Below are positions 1 through 64,000 of a stretch of 64,000 nt of DNA, one piece after another. The stretch spans positions 930,001 through 994,000 of the forward strand of contig OZ287068.1 of NCBI GenBank assembly GCA_965645245.1, read 5' to 3'. This DNA is from Massalongia carnosa. Its lineage: Eukaryota. Positions within the stretch are counted from its first letter, which is position 1. Every line of letters starts with the position of its first letter. The position numbers were made by a program, and so were the translations under genes. Below the pieces are notes generated by a model. The model was not told the origin of the DNA, ran no database searches, and saw only the letters and a list, made by a program, of their open reading frames with translations.

Positions 1-1144
1 CTGCCCCCGTCACCCCAGTCGTGCGGCAGCCGCATGCTGTCCCACTGGTAATCCACCTCCACGCAAGCGTCCCGCGCGTGCGCCACGTAGCCCGGGGGGA
101 TGGGGTCAGCCGGGGAAATGGCGTATGCGGGCGTCGGGGAAATGTATCCCTCAGCCCCCGAAACTACGTTTCCATTCACGCTCGCGGTGTTTTGATGGGA
201 ACGTATCCCTAACGGACCAGCGCCGCTATGGCTGTTACTTCGATTGAATTTCGGTAGGCTGTGGCTAATATCAGACATGTTCGCCAGTGGACCATCCTCG
301 TCATCTTCCAAGCTGCCGGTTCTTGATCTTGATCTTTCGCTCCCCCACCCTCCGGGAAAATTGCCTCGATTCAGGGTATTCGTAGGTAGAATCTCCACAT
401 GCTCGCCCGGACGGAGAAGATCCGCTTTAGCGCTTGCGACCATCATGACTGAATTAGGTGGCGGTGTAATCATTTCGAAATAATCTGGGGAGAGCCACTC
501 GCCCAGGAAGGCGTCCACGCGCAAAAGTGGTTTTGTGCTCTGCGACTTTGGCCGAGAGTTGGGAAGGGTGCCAGCTACTTTCTCTTCCGGTTCTGGGACT
601 GCGGAGAGGAGGAGTGGGGAGCTCCATTGATCCATGGCTCGAAGATATGATGATCCGGAGTGCATTGGGTGAGAATGGGGTTTGGGGTTGGAGGAACGGG
701 AGTGGGATTTTGGTGATCCTTCATGTTGCTCCAACCCAGCGCTGATCGCAATGGACGTTTGAATACACCGTAAGAATGGCGAGGTGTGTAAAACCACCTT
801 CTGCCTTCGCCGCTTTAGATGATTCGATTTGCGCCCGCCTTCCTTCTTCTCCGGCCCGTCCAGAGTTGCCAGACCGGGATTCTTGAGTACGCCATTCTCG
901 AGTGATGAGTTCAATGTAGTCTCTCGCAGTTTTAAAATATTCGCGATGCGTGTGCCAAGAGCTTGGGCTTGCTTCCACCCGCCGTATGTCAAGGGAGGAT
1001 CGTAAGGGGTGGGGGATGTAAGATGCCACTGCTTATCGGCAGCATCGAGTCTAGCTCCATGCCTGGGGAACAATTAGCGGAAAGTACATGGATTGTCGAA
1101 GCACCTTACCTTGCAACAATTACAACCGCTGGAGATTGGCCCAT
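1..1144 (-). CDS. Histidine phosphatase / phosphoglycerate mutase family protein (3' end runs off the window)
   Basis: Manual splice: exon 1 1144-1110 (MGQSPAVVIVA), intron 1109-1063 (GTAAGG...CAG), exon 2 reads RHGARLDAADKQWHLTSPTPYDPPLTYGG...HTSPFLRCIQT...RVDAFLGEWLSPDYF. RHG, DPPLT and SPFLRCIQT are histidine-phosphatase motifs. This frame is absent from the ORF track. Confidence 0.9.
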
Positions 1145-1500
1145 GCTTCGAACTGAGCGCAAACCCACAGTTCATGCGGCGAACGGACCGAATGATTCCC
1201 TTGCTCTACGGCATGAATTGAGGGAAAGCGCAAGCCCACAGTGGAAAAGGTCGAGATGGAAAGTTTGAAGGGGAGCCGTTGACGAGATAGGTATTATATT
1301 TCAATGACACGCCGGTACCCTGGAATAGGGGGCATCGACGTTTATGCTACTGTAACGGCCGGGCGGCGGAAGATGGAATCGCGGGGAGAGTCCGGGGGCG
1401 GCATTCCGGTTCCAAGGATCCAGGGTTATCGCCCAGTAAGGCGTCGTGGGCGTGTACCTATCCCAACCTAGTTAGATCGATAATGCGCAAGCTGAGTCCC

Positions 1501-1532
1501 CAAATACCAAATACCAAATACCAAATACCAAA
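1501..1532. repeat. Short tandem repeat (CAAATAC)x4
   Basis: caaataccaaataccaaataccaaataccaaa read directly. Confidence 0.9.
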
Positions 1533-1911
1533 TTTTACTTTGTGTTATACACAACAAGACTCAAGACTTCCATTCTGTTCGTGTCGGATAATCAATATCT
1601 CCTGCACACCGCCTCTCCTTCAATCTCGTATTCCACTTGACGATGGTTGATGAATGGATCACAAAAGATGACAGTACAGAATCTAATGTAGGCTAGCCTC
1701 GTGTATGCAACTAGCTTACGCAGATATTGCTCAAAGCAGATAAGGCATCATTGGTTATGTCAAGGACCCCCAGAAACCTACAGCTCTGTAACAGTTTAAA
1801 AGCAGAACCCCCCCCTCCTTTACCCCACATTCCTCTCCCCCTAAACGTCCATTGTATATCTACCCCATCTTTCAAAAGCCCCAAGCAAAAGCTCCAGCCA
1901 AAAAAACCAAA

Positions 1912-2508
1912 ATGTACATCTCCCTCTCTCTCGCCCTACTCCTCCTTTCTCCTCTCACCGCCGGCCTCCCCCTGCAAGAACCCCTCCTGGGTAGCAGCAG
2001 CACAAGCTGCACCATCATCCTCCCCACCAGCTACCAGCAAATCGCACAGTCCACACCTGCGAAGGCCTATCCGCAAAACCGTATCTTCAACGTGAAACAC
2101 GCCGCCGGCGGCGCGAACGCCGACGTTGACACGCTGGTACGATTCACGGGCATCCCGCCCGGTTCGTACGGGTGCCAGCTGGCCATGAGCTTCACATTTG
2201 AGTACGAGATCAATAGCACGGGTAATGCGCTGCTGAACGTGTACGCCCTGCCGGGAACCGTTAAGCCGACCGACACATACAACGACTATTTCCCCAAAGG
2301 CGGCCGGGGCTCGCCGGTGGGGGGGACACTGTTCACCACCACGACCATAACGGGCCAGCGGGCGGTCCTGAATAGCGAGGTGTGTAGGCCTGAGCTGAGC
2401 TTCTTGTTCGAAATTGCGAGCGATAGCAGCGCGGGGAGTGTGGCGTTCCGCGATGCGGGGGATAACCTCACGGGCATTGGTGGATTTTATTTAACCTACA
2501 ATTGCTGA
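1912..2508 (+). CDS. Small secreted protein, probable But2 C-terminal-domain family
   Basis: ATG at 1912, hydrophobic signal peptide MYISLSLALLLLSPLTAG, motif F-x-x-IPPGSYGCQL, ends LTYNC; intronless and GC3-rich. Confidence 0.7.
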   Translation: MYISLSLALLLLSPLTAGLPLQEPLLGSSSTSCTIILPTSYQQIAQSTPAKAYPQNRIFNVKHAAGGANADVDTLVRFTGIPPGSYGCQLAMSFTFEYEINSTGNALLNVYALPGTVKPTDTYNDYFPKGGRGSPVGGTLFTTTTITGQRAVLNSEVCRPELSFLFEIASDSSAGSVAFRDAGDNLTGIGGFYLTYNC

Positions 2509-2871
2509 AGGCGCCAGGATGCCCTTAATGGTATCAAGTAGGATTAATGGGTGAGAGAAAACGTGGCTTGTAAGGGAATAACGATTGGACGATCAAGGAT
2601 GATGGATGCAGTCATGCTTTGAAGCTGGGGTTTTTCTTGCTGCTGATCTCGATTTTCGCCCTAAGCCTTGGTCAACGCTTCCAGGAATATTTCTTTAAAT
2701 AGTCCTAAAACTGCATTGAATAAAAAACTTTCCCGTAGTTCTCATATGGATAACGGAACAGATGGAGTGTGAAATCATTATCAAGAATGCCCCCAGGGTA
2801 CTAATAATATGTTTCATTGATCATAGGTGCATAGTTCAACGTCCAGGTTTGCTTTACGTAACCAAGCAGAG

Positions 2872-4679
2872 CTACGCCAGAGCGCCCATAGGGTCCCATA
2901 ACGGTAGTCTAGGTATTTGATCAGTCTATCAGCCCCAAAATGAAGGAAACAAAGTCAGTCTTACACGCGAGGCTTCTGATTCAAGATCTCCCGAACCTCC
3001 TTTGATACGAACCTGCCACAAAAATTAGTACAGCTTGCGGGCAAATAGTAAATGTTAGTGAAGGACATATATACCTTGGATCGACCACGGCTTGGTATAC
3101 AAAATCGCTCATCCATCGATCGCTCATGACGAAGAATCCCTTCGTCCCAGCCCCTTCGCCCCATGAGTTCTCCACCCGCCACCTGACCGGTCTTCCGTCC
3201 TCTACATGTACAGCCGTCAATACCATAGCATGGGTCATTTGGCTCTCGCCCGTCTGAAGACGTTGAGTTTTGGAGAGACCAAGACGGATGTTGAATCCTA
3301 GTTCGTAATTGATGAGGTTGGGATCCATGATGCCAGAAGCTGAGTTTGAGAATTTGCCAACGTCACTGCCGAAGAATACAGGAATCTCACTACGGAGCAT
3401 TGTGATACAGGCAGCCTTGATTATTTCCATATCGACATTGACGTACCTCACGCCCCGCATCCCAATAATGTTGCCAAGTCTGCTGACGCTCAAAAGTTGA
3501 CCATAGGAGTTTCTCGGGTCGTTGACCAGGCTGAAAAGCTTATTGATATCCGTACCTGAGTTCGCTTGTACGCTGACCTTACTCGATAACTCTGCTGCAA
3601 ATTTCAGTGGCGTGCTCTTGAGACTTAAAAACTCATCGTTCTTGTCATAGAAATCCCACGTAAACTCCTTTTCAGGGTTTGGAGGAGGCCCGAGCATCAA
3701 TGTCAGCATTAGATGAACCTCTCGGATCATCTTTTCTTTGACACCCTGGAGCGAAGACTTTGTATTTGATGATTTGGTGGAGAGCCTCCGCAGCTGGAGA
3801 GCATCTTCACGAAGTTTGGTGGTGACCAAGGAGTTCATGGCATTCGAGCTCATGGCGTTGTACGAATCTGGATAGAGGGTTTGCGGAACCTTTGATGGGT
3901 TTAAATCAGCCTTCATGTCACTGGAGAGACTCCTGAGGAATTCTTACAAGGCCATATTTTTCAACAAGATTCGCTACCATATCCCATTGCCCGCCATCCC
4001 CCACTGGCGCATCCAGCAACGTTTGCACTAACCTCCCCTCCAAATCTTCTGTGGCAGTGTCCAGGATTTGTTCCAGGAAATAATTAGCCTTTTCCAGCTT
4101 ATCCCAATAAAACAGGTATGCTTGACTAAGTTCGAAATCTTTTAGATTGTATCTTCGCATAATAGCCACGCGAAAAACGTTTGTCGCCGCGAACAGCCAG
4201 CATCGACCTGATGATCGCTGGTTCGTGACAGGAGAGCCTTCAAGACTAATCTTAATGTTGAAATTCTGAGTATCAGCTATTTTCGTAGAGCGCTGAGTCA
4301 AGACGGTTCGCGGGTCGCTCGTCGTCAAGGCGGACAGAGCGAGACGATTCTATACTACATCAGCTGTGTTTCTGCAAACCTAAACCCGTAGAACTGGGAC
4401 CTTTGGGTCCTCAAGAAGCTCCTTTTCCCATCGTTTCGTGGCACTGATCGACAGTGTAGTGGAGCGAGGCGAATATTGTGGTGCTGCACTTTCATTAGCA
4501 AAGGTTAGGAAAGGACCCTTGCGGTATCTCCAAGACTTGCGCTTATCTTCCTCAACGTGCACGAAGTCCATGTCAGCTTCGGTGTTATCAGGGTCCTGGA
4601 ACTCCAAAGCTTGAAGCCTTTCCGCCAACTGCGCGCTCAACACGGAGTGCTCCGGCATTTTGGATGGAGAAGATCCCAT
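2872..4679 (-). CDS. LAP3: Bleomycin hydrolase / cysteine aminopeptidase (peptidase C1B), multi-exon
   Basis: [12 protein letters not shown] (catalytic Cys), [10 protein letters not shown] (His), WRVENSWG (Asn); final exon [11 protein letters not shown] with stop at 2874-2872; GT-AG introns join ORFs 4380-4679, 3918-4328 and 2981-3916. Confidence 0.95.
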
Positions 4680-5220
4680 AGCGCTGGTTCCAAGGCGAAA
4701 GGTTGCGATGAAATAGGAGGCTAGGTAGACTGGTGAGCTAGATAAACGCTCAGAAGATTAAAAGGAATATGTGCATTGGATCAAGGATCGTCTGCGCCTC
4801 CAAACTAGGAAGCGATCTACAGCTCGTGACGATAAGCGTTATTGTGAATTAGAATAGGATACCTACCATGCTACCTATCTATACAGCTCGCAAGACAAAG
4901 TCGTTCAGCATTCTTTATACTCTTCCAATTTCATAATGCAATAGAGTTAGAGTACAAAATATATGCCGAAGACCAACCCCTCCAATCCGATCCCGTTCCA
5001 TCCCAAGCAACAAGTCCCATGTTTGCCCTAAAGTGTTCATTACGTATCGGTTCATTACTCGTTGAACCCCGCTAGATGATGCTCATCATGCTCACCACAA
5101 CAGCCGACGCCCGGAGTACAAGCCTATAACAGGTCTCCCGTTTGACTGCATGAGTAGGCTGATGGACAAGTATCCAGTCGTTTCAAGGGTAAATCTTTCG
5201 TCCGAGACAGATGCATCGGT

Positions 5221-6594
5221 TCATCTTGCTAATGGCGACCTTGGAAGTATAGGTAAATCTTTCTCGTTCCTCGGCTTGGAATACCGCCCATACTTAGACT
5301 TTGGCCTTCGCGAAGCTGGAGACGTCGGCCTGGCCCGGGACATTATACCGGGCAAAATAGCGATAGGCTGTGCTCTACCAAAGGTCCACGTTGAGGATAA
5401 GTCCGATGAGGCAAAGGTAGCCAGCGAGCTGTTGGACATCATGGAATCTCTTTTGAATCCTTGAGGCGTGGTTGCTGATGACGTTGCCGATTCAATGAAG
5501 GATATCTCACTGACATTTGGAACGTTGGTATCAATATTGTAAGGGTTTGATCCTCGAGCTTCCAGACTTCGGGGCGATTCTACCTTGGTGTTGTGGAGGG
5601 GAGTTAGAGGCGATTCCTGCCTGCTTTGATTTCCTTCAATGGATGGTGGCGGAGCTCTTGGCAATAAAGGGGGTGGTGGTAGAGGCGTAATTGAAGTTGA
5701 GGAAGCTGACTTTGATAGAAATAAGGTCCGCGTTGGATTATCTAGCGAATGGTTCACAGGTGAGCTGTGACGGTTCGTTGGAAATAAAGGTGAAGGCGGT
5801 TGAACAGCGTTTGTAGGAGCTGCGTAAATTGATTGTGGGAAACCTCGAGATGTATTTCGATTGCATGGCTGAGGATGATGTTTTTTCCTTGGTGGCCCTT
5901 GGGAGAATCTCTTGGTTTCGTGTGCATTATGGTATGATTTACCCAACGAAGACCTTCCTACATTTGGGTCACTCTTATTTTTTCGAACCATTGTTCGAAT
6001 TTCGGCAGACCTGGAGCCCAGTATGGGTGGAATTTCCAATGTCTCCGTTTCAAGTACCGGCGTACCCTTGTAAGCCTTCTTCAGCGATGCCGTAATCTTT
6101 TGACTACTGATTGACACCCTCCTTTCAACCTCGCCATCCTTAGTACCGGTTACATGGCGTGGTTCCCGCAATCGTTCATCCAAATGATGAAGATCCTTTA
6201 CGTTCGCCTCCCATGTTTCAGCAGCTTCATTCTGAGCCTCTACATCAGCCAGAACAGAAGAGCGCCGCCGATCGAACGACTTGAGTGTTGCACGAGGCGA
6301 ATGTAAGTGGCCATCTTGCGAGAATTTGGACTTGACCGAGTTTCCGGATCTCATGGTACTCATGTCCAACGATCGAACATCTCGAGTGCTGGGGCTCTGA
6401 AATGCTTCGGACTTTGGAACTACCTTCCCACTTTGAAGGGTGAGCTGACGGGGTGGCCTTTGGTTGTCAGGAGCAACTTGTAGTCTTTGGCCACGTGCTC
6501 GCACCTTCATATAGTGCCATACAAATAGGACCAAGGAAATTACCAACAGAAGTCCAAGAAGAGAGACAACGATGATAATTGGGAGTAACTGCAT
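5221..6594 (-). CDS. Hypothetical single-pass membrane protein with long Ser/Pro-rich disordered tail
   Basis: Open ~457-aa frame from ATG 6594; N-terminal hydrophobic helix IIIVVSLLGLLLVISLVLFVW followed by basic residues. Start uncertain. Confidence 0.7.
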   Translation of the reverse strand: MQLLPIIIVVSLLGLLLVISLVLFVWHYMKVRARGQRLQVAPDNQRPPRQLTLQSGKVVPKSEAFQSPSTRDVRSLDMSTMRSGNSVKSKFSQDGHLHSPRATLKSFDRRRSSVLADVEAQNEAAETWEANVKDLHHLDERLREPRHVTGTKDGEVERRVSISSQKITASLKKAYKGTPVLETETLEIPPILGSRSAEIRTMVRKNKSDPNVGRSSLGKSYHNAHETKRFSQGPPRKKHHPQPCNRNTSRGFPQSIYAAPTNAVQPPSPLFPTNRHSSPVNHSLDNPTRTLFLSKSASSTSITPLPPPPLLPRAPPPSIEGNQSRQESPLTPLHNTKVESPRSLEARGSNPYNIDTNVPNVSEISFIESATSSATTPQGFKRDSMMSNSSLATFASSDLSSTWTFGRAQPIAILPGIMSRARPTSPASRRPKSKYGRYSKPRNEKDLPILPRSPLAR

Positions 6595-9500
6595 GTTCGA
6601 TCGCGCCGAAGGCAAGCAATATATGCTCGGTCAACCCTGGAGACTTGGGTGTTGCACCTCCTAAGGCGGGAGGGAAATTCTTCAGAATTCTCAACGGCGA
6701 AGAGTCCCTCCAGGCGAACAAATTTAGTCCAGGGAGGAGAATAGGTTACTTCAAGATTGCCCTGCTAAGGGCCACTTGACTATCGTAACCATCTAGATGC
6801 CTTTGATTTGTGCTGTCGACATCTTGTCATTATATTGGGTCCTGACTGAAAGTGCTGTCCTATGCAACAGACCAACGGCTTGGGCAAACCCCCTTAAAAG
6901 TCTTCTAGTTGCACTTCATGTGCTATATGCGAGGCGTAAGGTGTTTTTGACTCGTTCGGATTACAGGGCCTTGGGTGAAAGGAGAAATATTTTCAAGTTG
7001 TGCAAAGCAATACTGAAACAACGAGAAACAATCAGCGATGACGTTACACGCTCCAGACCGATTCAAATAAGTTGCTTCACTGGCGCGGCGACAAAAACAG
7101 ATTGTAAAAGAGAAATCCACAAGAATTCAGCGATGCGGATAGGCTATAAGAAATACGGTCAGCATTCAGCATCCAGCCAATATTGAACGACCGCTGCAGC
7201 CAATGGATCATCGAAAATTAGCAGATGCTTGTTGCAACCTGAATGGTTTCCGAGCAGTCGACCTGACCATCGGTAGCCTGTCAGAACTGACATGCTGGGT
7301 TATGTACCGGACTTGGACAGTAGCACAAGTGTTACTGGTTGATCGCGTATCGGGCATTGGGCGTGCTGCCGATGACCAAAGTCTTCCAGAAAAAGAAAAT
7401 GGGGTCATGGTGTAATTGTTTCCAAGCTCAGTGCTCCAGTGCGGTTCGCTTCTCTGTGCATACGGTAGAAGTGCATCCGGCAACGGGATAGCTTCTGATG
7501 GGAAAAGCAGTTTAACGGCGGCAAGGCCAGGCTTTCTTACGAGCTTGAACAAGCCATATTCACGCTCTTTCAATCACATCGTAGATGTGGGGCTCTCGTC
7601 GACGTCAGAACCGATTTCACTGGCCCAAGTTCGGCCTACAGCAAGATGAAACGTTAGCCCAAGCTGACCAACGGTCCAAGTCTTGTCCGGAGGAGGGATG
7701 CGTTGTCGTGGGCACATCCAGGCTCGGAAGCGCGTGGGACAAGTCCAGCCAGCAGCTGCAAGTCATCCAGTTGGGATTGGATCCTTGATGCTTATCCTGC
7801 AAATCACCGTCTCGCGGATGCTGGCGTCGCAACAATTTCGTGTGCACTTCTTCAACCGCTCGAGACGTGGGGCTACGAGTAATGGCAATCCGCGTCAGCA
7901 TCCAGAGGACTTTGTAGGCAACTTCATGATAAGCCCGCTTGGACATCGGTCGCTGCTTACATCGAATTTCCCCAGCCACTGCATAATCAACTGCAGCCGA
8001 TTATGTAGATGGATGGTAGAGAAGCACTAAAGTTCCACATCTCAGCCGAAAGCGAAAGAGCCGGGTCCGTACTATTCGTTGACACGCTCACAAGGTACTC
8101 CGTACTTTGTATTCTGTTGAAAGTACAGGGTACGTGATGTTCTGTACGTAAGACAAGTTGCTTAACGATACATTACCGATGATTTATCTCAGGTTTGATT
8201 GAGTTACGCCAGAATGACACTGTTTTCTTCTGCTTATTCATCTCTAATTACAAGGTACTGTACTCTGTAAGGTAAATACGTCTAGTTGTCCGTCAGGCTG
8301 TGCCTTGTATAGACGGAATACGGAGTATTCAATCTACGCCAGCTGAGTCAAGACGACTCTTCCGCTCCGCTTCCGCTTTCCGCGTCTGGGTGCGCCACTC
8401 CAAAGATCACACCAACCAGATCGACTCCAGACCCCCCAAAAACCCGTTCCCAGGAGAAATGCCTGGCAGCTGCGTTCTGTTCGAGTCCAGCTTTAGCCGA
8501 AGGGAATTCACTGCTACCAAGTTTGTGTTGATTGGAAATTGGAGGATATTCAATGGGCTGTACGAGTGTATCCGTGATTAGAAGTCGTACATAGTTGAAA
8601 TAAGCTCGTAAGCTGACTTCAAATTTCCATCCACATAGATACACGAATACAGTATATCGATGCTTATTCAGATCAAGGAACCCGATTTTGCTTTTGCTTT
8701 TCATAATCAGCCTTATGTTAGGTCATGTGGTTGCCTTTCGTGCATCGACACGGGACACACGGGATGGCAATGAGCATGATAACGGATACAACTAGCAACG
8801 AATGTTTTCCCAGGCGAAATTCAAATGTCATGAGAAGGGTAGTGACTGACAATACAACGAAACGGTCAAGCAAACATTGCGCATGGCTTGAGGAAGCCCG
8901 AAGCCTCAGGCAGGATACCCAGAGATAAACTAGTCTTCAGCAGCTGGTCAGAGAGGTAGTACACGCATAATATCGTCGCGATGCTGAGAATAATCAGTGC
9001 CAAAAGGCTATTTTCACTATTTATAAAAGATTCAAATGTTTTTTAAGGCCCACCTGCTTTGTGGCTCTCATCATAGGCTGCAGTCCAGACTGTTGGAGAA
9101 ATCGCTCACGTCACGCAAGCTAATCAAACATAAGACTCCCCGTGCATGTTCCGAGACCGAGGATGGAAGCTCAAACTCAAAAATAACAACAAAGCATTAG
9201 CCAAAGCATGAGTTCACGGTCGGTACGGAAATCATTCTAGAAGGCTAGACAGAACTATACTCCGTACCAGCCATCATAGATGCAGACCGTGTCCTTTGGA
9301 TTCAGATACAGGCACCGACGCAAATGATGCGAGATCACTCTGTATCTTTCGAATGTACTTCGTACCTACGAATCCTGTCGACCTAACGATAAGTTCTACT
9401 ACTGCTGCTGCATCTTTGGGTTTAATGTTTGGAAAGGTAGAGAATCCGAGCGCGACGATGACACTAACCAGGAAGAATATTTCCATTCGATAGGAAAACA

Positions 9501-11961
9501 GTCTAGCTCCGGCAGTTTATTGACTTTTGGGTTTCCCAGCTCATGCATTCGCTTTATCTCTAGAGCAGAGTAGCCGCCGAACGAGATGTCGGATGAGGGA
9601 TTAACCACAAGGAAAAGCACATGCGTCATGGTGAAGGATAGCAAATGCTTACATAAGTTTTCTTTGAAATCTATTTCAGCGTTTCCTATCTAAGAAAAGT
9701 CATATCGTCGAGGCCAAACGAGTCAGCCGAAGATCTGAGGGCCACCGGCATCATGCAAATATTCGATAGATGCGTGGTGCGGATACCTGTGGAAAGCGAG
9801 AGCTCAGCTGAATTGACCGGAAATCCTTTGGTTCCACGCTATCGGCCATGTGTAGTATATGAGAGCTTCTAGAATCCGTGATCGCAGCATTGTGAGTTCC
9901 TGCTCAATCATATGACCCCTACATGACATAGTAAGACAATACCCTCCAAAAGGCCAAGCAGCGATTCAGCAGTCTCTATTTTTCCCTCTGTTCCTTCTTT
10001 CGGGAACGCCATTACTCATAGCTGGTAAGCTAATGTATCCCAACACCGCAGTTCCGTTGGTAGCATCGTGTAGAGAACGTGCACTAGTGCCTAGCTGTGG
10101 CTTCGTCTTCAACTTGGCTCGAGACTTGAGGAAAGCTCCTCTGGAATGCAGAAGAACAGGCGGGTTAGGTAGGGGCTGTGGAAGGTAACTCGGAATCTCG
10201 CACTGATCTATACATTAGCGACTTTTAACTGCTAAACCTCTTTTACCTCCGCCACCTCTTCGTCAACTACTAAATTAGCGTACTTGTCCTGCTTCCACCC
10301 TCTGCTCCAGCTGGTACAGCTTTTGTCCGTCCATCTCCCCAAACACAGACCCACCCGGAATCGCACGAGTGTCCCATGCGCGTCCCAGGTCTCGGATCCG
10401 GGCTCAGTTCAGCACCCAACAAGGCACTCGCTCCCGTACTCTAGACTTTTTAACGTCACTTTCTCGTTCGCAGTTCATTTCCTTTTCCTTTCCCTCAACC
10501 CCTTCCTTTTATCCTAGTGCTAAATTCCCATCCATGTGTCAACCCCCTACCCCCTTTTTCCCTCTTTTCGATAATTTACCTGCTTTTTTTTTCTTTCGGA
10601 AAATTCAAATCCCAGCCCTTCAATAACGCTTTCTCTCTCAAAAAAAAAAACTGTTCACTTCCATCCCTTCAAGTGAACCTCTCCCCCGCCCGGGGGCCTT
10701 AGTTTATTTAACATGACAAGTTCCTCCCTTACTCTTTCCCGGAGACCAATCTATCCACCAAGTCTCCCAATTTGCAGAACGTGTGAAGGAAAGGGGGAGG
10801 AATGAAAGGAAGAAGAGGAGATAATTGATCAATTAATTTGTATATGTATGTATGTATATATATGCCCTTTTGCATTTCCTTAAAGGAAAGTCACTCCGTC
10901 AATTGGTCAGTTGATCACTCAACAAAGCCAAGAACAAACCAAACCCAAAAGAAACAGACGACGAGATCTATCGATCATTCGATCCAGTCCAATCCAGTTT
11001 CACTTATCTAGTTACCACAGCCACCAGACATCAACCAAAATCAGAAAAAATTGCTACGCCTTCAAAAAAACTTTCCCTGCTCCTTTCTTAAAGTACCTTT
11101 TCTGTCCTTCCGCACATTTATCTTATTCCTCCCGCCCCCCCCCCCCCCCCCAAAGCGTTATCCCCTTATCGTCCATCCTCCTACTTATTCTTCTAGTTAT
11201 TCATCTTCGACTTAGTAACCAATGCTCATTTATTACTAAGCACACTTATTAAGCTCAGCAAAACGGAAAATCGCCCTTCTCTTTGTCTAGCATTCTGTTT
11301 ATTCGTTTGAGCTATGTATCTCTCTGTTTTAGCTATATGGTTCGGTGCAGGAGAATGGAGGGGGAAAGAAAGGGTAGAAAGGAGAGATAGTGGGGGTTAT
11401 ATATCTCCATCCACAGGCACTACTAGCACCAGCAGCAGCACCCGCAACCCCCTCCTTCTCTCGAATTCTCTCTCCCCCTTAGCATAGCACAAGCACAGCG
11501 CAGCGCAGCACCCATCTCTCTCTCATCTCAGCTGAGCTCTCTTATTTCTCTTTCACTAAACGACGCACTCCCCTTCCTTTTCCTCGACGGATGCAAGTGC
11601 AAGCAAAAGATTTAGGGGGTATCTCGGAAACCGGACCGACGGACGGAAAAATCCGGAAAGGTGGGAAAAGGCCATTCCACCACCACCGGGGACACGCATA
11701 CCCTCCCAACACCCCTTCCCCCCCATCTTACCTTGGCGCGCAGACTTGACGATGTAAATACATAGATCTCGCTCTCCCTTTCTTTCCCTTCCTAAATACA
11801 GATCTACCTACCCAACCAAGGACAAAAACCCGTCTCACGCCCAGACTATATATTCATTCGAACAATCCGTCAGTCAGATAGTCCAACCAAAATCCATAAG
11901 AATCCGAACCCGAGTCCGAGTTCAAGAACCCCCCACCCTTTGCAGCGTCGCATTTATTTAT

Positions 11962-24843: not shown

Positions 24844-26114
24844 AACCATTCGGGTGAAAACAGCTTTCGACAGCCCGAAACGCTAGTTCGGAGGCTTTCA
24901 GTATTTACGAGGAATCCTCCGGTCTACGATGCCACAACCCCATCATCTAATGAGTCTTCATCAGTAGACTCCCAGATTCACTTCCAAACCTCGATTTTTG
25001 AGGCCACGCGCCAACCAGGCACCGAATTACAACGCAAACCTTCACTCATAGCCATAGATCCGCTCTCCGAAGATACTGCACGATGATCATCGCTCATGCA
25101 AACCCAACCCACAATTTTCGACGAAGATGCAACAGGCAGAGAGTCGCTTGTCGTCCTCCTTGTATCTACAACCACGGATCAGATAGCCAACGAGCAAGCC
25201 ATCCAGCCGGCGCAGCGAAGAGAGTCGGTCTTGCCTTTATTGCTGGATCTAGGCAAGGCATGTAAGGGAAGCAAGAAGCCGACAAGGCCAGCGTTGATGC
25301 ATCGAGGTACAACGCCGATACGGGTCACAGGTCTGGTATGGGGGAGATTTGCTGCAGTTTGTTGGAGGAGTTGCGTTGGATCTTATCGATAGGAAAAGGG
25401 AAGATTGCGGTTATGGGTGAGGGTGATGGGCAATCTGGGTCCTGCATTTTCCCCATGTCTGTTCCTTGAGCCGGCCATGTGCAAAAACAAATGGGAAAGG
25501 TTGTTCATCCCCCCCTGCCTTGCTTCCGAGAAAGAGAAAATGAACTGAGTTGAAAGGACAGTAGGGGAAGGACTTTGAAGTCATCATTTGTTTTTAAATC
25601 TGTACCTTGCTATATACACCAGTTATTGTCAAATTTCTATCAAAACCAAAGCACCTCACTTCCCGTGCGAAACGGCCCGTCTACTTCCTTTCTACTGTGA
25701 CTCTTACTCTATTCCCATCCATTCTCCTGGCTCAGTCCAAGCAGCGCAGCTATCTGTCTATCGGATTCTCTATCTGGTTCTAGATGGGACAGGGAAGAAG
25801 GGGAGGGGGGGGGGTTTTGTTTTGGGGGAAGAGGGGAATGTTGGTGGGTTGATAAGGGGGGGTTGGTAAAGGGGCTATGCCTAAGCCGCTAGGATCGCTT
25901 TTGTTTGTGGGGGGGGGAGGGGTTTCGCGTCCATGGTATGGTTTTTTCTGCTCTCCTTCGCTTGTGAGAGGGTGTTTGCGAGTTCTGTAAAGGGACAATG
26001 TCTTCTGTCGATATTATTCCTATTCATTCACGTCCTTTCATAATCTATATATTTTGCCCAGATTGTGCCAGTTTTACGTTAAAACATCCCCTTCCATCCC
26101 CCCCCCAATTCCGC

Positions 26115-26964
26115 TCACTCCCCCGCCACCACCTCCCCCAAACTTTTCTCCTTGTTCCCGCCCAGCACGTTCTCCTCCACCCACGTAATCGGCCACCCAA
26201 CCGCCGCGCCCAGCACGCACAAGCCCGTCGCAAACAGCTGCAGCACGAGCAGCAGCGCCGACAGGATCCCGAACGGGCTGACGAACTTGACGAATTCGTT
26301 GACTTGGTAGAGGTCGTTTTGGGACTTGATAAGGTATTTGGGGGGATCCTTAGAGGCGGGGTACGATGGGCGGTGAGGGGTAGCAGGAACAAGGTGAAGG
26401 ACTGTGACTAGGGAGACGCGAGCGGCGAGGACGGGGAGGGCCCACAGGCGGAATATTTGGTGGAGGGTGACATAGAGGGTTCGGGAACGGGAGTCGTAGG
26501 CTTTTTTATTGTTTTTATAGGGGGAATTGTTAGCTGGACCGGAAGGGGGTCTTAAATGAAGCTGATCAGATAATCGACAGGGGGGTGGACGAGGTTCCCC
26601 CCCTCCCCAAAAAGAGGGAAGTCCTCGGTTTGTTCCGCGAACTTACCAACGCTATCAACCTCCAGCTCGATGCGCGGGCTTAAGATCTTGTACCAGCGGT
26701 AAATGCACCAGATCAGCCATCTGGATCCGTTGAAGCTGCCGGTGCGGCAGAACGGGTGGGTGAAGGAGGCGGTCGGGGTGAAGTATTTCTCGAGCGTGGC
26801 GCGCTGGATCGAGGGCGCGGATTGCGTCAGAGTGTGGATGATTTGGGGGATCTCGGCCACTGGGTCGGGGGTTAAAATGTTTTTTATGTTTTAGTTTGGG
26901 GGGCGCAGAGAGGCTGGGGAAAATCAGAGGGGGAGAAAAGGGAGAGTATACCTGGATCTTCCAT
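26115..26964 (-). CDS. Conserved fungal protein with probable NTF2-like domain and C-terminal hydrophobic segment (3 exons)
   Basis: Spliced MEDP/VAEIPQIIHTLTQ...YFTPTASFTHPFC...IYRWYKILSPRI.../YDSRSRTLYVTLHQIF...YLIKSQNDLYQVNEFVKF...EVVAGE*; canonical introns. Fold assignment from recollection only. Confidence 0.75.
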
Positions 26965-27196
26965 TGAATCAATAGGTTATGGGGAATGTTCCTGGCAAAC
27001 GGAGTCGGAATCATCGCTCAAGAATTGTGGGATAGCATCATGGACAAACGCAAGCGTGAGCCATAGTAGCTATGACGTCATTGGTACTTAACCATACAGA
27101 CTTGGCGCGCTAAAGGGGGTGTCTAATTCATTGACCAACGTTTATTAATCGTCGGCTAGTCTCTCGCTTACCTCAGCCGACTCGACTCTAGTCGGG

Positions 27197-28524
27197 CACG
27201 CGGGGGACAAAAAAAAAACTACACCAAAATTTAACCGGGTTCAACCCCCCACCAAAACACAAGCAATTTCCATACAATTTTGATGGGATAATCACCATTT
27301 CAACAACCAGTCATCCAATTCATTCAATCTATTCAATAACCAGTCATTTTACCCTCACCATCCAAAACAGCTCTCAATCTATCTGGCATAGTAGACACCC
27401 GTTCATTGATAAATGCCTGGGAAACGTTCGCCCACCCCTCATAAATTAGCCCCTTGGTCGTATCATCATCCCAATGAGGATATTTTTTTAAATATTGCTT
27501 CGGGGCCTGCCAGCAATTTTCTATGGGGGCCAAATCAGGTGAACATGGACAGTTGAAATAGTGCTTCAGATCGTTGTTCTGCTTCCAAGTGCGTACAATG
27601 TTTGATTTGCCTGGTCCATGTCCAGAATCACCGTCTTCTTCTAAGACGAAATCGTGTTTTGCTTCAATCCAGGGCTTCACAATAGGCTCCAATATAGAGT
27701 CGATATAGACTCGTTGACTCATATTTCCATTGGAGTTTCCAGGAACTCTGTAAAAGTAGATATCTGACTTGAAGTCATGACCTGCAGCAGCCCAACAGTG
27801 ATGTCTCTTCTTGACGGCCTCGTCTGGTTCATCTGCTTCTTGAATACAATCATGACAATAACGTTCACCTAATCTTCGTATGATGCGTAATTTGCCCTGA
27901 GGTCCCCATCCAAAGTGCACTTCGTCACTAAATCGAACTTGTTTCCAGTCTTCTGCATTTGGATATCTAGAAAGCATAGCATCTGACCACTTCATACGAA
28001 GCTTTCTTGTCTTCTCGTTCACCCATCCCTTTCTGCACGCAATGCATTTGTGATAATCCATGGTGCCCATGATTCGTTGAATGGTTTTGCCACTGCAGTC
28101 TAGGCCTACTTCGAAGCCCAATTGCTCCCATGTAAGAGCGCGCGCCTCCATACCTTCTTCTTCCAATAGCCGTTCCATTTCTCTAATCAATTTAGGCGTA
28201 ACAATTTTGTGACGCCCACGAGCTTCAGAAACATCGGAATTATTATGATGACGGCGTGATGAGGCTCCTTCACGCAGGTATGCATAGCCCCTCGTACGTT
28301 CCACATCAAATGTGCGAAAAACATCCTCTTTGTGATAAGAAATGCCTTGCTTTTCGCAAAATTCAACGGCTCCCTGAATTTTAGCTTTGGTAGGAGTCTC
28401 GATATGTTTAGAATTCATAATAATGATAATTATCCCATCAAAATCGTATGTAAATTGCTTGTGTTTTGGTGGGGAGTTGAGCCCGGTTAAATTTTGGTGT
28501 AGTTTTTTTTTTGTCCCCCGCGTG
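27197..28524 (-). mobile_element. Tc1/IS630-family element with 96-bp TIRs, CAC...GTG ends and flanking 5-bp TCGGG direct repeats
   Basis: TIRs 27197-27292 and 28429-28524 (4 mismatches by eye); TCGGG at 27192-27196 and 28525-28529; one intact transposase inside. Confidence 0.92.
27333..28418 (-). CDS. Tc1-family transposase (DD37E), intact, 361 aa
   Basis: ATG 28418 (MNSKHIETPTK); VRFSDEVHF, LEEDGDSGH, SPDLAPIENCW; 37 residues between second D and E. Confidence 0.92.
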   Translation of the reverse strand: MNSKHIETPTKAKIQGAVEFCEKQGISYHKEDVFRTFDVERTRGYAYLREGASSRRHHNNSDVSEARGRHKIVTPKLIREMERLLEEEGMEARALTWEQLGFEVGLDCSGKTIQRIMGTMDYHKCIACRKGWVNEKTRKLRMKWSDAMLSRYPNAEDWKQVRFSDEVHFGWGPQGKLRIIRRLGERYCHDCIQEADEPDEAVKKRHHCWAAAGHDFKSDIYFYRVPGNSNGNMSQRVYIDSILEPIVKPWIEAKHDFVLEEDGDSGHGPGKSNIVRTWKQNNDLKHYFNCPCSPDLAPIENCWQAPKQYLKKYPHWDDDTTKGLIYEGWANVSQAFINERVSTMPDRLRAVLDGEGKMTGY

Positions 28525-28639
28525 TCGGGGAAAGCAAAGTTCGTCTTTTCAACTTTTACACGCAAAAAATCAATCAAATAGCAATGGGAATTTTTTTCTA
28601 CAAAGATCAAGCATGAAAAATGTTATAATAATAGTTACA

Positions 28640-30657
28640 CTAATAATAACCCAACTGCTCCTGAACATCATCCTCGTCGCTGTCGTCGACATCGTCGCCT
28701 ACTTCCTCTTCTATTTCAAAGGCAACGAAGTCTTTTTGTAGACGAATAGAATCACCTTCACCTATAAATCGTAGGTTTTGATCACCTACAATATCCATGA
28801 TAAAGATAGTCTCTGTCTCTTCCTCTTCATCATTGAATACATGAGTATCTTTTACTCCTTTCTTCGTCTTTTTTTTTTGGTCTCTTCCGTCTGCCAAGTA
28901 ATGTTGCTCGCCTTCCAAATGGCCTCAGGATCATCAATGGGATTCAACATTTCATCGGATATACTAATACCCTGTTTTGCGAGGTCTTTAACATGTTTTA
29001 TTCTGATCTTTTCATTCTTTCGAGCGATAACACCTTCCGCGTGTACACTATCTCTTTTCATTCGCCATATTCTCATGAAGTTGTTGTGTTCTTGTTTCTT
29101 TTCTATCTGCTCATCTTTTTGCTGTCTTTAAGCAATTGCTCGTTGCGCATCCTCCTTCGTGAGTCCTAATCCTCCGTCTGTCGAGTAATTAGGTCTTAAT
29201 CGCTTGCGAGAAGTTGCTCTTTGTAGTAATTCATTGCTTCTTCGCTCATGATGAAGTGATAATTCGAAGTTCGTAAGCGTCGATTTGGCAACAACTTCCT
29301 TCGTATTACTCACGAATTCCTCTAACTCCTGTTCCCGGACTGGATCACTCCATTGTGTATTATCGCGAATTTTGGGTAGCCATTCAAGTAATCCTCTTTC
29401 AACATCATCAAACGTTTTAGGTTGAATTCGTGGCAACGTTGGGAGAGATGATGTTGAACAAGAAGAAGAATTATTCTCACTTTGCGAAGGTACAAACCTC
29501 TTTAGCTGTTCAGTGCATTTCTTCTCATTAATAGGCCACATTCCAGATTTTTCAAAGGCAGATTGAATAGTGGATTTCTTGAATGTGTTATCTCGTATTT
29601 TGGTGAGATCTTGACAAAATCGAGTTATTGTATACTCTACATTGAACTCCGCAATCGCATCTTGAATGGCCACATCATGCCAATTTTTATAAGGTTGAAA
29701 CACTACTACATCAAGCGGTTGCATACAATGCGTCAAGTGTGGTATCAAAGGATAAGGACGAATCCAGTTTTCGTTGGCAAGCTTGATGAATTCAGGAGTA
29801 ACATGACTACCGTGATTATCCATGAGCATCAACTTCCAATGACTCTCAGATCCTGCATCAGAATTTTCAATGTAATGTTGCAGATATGCAATCGCTATTT
29901 TATCCGATGTGAATCCATTTTCTGACGAAACAATTCGAGTTCCTTTGGGCAGTTCGTCTGCAAACCAATTGCTCATCATATCATGACCTTGTATGACAAG
30001 TAAAGGAGGTGGCGGATAATCACCGGCGGCGTTTATATTCTCGAAAATGGTGATAGATTTTCTATTCTCAGAACTAATAGAATAATACTCATTTACGTCT
30101 GTTGGAACCAAAATTTCATGTGCTTTCATGCAGCCAACTCGAAAACCAGCCTCATCAAAATTGATGATATTTCGTTTATTCTTGATATTCAGCTCTCGAA
30201 GAACCACCCGATAATCAGCGAACCATGCTTCAACGTCCTTCACTTGTCCCGCCGTATAGCGAGCGACTGCTAGCGGTTTAGTCTTAATCTTATGTAAATG
30301 GTTGGATTTCCACCATATTCCAAACCATCGCTTAGTAGGACCTTTATAATCAGCATTCTGACTTCACTTCAGACTCTTGATCGCGTTGAATATCAGTTCA
30401 TGCGTCGGTTGAACACCATATGTAAGTAACGAGCGAATGAACTCATGTATTGCTTTGATCTGATGCTTCTCCAATATCTTATTATGTCCTCCTCTCTTCT
30501 CGACTTCATTCAACGCGCTGTTTTGAGCAAGTGAACTTTGTAAAGTGGTACGAGGAATGTCAAATATGCGAGCAGCGCATATCTTGCTTTCAAGTGGATT
30601 TTCTATTAGAAACTGCTTAGCATCATTCAGACGCGTGACAGTATCATTACAATTCAT
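28640..30657 (-). pseudogene. Disrupted pogo/Fot1 transposase (HTH + DDE_1)
   Basis: AARIFDIPRTTLQ HTH, NFDEAGF, LMDNHGSH, THCMQPLDV. One frame from ATG 30657 broken by TGA at 30366-30364 and TAA at 29130-29128, plus a probable frameshift at the T10 run 28869-28878. Confidence 0.9.
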
Positions 30658-32041
30658 GATTATGATGATGATCAATAATGAAATAGTTGATGTAGTCAAA
30701 TGCGTCGTGTTGATGGAATGGAAATAAAATTGCGAAAAGACGAACTTTGCTTTCCGCCGAACTTTGCTTTCCCTCGAGTCGGCCGAGGTAAGCGAGAGAC
30801 TAGCTAGCCGACGATTACATTGCGGCGTTAACTAACACTGAGCACCTATTTATTTGGAACCTGATTGCCATGTTCGTATCAACCTGTCTTGGCGCAGCAG
30901 ATCACGTCTACCAGGAATGCTGAGTCCTTTAGCAAAATATTGAGCGAAAGCCACAGAGATTGGGATTGCCAAGGGGCATATTAGGAACTGGTAAGCAATC
31001 CTTTATTTGCGAAACGTTTGTCGGCCTCACGCTTAAAGTCCGTTCTGGAGATCTTCAAAAATCTTTCCTCGGGTCGTCTTCTGTGGGTTCTTGGTCGACA
31101 GGCACATCCACTGTTGCGTAGACTTTATGGGGGATCTTTGTCCCCCATGTTTTTCAATGTTAGATTCTTTGCTTCCTTTATTGACCTGAAAATTCCGCAG
31201 CATGATTTGCCCATCATCTTTCAAAGGCCCATAGTCAAGTCGATTCACTATTAAGCCCATGCAGTTCAGGGGAGGGATCCATGCATACGTTGACCACCTC
31301 GTTATCTTTACGACTATAGTAAAGCAGACTTCTTTACTTCAATGGTACTACAAAGAGTAGATTGATAAGAATACCGAGCCTGCGTAAGGGATCACCCAGG
31401 TTAGCAAAGAGTATTCGGAAGATGGTCTGGAAAACCTAAGTATCGGGGGCGAAAATAGCTGTCTCGACTGAGGTGGAGCAAGGTTTCTGCTCTGTAATGT
31501 GAGCACTTGAGATTAAGATGGGCCCCTATCGAAACAGACTTACTACCTTGCTGGCATTAGATTTGCCTTGCGTGGACAAAGAATGCTTCGAAGAGGAAGC
31601 CTGCTTGGCCTTTGCCGACCTACGTACGATTTAAATCTTTGATTAGTCGAAAATAGAGGACTCGCACATAGGAGGCGGTTTTTGTTCATATTGAAGTGTT
31701 AACAAATATGTCACATGACTTATCGTGCAAAGACGAAAAATCGCATAGGGCTAAACAGAAGCTATTGCTTTTCCTTCAGGCTATATCTTTATTCATTATC
31801 ACTAAGACGTTCTGTTTTCATTTCTCGAGAAGCTTGGACTATCTCGAAAATCTGTATCTGAAGCTGATTCAGACTAACGCGGTACCTCTTTTTCCAGGAA
31901 TTCATGATAACTTCTTCCTCCTTCTACAGCCTTTCGCTCGCAGCTTAAAAGACATACTCTGAACATACCCAGCGTTCAGTTGTATACGCCAACGTGGTAA
32001 TAGAGCATTCTGCCTGGCTTCCAGCCTTCTCATTTAGCAAT

Positions 32042-33946
32042 ATGAATGCATGGACGAGTCTGGGCAAAAAACTCTCTTTGCGCTCTTTTCAAACTAATAG
32101 TCCAGCCCTCGAAACCCTCTCGCTCCACATCAGCATGAATATGGTTAGGAAGGCATTTGGAGGAAGCTTTCTTCCAAGCTTCTCGACCGGTAGCCTACCA
32201 TCCACAACGGATTGGAACAGCAACGGAGACTTCTTTCAATACACCGCTGGGCGTTTAATATTTAATGAAGCAATTCCGCTCTCTCTCCGTTCTGTGAAAT
32301 TTGATATGAACGAGCTGGCACGGACGGCTGCACATTGCGTTGGATCTGCCTTCTGTGTTGATATTCAAATATTCAAAGCTTCCAGGAGGGCAGTACAGCA
32401 AGACTTTCCTTTTTGACCATGGAGGATGGAGTTCAAGCAATTGCAAAAGTTCCCAACCCCAATGCTGGCCTGCCACATTACAGCACTGCGAGTGAGGTTA
32501 CAACAATGGACTTTGTGAGGACCAAAAAAACCGTCCACTTAGGAATTCCGCTGATATTGAAGCTACAGGTTAGGAATAGGCTGAAAGTACCAGCGCCGAA
32601 GGTATACGTATGGAGCTCCAGACCAACCGAGAACTCAGATGGTGCGGAATACATCATCACGGAAAAGGTTCTCGGGGTTCGGCTGAGTAAAAAGTGGGCG
32701 GACCTAAAGGGTCAGGACCAGCAGCGAGTGATCGAGCAAGTAATCGGATTTGAGACTGCTTTAAGCTCAGCCACGTTCAAGAAGTTTGGTAGCCTTTATT
32801 TCTCTGCCTCTTTGATTTCAGATAAAGTTATTCACGAAAATACCATACACTGCAACAACGATGGTGAAAAAACCGATGGAGGTAGGTTTTCGGTTGGGCC
32901 TTCGACAGACCGGAAGTCATTTGATGATGGGCGTGGAGCGGTTAACTTCGATAGAGGTCCTCGTAAGATATTTTATCCTACATCGTGATCAGCCTACGCT
33001 AACGTATGGCATCTCAGGTAGTACACCCAAGGAATACCTGAAAGCATTTGCACGCCGTGAAATTGCTTGCGTAGAAAGGCTTGAGAAGCATCTCAGGCCG
33101 ATAGGTTTCTTCAACGGTCCTGGATGTTACCATCCCAGTCCCCCAAGCAAAGAGCTCAGTATTAAAAGAATATCCGAAGGTTGCCGAACATCTCCTACCT
33201 GCTGATGAGGCTGTGCTATCTCCTACCTTGTGGCATAATGACTTACATAGCGACAATATCTTTGTTGATCCAAAAAGACCAGCGGAAATTGTCGGTTAGA
33301 TCGATTGGCAGTCCGCTCACATTAGCTCACTCTTCTTGCAGGCTCGTCAACCAGGATTTCTTGACTCTGACGGGCCTCAATGGGAAAAACTAGAATCACA
33401 CTCACTTCCGGAGAACTTTGATGAAATGAATGACGAGGAATAACAACAATATGCCAAGGTCCTGCGTCAGCAGCAAATATTTTCCAAAAATTAGGAAGTA
33501 CAATCTTTCCTAGAAAATAAACCGGGGTATCACGCTCTGAAAAACCAAAAGAGTTTGGGCTGTCAAACCATTACGTTAGTATGCAATCTGCTGCAGAATG
33601 GCGAGCCATTAGTGCGAGGCAATCTTATTCGGATTGCACGCCAATGTCTAAGCTGCTTCGTGTCGCCCTCTCTGGCGGCCCTCCTTGTCCGCTAGAGTTT
33701 ACATCTGACGAAGAAGCTGCCCACGAACTTGTGGAAGGGAAATGGCTTGAAGGTCCAGTCCTGATGAAAAACGTGTTATCCCACCTTAGGGACGTCGACA
33801 ATGGTTGGCATGGATGGGTTGAGTATGAAAACCATGACTCCTTGAAGGGGAAACTAGAGTTACTCCGTCAATAATTCCTCGACAGAATCTCGGAAAACGA
33901 GGAAGAAAAGGCATAATGGACTCCGGCATGGCCTTTCCAAGATTGA
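32042..33946 (+). pseudogene. Phosphotransferase (APH / AIM9-like kinase fold) pseudogene
   Basis: FFQYTAGR.IFNE, IAKVPNPNAG.PHYSTASEV.TMDF, VPAPKVY.WSS, GAEYII.EK, LWHNDLHSDNIFVD, IDWQS, terminal WPFQD*, spread over several frames with internal stops. Confidence 0.85.
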
Positions 33947-36593
33947 TAATTCCTGTTGCGGTATGCCCCTGACAGGTCTTGTTGGGCTAGTGGGCTGATT
34001 ATCGGGGTTTCCTGCTATTGCTGGGACATGAAGTGAAATCGTGCAAAATATAGTAGCTGAGTTGCCAAGCTCTATGAACCGAGTAAGGGAACCATTCATG
34101 TCCATTCTCCTTTACTGCTACCGCTGGCGCTGGTGCTGATATTAACAGGGAAGCTAGCCATACTTTACGAGTCTACCCAAAACCGGCAGTCGATAGCATT
34201 GCCATTTGGTGTTAGTCTTGTTGGTATCTGTATTCGCAAGATGACCTTATTAGAACCCCTGAGCAACCTTGAGGATTAGGTTCTTACCTAGCTCACCCAG
34301 AACACTTGAAGACCAAAGCGGCATAATTGCTGGCTATACAAGATCTAGAGGGTAGACCTAATCTCTTCTCGAGCAGAAGTCCCGGGTAAAGGCAGTCGCT
34401 GTGGCTGGATATTTTCCCCTTAAAGAGGCTTTTCTTCTACAACGCCATTAGTTTTTAGCTACATTTCAAAAGCAAAGGATTCAGCAGGACGAGGTAGATG
34501 ATAATCAATCACAAGACTCGAGAGTACCACCTGTTGAAACGGAAATTGGAACTTAGTAGTACAATATTACGCTAAGTCTATAGTACCTTCACTATGCTAC
34601 GTGCTTGGCCTAGATACTTAACATAGTGAATGTGCTTGCTATCCCATCCATTCACGGTCGATACGCTACATTGGACTGGTATGTTAATCCGTAGGAACAT
34701 GAGTGTATAACATAGTGGCGAGTTCAAGACTGAAAGCCAAAGAGTTTCCCAACCATTGTACTTGAAAGCGTTTCCGTGGAGCGCACATCAGACAGCAGAT
34801 TTATCTATTTGGTCTGCCAACTGACTTAGTGGTCGCAGCATGTTCACTGAGCTAGAAAGTGTATATATAGCCCGCTTTTAGGTAACCCAAACCTGTGCAT
34901 GGGCCGTTACGCCAATCTTTTCAAGCCCGTTACTTACCGCTTTGCCAGACTTAGTGGTGTATGTGTGGCCACACAGAAGCTTGGATTGCAGCATTATCGC
35001 TCAGCGGTTTCCCTACGAGGAAAACAGAAACTACTGTTAACCTAAGCTTCTCAGAGGTAAGGGACTTGGTGCCCGTAGTGCCATGGTATATAAGCCCAAG
35101 GCAAAAGAACGGGTTTTTCCTGTCTCCTTATCGGAACTGGGCCGTAACGGACTTTCAGCTCGTATATATATTTTTTTCAAAAAACCCCCCATTTGACGAG
35201 GCAAGCTAGCAAGGCTGTCAAGTTAGTAAAGCAACACAAAGAATTTTCTCATAGCTTCCATAGTGATGTGGAGGGGGCGGAAGGGGGCATGCTTGGTTAG
35301 TTAGATACATACGTTCATAAACACCTGAAAATGGCTGATGTATAAAGAAAGGGAAGGAGTGGCAGGATGGAGAATGGGGGAATATATTAAATCCCATCCA
35401 TCTCCCCATTTTACATTTCTCGTCTTGATATCCTTCTCTCTTCCGTCTACAGTAGACCCGACCGGAGGATGTACCTAGGCCCAAGCTCGGAGGCCGTAGC
35501 GCGGAAGGGGAAGAATGGAAGATGAAGGAATGTGGTCGGGCAGTGAAAAAGGGGGGGGGGGGTGATATGTAGAGTCCATTGACATAGCAGCTATTTCCTT
35601 TAGCGTCAAGGCATGGGCTTCACCCCCCGAGATAGGAAAGGGCTACCTGCCTACCTACCTGTACGAATAGTTTTCGAGAAAACACAGATTCTAGTTACCG
35701 CTTCTGTTGGTGTTGATAGTTGTAAGGTGGTAAGAAGAACATGATGACCTGCTTTTGCTGTGTTCCCGTACTCCTCCCATCCTGATATTGGTTATCTTAT
35801 ACTTTTCATGTCCTGACAAACCAATATTTTGACCTGGTATTGCAAGTAAAAACAAAAGAGAAAAGAGATTGTGTGAGACAAGACAAGAGGAAAGAAAGCA
35901 TACGGAAATGAAGCCAAAGAAACGAGGGGAGGGTCACAAACAGAGACACACCTAAGGCAGATTGACTGCCGTGGGATCGAGAGATGAAACATAAAAACAC
36001 GAGGAAGCGTAGAGACTTATTTTGAGGATTATACAAACGAACATAGAATAACAACTAGAAAGCTAAGCAGACAAGAACCAAATGTACCATATATAACAAA
36101 CAAGAGAAAGTTACCGAAGCCGACATTCAGATATATTTAAAAGCCTTTAATTACCCCGCTTGTATAAAATTCGCGCTGAAGACTTCCTTGGGGAATAAAG
36201 ACAACGAGCATGTGGGTGAGTGAGAAGGTTAGGTGCGTTGGGAAGGGATACATACATAAGGGTGTAGACATTGGGGTCCACGAAGCAGGTAGGTAGTAGA
36301 TAGCTAATAGAAAGGTCTTCAGAGCTGATCTGATAGCCAATGACGCCGCCCCATATCTCGTTCTTAGCTTGGACGAACAACGGTGGTGATAATCTCAGGG
36401 GCTCAATTTCTGGGAGTTTTCGTTTTGCTTCCTTGCATCTATCTTTCGTCATGCATTTATTTCTAGTCGCTTCCCATGGAAATAGTCAAGCTCTCCTCAA
36501 AAACAACCACTGGGTTTTGACGATGCGTTATATATTTGTAGGGTTAGCACGGCATACTTGGGTTTAACCAAAAATTAAATTAATATTCTCAAG

Positions 36594-36665
36594 TGCCTCC
36601 ACTCGGAATCGAACCGAGAATCTCATCATTACTAGTGATGCGCTTTACCATTAAGCCATAGAGGC
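36594..36665 (-). tRNA. tRNA-Thr(AGT)
   Basis: GCCTCTATGGCTTAATGGTAAAGCGCATCACTAGTAATGATGAGATTCTCGGTTCGATTCCGAGTGGAGGCA; 72-nt cloverleaf, anticodon arm CATCA-CT-AGT-AA-TGATG, A and B boxes. Confidence 0.97.
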
Positions 36666-38062
36666 TTCAACATGAACTCCAGTATCTTTAATTAATATCT
36701 AAAGAATCATAATAATTATTACTGTTCATGATGTTTGTTTGCTGCCTTTGGCTGTCTAGAAGAAAATTGCTTGAGTCCAGTTATTTCATGTAACCTACAG
36801 ATTTTGTTACTAGTTGATCCAGAGCCTAAGAAAAGGGACTGGACAGGGCTGATGTCCATAAGTTTGAACATAAATTCATCCATTCAAAGCATGTGAAAGG
36901 CTCATGGCTGCGTCTTGAAATTTGATGCAACAATAACGTGAGCAGCAAATTCGGAGCAGCTTGGAATCTATCATAGGACCTAGGGACTTTGTGCAAGCGT
37001 ATACAATAGTTATACATCCTCAAACAAAGACTCTTCGTACGTCCTTCGACTCATACCCAACGACGCACCTTCCCACCCATCGGGGCGTTCTTCCGTTCTG
37101 ATCTCTAACCTCCTCAAGTCTCACAGCACCCCAAGTTCCTTCCATCAATAACTCCTGGGATCCTTATAAGGATTTGCAATCGTCCTTATCATTAGTTTAA
37201 CCTGCTTTCCATACACTCCAGCACCTCTCTCATCTCCCGGTTCACAAAACTCTTAAGCATTGATTTCTGATCAACCAACCTGATAATCAGCGATCTCGGC
37301 TCCGCATCTTCTCTGGTATGGTGCTGTCGAAAACGAGCTTGGATGTTTAAACTTTCATTCCCTATCCCTTTCTTGAGACTCAACCAAATCTCTCCTATCT
37401 CCTTAATCTCTTCACTATCGACTTTGCGGCCCATCAAATACCGACGGTACGTCTGATACGCCAAGAGCAAATTCCTTCAAGCAAACTCCCTTCCCCGTCC
37501 GAGCTGCTCAGTATTGGGAAGAGAAAATGTGTGAGGAAAGAGGAGTTAAGTATATAGCATGCAAGGGTCTGGGATTGCCGTGAACGCCGAGAGGTGGAAG
37601 GAGGCAGCAGGTTCGAGCGAATTAGAAAAGATCGATCACTCCTCTCGTTTCTACTCTATTCAAAATCCCAACTGGGCTTCCACATCGGCGTTCTTTCATC
37701 TTCATCTGCACTTGAATTTTGAGCTTTCAAGTGAAACAGAAACCCCCCCAAAAATCATAAAAAGTGGCTCCGCCTAAATTGGGTATATAATTTTGATTTC
37801 CAGAATGCAGAAACAAGGAAATCTCCTGACTTCATTCTTGGGATAGACTAGGCTTTCCCATTTCTGCGGGCGTGTAATTAACAGAGGGCTTGCAGATTCG
37901 GATGAAGGAGTTCCGCCTTACCAGGTTGGATGATACTAACTAGTAGAGGCGAGAACAATATCTTTTCGCGTCAAAGCTTGGGTGGGGGCTTTTTCCTTGT
38001 AAAGATGGTGGAACTACAGGGAGAGGATAGGCTAAGTCAGGGGTAAGGTTGACGGATGGCAA

Positions 38063-39343
38063 CTATCGGGACGATTCCAGCCACGACGCCCCTCCCAACA
38101 AAAGGGCGCACCCGAGTAGCGCCCAAGCGCCTACAACCTGTTGGCCCCAACCCATGCCTACCTCCACTTTTGCGGCGCCTTGCGTTCGCTGCCCTCTGGC
38201 TGGAAGCGCGGGCTCTTTAAGTTCTCTGGCATTTTTCATCGACAAATCTTCCGTTGCGTTCATAATTCCATTCCCGCTCCAGTCTTTTCGCCTCCGCGCA
38301 ATCTCGCTCAACCGTCTTAGATCTTCTTTCCACTCGCTATCGTTCGCCCCTAGCCCGCCTTCAACCTCAACACCCTGCACATTTCCAAAAAAATCCATCA
38401 CCAGCCGCTCCCGGCCCCTCTCTGCACCACCGGGAAACAAGTCCCACCGGACGCCGGGGCGGCTGTGGATCTTGGTCTCATCATAACTGTCGAACAGGTC
38501 GGCAAGGGTAAGCTTCGAGGCCGGTGACGTGACCTGGGACTCGAGGAAGTCAAGATTGTAGTAGGTCCACCGGTCGATGACGGCAACGCCGACGTCGTTA
38601 TCAGCGTGATGTGAGTACGATGACTGGTCAATCTCGGAGCTGCCCGTTGCGATGATGTTGGGCGTGTATAGGCGCGAGTACATGGTGTTGGCTTGACACG
38701 TATCGATCATGAAGAGCATTTCGTTGTATCTGTGATGAAAGGGGAGGAGATGATTAGTCAATAGGTTGTGTCAGGAAAGGCAGGTTTGTGTACCTATGGC
38801 CTGACAAATCGGGATATTGACGTACCGCTTTTTCTCCCACATCTGTTCGAATGCATCCGCCAGATCCCAACTGCCTATCTCCTCGCTGTCTTGAAACTTG
38901 AGGAATTCATTCCCCCCGTGCCCAGTCATATACACCAACACATTACTTCCAGCATCGCTACCTAGCCGCTTCCCGCGCGGGACATCCTCACCTAGGCGGT
39001 CCGTGAGCAGCCGGATGAAGTTCTCGACCGTAACCTCGTAGCCGCGGTAGTCGACCTCAATGTTGTCACCGTACAAGTCGAGTGCGCGGTCGGCGTTGTT
39101 GTATACGGTGCCGGGGAACGCATTACGCGGGTTACATGCCATGTCGTCGGGGAGCATGAGAATGATCTGCGAGTCTGGAATACCCAGCCGCTTTACGGTA
39201 CGGTATAGCGAAAGCACATTGGCTAAATGTCGATAGTTGAACCAAAAGCGCGAAGTCGAGACAAGGACTGCCCAGTTTGAGGTATGGAGTGGGGTGGTGA
39301 GAATGGGGAGCAGCGCCAGGAAGACAAGCTTCATAAACTTCAT
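38063..39343 (-). CDS. GPI8: GPI-anchor transamidase catalytic subunit (peptidase C13), 2 exons
   Basis: [30 protein letters not shown] (His), IDTCQA (Cys), signal peptide and C-terminal TM; intron GTACGT...CAG near 38824-38730. Confidence 0.97.
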
Positions 39344-39707
39344 GCTGGGAAGGAATAACGGAACAAAAAGTAGAAACAAGACAAGGTCGGAGGAATTGGA
39401 GGGATTGAAGACGTTGGAGGAGTTAGAGAAACAAAACTGTACTCTTCAATTAGGGTTCTGTCTTGGCACTGGATGAGTAAGCGATGGATATTCCTTCAGA
39501 ATTGAATAAAGTTGCTGTTTCAAACAGGTTAGCATTCTTTGCACTTAAGCATATCACAGAAGCTTTTATGGATAGAGTGCTCCGTGCTAACTTGCTAACT
39601 TTCCGCACAGACCAGTGCGCCGCCGCCACTGTTCTGAGCACATTCAACTCACACTCAGCGCCAAGTTATGCTCCTGAGCAGTTCAGCAAGCAGACCACGT
39701 GATTTAT

Positions 39708-40592
39708 CTAGTCCTGTCCAGAACCCTCCTCCGCCTTCCGTACATTCGCTACTCCGATTTCAAAGGCTTCTGCCATGACGATAGCGCCTCGCACTACCGC
39801 ATAAACTCTCCATAAGCCATAGCCTCCTGCGCCTGCACTTTGTAGGTAGGCGAAGAAGCTTCTTGCTACAATTGGACCAGCGATGGATTGGTAGGCAGCC
39901 GCCGCCGACCCTACACACAATTAGCGAGAAGCACAGGTTAGATTCAGCGTATCAACTAGCTTACCAGCAACAACACCCTCAGAGGAAAACCCGATATAAC
40001 CAAGGATTGGTCCTACCACAATTCCTGGTGAAAGAAGGAGAATTGCGCAAGTAAGGTGGAAAGCAACCTGCCATGGATGTTTTTTCGCCCAATCCAATAG
40101 AGCTGAGACAATACGGCCTAGGTCGGCTTCAGTAACGGTATTCGGAGATCTTGCTGCGTTGGATATTGCAGCAAAATGACGCTGAAGCTCTTCTGTGTCT
40201 ACAGCCATGGGCTGGCTGGATTCATAACTGGTATCCTTTTGAGCCTTGTTTACCAAGGTGAGGATTGCGTTCTTGAGGGTTTCTGTAATGTCTTCAAGCA
40301 GTATAGATGCCACTTTTGGTGCGCGTGTAACCTCGACCACGAAATGAAGGGCTTCTGTTTTCACGGCAAAAGCAGCAAGGTCTTCTTTTCCGTGAGCCAC
40401 ATATTCATCACCCTTCTCAACCAGAACAGCGATGAAGTCGTCCAAGCTGATAGCAATCTCCTCGTCCGGTATGGTTAGTGCAGGAAGTTTTTGGCTGACC
40501 TTGATATCAAAGCCTTGTGACGCTTGATCACCCTTGGCTGCTGAATCTACCTTGTAAAGCGACATTATATTTTGCTTGACTACAGGATCCAT
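39708..40592 (-). CDS. Protein with C-terminal IFI6/IFI27 (ISG12)-like hydrophobic motif, 2 exons
   Basis: Spliced C-terminus LGYIGFSSEGVVAG/SAAAAYQSIAGPIVARSFFAYLQSAGAGGYG; intron GTAAGC...CTAAT...TAG. Confidence 0.7.
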
Positions 40593-42569
40593 GGATATCG
40601 AGGTCTAATTGTGACAAGAACGACTTCCTGATTAATGATGAAAGTAGTGAGTAGGTGACACTTTGAATGAGTTTGCTTGATGGTGATCTCTCGATTTATA
40701 CCTGTGAGGTAGCCTTACGAACGGAGTCTTGCATTCGCGCCGCGGATATTAGTTGCATTCATCATTTTGTTCATCTTGCTTGAGGAGCAGCGATCAAAGT
40801 CTCATCTCTAGCAAGATTAAGAGAAAACGATATGGAAGTCATTGGGGAAGGCGCCCTAAGCTTAAACTTTATGTTCACACTGTTTAATATAATCACCCCC
40901 ATCTCCTACTTATTGGCAGCGACTCATCCACATTCTAACGGAACTTCGCGCCTCGTCTCCCTTACCGCTAGGCCAAAACTGCTTTATCCTCTATACCTGT
41001 TGCTAAAACATGGATTCCTCTTTGTGCTATAGATCATGTACGCCTTGGCTGTACTAATGGAAAGTAACTGACTCAAACTCACTGACGAGTTATTCGTTGT
41101 GCGGCCAATCGACCAACTTGGAGAAAATTAAAGCCCAGTCACACGCGTCCAGCTTGATTCTGCTGTGCCGCTACTCTGCCTTAGTCCTATCCTTTCCAAG
41201 ACTTTTACCTGGCACCTGGTAGGACTCTTAGTCACAGCACCTATTTCTTAATGACGCCCGGGCGAAGGTTTCGCTGGAGGTGGTCCTAACCAAAAGCGTT
41301 TAGATATTTATTGTACAGTCACGTCTACTAGAGTTATAACCGATTTAAAGGAAACTAGACACACGCCCGTATCTACGAAAAAAAGCTTCATTGCTGTTCT
41401 ATCGTAAAGATCGTTTTGTTGGTTTTGGGCCTAAACACTCATTGCCGATTCGTGAAAGCACGATGGATTTCGAACCCAGCGTATGTAGAAGATTAGTGCC
41501 ATCTCAGCATTTGTTTCATGAGTAGTTTTCATGACTGTTCTTGCTCATTTACCAGTTGCCCTTTATACTTCATTTTCAGGCTTTCTTTTGTTAAGAAAGT
41601 TGTCTTCAGCCCAGCACCCTTTAAAAACTCACTATCGCAAACAGATTTCCTCTCGATGCCTGGGTCTGATAACTGTGTATCACTCTGTGATGCAAGCATG
41701 CTCTGTGGTTGAGTCTTTACCACCCTAGTAGCTTTTACTGTTTGAAGATGAATTGCTGGTTCCTTCGCAGCATTGGCGGCGAGTGCTGGAGAGTGCAGGA
41801 CGATATACTGTATCGAGCTCATTAAATGGGTGACGGGACGTTTTCGGTCATCTACGAACGATGTTAGGCTAGTGAACCTACTTTTGATAAGCAATGGCCC
41901 TGGCTTCCACCGGTTGAAGAGTTTCATATCTCTATTAGCGCTACATTTGAAATAGCATCTGCAATGCCTCTGCCTGCTATATCTGAGAATTGTTAGCTAG
42001 GACTTGCTTCAGTTATGAGAGGTCGACTTTATGGGATCTTAATCTAAGTCTAGCAACGAAGACTACGAGTATTGAAATATGAGTGGTTTTGTGAGAAAGT
42101 CCCTTATGTGCTAAGCTTTCGATGTTCAGTCATCAATCTATTGTTTGCACCATCCAATAATGCTGTCCCATCTGTTTCCCCTCTTGACGTGTTTCGCATA
42201 TTCCTTCAGCTCTACCCGATGATCCTTTCTCTTTCAGTATCTTCTTACCACCGATACGGAAAAAGCCCGGTTGAAGAGGAATAACACTTCGTGGTATAAA
42301 TTCACTAGTAGCATGGATCGGCCCGACCCTAGAAGAGCTTGACAATATCGAGAAGGCTTTGAGTTCAGATAGGGGGTCGATATAATCCGTTTCGAGTGGT
42401 ACAGCTGCCTCTTAACTTTTTTTTTTTTGAAAGAACAACAAAAAATCGTATCTCTGCCTTGAGAATGGGTCGAATCCCGGTATCCTACAGAATCGCCTCC
42501 CACGATCTATTCCACAAGGCTACTCTTTAGTAGGTGAATCTCTCGCTAGCTTGATACTAACAAAACAGC

Positions 42570-42850
42570 TATGGTACAGCTATTCGGCCGGGGGTAATGC
42601 TTAGTTGTTGGGGATCCTCGAGTTCCAAATGGATGAGCACATCTGGATTAGCGGTGGAGGCACCAAATGGCACAAAATACATCACAGAAGCGGCACATGG
42701 GTTTCCAGCGCCACCCACCGGCGTCTGTCATCCAACAGGCGATGTTTTGCGAATTGAAAAGATCAAGCAAAAACTAGCAGGTAGTGACATTGTGTTCGCA
42801 AGACGCTCAATGTCAAATACTTTATCGATAAACAATCCCGGTGTATGAGA
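42570..42850 (+). pseudogene. Degenerate fragment of an uncharacterised fungal protein with a trypsin-like AAH motif
   Basis: IRPGVMLS...STSGLAVE...KYITEAAHGFP...HP...SDI in a short frame bounded by stops. Confidence 0.35.
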
Positions 42851-43321
42851 ACGTTGGGATGAATTATTGGTTTGCAGCAGCTCCATATTTAAAGATGTCA
42901 AAAGCGAGCGGTACATGAATTAGATTAGGATATAATTGTCCAGAGTTCACACTTTTAGGATAAAGATCTTCCATCACGAAGAATCCCTGATCGGCTGCTA
43001 AGCTCACTGCAGTGATGGTTATTGTAAAAAGTTCACGGGTCAGAGGAAGTGTGTGATGCCGAATCTGTAGAACCCATTGGATTTAGTTGTAACTATCCCC
43101 TAATCATTGAAGGAACTGGTTTAATTGAAGAGGGAATGGGCCGTAGTTTCTTCTTGAATGAGCTCGTACTGCTTTCATCCATCGAAAGTCTGCTGGTCTT
43201 TATCATCTCGCGCTATAAATAGATTACCGAGTACCTCGACGCATATGCACATGAATTACTGACTATCTTGGATTCAGTTCTTCAAGAACTCCCAAGAATA
43301 ATATCTGTACTCAAGTACATA

Positions 43322-44154
43322 ATGGCAAAAAAACAGGCGGGAGAGAACACCAAAAAGGTGGCCGGTAACGCCAAGGTAACTATCACAAAACCCTCCAGGC
43401 TCCATACCCAAATGCTAACAGAGTCCGTTAAGAAAGCCGAAGCAGCCAGCCAAAAAGCTGCCGCCGAAAACGCAAAAAAGGCATCAGCCGAAGATCAAGA
43501 ATGGAGCAAGGGCACCAAATCGAACGCTAAAAAGTCCGCATGCCTTTCCCCCTCTTGTCCTTAAGCTTACTATCTACCTACTCCCCCACCACCCAAACGC
43601 TAACACAACCAAACCCACATAGAGAAGAAGCCGAGCAAAAGAAACAAGAAGCGGCGCGCAAAAAAGCCGAAAAGGAAGCCCTGCTTGCCGCCGAAGAAAA
43701 AGACGCCCGCCCCATCCCAAAAGGTGCCTCGGCGAAGTCCGCCCCCAAAAAAACCCGAGGACTCGACCTCGCCCAACTCGACGACCCCGCTCCTTCCGCC
43801 CCCACGGGCTCAGCAACTTCCGTCCCAGCCCTCAACGCCACAGGCATCGACAACGCCCTCGACGCACTCTCCCTTACGGCCGCCAACCCGTCGGAGCAAA
43901 TCGACCGCCACCCGGAGCGGCGCTTCAAAGCCGCCTACGCGGCCTACGAGGCGCGGCGCCTACCGGAGCTAGAGGCGGAGCAGAAGGGCCTGCGGCGGCA
44001 GCAGCGGATCGACGTCGTGCGTAAGGAGTTCGAGCGCAGTCCCGAGAACCCGTTCAATCAGGCCAGCGCGCGCTTCGATAGCACGAGGGAGGAGATGAGG
44101 GATATTAAGGAGACGGAGAGAGCGCGCACGGAGGCGAGGCTGGTGGGGAAATGA
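43322..44154 (+). CDS. CCDC124 / Lso2 / Oxs1 (DUF1014) family protein, 3 exons
   Basis: GENTKKVAGNAK, LNATGIDNALDAL, IDRHPERRFKAAYAAYE, KEFERSPENPFNQ; introns 43376-43432 and 43534-43622. Confidence 0.92.
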
Positions 44155-44865
44155 GTGGGCGTTTTCTTTCGTTGGGTGGTGGGTTTACGTATGTAGCTGG
44201 GGAGATGGTGGGGTGCTGAAATGCTGAAACGAAAAAATAGACCTTTGTTTGCGAGAGGTTCAGGTTAGGCGTCAATTGCACGGATGAAAGCCAGGATCTT
44301 GCATACATGTCTCTCTTTCTCCACCCCACCCCCCTCTCCTCAAACCCGCTTGCCCCCCAAAGATCCATTATTGATCGTCCCATTCCCATCTAGTCAGCCT
44401 CCGGCCCCCCCTACCGATCCAGTAATTAACACATAAATCCCCCAAAGACAATAAGAAAAAAGAGGGGGAAAAACGAAAAAAAAATGATAAAAGGGGGGAG
44501 GGAGAAAAGACAGGAGAAGAGCGGAGTGGACGGATGGATGTGGGTCGCATTTCTGCTGAAGCTTGCTTTGAAGTAGAGGGTGAAAACATAAACAAGGTAG
44601 TGAGCGAAGGTTTGTACAGTTACCCATCGTAAGACTTGATAAGAAAGGTTAAATATGCTGTACTCGGTATGTATGCTCATTAACAGATGCATGATTGCTC
44701 CCTCGCTTTAGCTGATATATTCCTAAAGCTAGAGCCTATACCCAAAAGTTCTCGCCGAATCAGCCCCCTGAAAAAGCGCTGTTCCTATGCCAATGCAAGT
44801 ACCACAGGAAAAAGAGAAAAGGCAACCTCGCTGTGTTAGCTGTGCAACGAACCAAAACCCTAACT

Positions 44866-47542
44866 TTAACCAACGACGATCTTCATGCTCAAAGATTCCA
44901 GAAACCCGCTCAGCTCCTCCTTCTTAACCTCGACGACGCAATGATCGAAGCTGTCAGTGCGGATGCTGACGTTAGTTTCGTCGATTACTTCCTGGTACGC
45001 GTTGCCGAAGCGATTCCGGCCGGAACCGCGCTTGATCATGAGATCAGTAATATCGTCATCGCTCTCGTCGTCGTCTTCAGTCTCGTCGCCGTCGTCGTCA
45101 TCATCTTCATCTTCATCTTCACCTCCCTTCTTCCTCTGTGAGCGCTCTCTCCTCTTCTTCTCCCGCTCCGCCTTCTTTTCTTCGCGCATCCTTGCTTTCG
45201 CTTCAGCCTTCTCTTTCCGCTTCTGCCTAGCCACGAAATCTATTACTCCTCCGCCACCACCCGTGCCTACTACCACGTAGACGCCTCTTGCTTCGTTCAA
45301 TCCTGCCATTACTAATGGCGTGCCTTTTCCATTTTTGCCGACTTTCCCTCGGTGCTCGCGTTCCTGCTCGGCAATAGCCTCGCCAACCCAAAGCGCCAAT
45401 TTCGTCAGAGCGGCTGGGTGGGTGAAAAGTATAACGTCGGGCCCTTCTTTGACAACTGCCATACGGAAAGCACGAAGATGTCGAATCTGCTTTTTCTCTA
45501 TGAGAGACGTTCCGGTGCGCAGAATCGCTCGGTGAAGATGCTGTGCTGTTGGAAGGGCGTGCTTTAGCGCTTCGATGCTGTCCTGAATATCAGTGCAAGA
45601 AACTATGACGGCCACAAGCAAAAGAGGCAATACTTCTCCAATGCATCATAGGCTTCCCAGAATCTTTGTACCCATTCCTCGCTCTCCGCTTTGCCATCTT
45701 CGTCCACCAATTCCACTTTTTCCGTTCTCCCCCGGTTCCAGTCTCTTGCAGTATCAATCGTATGTACCCCTGATTTTCCTACTTCGAGGATAGACCCAAC
45801 AATCACACCAACATCGATTGCGCTCAGACACGCTTTCCATCCCCAGCTTCTGATAAACCCCCAACCCTCCTTCCCTCGACCAGCGGCGGGTGCAGGGGGC
45901 ACAAGCCCATCAAGTCCATACATGGGCGCATAGGTCAGCAGCCGTTGTCGTAGACCACGCTTAAGATCCATATCCATGTGAGTATAACTTTGCTTGCACT
46001 GAGTCAAGCTGACGCCCATCTTGGCGAGAAGTTTATGGAGCCGTTTTCGACCTTGATCACTCCAGATATGCAACCGAGCAGACAGATAAGGTGAATGTAA
46101 CATGCTATCATACAAAGACCAGTGCCTGATGAGTAGGAAACGTGGCTCGGGAGATAACCGAATAGATGTATCTGTTGGCGAACGGGCGGTGGTTGGAATA
46201 ACACCAGATACTTCTCCTCGTGCCAGTTCTCGGGCAGTGTCGCTAGGGTCTGGCGGGTTAAGCCGTCGAACCTCGTCTCTAAACGCTTGCCGCAACTGCT
46301 CTCCTCGCTCGCCCCCCCAACCCGTAGATCCGCCGGCTTCTAATGAAACAGAGATCCCAACACCGGTCATACTACGACCATAGAGTTCAAGCGAACTGAC
46401 ACCAACAATCGCATGCCATAGAAGATCGTTGTCTTCGCGGCCGAGATCCTCAGCCAGGGAGTAGAGGATCGATGATATCGGTTCCGAATAAGATGCACCC
46501 AGGGAGTAGTAGGCTTCGAGAGTTGAATGATGCTTGCGGCGTAAACGAAGAAGCCTTCGACGAAGCGCACAGGCTGAAGGCGGTCTTGGGAGAGTCGGCG
46601 ATTGGCCACGATAATGAGGTGACGGCGAAGGCGAATGAGAACTGTCGAGCGCTGTCCGTCCATTGACGTTAGGGAGAGGAGTCGAGGGAACACTGTGGTT
46701 GGAAGGACGGCTAGGTGATGAAGCAGCAGAATGGTCCTATCTCAAGGATTAGCCTTCAGTAGACATGGTGGTCATTACTTCCATACGGAGTTACTTCTCC
46801 GCCTTTGACGAGGTCTACCGTTCTCAATATCACTTTCTGTATTTATTCTATCTGTAACGGACCATGACTTCCGCTTCTTAGACCGCTGTCCATCGGGAAC
46901 GGGTTCAGGGGGCTCGCTGTCAGCCCCGGAACTGTCAGAGTCTTCGCCATCGTCCTCGATGTCTGGCATCTGCACAAGCTCGCAGTATGCTTCCTGTTCG
47001 GCAGCTAATTCTTCCTCGATATCTCCGTCATCAAAAACTATTATTCCACCCTGTCCAGGCTTGTAAGATGGCTGTAGACGGCCTTTTTTAACACCAAGTT
47101 CCCCAGAAATATCTGCCACCATCTCTGCGGGATTTCCTCCGAAAACATTGCCCAGATTCCATGGTCGTCGAGCATCAATTAGCCACACTTCCACGCCCCC
47201 AGACGGATCTTCTCCATCCTCATCAGCTTGCAAGCCCAGCACCACAGAGAGATCCACTAGCCCGCCTACGCCGAGACAGACTACCACACCACCACTTCCC
47301 CCATACTCTGTTTTCATGGGTCGTACTAAATTCTCCCCTACCAGACTAAGGTCTCCATAGCCTGAGATCGGTTGGATTTTATGTGGAATGTAGTCGCGTT
47401 TCAGAAGAGCAGTAAGGATCCGGCACGCGCACAGTGCATCCGGCTCCAAGGCAACAAGAAGGAGAACTGGTGGGGAAAGAGCATGATGAGTTCGAATCAG
47501 ATGCTGGTAGAGATGGGATATTAAGTTGCGTGGAAGATACAT
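44866..47542 (-). CDS. CDC45: DNA replication initiation factor Cdc45, 3 exons
   Basis: LVALEPDALCACRIL, IDARRPWNL, LGREDNDLLWHAIVG, LIRHWSLYDSMLHSPY, RNRFGNAYQE; two GT-AG introns. Confidence 0.96.
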
Positions 47543-47858
47543 AACGTGGAATTGAATGGTTAGGGTGCTTCAGGCTATTATCGTGAGGTCGGTTCAGAAA
47601 AAATTGTTCGTAAAGCAGGTACATATGCCAAATGCCAAGTGCTCTATCCCACGAAGATTCATGGGTAAAGCATGGCCGAATGGAATACGGCCTGTTGTTT
47701 TGTCGAGAAAGTTACTTTTTGGGACCACGTTAAAGACTTCAATCCCTCGACAAAGATAGAAATAGAGCTTTCATTGCCTCCACATGTACGGAGTGAGTAT
47801 ATGATCCACGAAGTAGGAAAAATATGGATAGAAATACAGAGAACTGATATCTTACTCG

Positions 47859-47886
47859 ACGCGCTCTCGATGGCGTTGGTACGCGA
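47859..47886. promoter_or_regulatory. Possible MCB-like (ACGCG) elements upstream of CDC45
   Basis: ACGCG at 47859 and ACGCGA at 47881, about 320-340 bp upstream of the ATG; CDC45 is G1/S-regulated in budding yeast. Short motifs, could be chance. Confidence 0.3.
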
Positions 47887-48477
47887 GTCCATACTTAGCT
47901 AATTAGCGTAATGCTAACTAGGTATCTTTTACACGCTAGTGATCTTAAGTCACGTGCCAATATGACTGACACAAGACTCGTGCAGAGCACCACCTAAACA
48001 TTACCTTTCTACTCAACTATACGGAGCATGCGTCGTGGGGTTTTCTCGTCATTCTGGATAGCCGTCAATGGATAATCATAAGGACCTCATATGGGAAAAT
48101 GGCTCATACACTAACTTAATTGGTGTACTGCCGGATGCAGGCAGGCAATACAATGGACTCATCTTCACGATGTTATCATTTCCTCTCCAGGCTGATTTGT
48201 TTGCGGTGATTCTCAGGCTTTGAAATCAGCAGACTTCTTTCTTTGTTTTATTGTCTCTACTCAAGCTTCTTTCATGTTTTTCTTGCGGCAATGGACTCAA
48301 TATTTATTCTCCCAAGTCCTGATGGTGAATATTCAAGCTATAGAAGCGCTCATCCGAGTATCTCTATCAATATACTATTTATAACCGTGTTCTTGCGTAT
48401 ATACTCGTTGACTGATAACTTCCTCCTTTTCGTGGACTCTTATAGCAGCATCAACAGGACGTCAGGCCCTTCTAGTT

Positions 48478-50574
48478 ATGTCCCAAGCGCAGTATGGCCA
48501 GCCATGGCGTGGGCAGAGCTGGGACAGTTGGAGAGCTATTGTCACTAGACCTACTATAGCTACTTTGCGCGCTTTGGTCAACGATTATACTCCAGGGTCG
48601 GGGCCAGTAATTGGGGGGACACCAGTCAAACATAACATGGTTCAGTTGGCTATGCGAGCACTTGACGACCATACTCCCCTTCTCAACGATGAAGAAGTCA
48701 AGAAAGCTTTTGCTAGCGCGGGATCAGCACAACGCAGCTCTAATAGCGCAGTTTATTCTCCCGAACTCTCTACTACCACAAGGCAAGGCAACCCGGAATG
48801 GCCACAGCCTTCCCGCCCTTCCGCACCTTCAAGCACAGGGATCGAAGCTGTTCAGGTATCTGAGAAGTTTTTCAGTGGCGGGCCTATTCCTTCAATCTCA
48901 GACGCAATGTCAAAACAGCCAATCACCTCAGCCCAGCTTCACCTGACTTACCTATTCGAAGCTCGAAGAGCAATACGCCGCTTCCTAAATACCACATATC
49001 ACCAGAGCTGGCAGCTAGAGGAGAGCTGTCAGCCATATTTGCCAGACCGTCTTTACTGCGGAGGTCGCATTGTTAGCTCGATAGATATGCTGCAAAATCT
49101 GCTTGGAAAAGCCAGAGACCCGATGACTGTAACACCCAATGACAGCTCACTTCGCGCGCCACGAAAACCTTCGGTATTAGTAGCAGACCCTCAAATTACG
49201 TCGTTACAAGTTCGATTCTATTTAGGAAATCCTCGACACCAATATGCATTTTCAGAGCAGGGTCAGACGTTGCCTTTTCGAGGCAAGGGTCCTATATGGA
49301 GCAACAACTCCTGCGCCCTCGATTGCGCTATAGTAGCTTCACGCTTGTTAAATCTTGGGCTGACGGTTGCGGACAGGGGAAGCCAAATTAGATCGAAATG
49401 GGAGAGTGATTTGCCAAGAGTTGAGCGCTCTTTTCTAGGACTCTCAAGAATTCCATGGGAAAGATTTACCGACACGATAGGTATTCGAGCAAAATCGGCA
49501 TTTTTACGCACCTTCCTAGATGTTTACAATCGGCCGACCAACCCCAAACCTACAAAGCCTGGCGATTTTATGCCTGCAACTGGAATCTGGAGCCTTTCCA
49601 CTTCCAGCATGATGCAACTTAACTTTAACGTTCTTGCGCGTTCACTTTGTTCAAAATGCGGCAAAGGAGGCCCAGAGAGCACTAAATCTTCCGAAATCCA
49701 ACACGAAGTTTCCTTGCTTCATATGAATGATCGGACGAAACAAGAAATTGGAGAGAGTCCCACAATGTCACAGCTGCTAACTCAGTATTTTGGCAAAAAG
49801 ACGAAGGATTGTAGAGGTTGCAGCTCATCCGGAAAGCGATTAACGTGGAAGGCTATCCATGGTCACTTGCCTCCCCGTCTTGTTGTATTACCAGACGGCG
49901 GTTATAGAGATATCGCTGATGCCACTTCTTGTCGTATAGAATTCCAGTACGCAGGCCTAGACGGCGTTTGGAAAACCGCTCTCTATCGCTGGCTAGGAGG
50001 AATTTATCAAGCCGCAAATCATTTTCGTCTGTACTGGAATGATTGCGAGCCCAACGCTGAGAACGATACCCTGATTATATACGACGGTCTGCAGCTTGGC
50101 GGATCAATCGTTGGAGGGGTCACTCCAGTTGACCCGGATAGAAAGATTCCACCGTTTTGGTCAAACGGAACCGATATTCTCTTCTATGAGCGAATTGAAT
50201 CAAATCCAGCAGCCCTTAAACACGCCGCTGACGCCTTGAAGCGGGAAATTGACGGATTTCTTCTCAACCCTATCCCTCAGGCGGACCCTGCTTGGCCTGA
50301 TGGACCACAAGCGGGAAACCTTGTAAATAACCCAAAAGGCAGCGACGATCAATCACCGTCTGAGGTTCTTCGGGAAGGAGCTTCGAGCCACCAAGGAGTC
50401 GGTCATGGATATAAAGTCCCTGTCGCTCCGGTCGCGCCTATGGTCGCAATCTCCAAAGGGGAAGAACTCGGTAGTCAAGGGATCAAGCGCAAGCGGAGCG
50501 ACCAAAATGTTGGAACCAATCAGACTCCAAAGACGGAAGACACCAACGACCAATCTGTTCCCGGGGGGTATTAG
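48478..50574 (+). CDS. Divergent USP-fold (papain-like) cysteine protease; 5' exons probably lie upstream, from about 48068
   Basis: Cys box GPIWSNNSCALD, two CxxC pairs, LPPRLVV, YRWLGGIY...NHFRLYW, IIYDG in USP order within a 698-codon open frame. Confidence 0.65.
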   Translation: MSQAQYGQPWRGQSWDSWRAIVTRPTIATLRALVNDYTPGSGPVIGGTPVKHNMVQLAMRALDDHTPLLNDEEVKKAFASAGSAQRSSNSAVYSPELSTTTRQGNPEWPQPSRPSAPSSTGIEAVQVSEKFFSGGPIPSISDAMSKQPITSAQLHLTYLFEARRAIRRFLNTTYHQSWQLEESCQPYLPDRLYCGGRIVSSIDMLQNLLGKARDPMTVTPNDSSLRAPRKPSVLVADPQITSLQVRFYLGNPRHQYAFSEQGQTLPFRGKGPIWSNNSCALDCAIVASRLLNLGLTVADRGSQIRSKWESDLPRVERSFLGLSRIPWERFTDTIGIRAKSAFLRTFLDVYNRPTNPKPTKPGDFMPATGIWSLSTSSMMQLNFNVLARSLCSKCGKGGPESTKSSEIQHEVSLLHMNDRTKQEIGESPTMSQLLTQYFGKKTKDCRGCSSSGKRLTWKAIHGHLPPRLVVLPDGGYRDIADATSCRIEFQYAGLDGVWKTALYRWLGGIYQAANHFRLYWNDCEPNAENDTLIIYDGLQLGGSIVGGVTPVDPDRKIPPFWSNGTDILFYERIESNPAALKHAADALKREIDGFLLNPIPQADPAWPDGPQAGNLVNNPKGSDDQSPSEVLREGASSHQGVGHGYKVPVAPVAPMVAISKGEELGSQGIKRKRSDQNVGTNQTPKTEDTNDQSVPGGY

Positions 50575-51631
50575 AATAAGGCATTATACCTAGTTATTTC
50601 GTTTGTTTTTGGTATAGTAATTAAAAAATTATTGCGAGGTAAGGTGTAGGGCGTTCTAAGGGACACTGGGAAGAAGCTGGAGGCTGAGTCTTATCAGATC
50701 GCTTGATTGGTTAGACGGCCATGGAACGTCTTGTCATAGGTACAAATATAAGTTTCCTTGAAACAGATATCTTGATTTTCTCTTATCCTAAACGGGGAGC
50801 CCTGGCATGAACTTTCAGTTGTTGAGAAGACTTATTGAATGTGACGGAAGGAAAGGCGCCAAAGCAAAAATTCGTTGTGATTGTAAAGCTCATCATTTGC
50901 TTCAGATATAGAGTAAGTAAAGTTAACTGTAGGAGATTAAGAGAAGCAAGATACCAATAAGGGGGCAATGCGTGGAAATATCCCGATTCATATCTATACC
51001 TCTGGGTGTTGCAATATGAATGATCTGTTTCTCTCCCATTGGCTCTTCTGGAACGGTTTGCTACTTCGCGATTAATCTCTTCACTTCAATCACAGGCTAC
51101 TCTGTTGAGCATAGAAGGCTTGATCCTAAAACACATCCTTCTTAGTACGCATATCATGGGGGGCGGGGAAACATGTCCCACCAAATGTTGATGACTTTTG
51201 CCTCTTGTCACATTTGCGAAATATCTCCTAACAACCAATGCAGATGCACCGTGTGTACCTTAAGAAAGCTTGAGAAGCTGGATATGTAAGTCACACGAAT
51301 ATGCTGAGAAAGCTTTTGCATGACGGTCACTCGCTCCTCCAGTTTCTGCAAGATATTTGCAATTCACAGATATTTTGTAAGCTCATGAACACCAGCACTT
51401 AATGGTAGGATCCTAATGGTATACCACCTTTGGAATATCTGCCATACTGTACTGGCCCTCCCGCAAAAGGTGTATTTTATCCTTGGTTTCAAGGTTACCT
51501 TCTGACGTTTGCACCTCATTTGTGTTTGCTTGGATTTAAGCAATATTGAACAATTTAGTCTAACTGTGCCGACAGCAGCGGCGTTACAATCGAAAGCCAT
51601 CTAGAGTTGCGATAGAGATTACGCGGAAAAC

Positions 51632-54600
51632 ATGGCTTTCAGAACCCTTCCAACGGGTAAGCCGGTCTTCACCGAAATACCGCTCGAAACTCAAAAAAAC
51701 ATCATTCGCGAGGTGAGATTACGGCCCCTCTTAATCAATGAACTGTCTTAAGGACCATACATAGGTCGGTCGACATGACCTTCTCTCACTCCAACGGGTG
51801 TCACGGCATTTCTTTTCCCTGGCTAGCGAGGAAATTTATCGTGTGCTGGATTTTGAGTTTGCCTCCGATGTAGAAGCCGGCCCAGCGACCTCACGCGTTA
51901 CACACGCCCTTCAAACTATTGTACCGAGCGACCGAGGGTATGCTCTATATATTAGAAGCTTTCGCCTAGGGACAGGGCGAAACACTCGTGATAGCCTCTT
52001 AATGAGCCGCATCGTGTGGGCGTCGGTTGGAGATCCCAGCAAAGCTCTGAATACCCTCCTTCTCCTCATGATAAGAAAAGCAAGTATGATAGAAGCTTTT
52101 ATGTATGTCATACGCTAAAGCATAGATTCTGATGGCAAGGAGTTGAAGCGCTAATGTTTTGGTAGATGGGATACGCCAATTGAGCTCAGCGGTCCTGTTT
52201 ACCAAGCGCTTCATAATCTTCAGGGTCTGCGTCTTCTACGAATCAGGCTCGACCCTCCTTCAGCCATAAAAATAGCGGCCCGGCCTTCTTTTGCTGCCAC
52301 GGCTCAGTTGCCAAACAGCCATGCACCACCCTCGCAGCTTCCATTCACATACCCAGCTCCCCTGGGGGCACCCCCAACTCCAACGCCAGCTGCTTCCTTT
52401 GGTAGCTATTCGACCCCCAGGCTCAAGAAGAGCTCGAAGAAAAAGTGCAAAGGATACAACTTTTGGGCGAATGGTCGAGTGTTTTCCGGATTCAAAACCC
52501 TTCATAGCCTGGCCTTATTGAACATCTCTGATCTCGATTGTCTCGGAGAAATTTCCGCGTGCCTGAAAGCTTCATTGCCGTATCTAAAAATCTTAAAGTT
52601 ATCACTTGCCATGGACATCTCTGTGCTGGCACGCATCCCACCCCCATCTACTAGTAACGTTGTGGACGATGGTTCTGATACAGACCCTGATGGAGAAGAT
52701 GATGAGCTGATCACGGAATCCTCCCCGCATCCCAGCATCCTGGGACAACAAGTCAACGAAGCGGATATCCGGAAGGAGAAACTTGCTCAGGAAGGCATTC
52801 TTGCAAAAATATTCGATCTTCAAACGGTATCGGTTCAAGGAAATAGAGTGGAAACCCTGTTGGCTCGGCAATCCACAATTAGTGCAGCGAAGGTTGTTGA
52901 TGATGACAATTTGTCATTCATAAAAGACTTTAGGGGTATGCTCAGGATAATGCTTGATGCAGGAGGTTTGGATTTTGATAAGGATCATTTGCGGAGCGAA
53001 ACTCTGGACGCCATGAAAAAGGCTGCAGATAAATATCTTAGCAAGCATCATAAGAAACCAGCTAAGAAAGCCGCTAAGCAAACAATATCGACGAATTCTA
53101 AGGGTCAAAGCTCAGGCCTATCAGAGCTTTTGAATAACACAGCTGCCTATCAAAGCGACTCCTCGAAGCCATGGACAGAGAGCTACTCTCCTAGCAGCTT
53201 AACCCCTTCCGCCAAATCCAATATGGACATAAATGCAGCCACACATTCAACAGCTGGAAGTAGTTTTATATATTCAGCTCCATCCGTTTCAACATATATA
53301 CCAACGACCGCAGCCTTAGCAGTTTCGCCCATGCAGGTCTTTTCTAGCAAGGCTAGCAAGGCTAGCAAGCCTAGCAAGTCTACGACATTTGGAGGCCCCT
53401 CAAATCCCAAGCAACAGTCCCTCAAAAAGACGGGATATGGGTTTAAGGGTTCCGACAGTTTGATAAATTTCGATTTCGATTCGTTGCTCTCCGAGCATGA
53501 GGAGATGCTTAACAATGATAAATATACTTTTGAATCCGATCGCGGGTCTAGCTTTCCAACGTCGCCACTGTTTCCCGCTGTAGATTCAACACCCCAAGAC
53601 AGAGAGGATTCAATGGACGTTGATATGGATCACCCAGATGAAATCACACCCGAAGCTGAGTCTGATCAAGAGATGGCTGCGGAATCTGAGGCAATGCATC
53701 TAACTCCACGAAAGCGGGCTAGGTTCGCCAATCCTGAACCCTCTAGCCCTCAAAAATACCCAAGTGCAAGAGTAGATGGAAAAGCCTGCTCAGCTGATGC
53801 AGATAAAAATGCTTCCGGGAATCATTTTGACAACACTATAGGGAAGTCTTCCGAGGAGGAAATGCGGGATTACATCCGCGCAACCCATGGCTTACAGCTT
53901 GAAGAACTATCACTCTACTTGATCCCGTTGAAGGCATCAATCTTAGCAAGGGCTCTTGATTTAACAATACTTAAACGCTTAACCTTGTTGAGCGTTGGAC
54001 CTCAAGACGCTTTTTGGCTACTTCTAGTGAAACTACAAAATCACTCAACGCCGATTTCATTTGAAAGCATCTACACTGACAATGTTTCTCTTCAATTTCT
54101 CGAGTGCCTTACAACCTTTGAAGGTCTCAAAGAGCTGTTCTTATTGGAACGGAATAGGAAAACCCAGCCTGATACAGGTTCATCTAAAGCGATCATCAAC
54201 ATCAACGACATACGCAAGCTTGCCCTTCGTAAGCATATTCGAACGCTCAAGCGTCTGTGGATTAAAAATGAGAATAACGAGAGTTGGGACTTGAACACCC
54301 GTGCTATCCGACTATTGAGCAGTCATGGGGCCGGCCTGGTTGAACTGGGCATCAGCGTGAACATGCTGGGTTACGTAAGGAAAAATACTCCTTTATTTTG
54401 ATGCGTTCTGACTTGAGCAGCATCTGTTACTGCAAGTCCTACCTGGCTTTAAAAGCCTTCTTGCGTTGCAGCTTACAGCTTTACGATCCACCGATCGCTC
54501 ACCGTTCTCGCAGCTTGAAAGCCTCTCCTTTGCTGCGGATGCTGTAGCCCATCTGCCAGATATGAAGCTGGAGTACCTTTCCTGGGAGAATCATCTAGCC

Positions 54601-54870
54601 ATTATTAAACGTGTGCCGGATAATGTGAAGAGGGCTTTGGAAATCGTGAGACGGCTCCGAAAGCAGGGTTTTCACAAGGACAATGGCAAGGGGAAGGCGA
54701 AGGCCGTGGAAACCATTGAGGACGGGGATTCCTCAGATTCAGCTGAGATGGAAGATGGTGTGCCTCCATTTGAAACGTGGGAACTTGGCCTCAACTTCGT
54801 CCACGGCTACTATCAGGTGGAGGGTATTAAGATTTTTAGCCATGGGATTAGGTCCGGGACCCCGATCTGA
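51632..54870 (+). CDS. F-box-like protein with LRR/RNI-like C-terminal region, multi-exon
   Basis: N-terminal FTEIPLETQKNIIRE/VGRHDLLSLQRVSRHFFSLASEEIYR F-box pattern; repeated LxxLxL segments (LQLEELSL, LKRLTLL, LKELFLL, LKRLWI); GT-AG introns near 51713, 52103 and 54375. Confidence 0.75.
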
Positions 54871-55617
54871 AGTTTGAAAGTAACTCAAGGAAGGTGTGAA
54901 GAGCCAACGGGCTGTGAGAGTCTGATTTTAGAGACGTGAATTTGGTGTCAATGGGGCGCTTGCGATCGGATAACTTATACCCAACTAGGTGCTACGAGAC
55001 CATGACTACAGTACATTGACATGTATTATAATTTGCAATTTTGGCCTGAACGGGAATTGCTGCTCTCATCTAGCAGTTGGTAGTTGTACGTGAATTTTGG
55101 ACTGCTTGCGCATAATCCTTCTTTACAGCGTAAGAAGGTTTCTTACCTCCACATAAATAAGCAGCACTCAACCAACCTAGTGTTTTAGTTTAAAAAACAT
55201 TGTACCTCTATGTAACACTATGTTAAAAACTTCGAAGTCAGTTTGCACTCAGATCACCCGAATTTACCTTCTAAATGGTATGAGAGAAGTCAGTTGACGA
55301 GTGAGCAGATGAGATCAGTTTTATCATTAGAATCCTCTAATATTTGAGTCGTTTTGCCATAGTAAGTTTTATTTAGCGTGTTGGATATGACGAGTACGAG
55401 GTACTCGATTATTCATGCGCAAAGAGGAATTTTCGAACCGTTGTTAGTTAAGTAGCATCTTCAATATATCAAACTCAAGATTGTGATGAAAGGCAAATCA
55501 GGATAATTTGAGTGCAAAACTGTCTACCAAGTGACGAGTTAATGATCAATTAACTGGATATTTTTTTTGCGATGAAAAACAAAAACAACCTGCACCAAGC
55601 CAAAAAGCGCAAAATAA

Positions 55618-55721
55618 TTCCCAATCGGGGAATCGAACCCCGGCCATCCGCGAACTTGAGTGAAAGTTTTAACTAATACTTCAGTGAGAGGCGGATATCC
55701 TAACCACTAGACCAATTGGGA
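55618..55721 (-). tRNA. tRNA-Glu(CTC) with 32-nt intron (55653-55684)
   Basis: TCCCAATTGGTCTAGTGGTTAGGATATCCGCCTCTCA-[intron]-CGCGGATGGCCGGGGTTCGATTCCCCGATTGGGAA; 72 nt after removing an intron at canonical position 37/38. Confidence 0.95.
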
Positions 55722-55979
55722 TTATAATAGTTGAATGTAATATTTTATACTATATACTTCATTTTTCATATAGGAGGGGTTTTCGGAGTAGAATTTCGAC
55801 TTTTATAAATAAACCATTATTTCTTATTCTATAAACCATTATTCCCGTATTTGCCATTTTGCTCTGAGTCCCCCTATCACCTTAAATTTCAAAAAGATTA
55901 ATAAACTGCTTATCGCCTTATCTGATCATCATCAAAAATCAATCATCATGAAATTCTCTAAATCATCATCTTATCAAGC

Positions 55980-56269
55980 TGTTGAATATTCAACTCCTAC
56001 CAGTACAGTGAACACCTACCAGTTCAATGAACATAGCACCTACGACTGCCCAAGATGGACAGAGCACCTACAGAAACCGTAGATGCCGTATTAGGCTTAG
56101 CCTAGAGATTAGATAAGATCAGCTCAGATAATCTTATCACCTCGCTTAGCAGAGGGTGACCAGTTATGGGACAAAGACTGCTGAACAGCACTCTTCATCC
56201 TTAACATCACGGTCATACATACCATTTTTATCATAGCCATATAGCCATAGTCATATACCTATTTCAACA
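55980..56269 (+). repeat. 5' LTR (290 bp)
   Basis: TGTTGAA...TTCAACA; no differences from the 3' copy seen by eye. Confidence 0.97.
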
Positions 56270-56281
56270 GGTTATGAGCCC
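56270..56281 (+). promoter_or_regulatory. Primer-binding site complementary to the anticodon arm of initiator tRNA-Met (half-tRNA primer type)
   Basis: GGTTATGAGCCC directly after the 5' LTR, as in yeast Ty5 and similar to Drosophila copia. Confidence 0.85.
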
Positions 56282-56824
56282 GGAAGGGCGCTATCGATTC
56301 AGTCACGAATCGAATTGCTCATCCGCAGCACTACAGTGCATAATAGCTAAGCATCATCGTTTACAAAAAAAAAACCCCTTAGATGCAATACTAAAAAATT
56401 TCTTTGCGTACTTAGAATTTACCTCACCACGATTATCTATCGTGAACTACGCACACGCATCATTACACGAAATTCAAATGCACAATACCTACAAAGACCT
56501 TGGACACCAGACAGGCCGTTAGCCCAAAGGCCCAAGGCAATCTCAACAAACCTTTGAATAGCGTGTATGCCTGGAGATTAGAAGGAACGATGAACCTCTA
56601 AAGACCAAAGGATACCACTATGTCAACTAGGTTCAGGGAGCAGGAAGAGATACAGACCCATCTTGGAAAAGTAGTCCTTCCTTGCCAAAAGAGATTTCTT
56701 GAACGCCACAGAAGGGAAAACATGGGAGTAGTGAAAGTGGAAGAACCCTGTTTCATTTAACAGGCCCTGTGCCTGTTAAATGAAAACGGTATATCCCTGT
56801 TCAGACTCTGTTTTTCCTTGTCGT

Positions 56825-57074
56825 CAAGTGATAGATAAAAGTTCACTAGGATACAAGCCGATGATAGGTCAAAGTTCATCAGGTTACAATCAAGCCACCA
56901 AGTGATAGATAAAATTTCACTAGGATAGAAGCCGATGATAGATCAAAGTTCATCAGGTTACAATCAAGCCACCAAGTGATAGGTAAAAGTTCACTAGGAT
57001 ACAAGCCGATGATAGATCAAAGTTCATCAGACTACAATCAAGCCACCAAGTGTTAGACAAATTTTCACTAGGAT
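56825..57074 (+). repeat. 74-bp tandem repeat, about 3.4 copies, in the Copia 5' leader
   Basis: Units start at 56825, 56899, 56973 and 57047. Confidence 0.95.
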
Positions 57075-57266
57075 ATGGGCTTGGAGCAAATATTGCTAGG
57101 ACAATGAGGTGCATGATGATAAGTAAAAGGAATGCTGCTTGTTTTTCTCATAAGGAGAAGTCAACACATCATCCTCCTACTTTATCCCTCACACATTGTA
57201 TTATAGAACTCTAAGATATAAAAATCAAGTTCTTCATTCACAAGCTTTCTACTCTTCATTCACAAG

Positions 57267-58208
57267 ATGTCTAGTTCTACTCAAGACGTGATTCAGTTGT
57301 TAGAAAAAGCGGAAGATTATCCACAATGGGTTGTGCACACCGAGGGCATTCTGAAGCAAAAGAATTGTATCTTTGCTATTCAAGACAACATTGCCGCTAT
57401 CACGTATCAGACAGTCAAGCGCAAGTACTTGGAGATGGGCTTCACCGAGGCGAATCTCAAGGATGAACAAATCTTTACCAAAGTCGGAGCTGACGTTGAA
57501 AAGCAGAGCCTTCTCATGCTCAAGGCCGAAGGAATCATTCAAATGCGTGTCGCCCCACAGCATCACACTCTGATATCAACCCGCACAGCTGGCGATATGT
57601 GGAGAATCTTGAAGATCAAGTTTCAGGACATCGCACCCATGAGCATCACCGACATTCTCTACAACATGAACTCCAAGAAGATGACGAATTATGAGAATGT
57701 CACTCAATACTGCGCTGAGTATGAAAAAGCATTGAACTCCATAAAAGGCATGATAGATGAGGACTCGGAACTGAACGCAAAGGGAGCAGAACAAGTCCTT
57801 CAAGGATACTTGTTACGAAACGTCATCGAGGACTATCTACCCCTTATAGCTCAACTTCGTCGGGATTGGATTACTGGCAGATCGAACCTCACGACTGCAT
57901 GCAGATCAATCACCGCTTACTCCATCAGCAGGCCAGAGAGGAAGGCACTCCACATCAATGCTTCCAGAACTGGCGTTGCCGGAAACAACGGAAAAGCACC
58001 ACCAGGAACTTGCACCTTTCCAGAATGTGTCCGAAGAGGGCGGACTTCCCACTTACTAGAGAAATGCTTTCAGAAATACCCAAATCTGAGACGTCAAACA
58101 TACCCCTTGGAGTCTATGAAGACAAGAGGAACAAGGACCTCTGATTCCAAAACGGAAACGGTCCCGACATCCACCGTATCAACAGACCTACCAACTGTGA
58201 GCAGTTGA
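57267..58208 (+). CDS. gag: Copia Gag
   Basis: L...EDYPQW N-terminal motif, TAGDMWRILKIKF capsid motif, C-terminal C-C-H-C knuckle; ends in TGA, in frame with pol. Confidence 0.9.
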   Translation: MSSSTQDVIQLLEKAEDYPQWVVHTEGILKQKNCIFAIQDNIAAITYQTVKRKYLEMGFTEANLKDEQIFTKVGADVEKQSLLMLKAEGIIQMRVAPQHHTLISTRTAGDMWRILKIKFQDIAPMSITDILYNMNSKKMTNYENVTQYCAEYEKALNSIKGMIDEDSELNAKGAEQVLQGYLLRNVIEDYLPLIAQLRRDWITGRSNLTTACRSITAYSISRPERKALHINASRTGVAGNNGKAPPGTCTFPECVRRGRTSHLLEKCFQKYPNLRRQTYPLESMKTRGTRTSDSKTETVPTSTVSTDLPTVSS

Positions 58209-61200
58209 CTCACAAAGGTCATGACCGTTAGACTACAGAAGATCATGACTATGACAAGTCTCAGTAGAAGTTCTTGGCTATTGGACAGCGCGGCAGATAT
58301 GCATGTATGCAATCACAGACCCTCTTTCACTGACTACATAGACTATCCTACAGGACTAGCAGGATCAACGTCCACAGGCACATCGCCAGGAAGAGGGACT
58401 ATTCAAAAAACTTTGACATCAGAGGACGGATCACCTTGTTCAGTTTTGACCCTCAACAATGTACTTTACATTCCTCAATGCCCTGTGAGCCTCGTCAGCC
58501 TTGGACTACTCAATCAGCATTCTATTTTCTATGATAACTCGAACTGGAGACTGTTCCTTGAACCTACCAAGAAAATCATATGTTATGTACCCAGAGTTAA
58601 CAGCAACTTCATGCTACAAACCATAGACACTCTAGATATGAGGATGCATCTGAACAAGATTGACGAGAACACTTATCAAGAAGAAAACGTCGCTATTCAT
58701 CAAACTTTCATAAAATTCAAGCTCACAACTTGGCATGCACGTCTTGGTCATCTCAACATACCGACATGCCGAAAGTACCTGAAAACACTGAACATAACGT
58801 TTGTTGACGATATCAATCAGGGTTGGTTCTGTCATGCTTGCGAGATGGGGAAAGCCACCAAGATATACAATCGAACTCCACAAGAGAAAGCCACGGAGAT
58901 CTTCCAGAAAATAAACTCCGACATGGTAGGACCAATCAAACCAGTAGGGCTCCTTGAAGAGCTCTACTTCTTCACCTTCACCTGTGACGCCAGCAGATAC
59001 ACTCATGTTTATACGGGACACAAAAAAAGTGAATGGTTTGATCACTTGTTGACATACAACAACATGGCTCAAAACAAATCTGGGAAAGCAAAGCCAATAA
59101 GCATCTTTCGCACTGACTTCGGCACAGAACTACGCAGTCACAAGTCAGATAACTGGTTCCTTCAACAAGGTATAATATATGAACCTTCCGCCACATATTC
59201 TCAAGAAGAAAACGGTGTCGCAGAACGAATGGGTAGGACCATCATGGACATGACAAGATGCACAGTTATTGGTGGAGGAATTCCAGATTATCTGTGGACA
59301 GAAGTCGTTTTAGCCATGGTTCACACCAAAAACGTTAGACCAACAAACGCCTTGGGAGGTAAAACCCCCTATGAAGTCTTTGAGAACAAACCACCCAAGC
59401 TAGATCACTTGAGAGTACTTGGATCCACCGTTTATGCATTGATTCATGAACAAGAGCGAAAGGGAATGAACAGCAAGTCTGCAAAATTCGCCCCAAGAGC
59501 TCAGAAAGGAATCTTGTGTGGATATGACGGAAACACTATCTATCGCGTCTTCCTGGAAAAAGACTACAAGGTCATTCGAGTCAAAGATCTACGAATTCAT
59601 GAAGATGCTATAGACAAGAATGAGACTGATCTGCCTACATACGATTCCGTGATGATTGTTGAAGAAGATGAGAATCTGCCTAAAGCCATTTCCAACTCTT
59701 CCAGAACTCAACCACGGTTAAATCCCGAAGTCACTGAAGCTTCAAAACGAGGAAGAGGTAGGCCCAGGAAACATGCTCATGTAGCACAAGTACTGGCCCT
59801 TCTGTCTAATGAAGCACTGACTGAACCAGAGCATATCTTCACAATGGTAGACAAAGATGAAGAAGATCCACTCATACTTCTAGCCAAGGAAATGGAAAAA
59901 GAGGGAGCAGCAAACCTAAACGATCTTGATGCGTTCGTTCAATCAGACATAGCTGAGCCACAGACATATCATCAAGCAATGAACTCCAGCTATTCAAACG
60001 AATGGAGCCTGGCAATGAACGAAGAGCACAAGAGCCTCATGGAAAACAACACCTGGGACACTGTACCTATCGAAACCATGAAACTTGGACACATAGCATT
60101 AAGCGGTAAGTGGGTATATAAGCTAAAGAAAGATGTGAATGGAAACATCACCCGCTTCAAAGCTAGATGGGTCGTCAAGGGATATCTACAACAATACGGA
60201 GTAGACTTCGATCAAACCTTCGCTTCTGTGGTCAAGCCGATGGCCTTTCGTCTGATATTCGCATTAGCTGCTTATCATGACTTGGATATCGAACAACTCG
60301 ATATAGTGACAGCTTTCCTCAATGGCTTCATTGATCAACTCATCTATGTTCACATGCCAAAAGGTTATGACGTACCCGGCATGATATGTAAACTGAACAA
60401 GGCCCTGTATGGTCTAAAACAGTCTCCTCGCCTCTGGTATGAACGACTTTCTACCTTTCTGCTGCAAAAATTAGGACTCGAGAAGCTTCACGCAGACCAC
60501 AGCATCTTCGCCACACCTCAAGGCATAAAAGGTCCCATCGTTACTTCTTTCGTTGATGATCTGAACATCATAGGTCCAAAGGGCTCCCAAATGATCACCG
60601 AAGTCAAGAGACAACTCAAGCTAGCATTCAAAATGGTAGACATGGGACCGATCAGTTACTACTTAGGTCTCAAGGTCGAACGAGATCGAGTCAAAAGGAT
60701 CATCAAGCTATCTCAACCAACCTATATTGAGAAAGTGCTAGAAAGATTTCATATGCAAAATGCAAAAACAGCCAATACTCCCATGCGAGAAGAATGTCTT
60801 TTCACCAATGAATCCCAAGCCTCCGACAAAGACATTAGACAATATCAAACCATTGTTGGATCCATCATGTTCGCGATGATAGAAACAAGACCCGACATTG
60901 CTTTTGCAACATCTGCAGTCAGTCGACATTCGAAAAATCCAAGCAGGACACACATGGAAGCGGCCAAACATATTCTCAGGTATCTTAGCGCTACCAAGGA
61001 CAGAGGTATCACCTTCGGCGGAGGAGACCTGACAATACAAGGGTATTCCGATTCCGACTGGGCCGGAGACAAGGAAGAACGCAAGTCAACGTCTGGTTAT
61101 GTCTTCATGTTAAACAATGGACCCATAAGCTGGTGCTCCAAAAGACAAACAACCGTCGCATTATCATCAACTGAAGCAGAGTATATGGCACTTACCTTAG

Positions 61201-61586
61201 CAGCAAAGGAGGCCACATGGCTACGTTTACTGATGACCGAACTTGGATTAATGACTATAGACAACGAATCCCCAACGGTAAATGTGTTAAGAGGAGAAGG
61301 CACCATCGCATTAAAAGGCGACAATCAAAGCGCCATAGCCCTTGCCAACAATCCTGTCTTACACGCTAGGACTAAGCACATAGACATTCAGCATCACTTC
61401 ATCCGGAACGAGGTCCTCGAGGGACGAATCGACCTCACCTATGTCTCAACAGAAGACATGATAGCAGACGGACTGACAAAACCTCTCACTCATGTTAAGT
61501 TCTTCTCGTTTGTCAGACAATTACACATGGATAACAATTCAACCACGGTTGAACCTACAGGCAAAACAAGTACTGGCAGGACTTGA
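58209..61586 (+). CDS. pol: Copia Pol (protease, GAG-pre-integrase, integrase, RT, RNase H); frame open from the gag stop, first ATG at 58221
   Basis: WLLDSAA (PR), WHARLGH, SDMVGP / RTDFGTE / ENGVAER (IN), KARWVVKG, LYGLKQSPR, FVDD (RT), YSDSDWAG, SSTEAEY, KHIDI, ADGLTKPL (RH). Confidence 0.97.
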   Translation, partial: LTKVMTVRLQKIMTMTSLSRSSWLLDSAADMHVCNHRPSFTDYIDYPTGLAGSTSTGTSPGRGTIQKTLTSEDGSPCSVLTLNNVLYIPQCPVSLVSLGLLNQHSIFYDNSNWRLFLEPTKKIICYVPRVNSNFMLQTIDTLDMRMHLNKIDENTYQEENVAIHQTFIKFKLTTWHARLGHLNIPTCRKYLKTLNITFVDDINQGWFCHACEMGKATKIYNRTPQEKATEIFQKINSDMVGPIKPVGLLEELYFFTFTCDASRYTHVYTGHKKSEWFDHLLTYNNMAQNKSGKAKPISIFRTDFGTELRSHKSDNWFLQQGIIYEPSATYSQEENGVAERMGRTIMDMTRCTVIGGGIPDYLWTEVVLAMVHTKNVRPTNALGGKTPYEVFENKPPKLDHLRVLGSTVYALIHEQERKGMNSKSAKFAPRAQKGILCGYDGNTIYRVFLEKDYKVIRVKDLRIHEDAIDKNETDLPTYDSVMIVEEDENLPKAISNSSRTQPRLNPEVTEASKRGRGRPRKHAHVAQVLALLSNEALTEPEHIFTMVDKDEEDPLILLAKEMEKEGAANLNDLDAFVQSDIAEPQTYHQAMNSSYSNEWSLAMNEEHKSLMENNTWDTVPIETMKLGHIALSGKWVYKLKKDVNGNITRFKARWVVKGYLQQYGVDFDQTFASVVKPMAFRLIFALAAYHDLDIEQLDIVTAFLNGFIDQLIYVHMPKGYDVPGMICKLNKALYGLKQSPRLWYERLSTFLLQKLGLEKLHADHSIFATPQGIKGPIVTSFVDDLNIIGPKGSQMITEVKRQLKLAFKMVDMGPISYYLGLKVERDRVKRIIKLSQPTYIEKVLERFHMQNAKTANTPMREECLFTNESQASDKDIRQYQTIVGSIMFAMIETRPDIAFATSAVSRHSKNPSRTHMEAAKHILRYLSATKDRGITFGGGDLTIQGYSDSDWAGDKEERKSTSGYVFMLNNGPISWCSKRQTTVALSSTEAEYMALTLAAKEATWLRLLMTELGLMTIDNESPTVNVLRGEGTIALKGDNQSAIALANNPVLHARTKHIDIQHHFIRNEVLEGRIDLTYVSTEDMIADGLTKPLTHVKFFSFVRQLHMDNNSTTVEPTGKTSTGRT

Positions 61587-61593
61587 GGGGGGG
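61586..61593 (+). other. Polypurine tract
   Basis: AGGGGGGG immediately before the 3' LTR. Confidence 0.85.
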
Positions 61594-61883
61594 TGTTGAA
61601 TATTCAACTCCTACCAGTACAGTGAACACCTACCAGTTCAATGAACATAGCACCTACGACTGCCCAAGATGGACAGAGCACCTACAGAAACCGTAGATGC
61701 CGTATTAGGCTTAGCCTAGAGATTAGATAAGATCAGCTCAGATAATCTTATCACCTCGCTTAGCAGAGGGTGACCAGTTATGGGACAAAGACTGCTGAAC
61801 AGCACTCTTCATCCTTAACATCACGGTCATACATACCATTTTTATCATAGCCATATAGCCATAGTCATATACCTATTTCAACA
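61594..61883 (+). repeat. 3' LTR (290 bp)
   Basis: Direct repeat of 55980-56269 followed by TSD CAAGC. Confidence 0.97.
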
Positions 61884-61895
61884 CAAGCTTCTGAA

Positions 61896-63113
61896 ATGCC
61901 TCGATACAGCAACAAGCTTCTTTTACAAAGAGATCTGTACCACCTTTTCTTAGCCAGTAGTACTCTTGCCACCTCTTCCAATGAGGCCGATGACGCTTTG
62001 GAATACCTCATTCTTTCTGAAGGATTAAAGGATCAGAGATATCTTTTTTCCAGATCTTCCATTCTCAAGTCCAATTGGGCCGTTCGAGTCCTTCCCACTC
62101 TTTCAGATGATCGATATCGAGGCTATTTACGAATGAGTCGTATCTCCGTTCAACGAATAGTTGATTTAATTCGATCCGATTCGGTCTTCCAAAAAAATTC
62201 CAATATTCAACAGGCACCGGTCGAAAGTCAACTTCAATGTGCCTTATACAAGCTTGGTCATGATGGTAGCGGAAGCGGGTTTCTTTCAACTGCCACCTTT
62301 TGGGGAGTATCCGAGGGACACGTTTTCGATTGTACCAAGCGAGTGGTGGAGGCCTTATGTCGGTTGAGGAATAGCTTCATCAAATGGCCAACTGCAAGAG
62401 CTAGGACAAGAGAAAGCTTAGCCAATGATACTCGAGAATCAGGATTTATCGGAGTAGTAGGAAAGGTGGATGGGACGGATATAGTGCTCAGTACCAAACC
62501 TGGAGGTCGTTATGACGGCGAATTATTCTTTAATCGAAAGAAAAGATACGCCCTGGATTTATGTGCCCTATGCGATTCCGACAAAAGATTCATTTACTTC
62601 CTCAGTGGTTGGCCAAACTCTCAGCACGATCAGAGAATCTTCGCGGCGGGAGATTTGAATAGAAATCCTCATCTTTACTTCTCGGAAGGGCAGTATCTTC
62701 TCGGCGACAGTGCCTACACCAATTCTTGCTATTTGGTGACTCCATACAAGGCCCCTCATACCAGAGATGCGAATGTTCGAAAGTTCAATAGAAGACTGTC
62801 TCGAATTCGTATTGACATCGAGCACACCTTTGGAAGTTTGAAAGGAAGATGGAAAAGTTTAACCGGGCTGAGACTTCGAATTAGAAACAAAAAAGGTTAC
62901 ATCTACGCCATTCGTTGGATTACTGCATGTGTAGTACTGCATAACGTTTTGTTGGACATGCATGATGAATGGGAAGAAGAAGAAGGATGGTGGAGATCAG
63001 AAGAGGAGGCTCATGATGAAGAATTAAAACATTTGGCTACAAGGCAAATGATGGAGGGCATTTTGAAAAGGGAACAGGTAAAAGATCTAGTTCTCAATGA
63101 TATTGGCAGATGA
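61896..63113 (+). CDS. PIF/Harbinger (HARBI1-like, DDE_Tnp_4) transposase, intact frame
   Basis: YLRMSR, VVGKVDGTDI, FNRKKRYA, SGWPNSQHD, LLGDSAY, RIDIEHTFGSLKGRW, ACVVLHN. Confidence 0.93.
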   Translation: MPRYSNKLLLQRDLYHLFLASSTLATSSNEADDALEYLILSEGLKDQRYLFSRSSILKSNWAVRVLPTLSDDRYRGYLRMSRISVQRIVDLIRSDSVFQKNSNIQQAPVESQLQCALYKLGHDGSGSGFLSTATFWGVSEGHVFDCTKRVVEALCRLRNSFIKWPTARARTRESLANDTRESGFIGVVGKVDGTDIVLSTKPGGRYDGELFFNRKKRYALDLCALCDSDKRFIYFLSGWPNSQHDQRIFAAGDLNRNPHLYFSEGQYLLGDSAYTNSCYLVTPYKAPHTRDANVRKFNRRLSRIRIDIEHTFGSLKGRWKSLTGLRLRIRNKKGYIYAIRWITACVVLHNVLLDMHDEWEEEEGWWRSEEEAHDEELKHLATRQMMEGILKREQVKDLVLNDIGR

Positions 63114-63162
63114 CTATTAAGCAAGATGCATCTCATCTTTGAGACATCAATGAAATAAAATC

Positions 63163-64000
63163 TTATCTCTGGGACGTCTTCTCCAGCTCGATTTGTAGTC
63201 GTCGCATGGTCTCCTCATGTTGCATTTTAGCCATGATAATGGATTCTTCATGCTTCAAAATAATCTCCTGATGATGCTGATCTCGTTGCTTGATTTCTAG
63301 ATCATTATTCCTTTGCAGTCTAGCCTGATCAATCTCGAAATCTTTAGATTTCATGAGTTGAACCTCAATCATTGCATCACCCACGGACTTGTTTTTAGAT
63401 CTTTGCTTACTTAGCTTGGGACGAGACGTCTCGCTGTCGCTGTCCACATTCCAGGGACGTTTAGTGGATGATCCCATCTTCTTGTTAAGGATAGAAGGTT
63501 TTAAATGTTTAACCGTCTTCTTCTTCATCGGACCTTCTTTCAACAAATCCGTTTCGGATTGATTATCTTCATCTGTAGTCTTATCCTTAAGATCAATCTC
63601 GAAGTTATCATCTTCTGAATCATCGTTCAGTTCTTTTCCGCCTGTCATCAATTCTGTAGTAACATCAGGCTGAGTGGACTCTATGAGAAATGGAGGGGTA
63701 ATAGTAGGTAGATCCCCCATGATCTCTTCAAATTCATAGTACCATGCGCATTTCTTCAAGATAACCTCCTTGATTGTCTCCCCGCGAGTGTTGTCGGCGA
63801 CAACATCATGATTGGTAGGATACACTCCCCATCCAGTTGTATCGGCCAGACTCCGCGTCTCTTTGAAAGTCTTTATCATCTGACCGATTTTGTCCCTCGT
63901 CTTTTCCTTTGAGATGTCCGGTCGTTGCAGTCCCAATCCACTTTCTTCCAACAAACGTCTGGATGCCTCCACTTTATTACTCTTTTGATAGGTGTTTAGA
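63163..64000 (-). CDS. Harbinger accessory Myb/SANT-like DNA-binding protein (5' end outside window)
   Basis: Frame open to the window edge; KIGQMIKTFKE...TTGWGV...ILKKCAWYYEFEEIMG, acidic linker, coiled-coil tail; convergent with the transposase. Confidence 0.8.
   Translation of the reverse strand, partial: LNTYQKSNKVEASRRLLEESGLGLQRPDISKEKTRDKIGQMIKTFKETRSLADTTGWGVYPTNHDVVADNTRGETIKEVILKKCAWYYEFEEIMGDLPTITPPFLIESTQPDVTTELMTGGKELNDDSEDDNFEIDLKDKTTDEDNQSETDLLKEGPMKKKTVKHLKPSILNKKMGSSTKRPWNVDSDSETSRPKLSKQRSKNKSVGDAMIEVQLMKSKDFEIDQARLQRNNDLEIKQRDQHHQEIILKHEESIIMAKMQHEETMRRLQIELEKTSQR

Follow-up and report, generated by a model that had tools for sequence, protein, structure and literature searches.

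Does a transposon with a Tc1-type transposase have to insert at TA? Duplication of TA is treated as defining the IS630/Tc1/mariner superfamily, and annotation tools classify by it; the element described here, from Massalongia carnosa, is flanked by TCGGG instead. It lies in a stretch of 64,000 nucleotides (contig OZ287068.1, positions 930,001 to 994,000), hereafter termed the window, and was first noticed in a first-pass annotation made from the letters alone. Our main reading, to which we give a probability of about 85%, is that of an autonomous Tc1-like DD37E transposon belonging to a large ascomycete family, with a 5-bp stagger and an 11-bp palindromic target.

Both junctions can be read directly. 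On the left, CTCTAG is followed by TCGGG and the element start CACGCGGGGGAC, and on the right the element end GTCCCCCGCGTG is followed by TCGGG and GAAAGCAAAG; TA is found at neither junction, as the first-pass annotation had described. The layout in between is that of the superfamily, in which TIRs surround a single transposase gene in elements of about 1.3-2.4 kb (Table 1). In Tc1 and Sleeping Beauty (SB), too, TIRs bracket one ORF of ~360 aa, the element being 1.3 kb long, and the 5′-CA...TG-3′ ends typical of Tc1 elements are present here too. The TIRs, previously put at 96 bp, measure 103 nt with 97 of the 103 positions paired, and cannot be extended outwards because G 27196 is unpaired with T 28525. 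The terminal 18-mer occurs twice in the 64-kb window, once at each element end, against 0.04 occurrences expected from shuffles. Within the left TIR, ACAAAA/CACCAAAA words are repeated at positions 11, 27 and 55 and are likely to represent putative transposase-binding sites. The transposase had been called intact with FSDE, EDGD and SPDLAPIENCW motifs, and its ORF is indeed open throughout, with FSDE, EEDGD and SPDLAPIENCW in place. A 6-bp GTCGGG duplication around an asymmetric element is formally possible at this locus, where G precedes both copies of TCGGG; the relatives fix the length at 5 bp.

Table 1. Coordinates within the window of the Tc1-like element, its parts and its host pogo transposon.
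Feature	Position	Strand	Basis or description
Whole autonomous element	27197..28524	-	1,328 bp, 43% GC
Left TSD copy, TCGGG	27192..27196	.	sequence; single TCGGG in uninterrupted pogo copies
Right TSD copy, TCGGG	28525..28529	.	sequence; single TCGGG in uninterrupted pogo copies
Left TIR, 103 nt, begins CACGCGGGGGACAAAAAAAAAAC	27197..27299	+	inverted-repeat comparison
Right TIR, 103 nt, final letters GTCCCCCGCGTG	28422..28524	-	inverted-repeat comparison
Transposase ORF, 361 aa, putative N-terminal HTH region and DD37E catalytic domain	27333..28418	-	
Codons for residues 263-271 (GDSGHGPGK), Gly-rich loop after D262	27606..27632	-	alignment and conservation
Host pogo/Fot1-like DNA transposon	27148..30815	-	TA duplications, TIRs, DDE_1 ORF
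TA duplications of host pogo	27146-27147 and 30816-30817		
TIR arms of host pogo	27155-27185 and 30774-30804		
DDE_1 ORF of host pogo	29128-30243		

In the public run X4, the depth of the element is ~5,800 against 132.8 for its unique flank, a ratio corresponding to ~44 near-identical copies, and only two bases inside the element are variable in that run. The protein cluster at 99% identity holds 42 members. From the intact ORF and the number of near-identical copies, the element looks like a recently active, autonomous cut-and-paste transposon, and the window copy lends itself to a transposition assay.

The insertion point lies in the left subterminal region of the host pogo element, and other copies of this pogo provide empty sites. 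Three contigs of pogo copies that lack the insert (one in X4 and two in X6, both public runs) carry one TCGGG each. They read CTA followed by G(28524)TCGGGGAAAG, i.e. CTAGTCGGGGAAAG with a single TCGGG, and the joint is CTA+GTCGGGGAAAG. These are paralogous pogo copies and not the same locus in another strain, and their joints were found at 88% likeness with only 20-21 letters on the short side. Since all three carry a single TCGGG, the duplication is real, and the comparison with an empty pogo copy that the first-pass annotation had proposed thus came out in its favor. It had also seen a resemblance between the emptied site and the other end of the host pogo; that end reads ACTCGAGGGAAAGCAAAG, and the likeness is only rough.

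Members of the family occur in ascomycetes including Pyrenophora, Bimuria, Clathrospora, Botrytis and Colletotrichum. A search of metagenome contigs for related loci gave 79 loci, 73 of them distinct; 45 of the 73 had no usable pair of ends, and a simple inverted-repeat search missed the ends of many degenerate or short loci. The other 28 loci and the window copy yielded 32 elements in which both termini and their flanks could be read: the window copy and 31 relatives of 35-69% protein identity. Perfect 5-bp flanking repeats are present in 22 of the 32, and two more match at four of five bases. The repeats vary in sequence: TCGGG, CCTGC, ACCCC, CGTGG, CCTAC, GTACG, CCTCG, TATGT, ACAAG, GCAAG, CCTGG, CCAAG, CCGAC, CCCGG, GCCGT, CTTGG, CTCGC, CCTTG, GGTGG (twice), CCTAG and CCTCT. 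When the right flanks were permuted, the mean was 0.13 perfect matches, and at least 22 were reached in 0 of 10,000 permutations; shifted registers gave 0-1 perfect 5-bp matches, and none of the 32 elements has TA at both junctions. The junctions of two relatives (L003 and L050) were inspected by eye as well. In the tree, 5-bp-duplicating elements are present in each major clade, and the suggestion of a lineage related to Tc1 but altered in its target-site duplication is thus borne out by the flank count, its spread over the clades and the paralogous empty sites. The terminal sequence differs by clade (CACGCGGGTRAC, CAAGCGGTTGAC, CTCGCGG and CAAGGCCTGG) and so tracks that of the transposase, from which we infer that ends and transposase evolve together. 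Conservation of the termini reaches their final base across clades, and similarity between copies ceases exactly there.

The flanks of eight of the 32 elements (L001, L012, L020, L023, L025, L034, L040 and L079) mismatch at 4-5 of the five bases. L020 has a perfect 7-bp repeat instead, CCCAGGT, with the centre CCAGG, and L001 fits solely after a shift of one nucleotide; several of the mismatching elements lie on short metagenome contigs, which we assume are possibly chimeric. L010 and L022 show TA at the edge of the inverted repeat and no 5-bp repeat, and the tree places them amid lineages with 5-bp duplications. From the alignment of ends, their TA seems to fall inside the element as positions 1-2 of the family terminus; it is also possible that they form a TA-duplicating sub-lineage. 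L039 has a Tc1-like CAGTG-type sequence near its left end, its right end being lost at the contig edge, and L004 has an intact ORF of which the left terminus alone was found. That the window element is an ordinary TA-duplicating Tc1 transposon, with TCGGG on both sides by chance or with eroded ends that once abutted TA, is refuted by the empty pogo sites, by the family flank count and by termini that hold to their last base, and keeps hardly any probability, even though a 5-bp match at a single copy arises by chance in ~1 of 1,024 cases, which is non-negligible across a genome scan, and L010 and L022 have TA at the inverted-repeat boundary.

Could the Tc1-like ORF be a passenger, the TIRs being mobilized in trans by another, unrelated transposase with 5-bp duplications, for instance of the Transib/RAG1 kind? 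Transib elements have 5-bp GC-rich TSDs and CAC...GTG termini, and the window element shares both, as the first-pass annotation had pointed out. Mobilization in trans does occur in the family, as seen from two short non-autonomous copies in the set, a 571-bp deletion derivative (L057) and a 226-bp MITE (L078). However, ends of the same type enclose this ORF in all lineages examined, over 35-99% identity, and the end sequence follows the clade of the transposase; the 1.3-kb elements hold no second ORF, and the short copies most plausibly represent MITEs belonging to the family. The window protein also retains an intact DDE triad and has ~44 near-identical copies. CAC is not constant in the family, the termini of relatives beginning with CAAG or CTCG, and no match to a RAG1-core-like (Transib) transposase was obtained in Pfam, PDB profile or fold searches, all of which indicate Tc1/mariner. 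The likeness to Transib is therefore superficial, and a foreign transposase acting on these ends is highly improbable.

The protein itself is a bona fide transposase of the Tc1 type. Catalysis is assigned to D165, D262 and E300, with 37 residues between the last two (DD37E, against 34 in the DD34E of Tc1 sensu stricto), and the three form the DDE triad of an RNase H-like domain, as expected of the superfamily. Pfam DDE_3 is matched with 32.1 bits, passing the cut-off of 28.6, and HTH_Tnp_Tc3_2 with 26.0 bits, under its cut-off of 31.5; the protein atlas gave Tc1-like/DDE_3 clusters. The family profile matches the catalytic domain of SB100X (PDB 5cr4) with an E of 1.4e-16, the triad falling on SB D153/D244/E279, and identity to SB is 24%. 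An AF2 model (pLDDT 75) has a fold matching SB 5cr4, with a TM-score by target of 0.71-0.73. Foldseek retrieved SB, Mos1 and SETMAR with E values from 3e-9 to 8e-6, full-length Mos1 aligning with the model over 360-380 columns, and the Tc3 DNA-binding domain (1u78) with an E of 0.047 and a probability of 1.00; helices are predicted at 10-48 and 75-118. The RNase H-like DDE domain with SPDLxPIENxW is shared with Tc1 and SB, and the putative N-terminal helix-turn-helix region ahead of it may correspond to the bipartite (paired-like) DNA-binding domain of the superfamily. The Tc1-like nature of the protein, already proposed from its motifs, is thus agreed on by Pfam, the SB profile and the predicted fold.

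The Tc1 matches are moderate in strength (DDE_3 at 32 bits, HTH_Tnp_Tc3_2 below its threshold, about a quarter of residues identical to SB), and in the representative library, clustered at 50% identity, 458 clusters are found at E<=1e-30 against 14,913 at E<=1e-3. Such a gap would suit a separate deep lineage of IS630/Tc1/mariner, ranking with Zator, Gambol or pogo, in which TA was never the target. In the rows of the host table of Dupeyron et al. (2020) covering Pyrenophora teres (one) and Colletotrichum (two of six), pogo is the only entry, and the family may have been missed there. Against a lineage of this depth, Sleeping Beauty, which belongs to Tc1, comes first among the PDB matches by sequence profile, and Mos1 was not matched by sequence; SPDLxPIENxW and E as the third catalytic residue are Tc1-like; and DD37E spacing is also given for impala, a fungal Tc1 subfamily, by Dupeyron et al. 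(2020, PMC7325037). We consider a separate deep lineage unlikely, with the Tc1-like placement preferred.

What sets the Tc1-like element apart from Tc1 is foremost its target, since Tc1 duplicates TA and the present family five base pairs at TAS|CCWGG|STA. Impala also duplicates TA, unlike the present element, although it too is fungal, DD37E and ~1.3 kb. Zator has a 3-bp TSD, and Tc4/Tc5 of C. elegans have the TSD TNA; these are also non-TA relatives of Tc1/mariner, with a 3-bp duplication and another target versus the 5 bp found here. Fot and Fot-like pogo elements of fungi, with TAA or TAAA duplications according to Gao et al. (2020, PMC7386202), depart from the 2-bp TA within the superfamily as well; theirs are TA-based duplications of 3-4 bp with DDE_1/DDxD, whereas the present family duplicates five GC-rich bases and its TA falls beyond them. 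A plain TA flanks the host pogo of the window, unlike the TAA/TAAA of Fot.

It is quite possible, if short of an even chance, that the biology is as described and that the family and its 5-bp TSD are already catalogued, for example as ‘Mariner/Tc1’ in Repbase or Dfam. The family is abundant in sequenced ascomycetes, and builders of consensus sequences would have noticed the flanks. Yet no paper on a 5-bp-duplicating Tc1-like family was found in open-access full text, a scope to which Repbase, Repbase Reports and Dfam do not belong. In the parts of the literature consulted, TA, TAA and TAAA are the sole duplications given for the group by Gao et al. (2020), TA is given by Dupeyron et al. (2020), and a 2026 review still gives TA for Tc1/mariner; the literature leads, as far as their excerpts go, held no TSD data for Molly/Pixie or Pyrenophora elements. 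Two leads on 5-bp duplications, in S. osmophilus and M. graminicola, turned out to be LTR retrotransposons.

A wider proposal is that a branch of Tc1-like elements, old and widely distributed in ascomycetes, gave up TA in favor of a 5-nt stagger at TAS|CCWGG|STA, with a remodelled loop by the second Asp and possibly a zinc-stabilised clamp loop, and that it constitutes an undescribed family-level variant; on this we are evenly balanced. If true, nature would here have run an experiment on what determines cut spacing and target choice in a DDE transposase dimer. Already on the main reading, stagger and target of a Tc1-type transposase are evolvable. Copies of the family and its MITEs are liable to misclassification or wrong boundaries in fungal annotation, where 5 bp and CAC ends could pass for Transib.

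We infer that the altered stagger reflects an altered geometry of the target-binding surface, with two candidate determinants. The first is a Gly-rich loop holding a 3-residue insertion relative to SB directly after the second catalytic D. In the alignment, it lies at the positions of SB P247/K248, where P247-K248 are replaced by S-G followed by the insertion, and it is conserved (G266 in 36/38, H267 in 35/38, G268 in 35/38 and G270 in 33/38). The insertion alone is insufficient as a cause because other DD37E families, TRT and impala, duplicate TA. The second candidate is formed by two conserved CxxC pairs, C125/C128 and C188/C191, which together with an invariant H207 surround the clamp loop and might bind zinc; in the aligned clamp-loop stretch, SB shows just one Cys and lacks CxxC, C125/C128 preceding the aligned part. 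Model confidence is low in both regions, with pLDDT <50 for residues 262-269 and low values also in the clamp loop (174-194). In SB, P247/K248 and H187 are described as determinants of target DNA, and loop and CxxC pairs would accordingly be of relevance to the re-targeting of Sleeping Beauty (PMC8934666, consulted in part).

The target reconstructed from 22 sites is T A S C C W G G S T A, an 11-bp palindrome of which the duplicated bases are the central five. The GC-rich duplication of the first-pass annotation is thus the core of something more specific. The flank of 92 distinct termini has T at -8 and A at -7 in 49/92 each, C at -5 in 46 and at -4 in 51, and G at -2 in 51 and at -1 in 50. 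Among the loose ends listed, two X6 contigs enter the left end from other flanks with the match beginning at 27195 (GG+CAC), entries that fit the consensus and are not to be read as a count. In the mechanism we propose, the target phosphates to which the transposase joins the 3′ ends of the transposon would be separated by 5 bp, versus 2 bp in canonical Tc1/mariner joining, and this spacing followed by gap repair would give the 5-bp duplication; a palindromic target would fit a symmetric transposase dimer with one half-site read by each subunit. An 11-bp palindrome is far more selective than TA, which matters in practice for fungal insertional tools, and, should the wider proposal hold, the family might supply a Tc1-type integration tool with greater site selectivity.

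Direct reading of window positions 26900-28800 places the junctions of the Tc1-like element (1,328 bp) at ...CTCTAG TCGGG followed by CACGCGGGGGAC on the left and at GTCCCCCGCGTG followed by TCGGG GAAAGCAAAG on the right, with no TA at either junction, as the first-pass annotation had claimed. It had also proposed a 96-bp terminal inverted repeat (TIR); the repeat is present, but its arms measure 103 nt, pair at 97 of 103 positions and cannot be extended outward at this element. The terminal 18-mer occurs twice in the 64 kb, both times at the element ends, against 0.04 occurrences expected, and ACAAAA/CACCAAAA words recur at TIR positions 11, 27 and 55 of both arms. The transposase frame is intact, and the Tc1-like motifs recognized at first reading are found in the protein as FSDE, EEDGD and SPDLAPIENCW, which identify D165, D262 and E300 as the catalytic residues, with a D-to-E spacing of 37.

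Features of the window (window coordinates)
Feature	Position	Strand	Remarks
Tc1-like element	27197-28524		
Transposase ORF	27333-28418	minus	sole open frame there, 361 aa
Host pogo/Fot1-like element	27148-30815		encloses Tc1-like element
Pogo inverted repeat	27155-27185 and 30774-30804		31 nt
Pogo DDE_1 ORF	29128-30243		
Pogo TA duplications	27146-27147 and 30816-30817		plain TA
Ty1/Copia LTR retrotransposon	55980-61883		intact
Ty1/Copia LTRs			two, 290 bp each, 100% identical, TG...CA
Ty1/Copia 5-bp duplication			CAAGC on both sides
Ty1/Copia gag-like ORF	57267-58208		
Ty1/Copia pol ORF	58221-61586		RVT_2, 1,121 aa
Tandem repeat	56825-57075		three copies, 74-bp spacing, 93-100% identity

The element was inserted in the left subterminal region of the pogo element, adjoining a GAAAGCAAAGTTCG repeat whose unit occurs twice at the right end of pogo and once at the interrupted left end. 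Because pogo itself is flanked by plain TA, it serves as an internal control for the canonical duplication within the same window. The pogo transposase may be split or truncated, its DDE_1 ORF encoding just 371 aa. Contigs of four public sequencing runs (X4, X6, X7 and X8) were compared with window positions 26700-29300. In X4, the depth was 132.8 for the unique left flank, about 3,000-5,000 for pogo, which is thus multi-copy, and about 5,800 for the element, corresponding to about 44 copies; these are nearly identical, since only two base positions vary within the element in this run. Position 27723 is A in the window copy and C in every compared contig of all four runs, and the TIR poly-A tract at 27209 varies by one base in length among copies. 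Pogo copies lacking the element are represented by one contig of X4 and two of X6, the comparison that had been proposed at first reading: all three carry their own letters up to ...CTA, continue at 28524 with GTCGGGGAAAG, and read CTAGTCGGGGAAAG. These empty sites are paralogous pogo copies rather than an orthologous locus from a second strain, and have a short side of 20-21 letters; they show that the uninterrupted sequence holds one TCGGG and the filled site two. Runs X7 and X8, whose labels name two additional organisms (C and D), contain the element at 99% identity or more with a depth of about 2, matching 27210-28524 and covering neither its flanks nor pogo, and one of their contigs stops exactly at 28524; this signal may reflect either a small amount of the same fungus in those samples or residence of the element elsewhere, in other species.

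A search with the element's protein gave 409 homologues at E<=0.001; among them are a 42-member cluster at 99% and named proteins of Bimuria, Clathrospora, Pyrenophora, Botrytis, Colletotrichum and Macroventuria. An alignment of 38 of them was used to retrieve the DNA of metagenome contigs, giving 79 loci that encode relatives at 35-69% identity. Ends were located by local alignment of the upstream against the reverse-complemented downstream sequence, then by searching for the conserved motif at the termini; they read CACGCGGGTRAC, CAAGCGGTTGAC, CTCGCGG... or CAAGGCCTGGCC, and an A-run comes next in all four forms. Before counting, we removed six duplicate loci (L042, L045, L058, L068, L076, L077), two elements that run off their contig (L016, L032) and four false pairs, L013 (240), L038 (57), L046 (1608) and L066 (3019), in which an internal word resembling the motif had been taken for the left end; L005 and L024 were included from the local-alignment step. 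The final set of 32 consists of the window's element and 31 elements from 28 loci, and the remaining 45 distinct loci gave no usable end pair.

Perfect 5-bp repeats flank 22 of these 32 elements and comprise 21 different sequences, GGTGG recurring at two separate loci; two further elements match at four of five bases and eight differ at 4-5 bases. When right flanks were permuted among elements (10,000 permutations), perfect matches averaged 0.13 and never reached 22, and shifting either register by 1-3 nt left 0-1 matches. The first-pass annotation had suggested such a flank test on other copies and had considered longer TIRs ending at TA as one of the findings that would speak against its claim; in the set counted here TA stands on both sides in 0/32 elements. 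Repeats checked by eye include ACCCC (L003) and GCCGT in the most distant relative (L050, 35% identity), and the set also holds an additional complete copy within L017 (TATGT), an internal-deletion derivative of 571 bp (L057, CCTTG) and a MITE of 226 bp (L078, GGTGG). An extended inverted repeat as the source of the flanking repeats fails, since many are non-palindromic (ACCCC, GCAAG, TATGT, GCCGT, CTCGC, CCGAC).

From 22 reconstructed and symmetrised empty sites, we obtained the consensus T(-5) A(-4) S(-3) C(-2) C(-1) W(0) G(+1) G(+2) S(+3) T(+4) A(+5), where C is never seen at -4 nor G at +4. The outer flank of 92 distinct termini, an independent and larger sample irrespective of pairing, agrees with this consensus (T 49/92 at -8, A 49/92 at -7, C 46 at -5, C 51 at -4, G 51 at -2, G 50 at -1). 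The preferred target is therefore an 11-bp palindrome, TAS-CCWGG-STA, of which the central five bases are duplicated (69% GC vs. 48% in the flanks) and whose TA lies three bases outside each cut; the window's site, TAG-TCGGG-GAA, matches 8 of 11 positions.

The flanking repeat is absent in L012, L023, L025, L034, L040 and L079, and in L001 ACTAC fits only with one additional base at the right junction. In these exceptions the similarity between copies still starts exactly at the conserved terminus, and the flanks, taken singly, still tend to GG at the end or CC at the start, as in the target consensus; chimeric assemblies of multi-copy elements or inter-copy recombination would, we assume, give this pattern. 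L020 (668-2024; CAAGGCCTGG clade) carries a perfect 7-bp repeat, CCCAGGT, with CCAGG at its centre, which hints at a stagger of 7 in its lineage; its two nearest relatives, L023 and L025, lie on short contigs. In two relatives, L010 and L022, TA marks the edge of a short inverted repeat and the 5-bp repeat is missing. Alignment to the family terminus (GCG at 4-6, C at 12, A-run thereafter) puts this TA at element positions 1-2, and both relatives are nested among 5-bp lineages in the tree, so that a TA-using sub-lineage is unlikely. L004 (2895-4059; 67% identity, intact 353-aa ORF) has a left terminus CTAGG-CACGCGGGTCGC and no right terminus within 500 nt downstream, and may be a one-ended or rearranged copy.

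That tree (FastTree, 62 sequences, midpoint-rooted) included pseudo-proteins with X at stops and excluded the six duplicate loci. Elements with 5-bp duplications are present in every major clade, and the end sequence tracks clade, indicating that ends and transposase co-evolve. As for the protein, Pfam places DDE_3 above and HTH_Tnp_Tc3_2 just under the cut-off. The family profile matches the Sleeping Beauty (SB) catalytic domain (5cr4) over its whole length (E 1.4e-16), with the three catalytic residues lining up and a 3-residue insertion after the second Asp; it finds no match to Mos1 by sequence. An AlphaFold2 model built from the alignment (pLDDT 75, pTM 0.57) matches SB with a TM-score by target of 0.71-0.73 at 24% identity, and also full-length Mos1 complexes, SETMAR and the Tc3 DNA-binding domain. 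Exhaustive HMMER searching returned 458 cluster representatives at E<=1e-30, 4,183 at 1e-10 and 14,913 at 1e-3, which makes it a sizeable family inside a far larger Tc1-like cloud.

Element anatomy and established Tc1/mariner chemistry suggest a cut-and-paste transposon, whose transposase would bind at the TIRs, the ACAAAA/CACCAAAA words being candidate sites. After excision, the 3′ ends of the element would be joined to the two target strands 5 nt apart, and repair would duplicate CCWGG-like pentamers; the palindromic target suggests a symmetric dimer with one T-A-S-C-C half-site read per subunit. According to PMC8934666, SB target choice is shaped by P247 and K248, three and four residues past the second Asp, and by H187 in the clamp loop, while R186 in the Mos1 clamp loop stabilises the bent TA target. 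Two conserved features peculiar to our family coincide with regions through which its relatives touch target DNA. At the SB P247/K248 stretch our family has E-D262-G-D-S-G-H-G-(P/T)-G-K, the 3-residue insertion lying exactly there, and G266, H267, G268 and G270 are each kept in 33-36 of 38 sequences. The clamp-loop region holds C188-x2-C191 (31/38, 36/38) and H207, invariant among the 38, whereas the aligned SB stretch has a single Cys and no CxxC; C125-x2-C128 (37/38, 36/38) is found just ahead of the catalytic domain, in a region preceding the aligned part. C125/C128, C188/C191 and H207 are possibly a zinc site around the clamp loop. Since the AlphaFold2 model is unreliable both there and in the loop after D262, the Gly-rich loop and clamp-loop Cys are put forward as a hypothetical basis of 5 instead of 2. 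DD37E spacing cannot by itself account for the change, since TA duplications are reported for other families with this spacing.

Among known systems, impala duplicates TA, Zator 3 bp and Tc4/Tc5 TNA. Transib likewise combines a 5-bp duplication with CAC ends, but its transposase is unrelated. A TA target is given as a common trait of the group (Dupeyron et al., 2020, PMC7325037; Gao et al., 2020, PMC7386202). For Fot elements of fungi, Gao et al. (2020) describe two novel duplication types, TAA and TAAA; the fungal impala subfamily is classed as DD37E (PMC7325037), and a 2026 review still names TA for Tc1/mariner. A search of open-access full-text articles yielded no Tc1-like family with a 5-bp duplication; matches to “5-bp TSD” (target-site duplication) were to LTR retrotransposons or to elements of other superfamilies. 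An earlier record of the trait, for instance in Repbase or Dfam, is possible, at odds well below even. The Tc1-related lineage with altered target-site chemistry proposed in the first-pass annotation is thus supported and extended to a family. The element looks active and belongs to a large Tc1-like (DD37E) family of ascomycetes, which makes 5-bp duplications at the palindrome. The family probably works like Tc1 and has a predicted Tc1 fold, but departs from the TA that marks the insertion chemistry of its superfamily.

Elsewhere in the window, the Ty1/Copia element looks like a very recent insertion, and a tandem repeat sits inside it, just downstream of the 5′ LTR.
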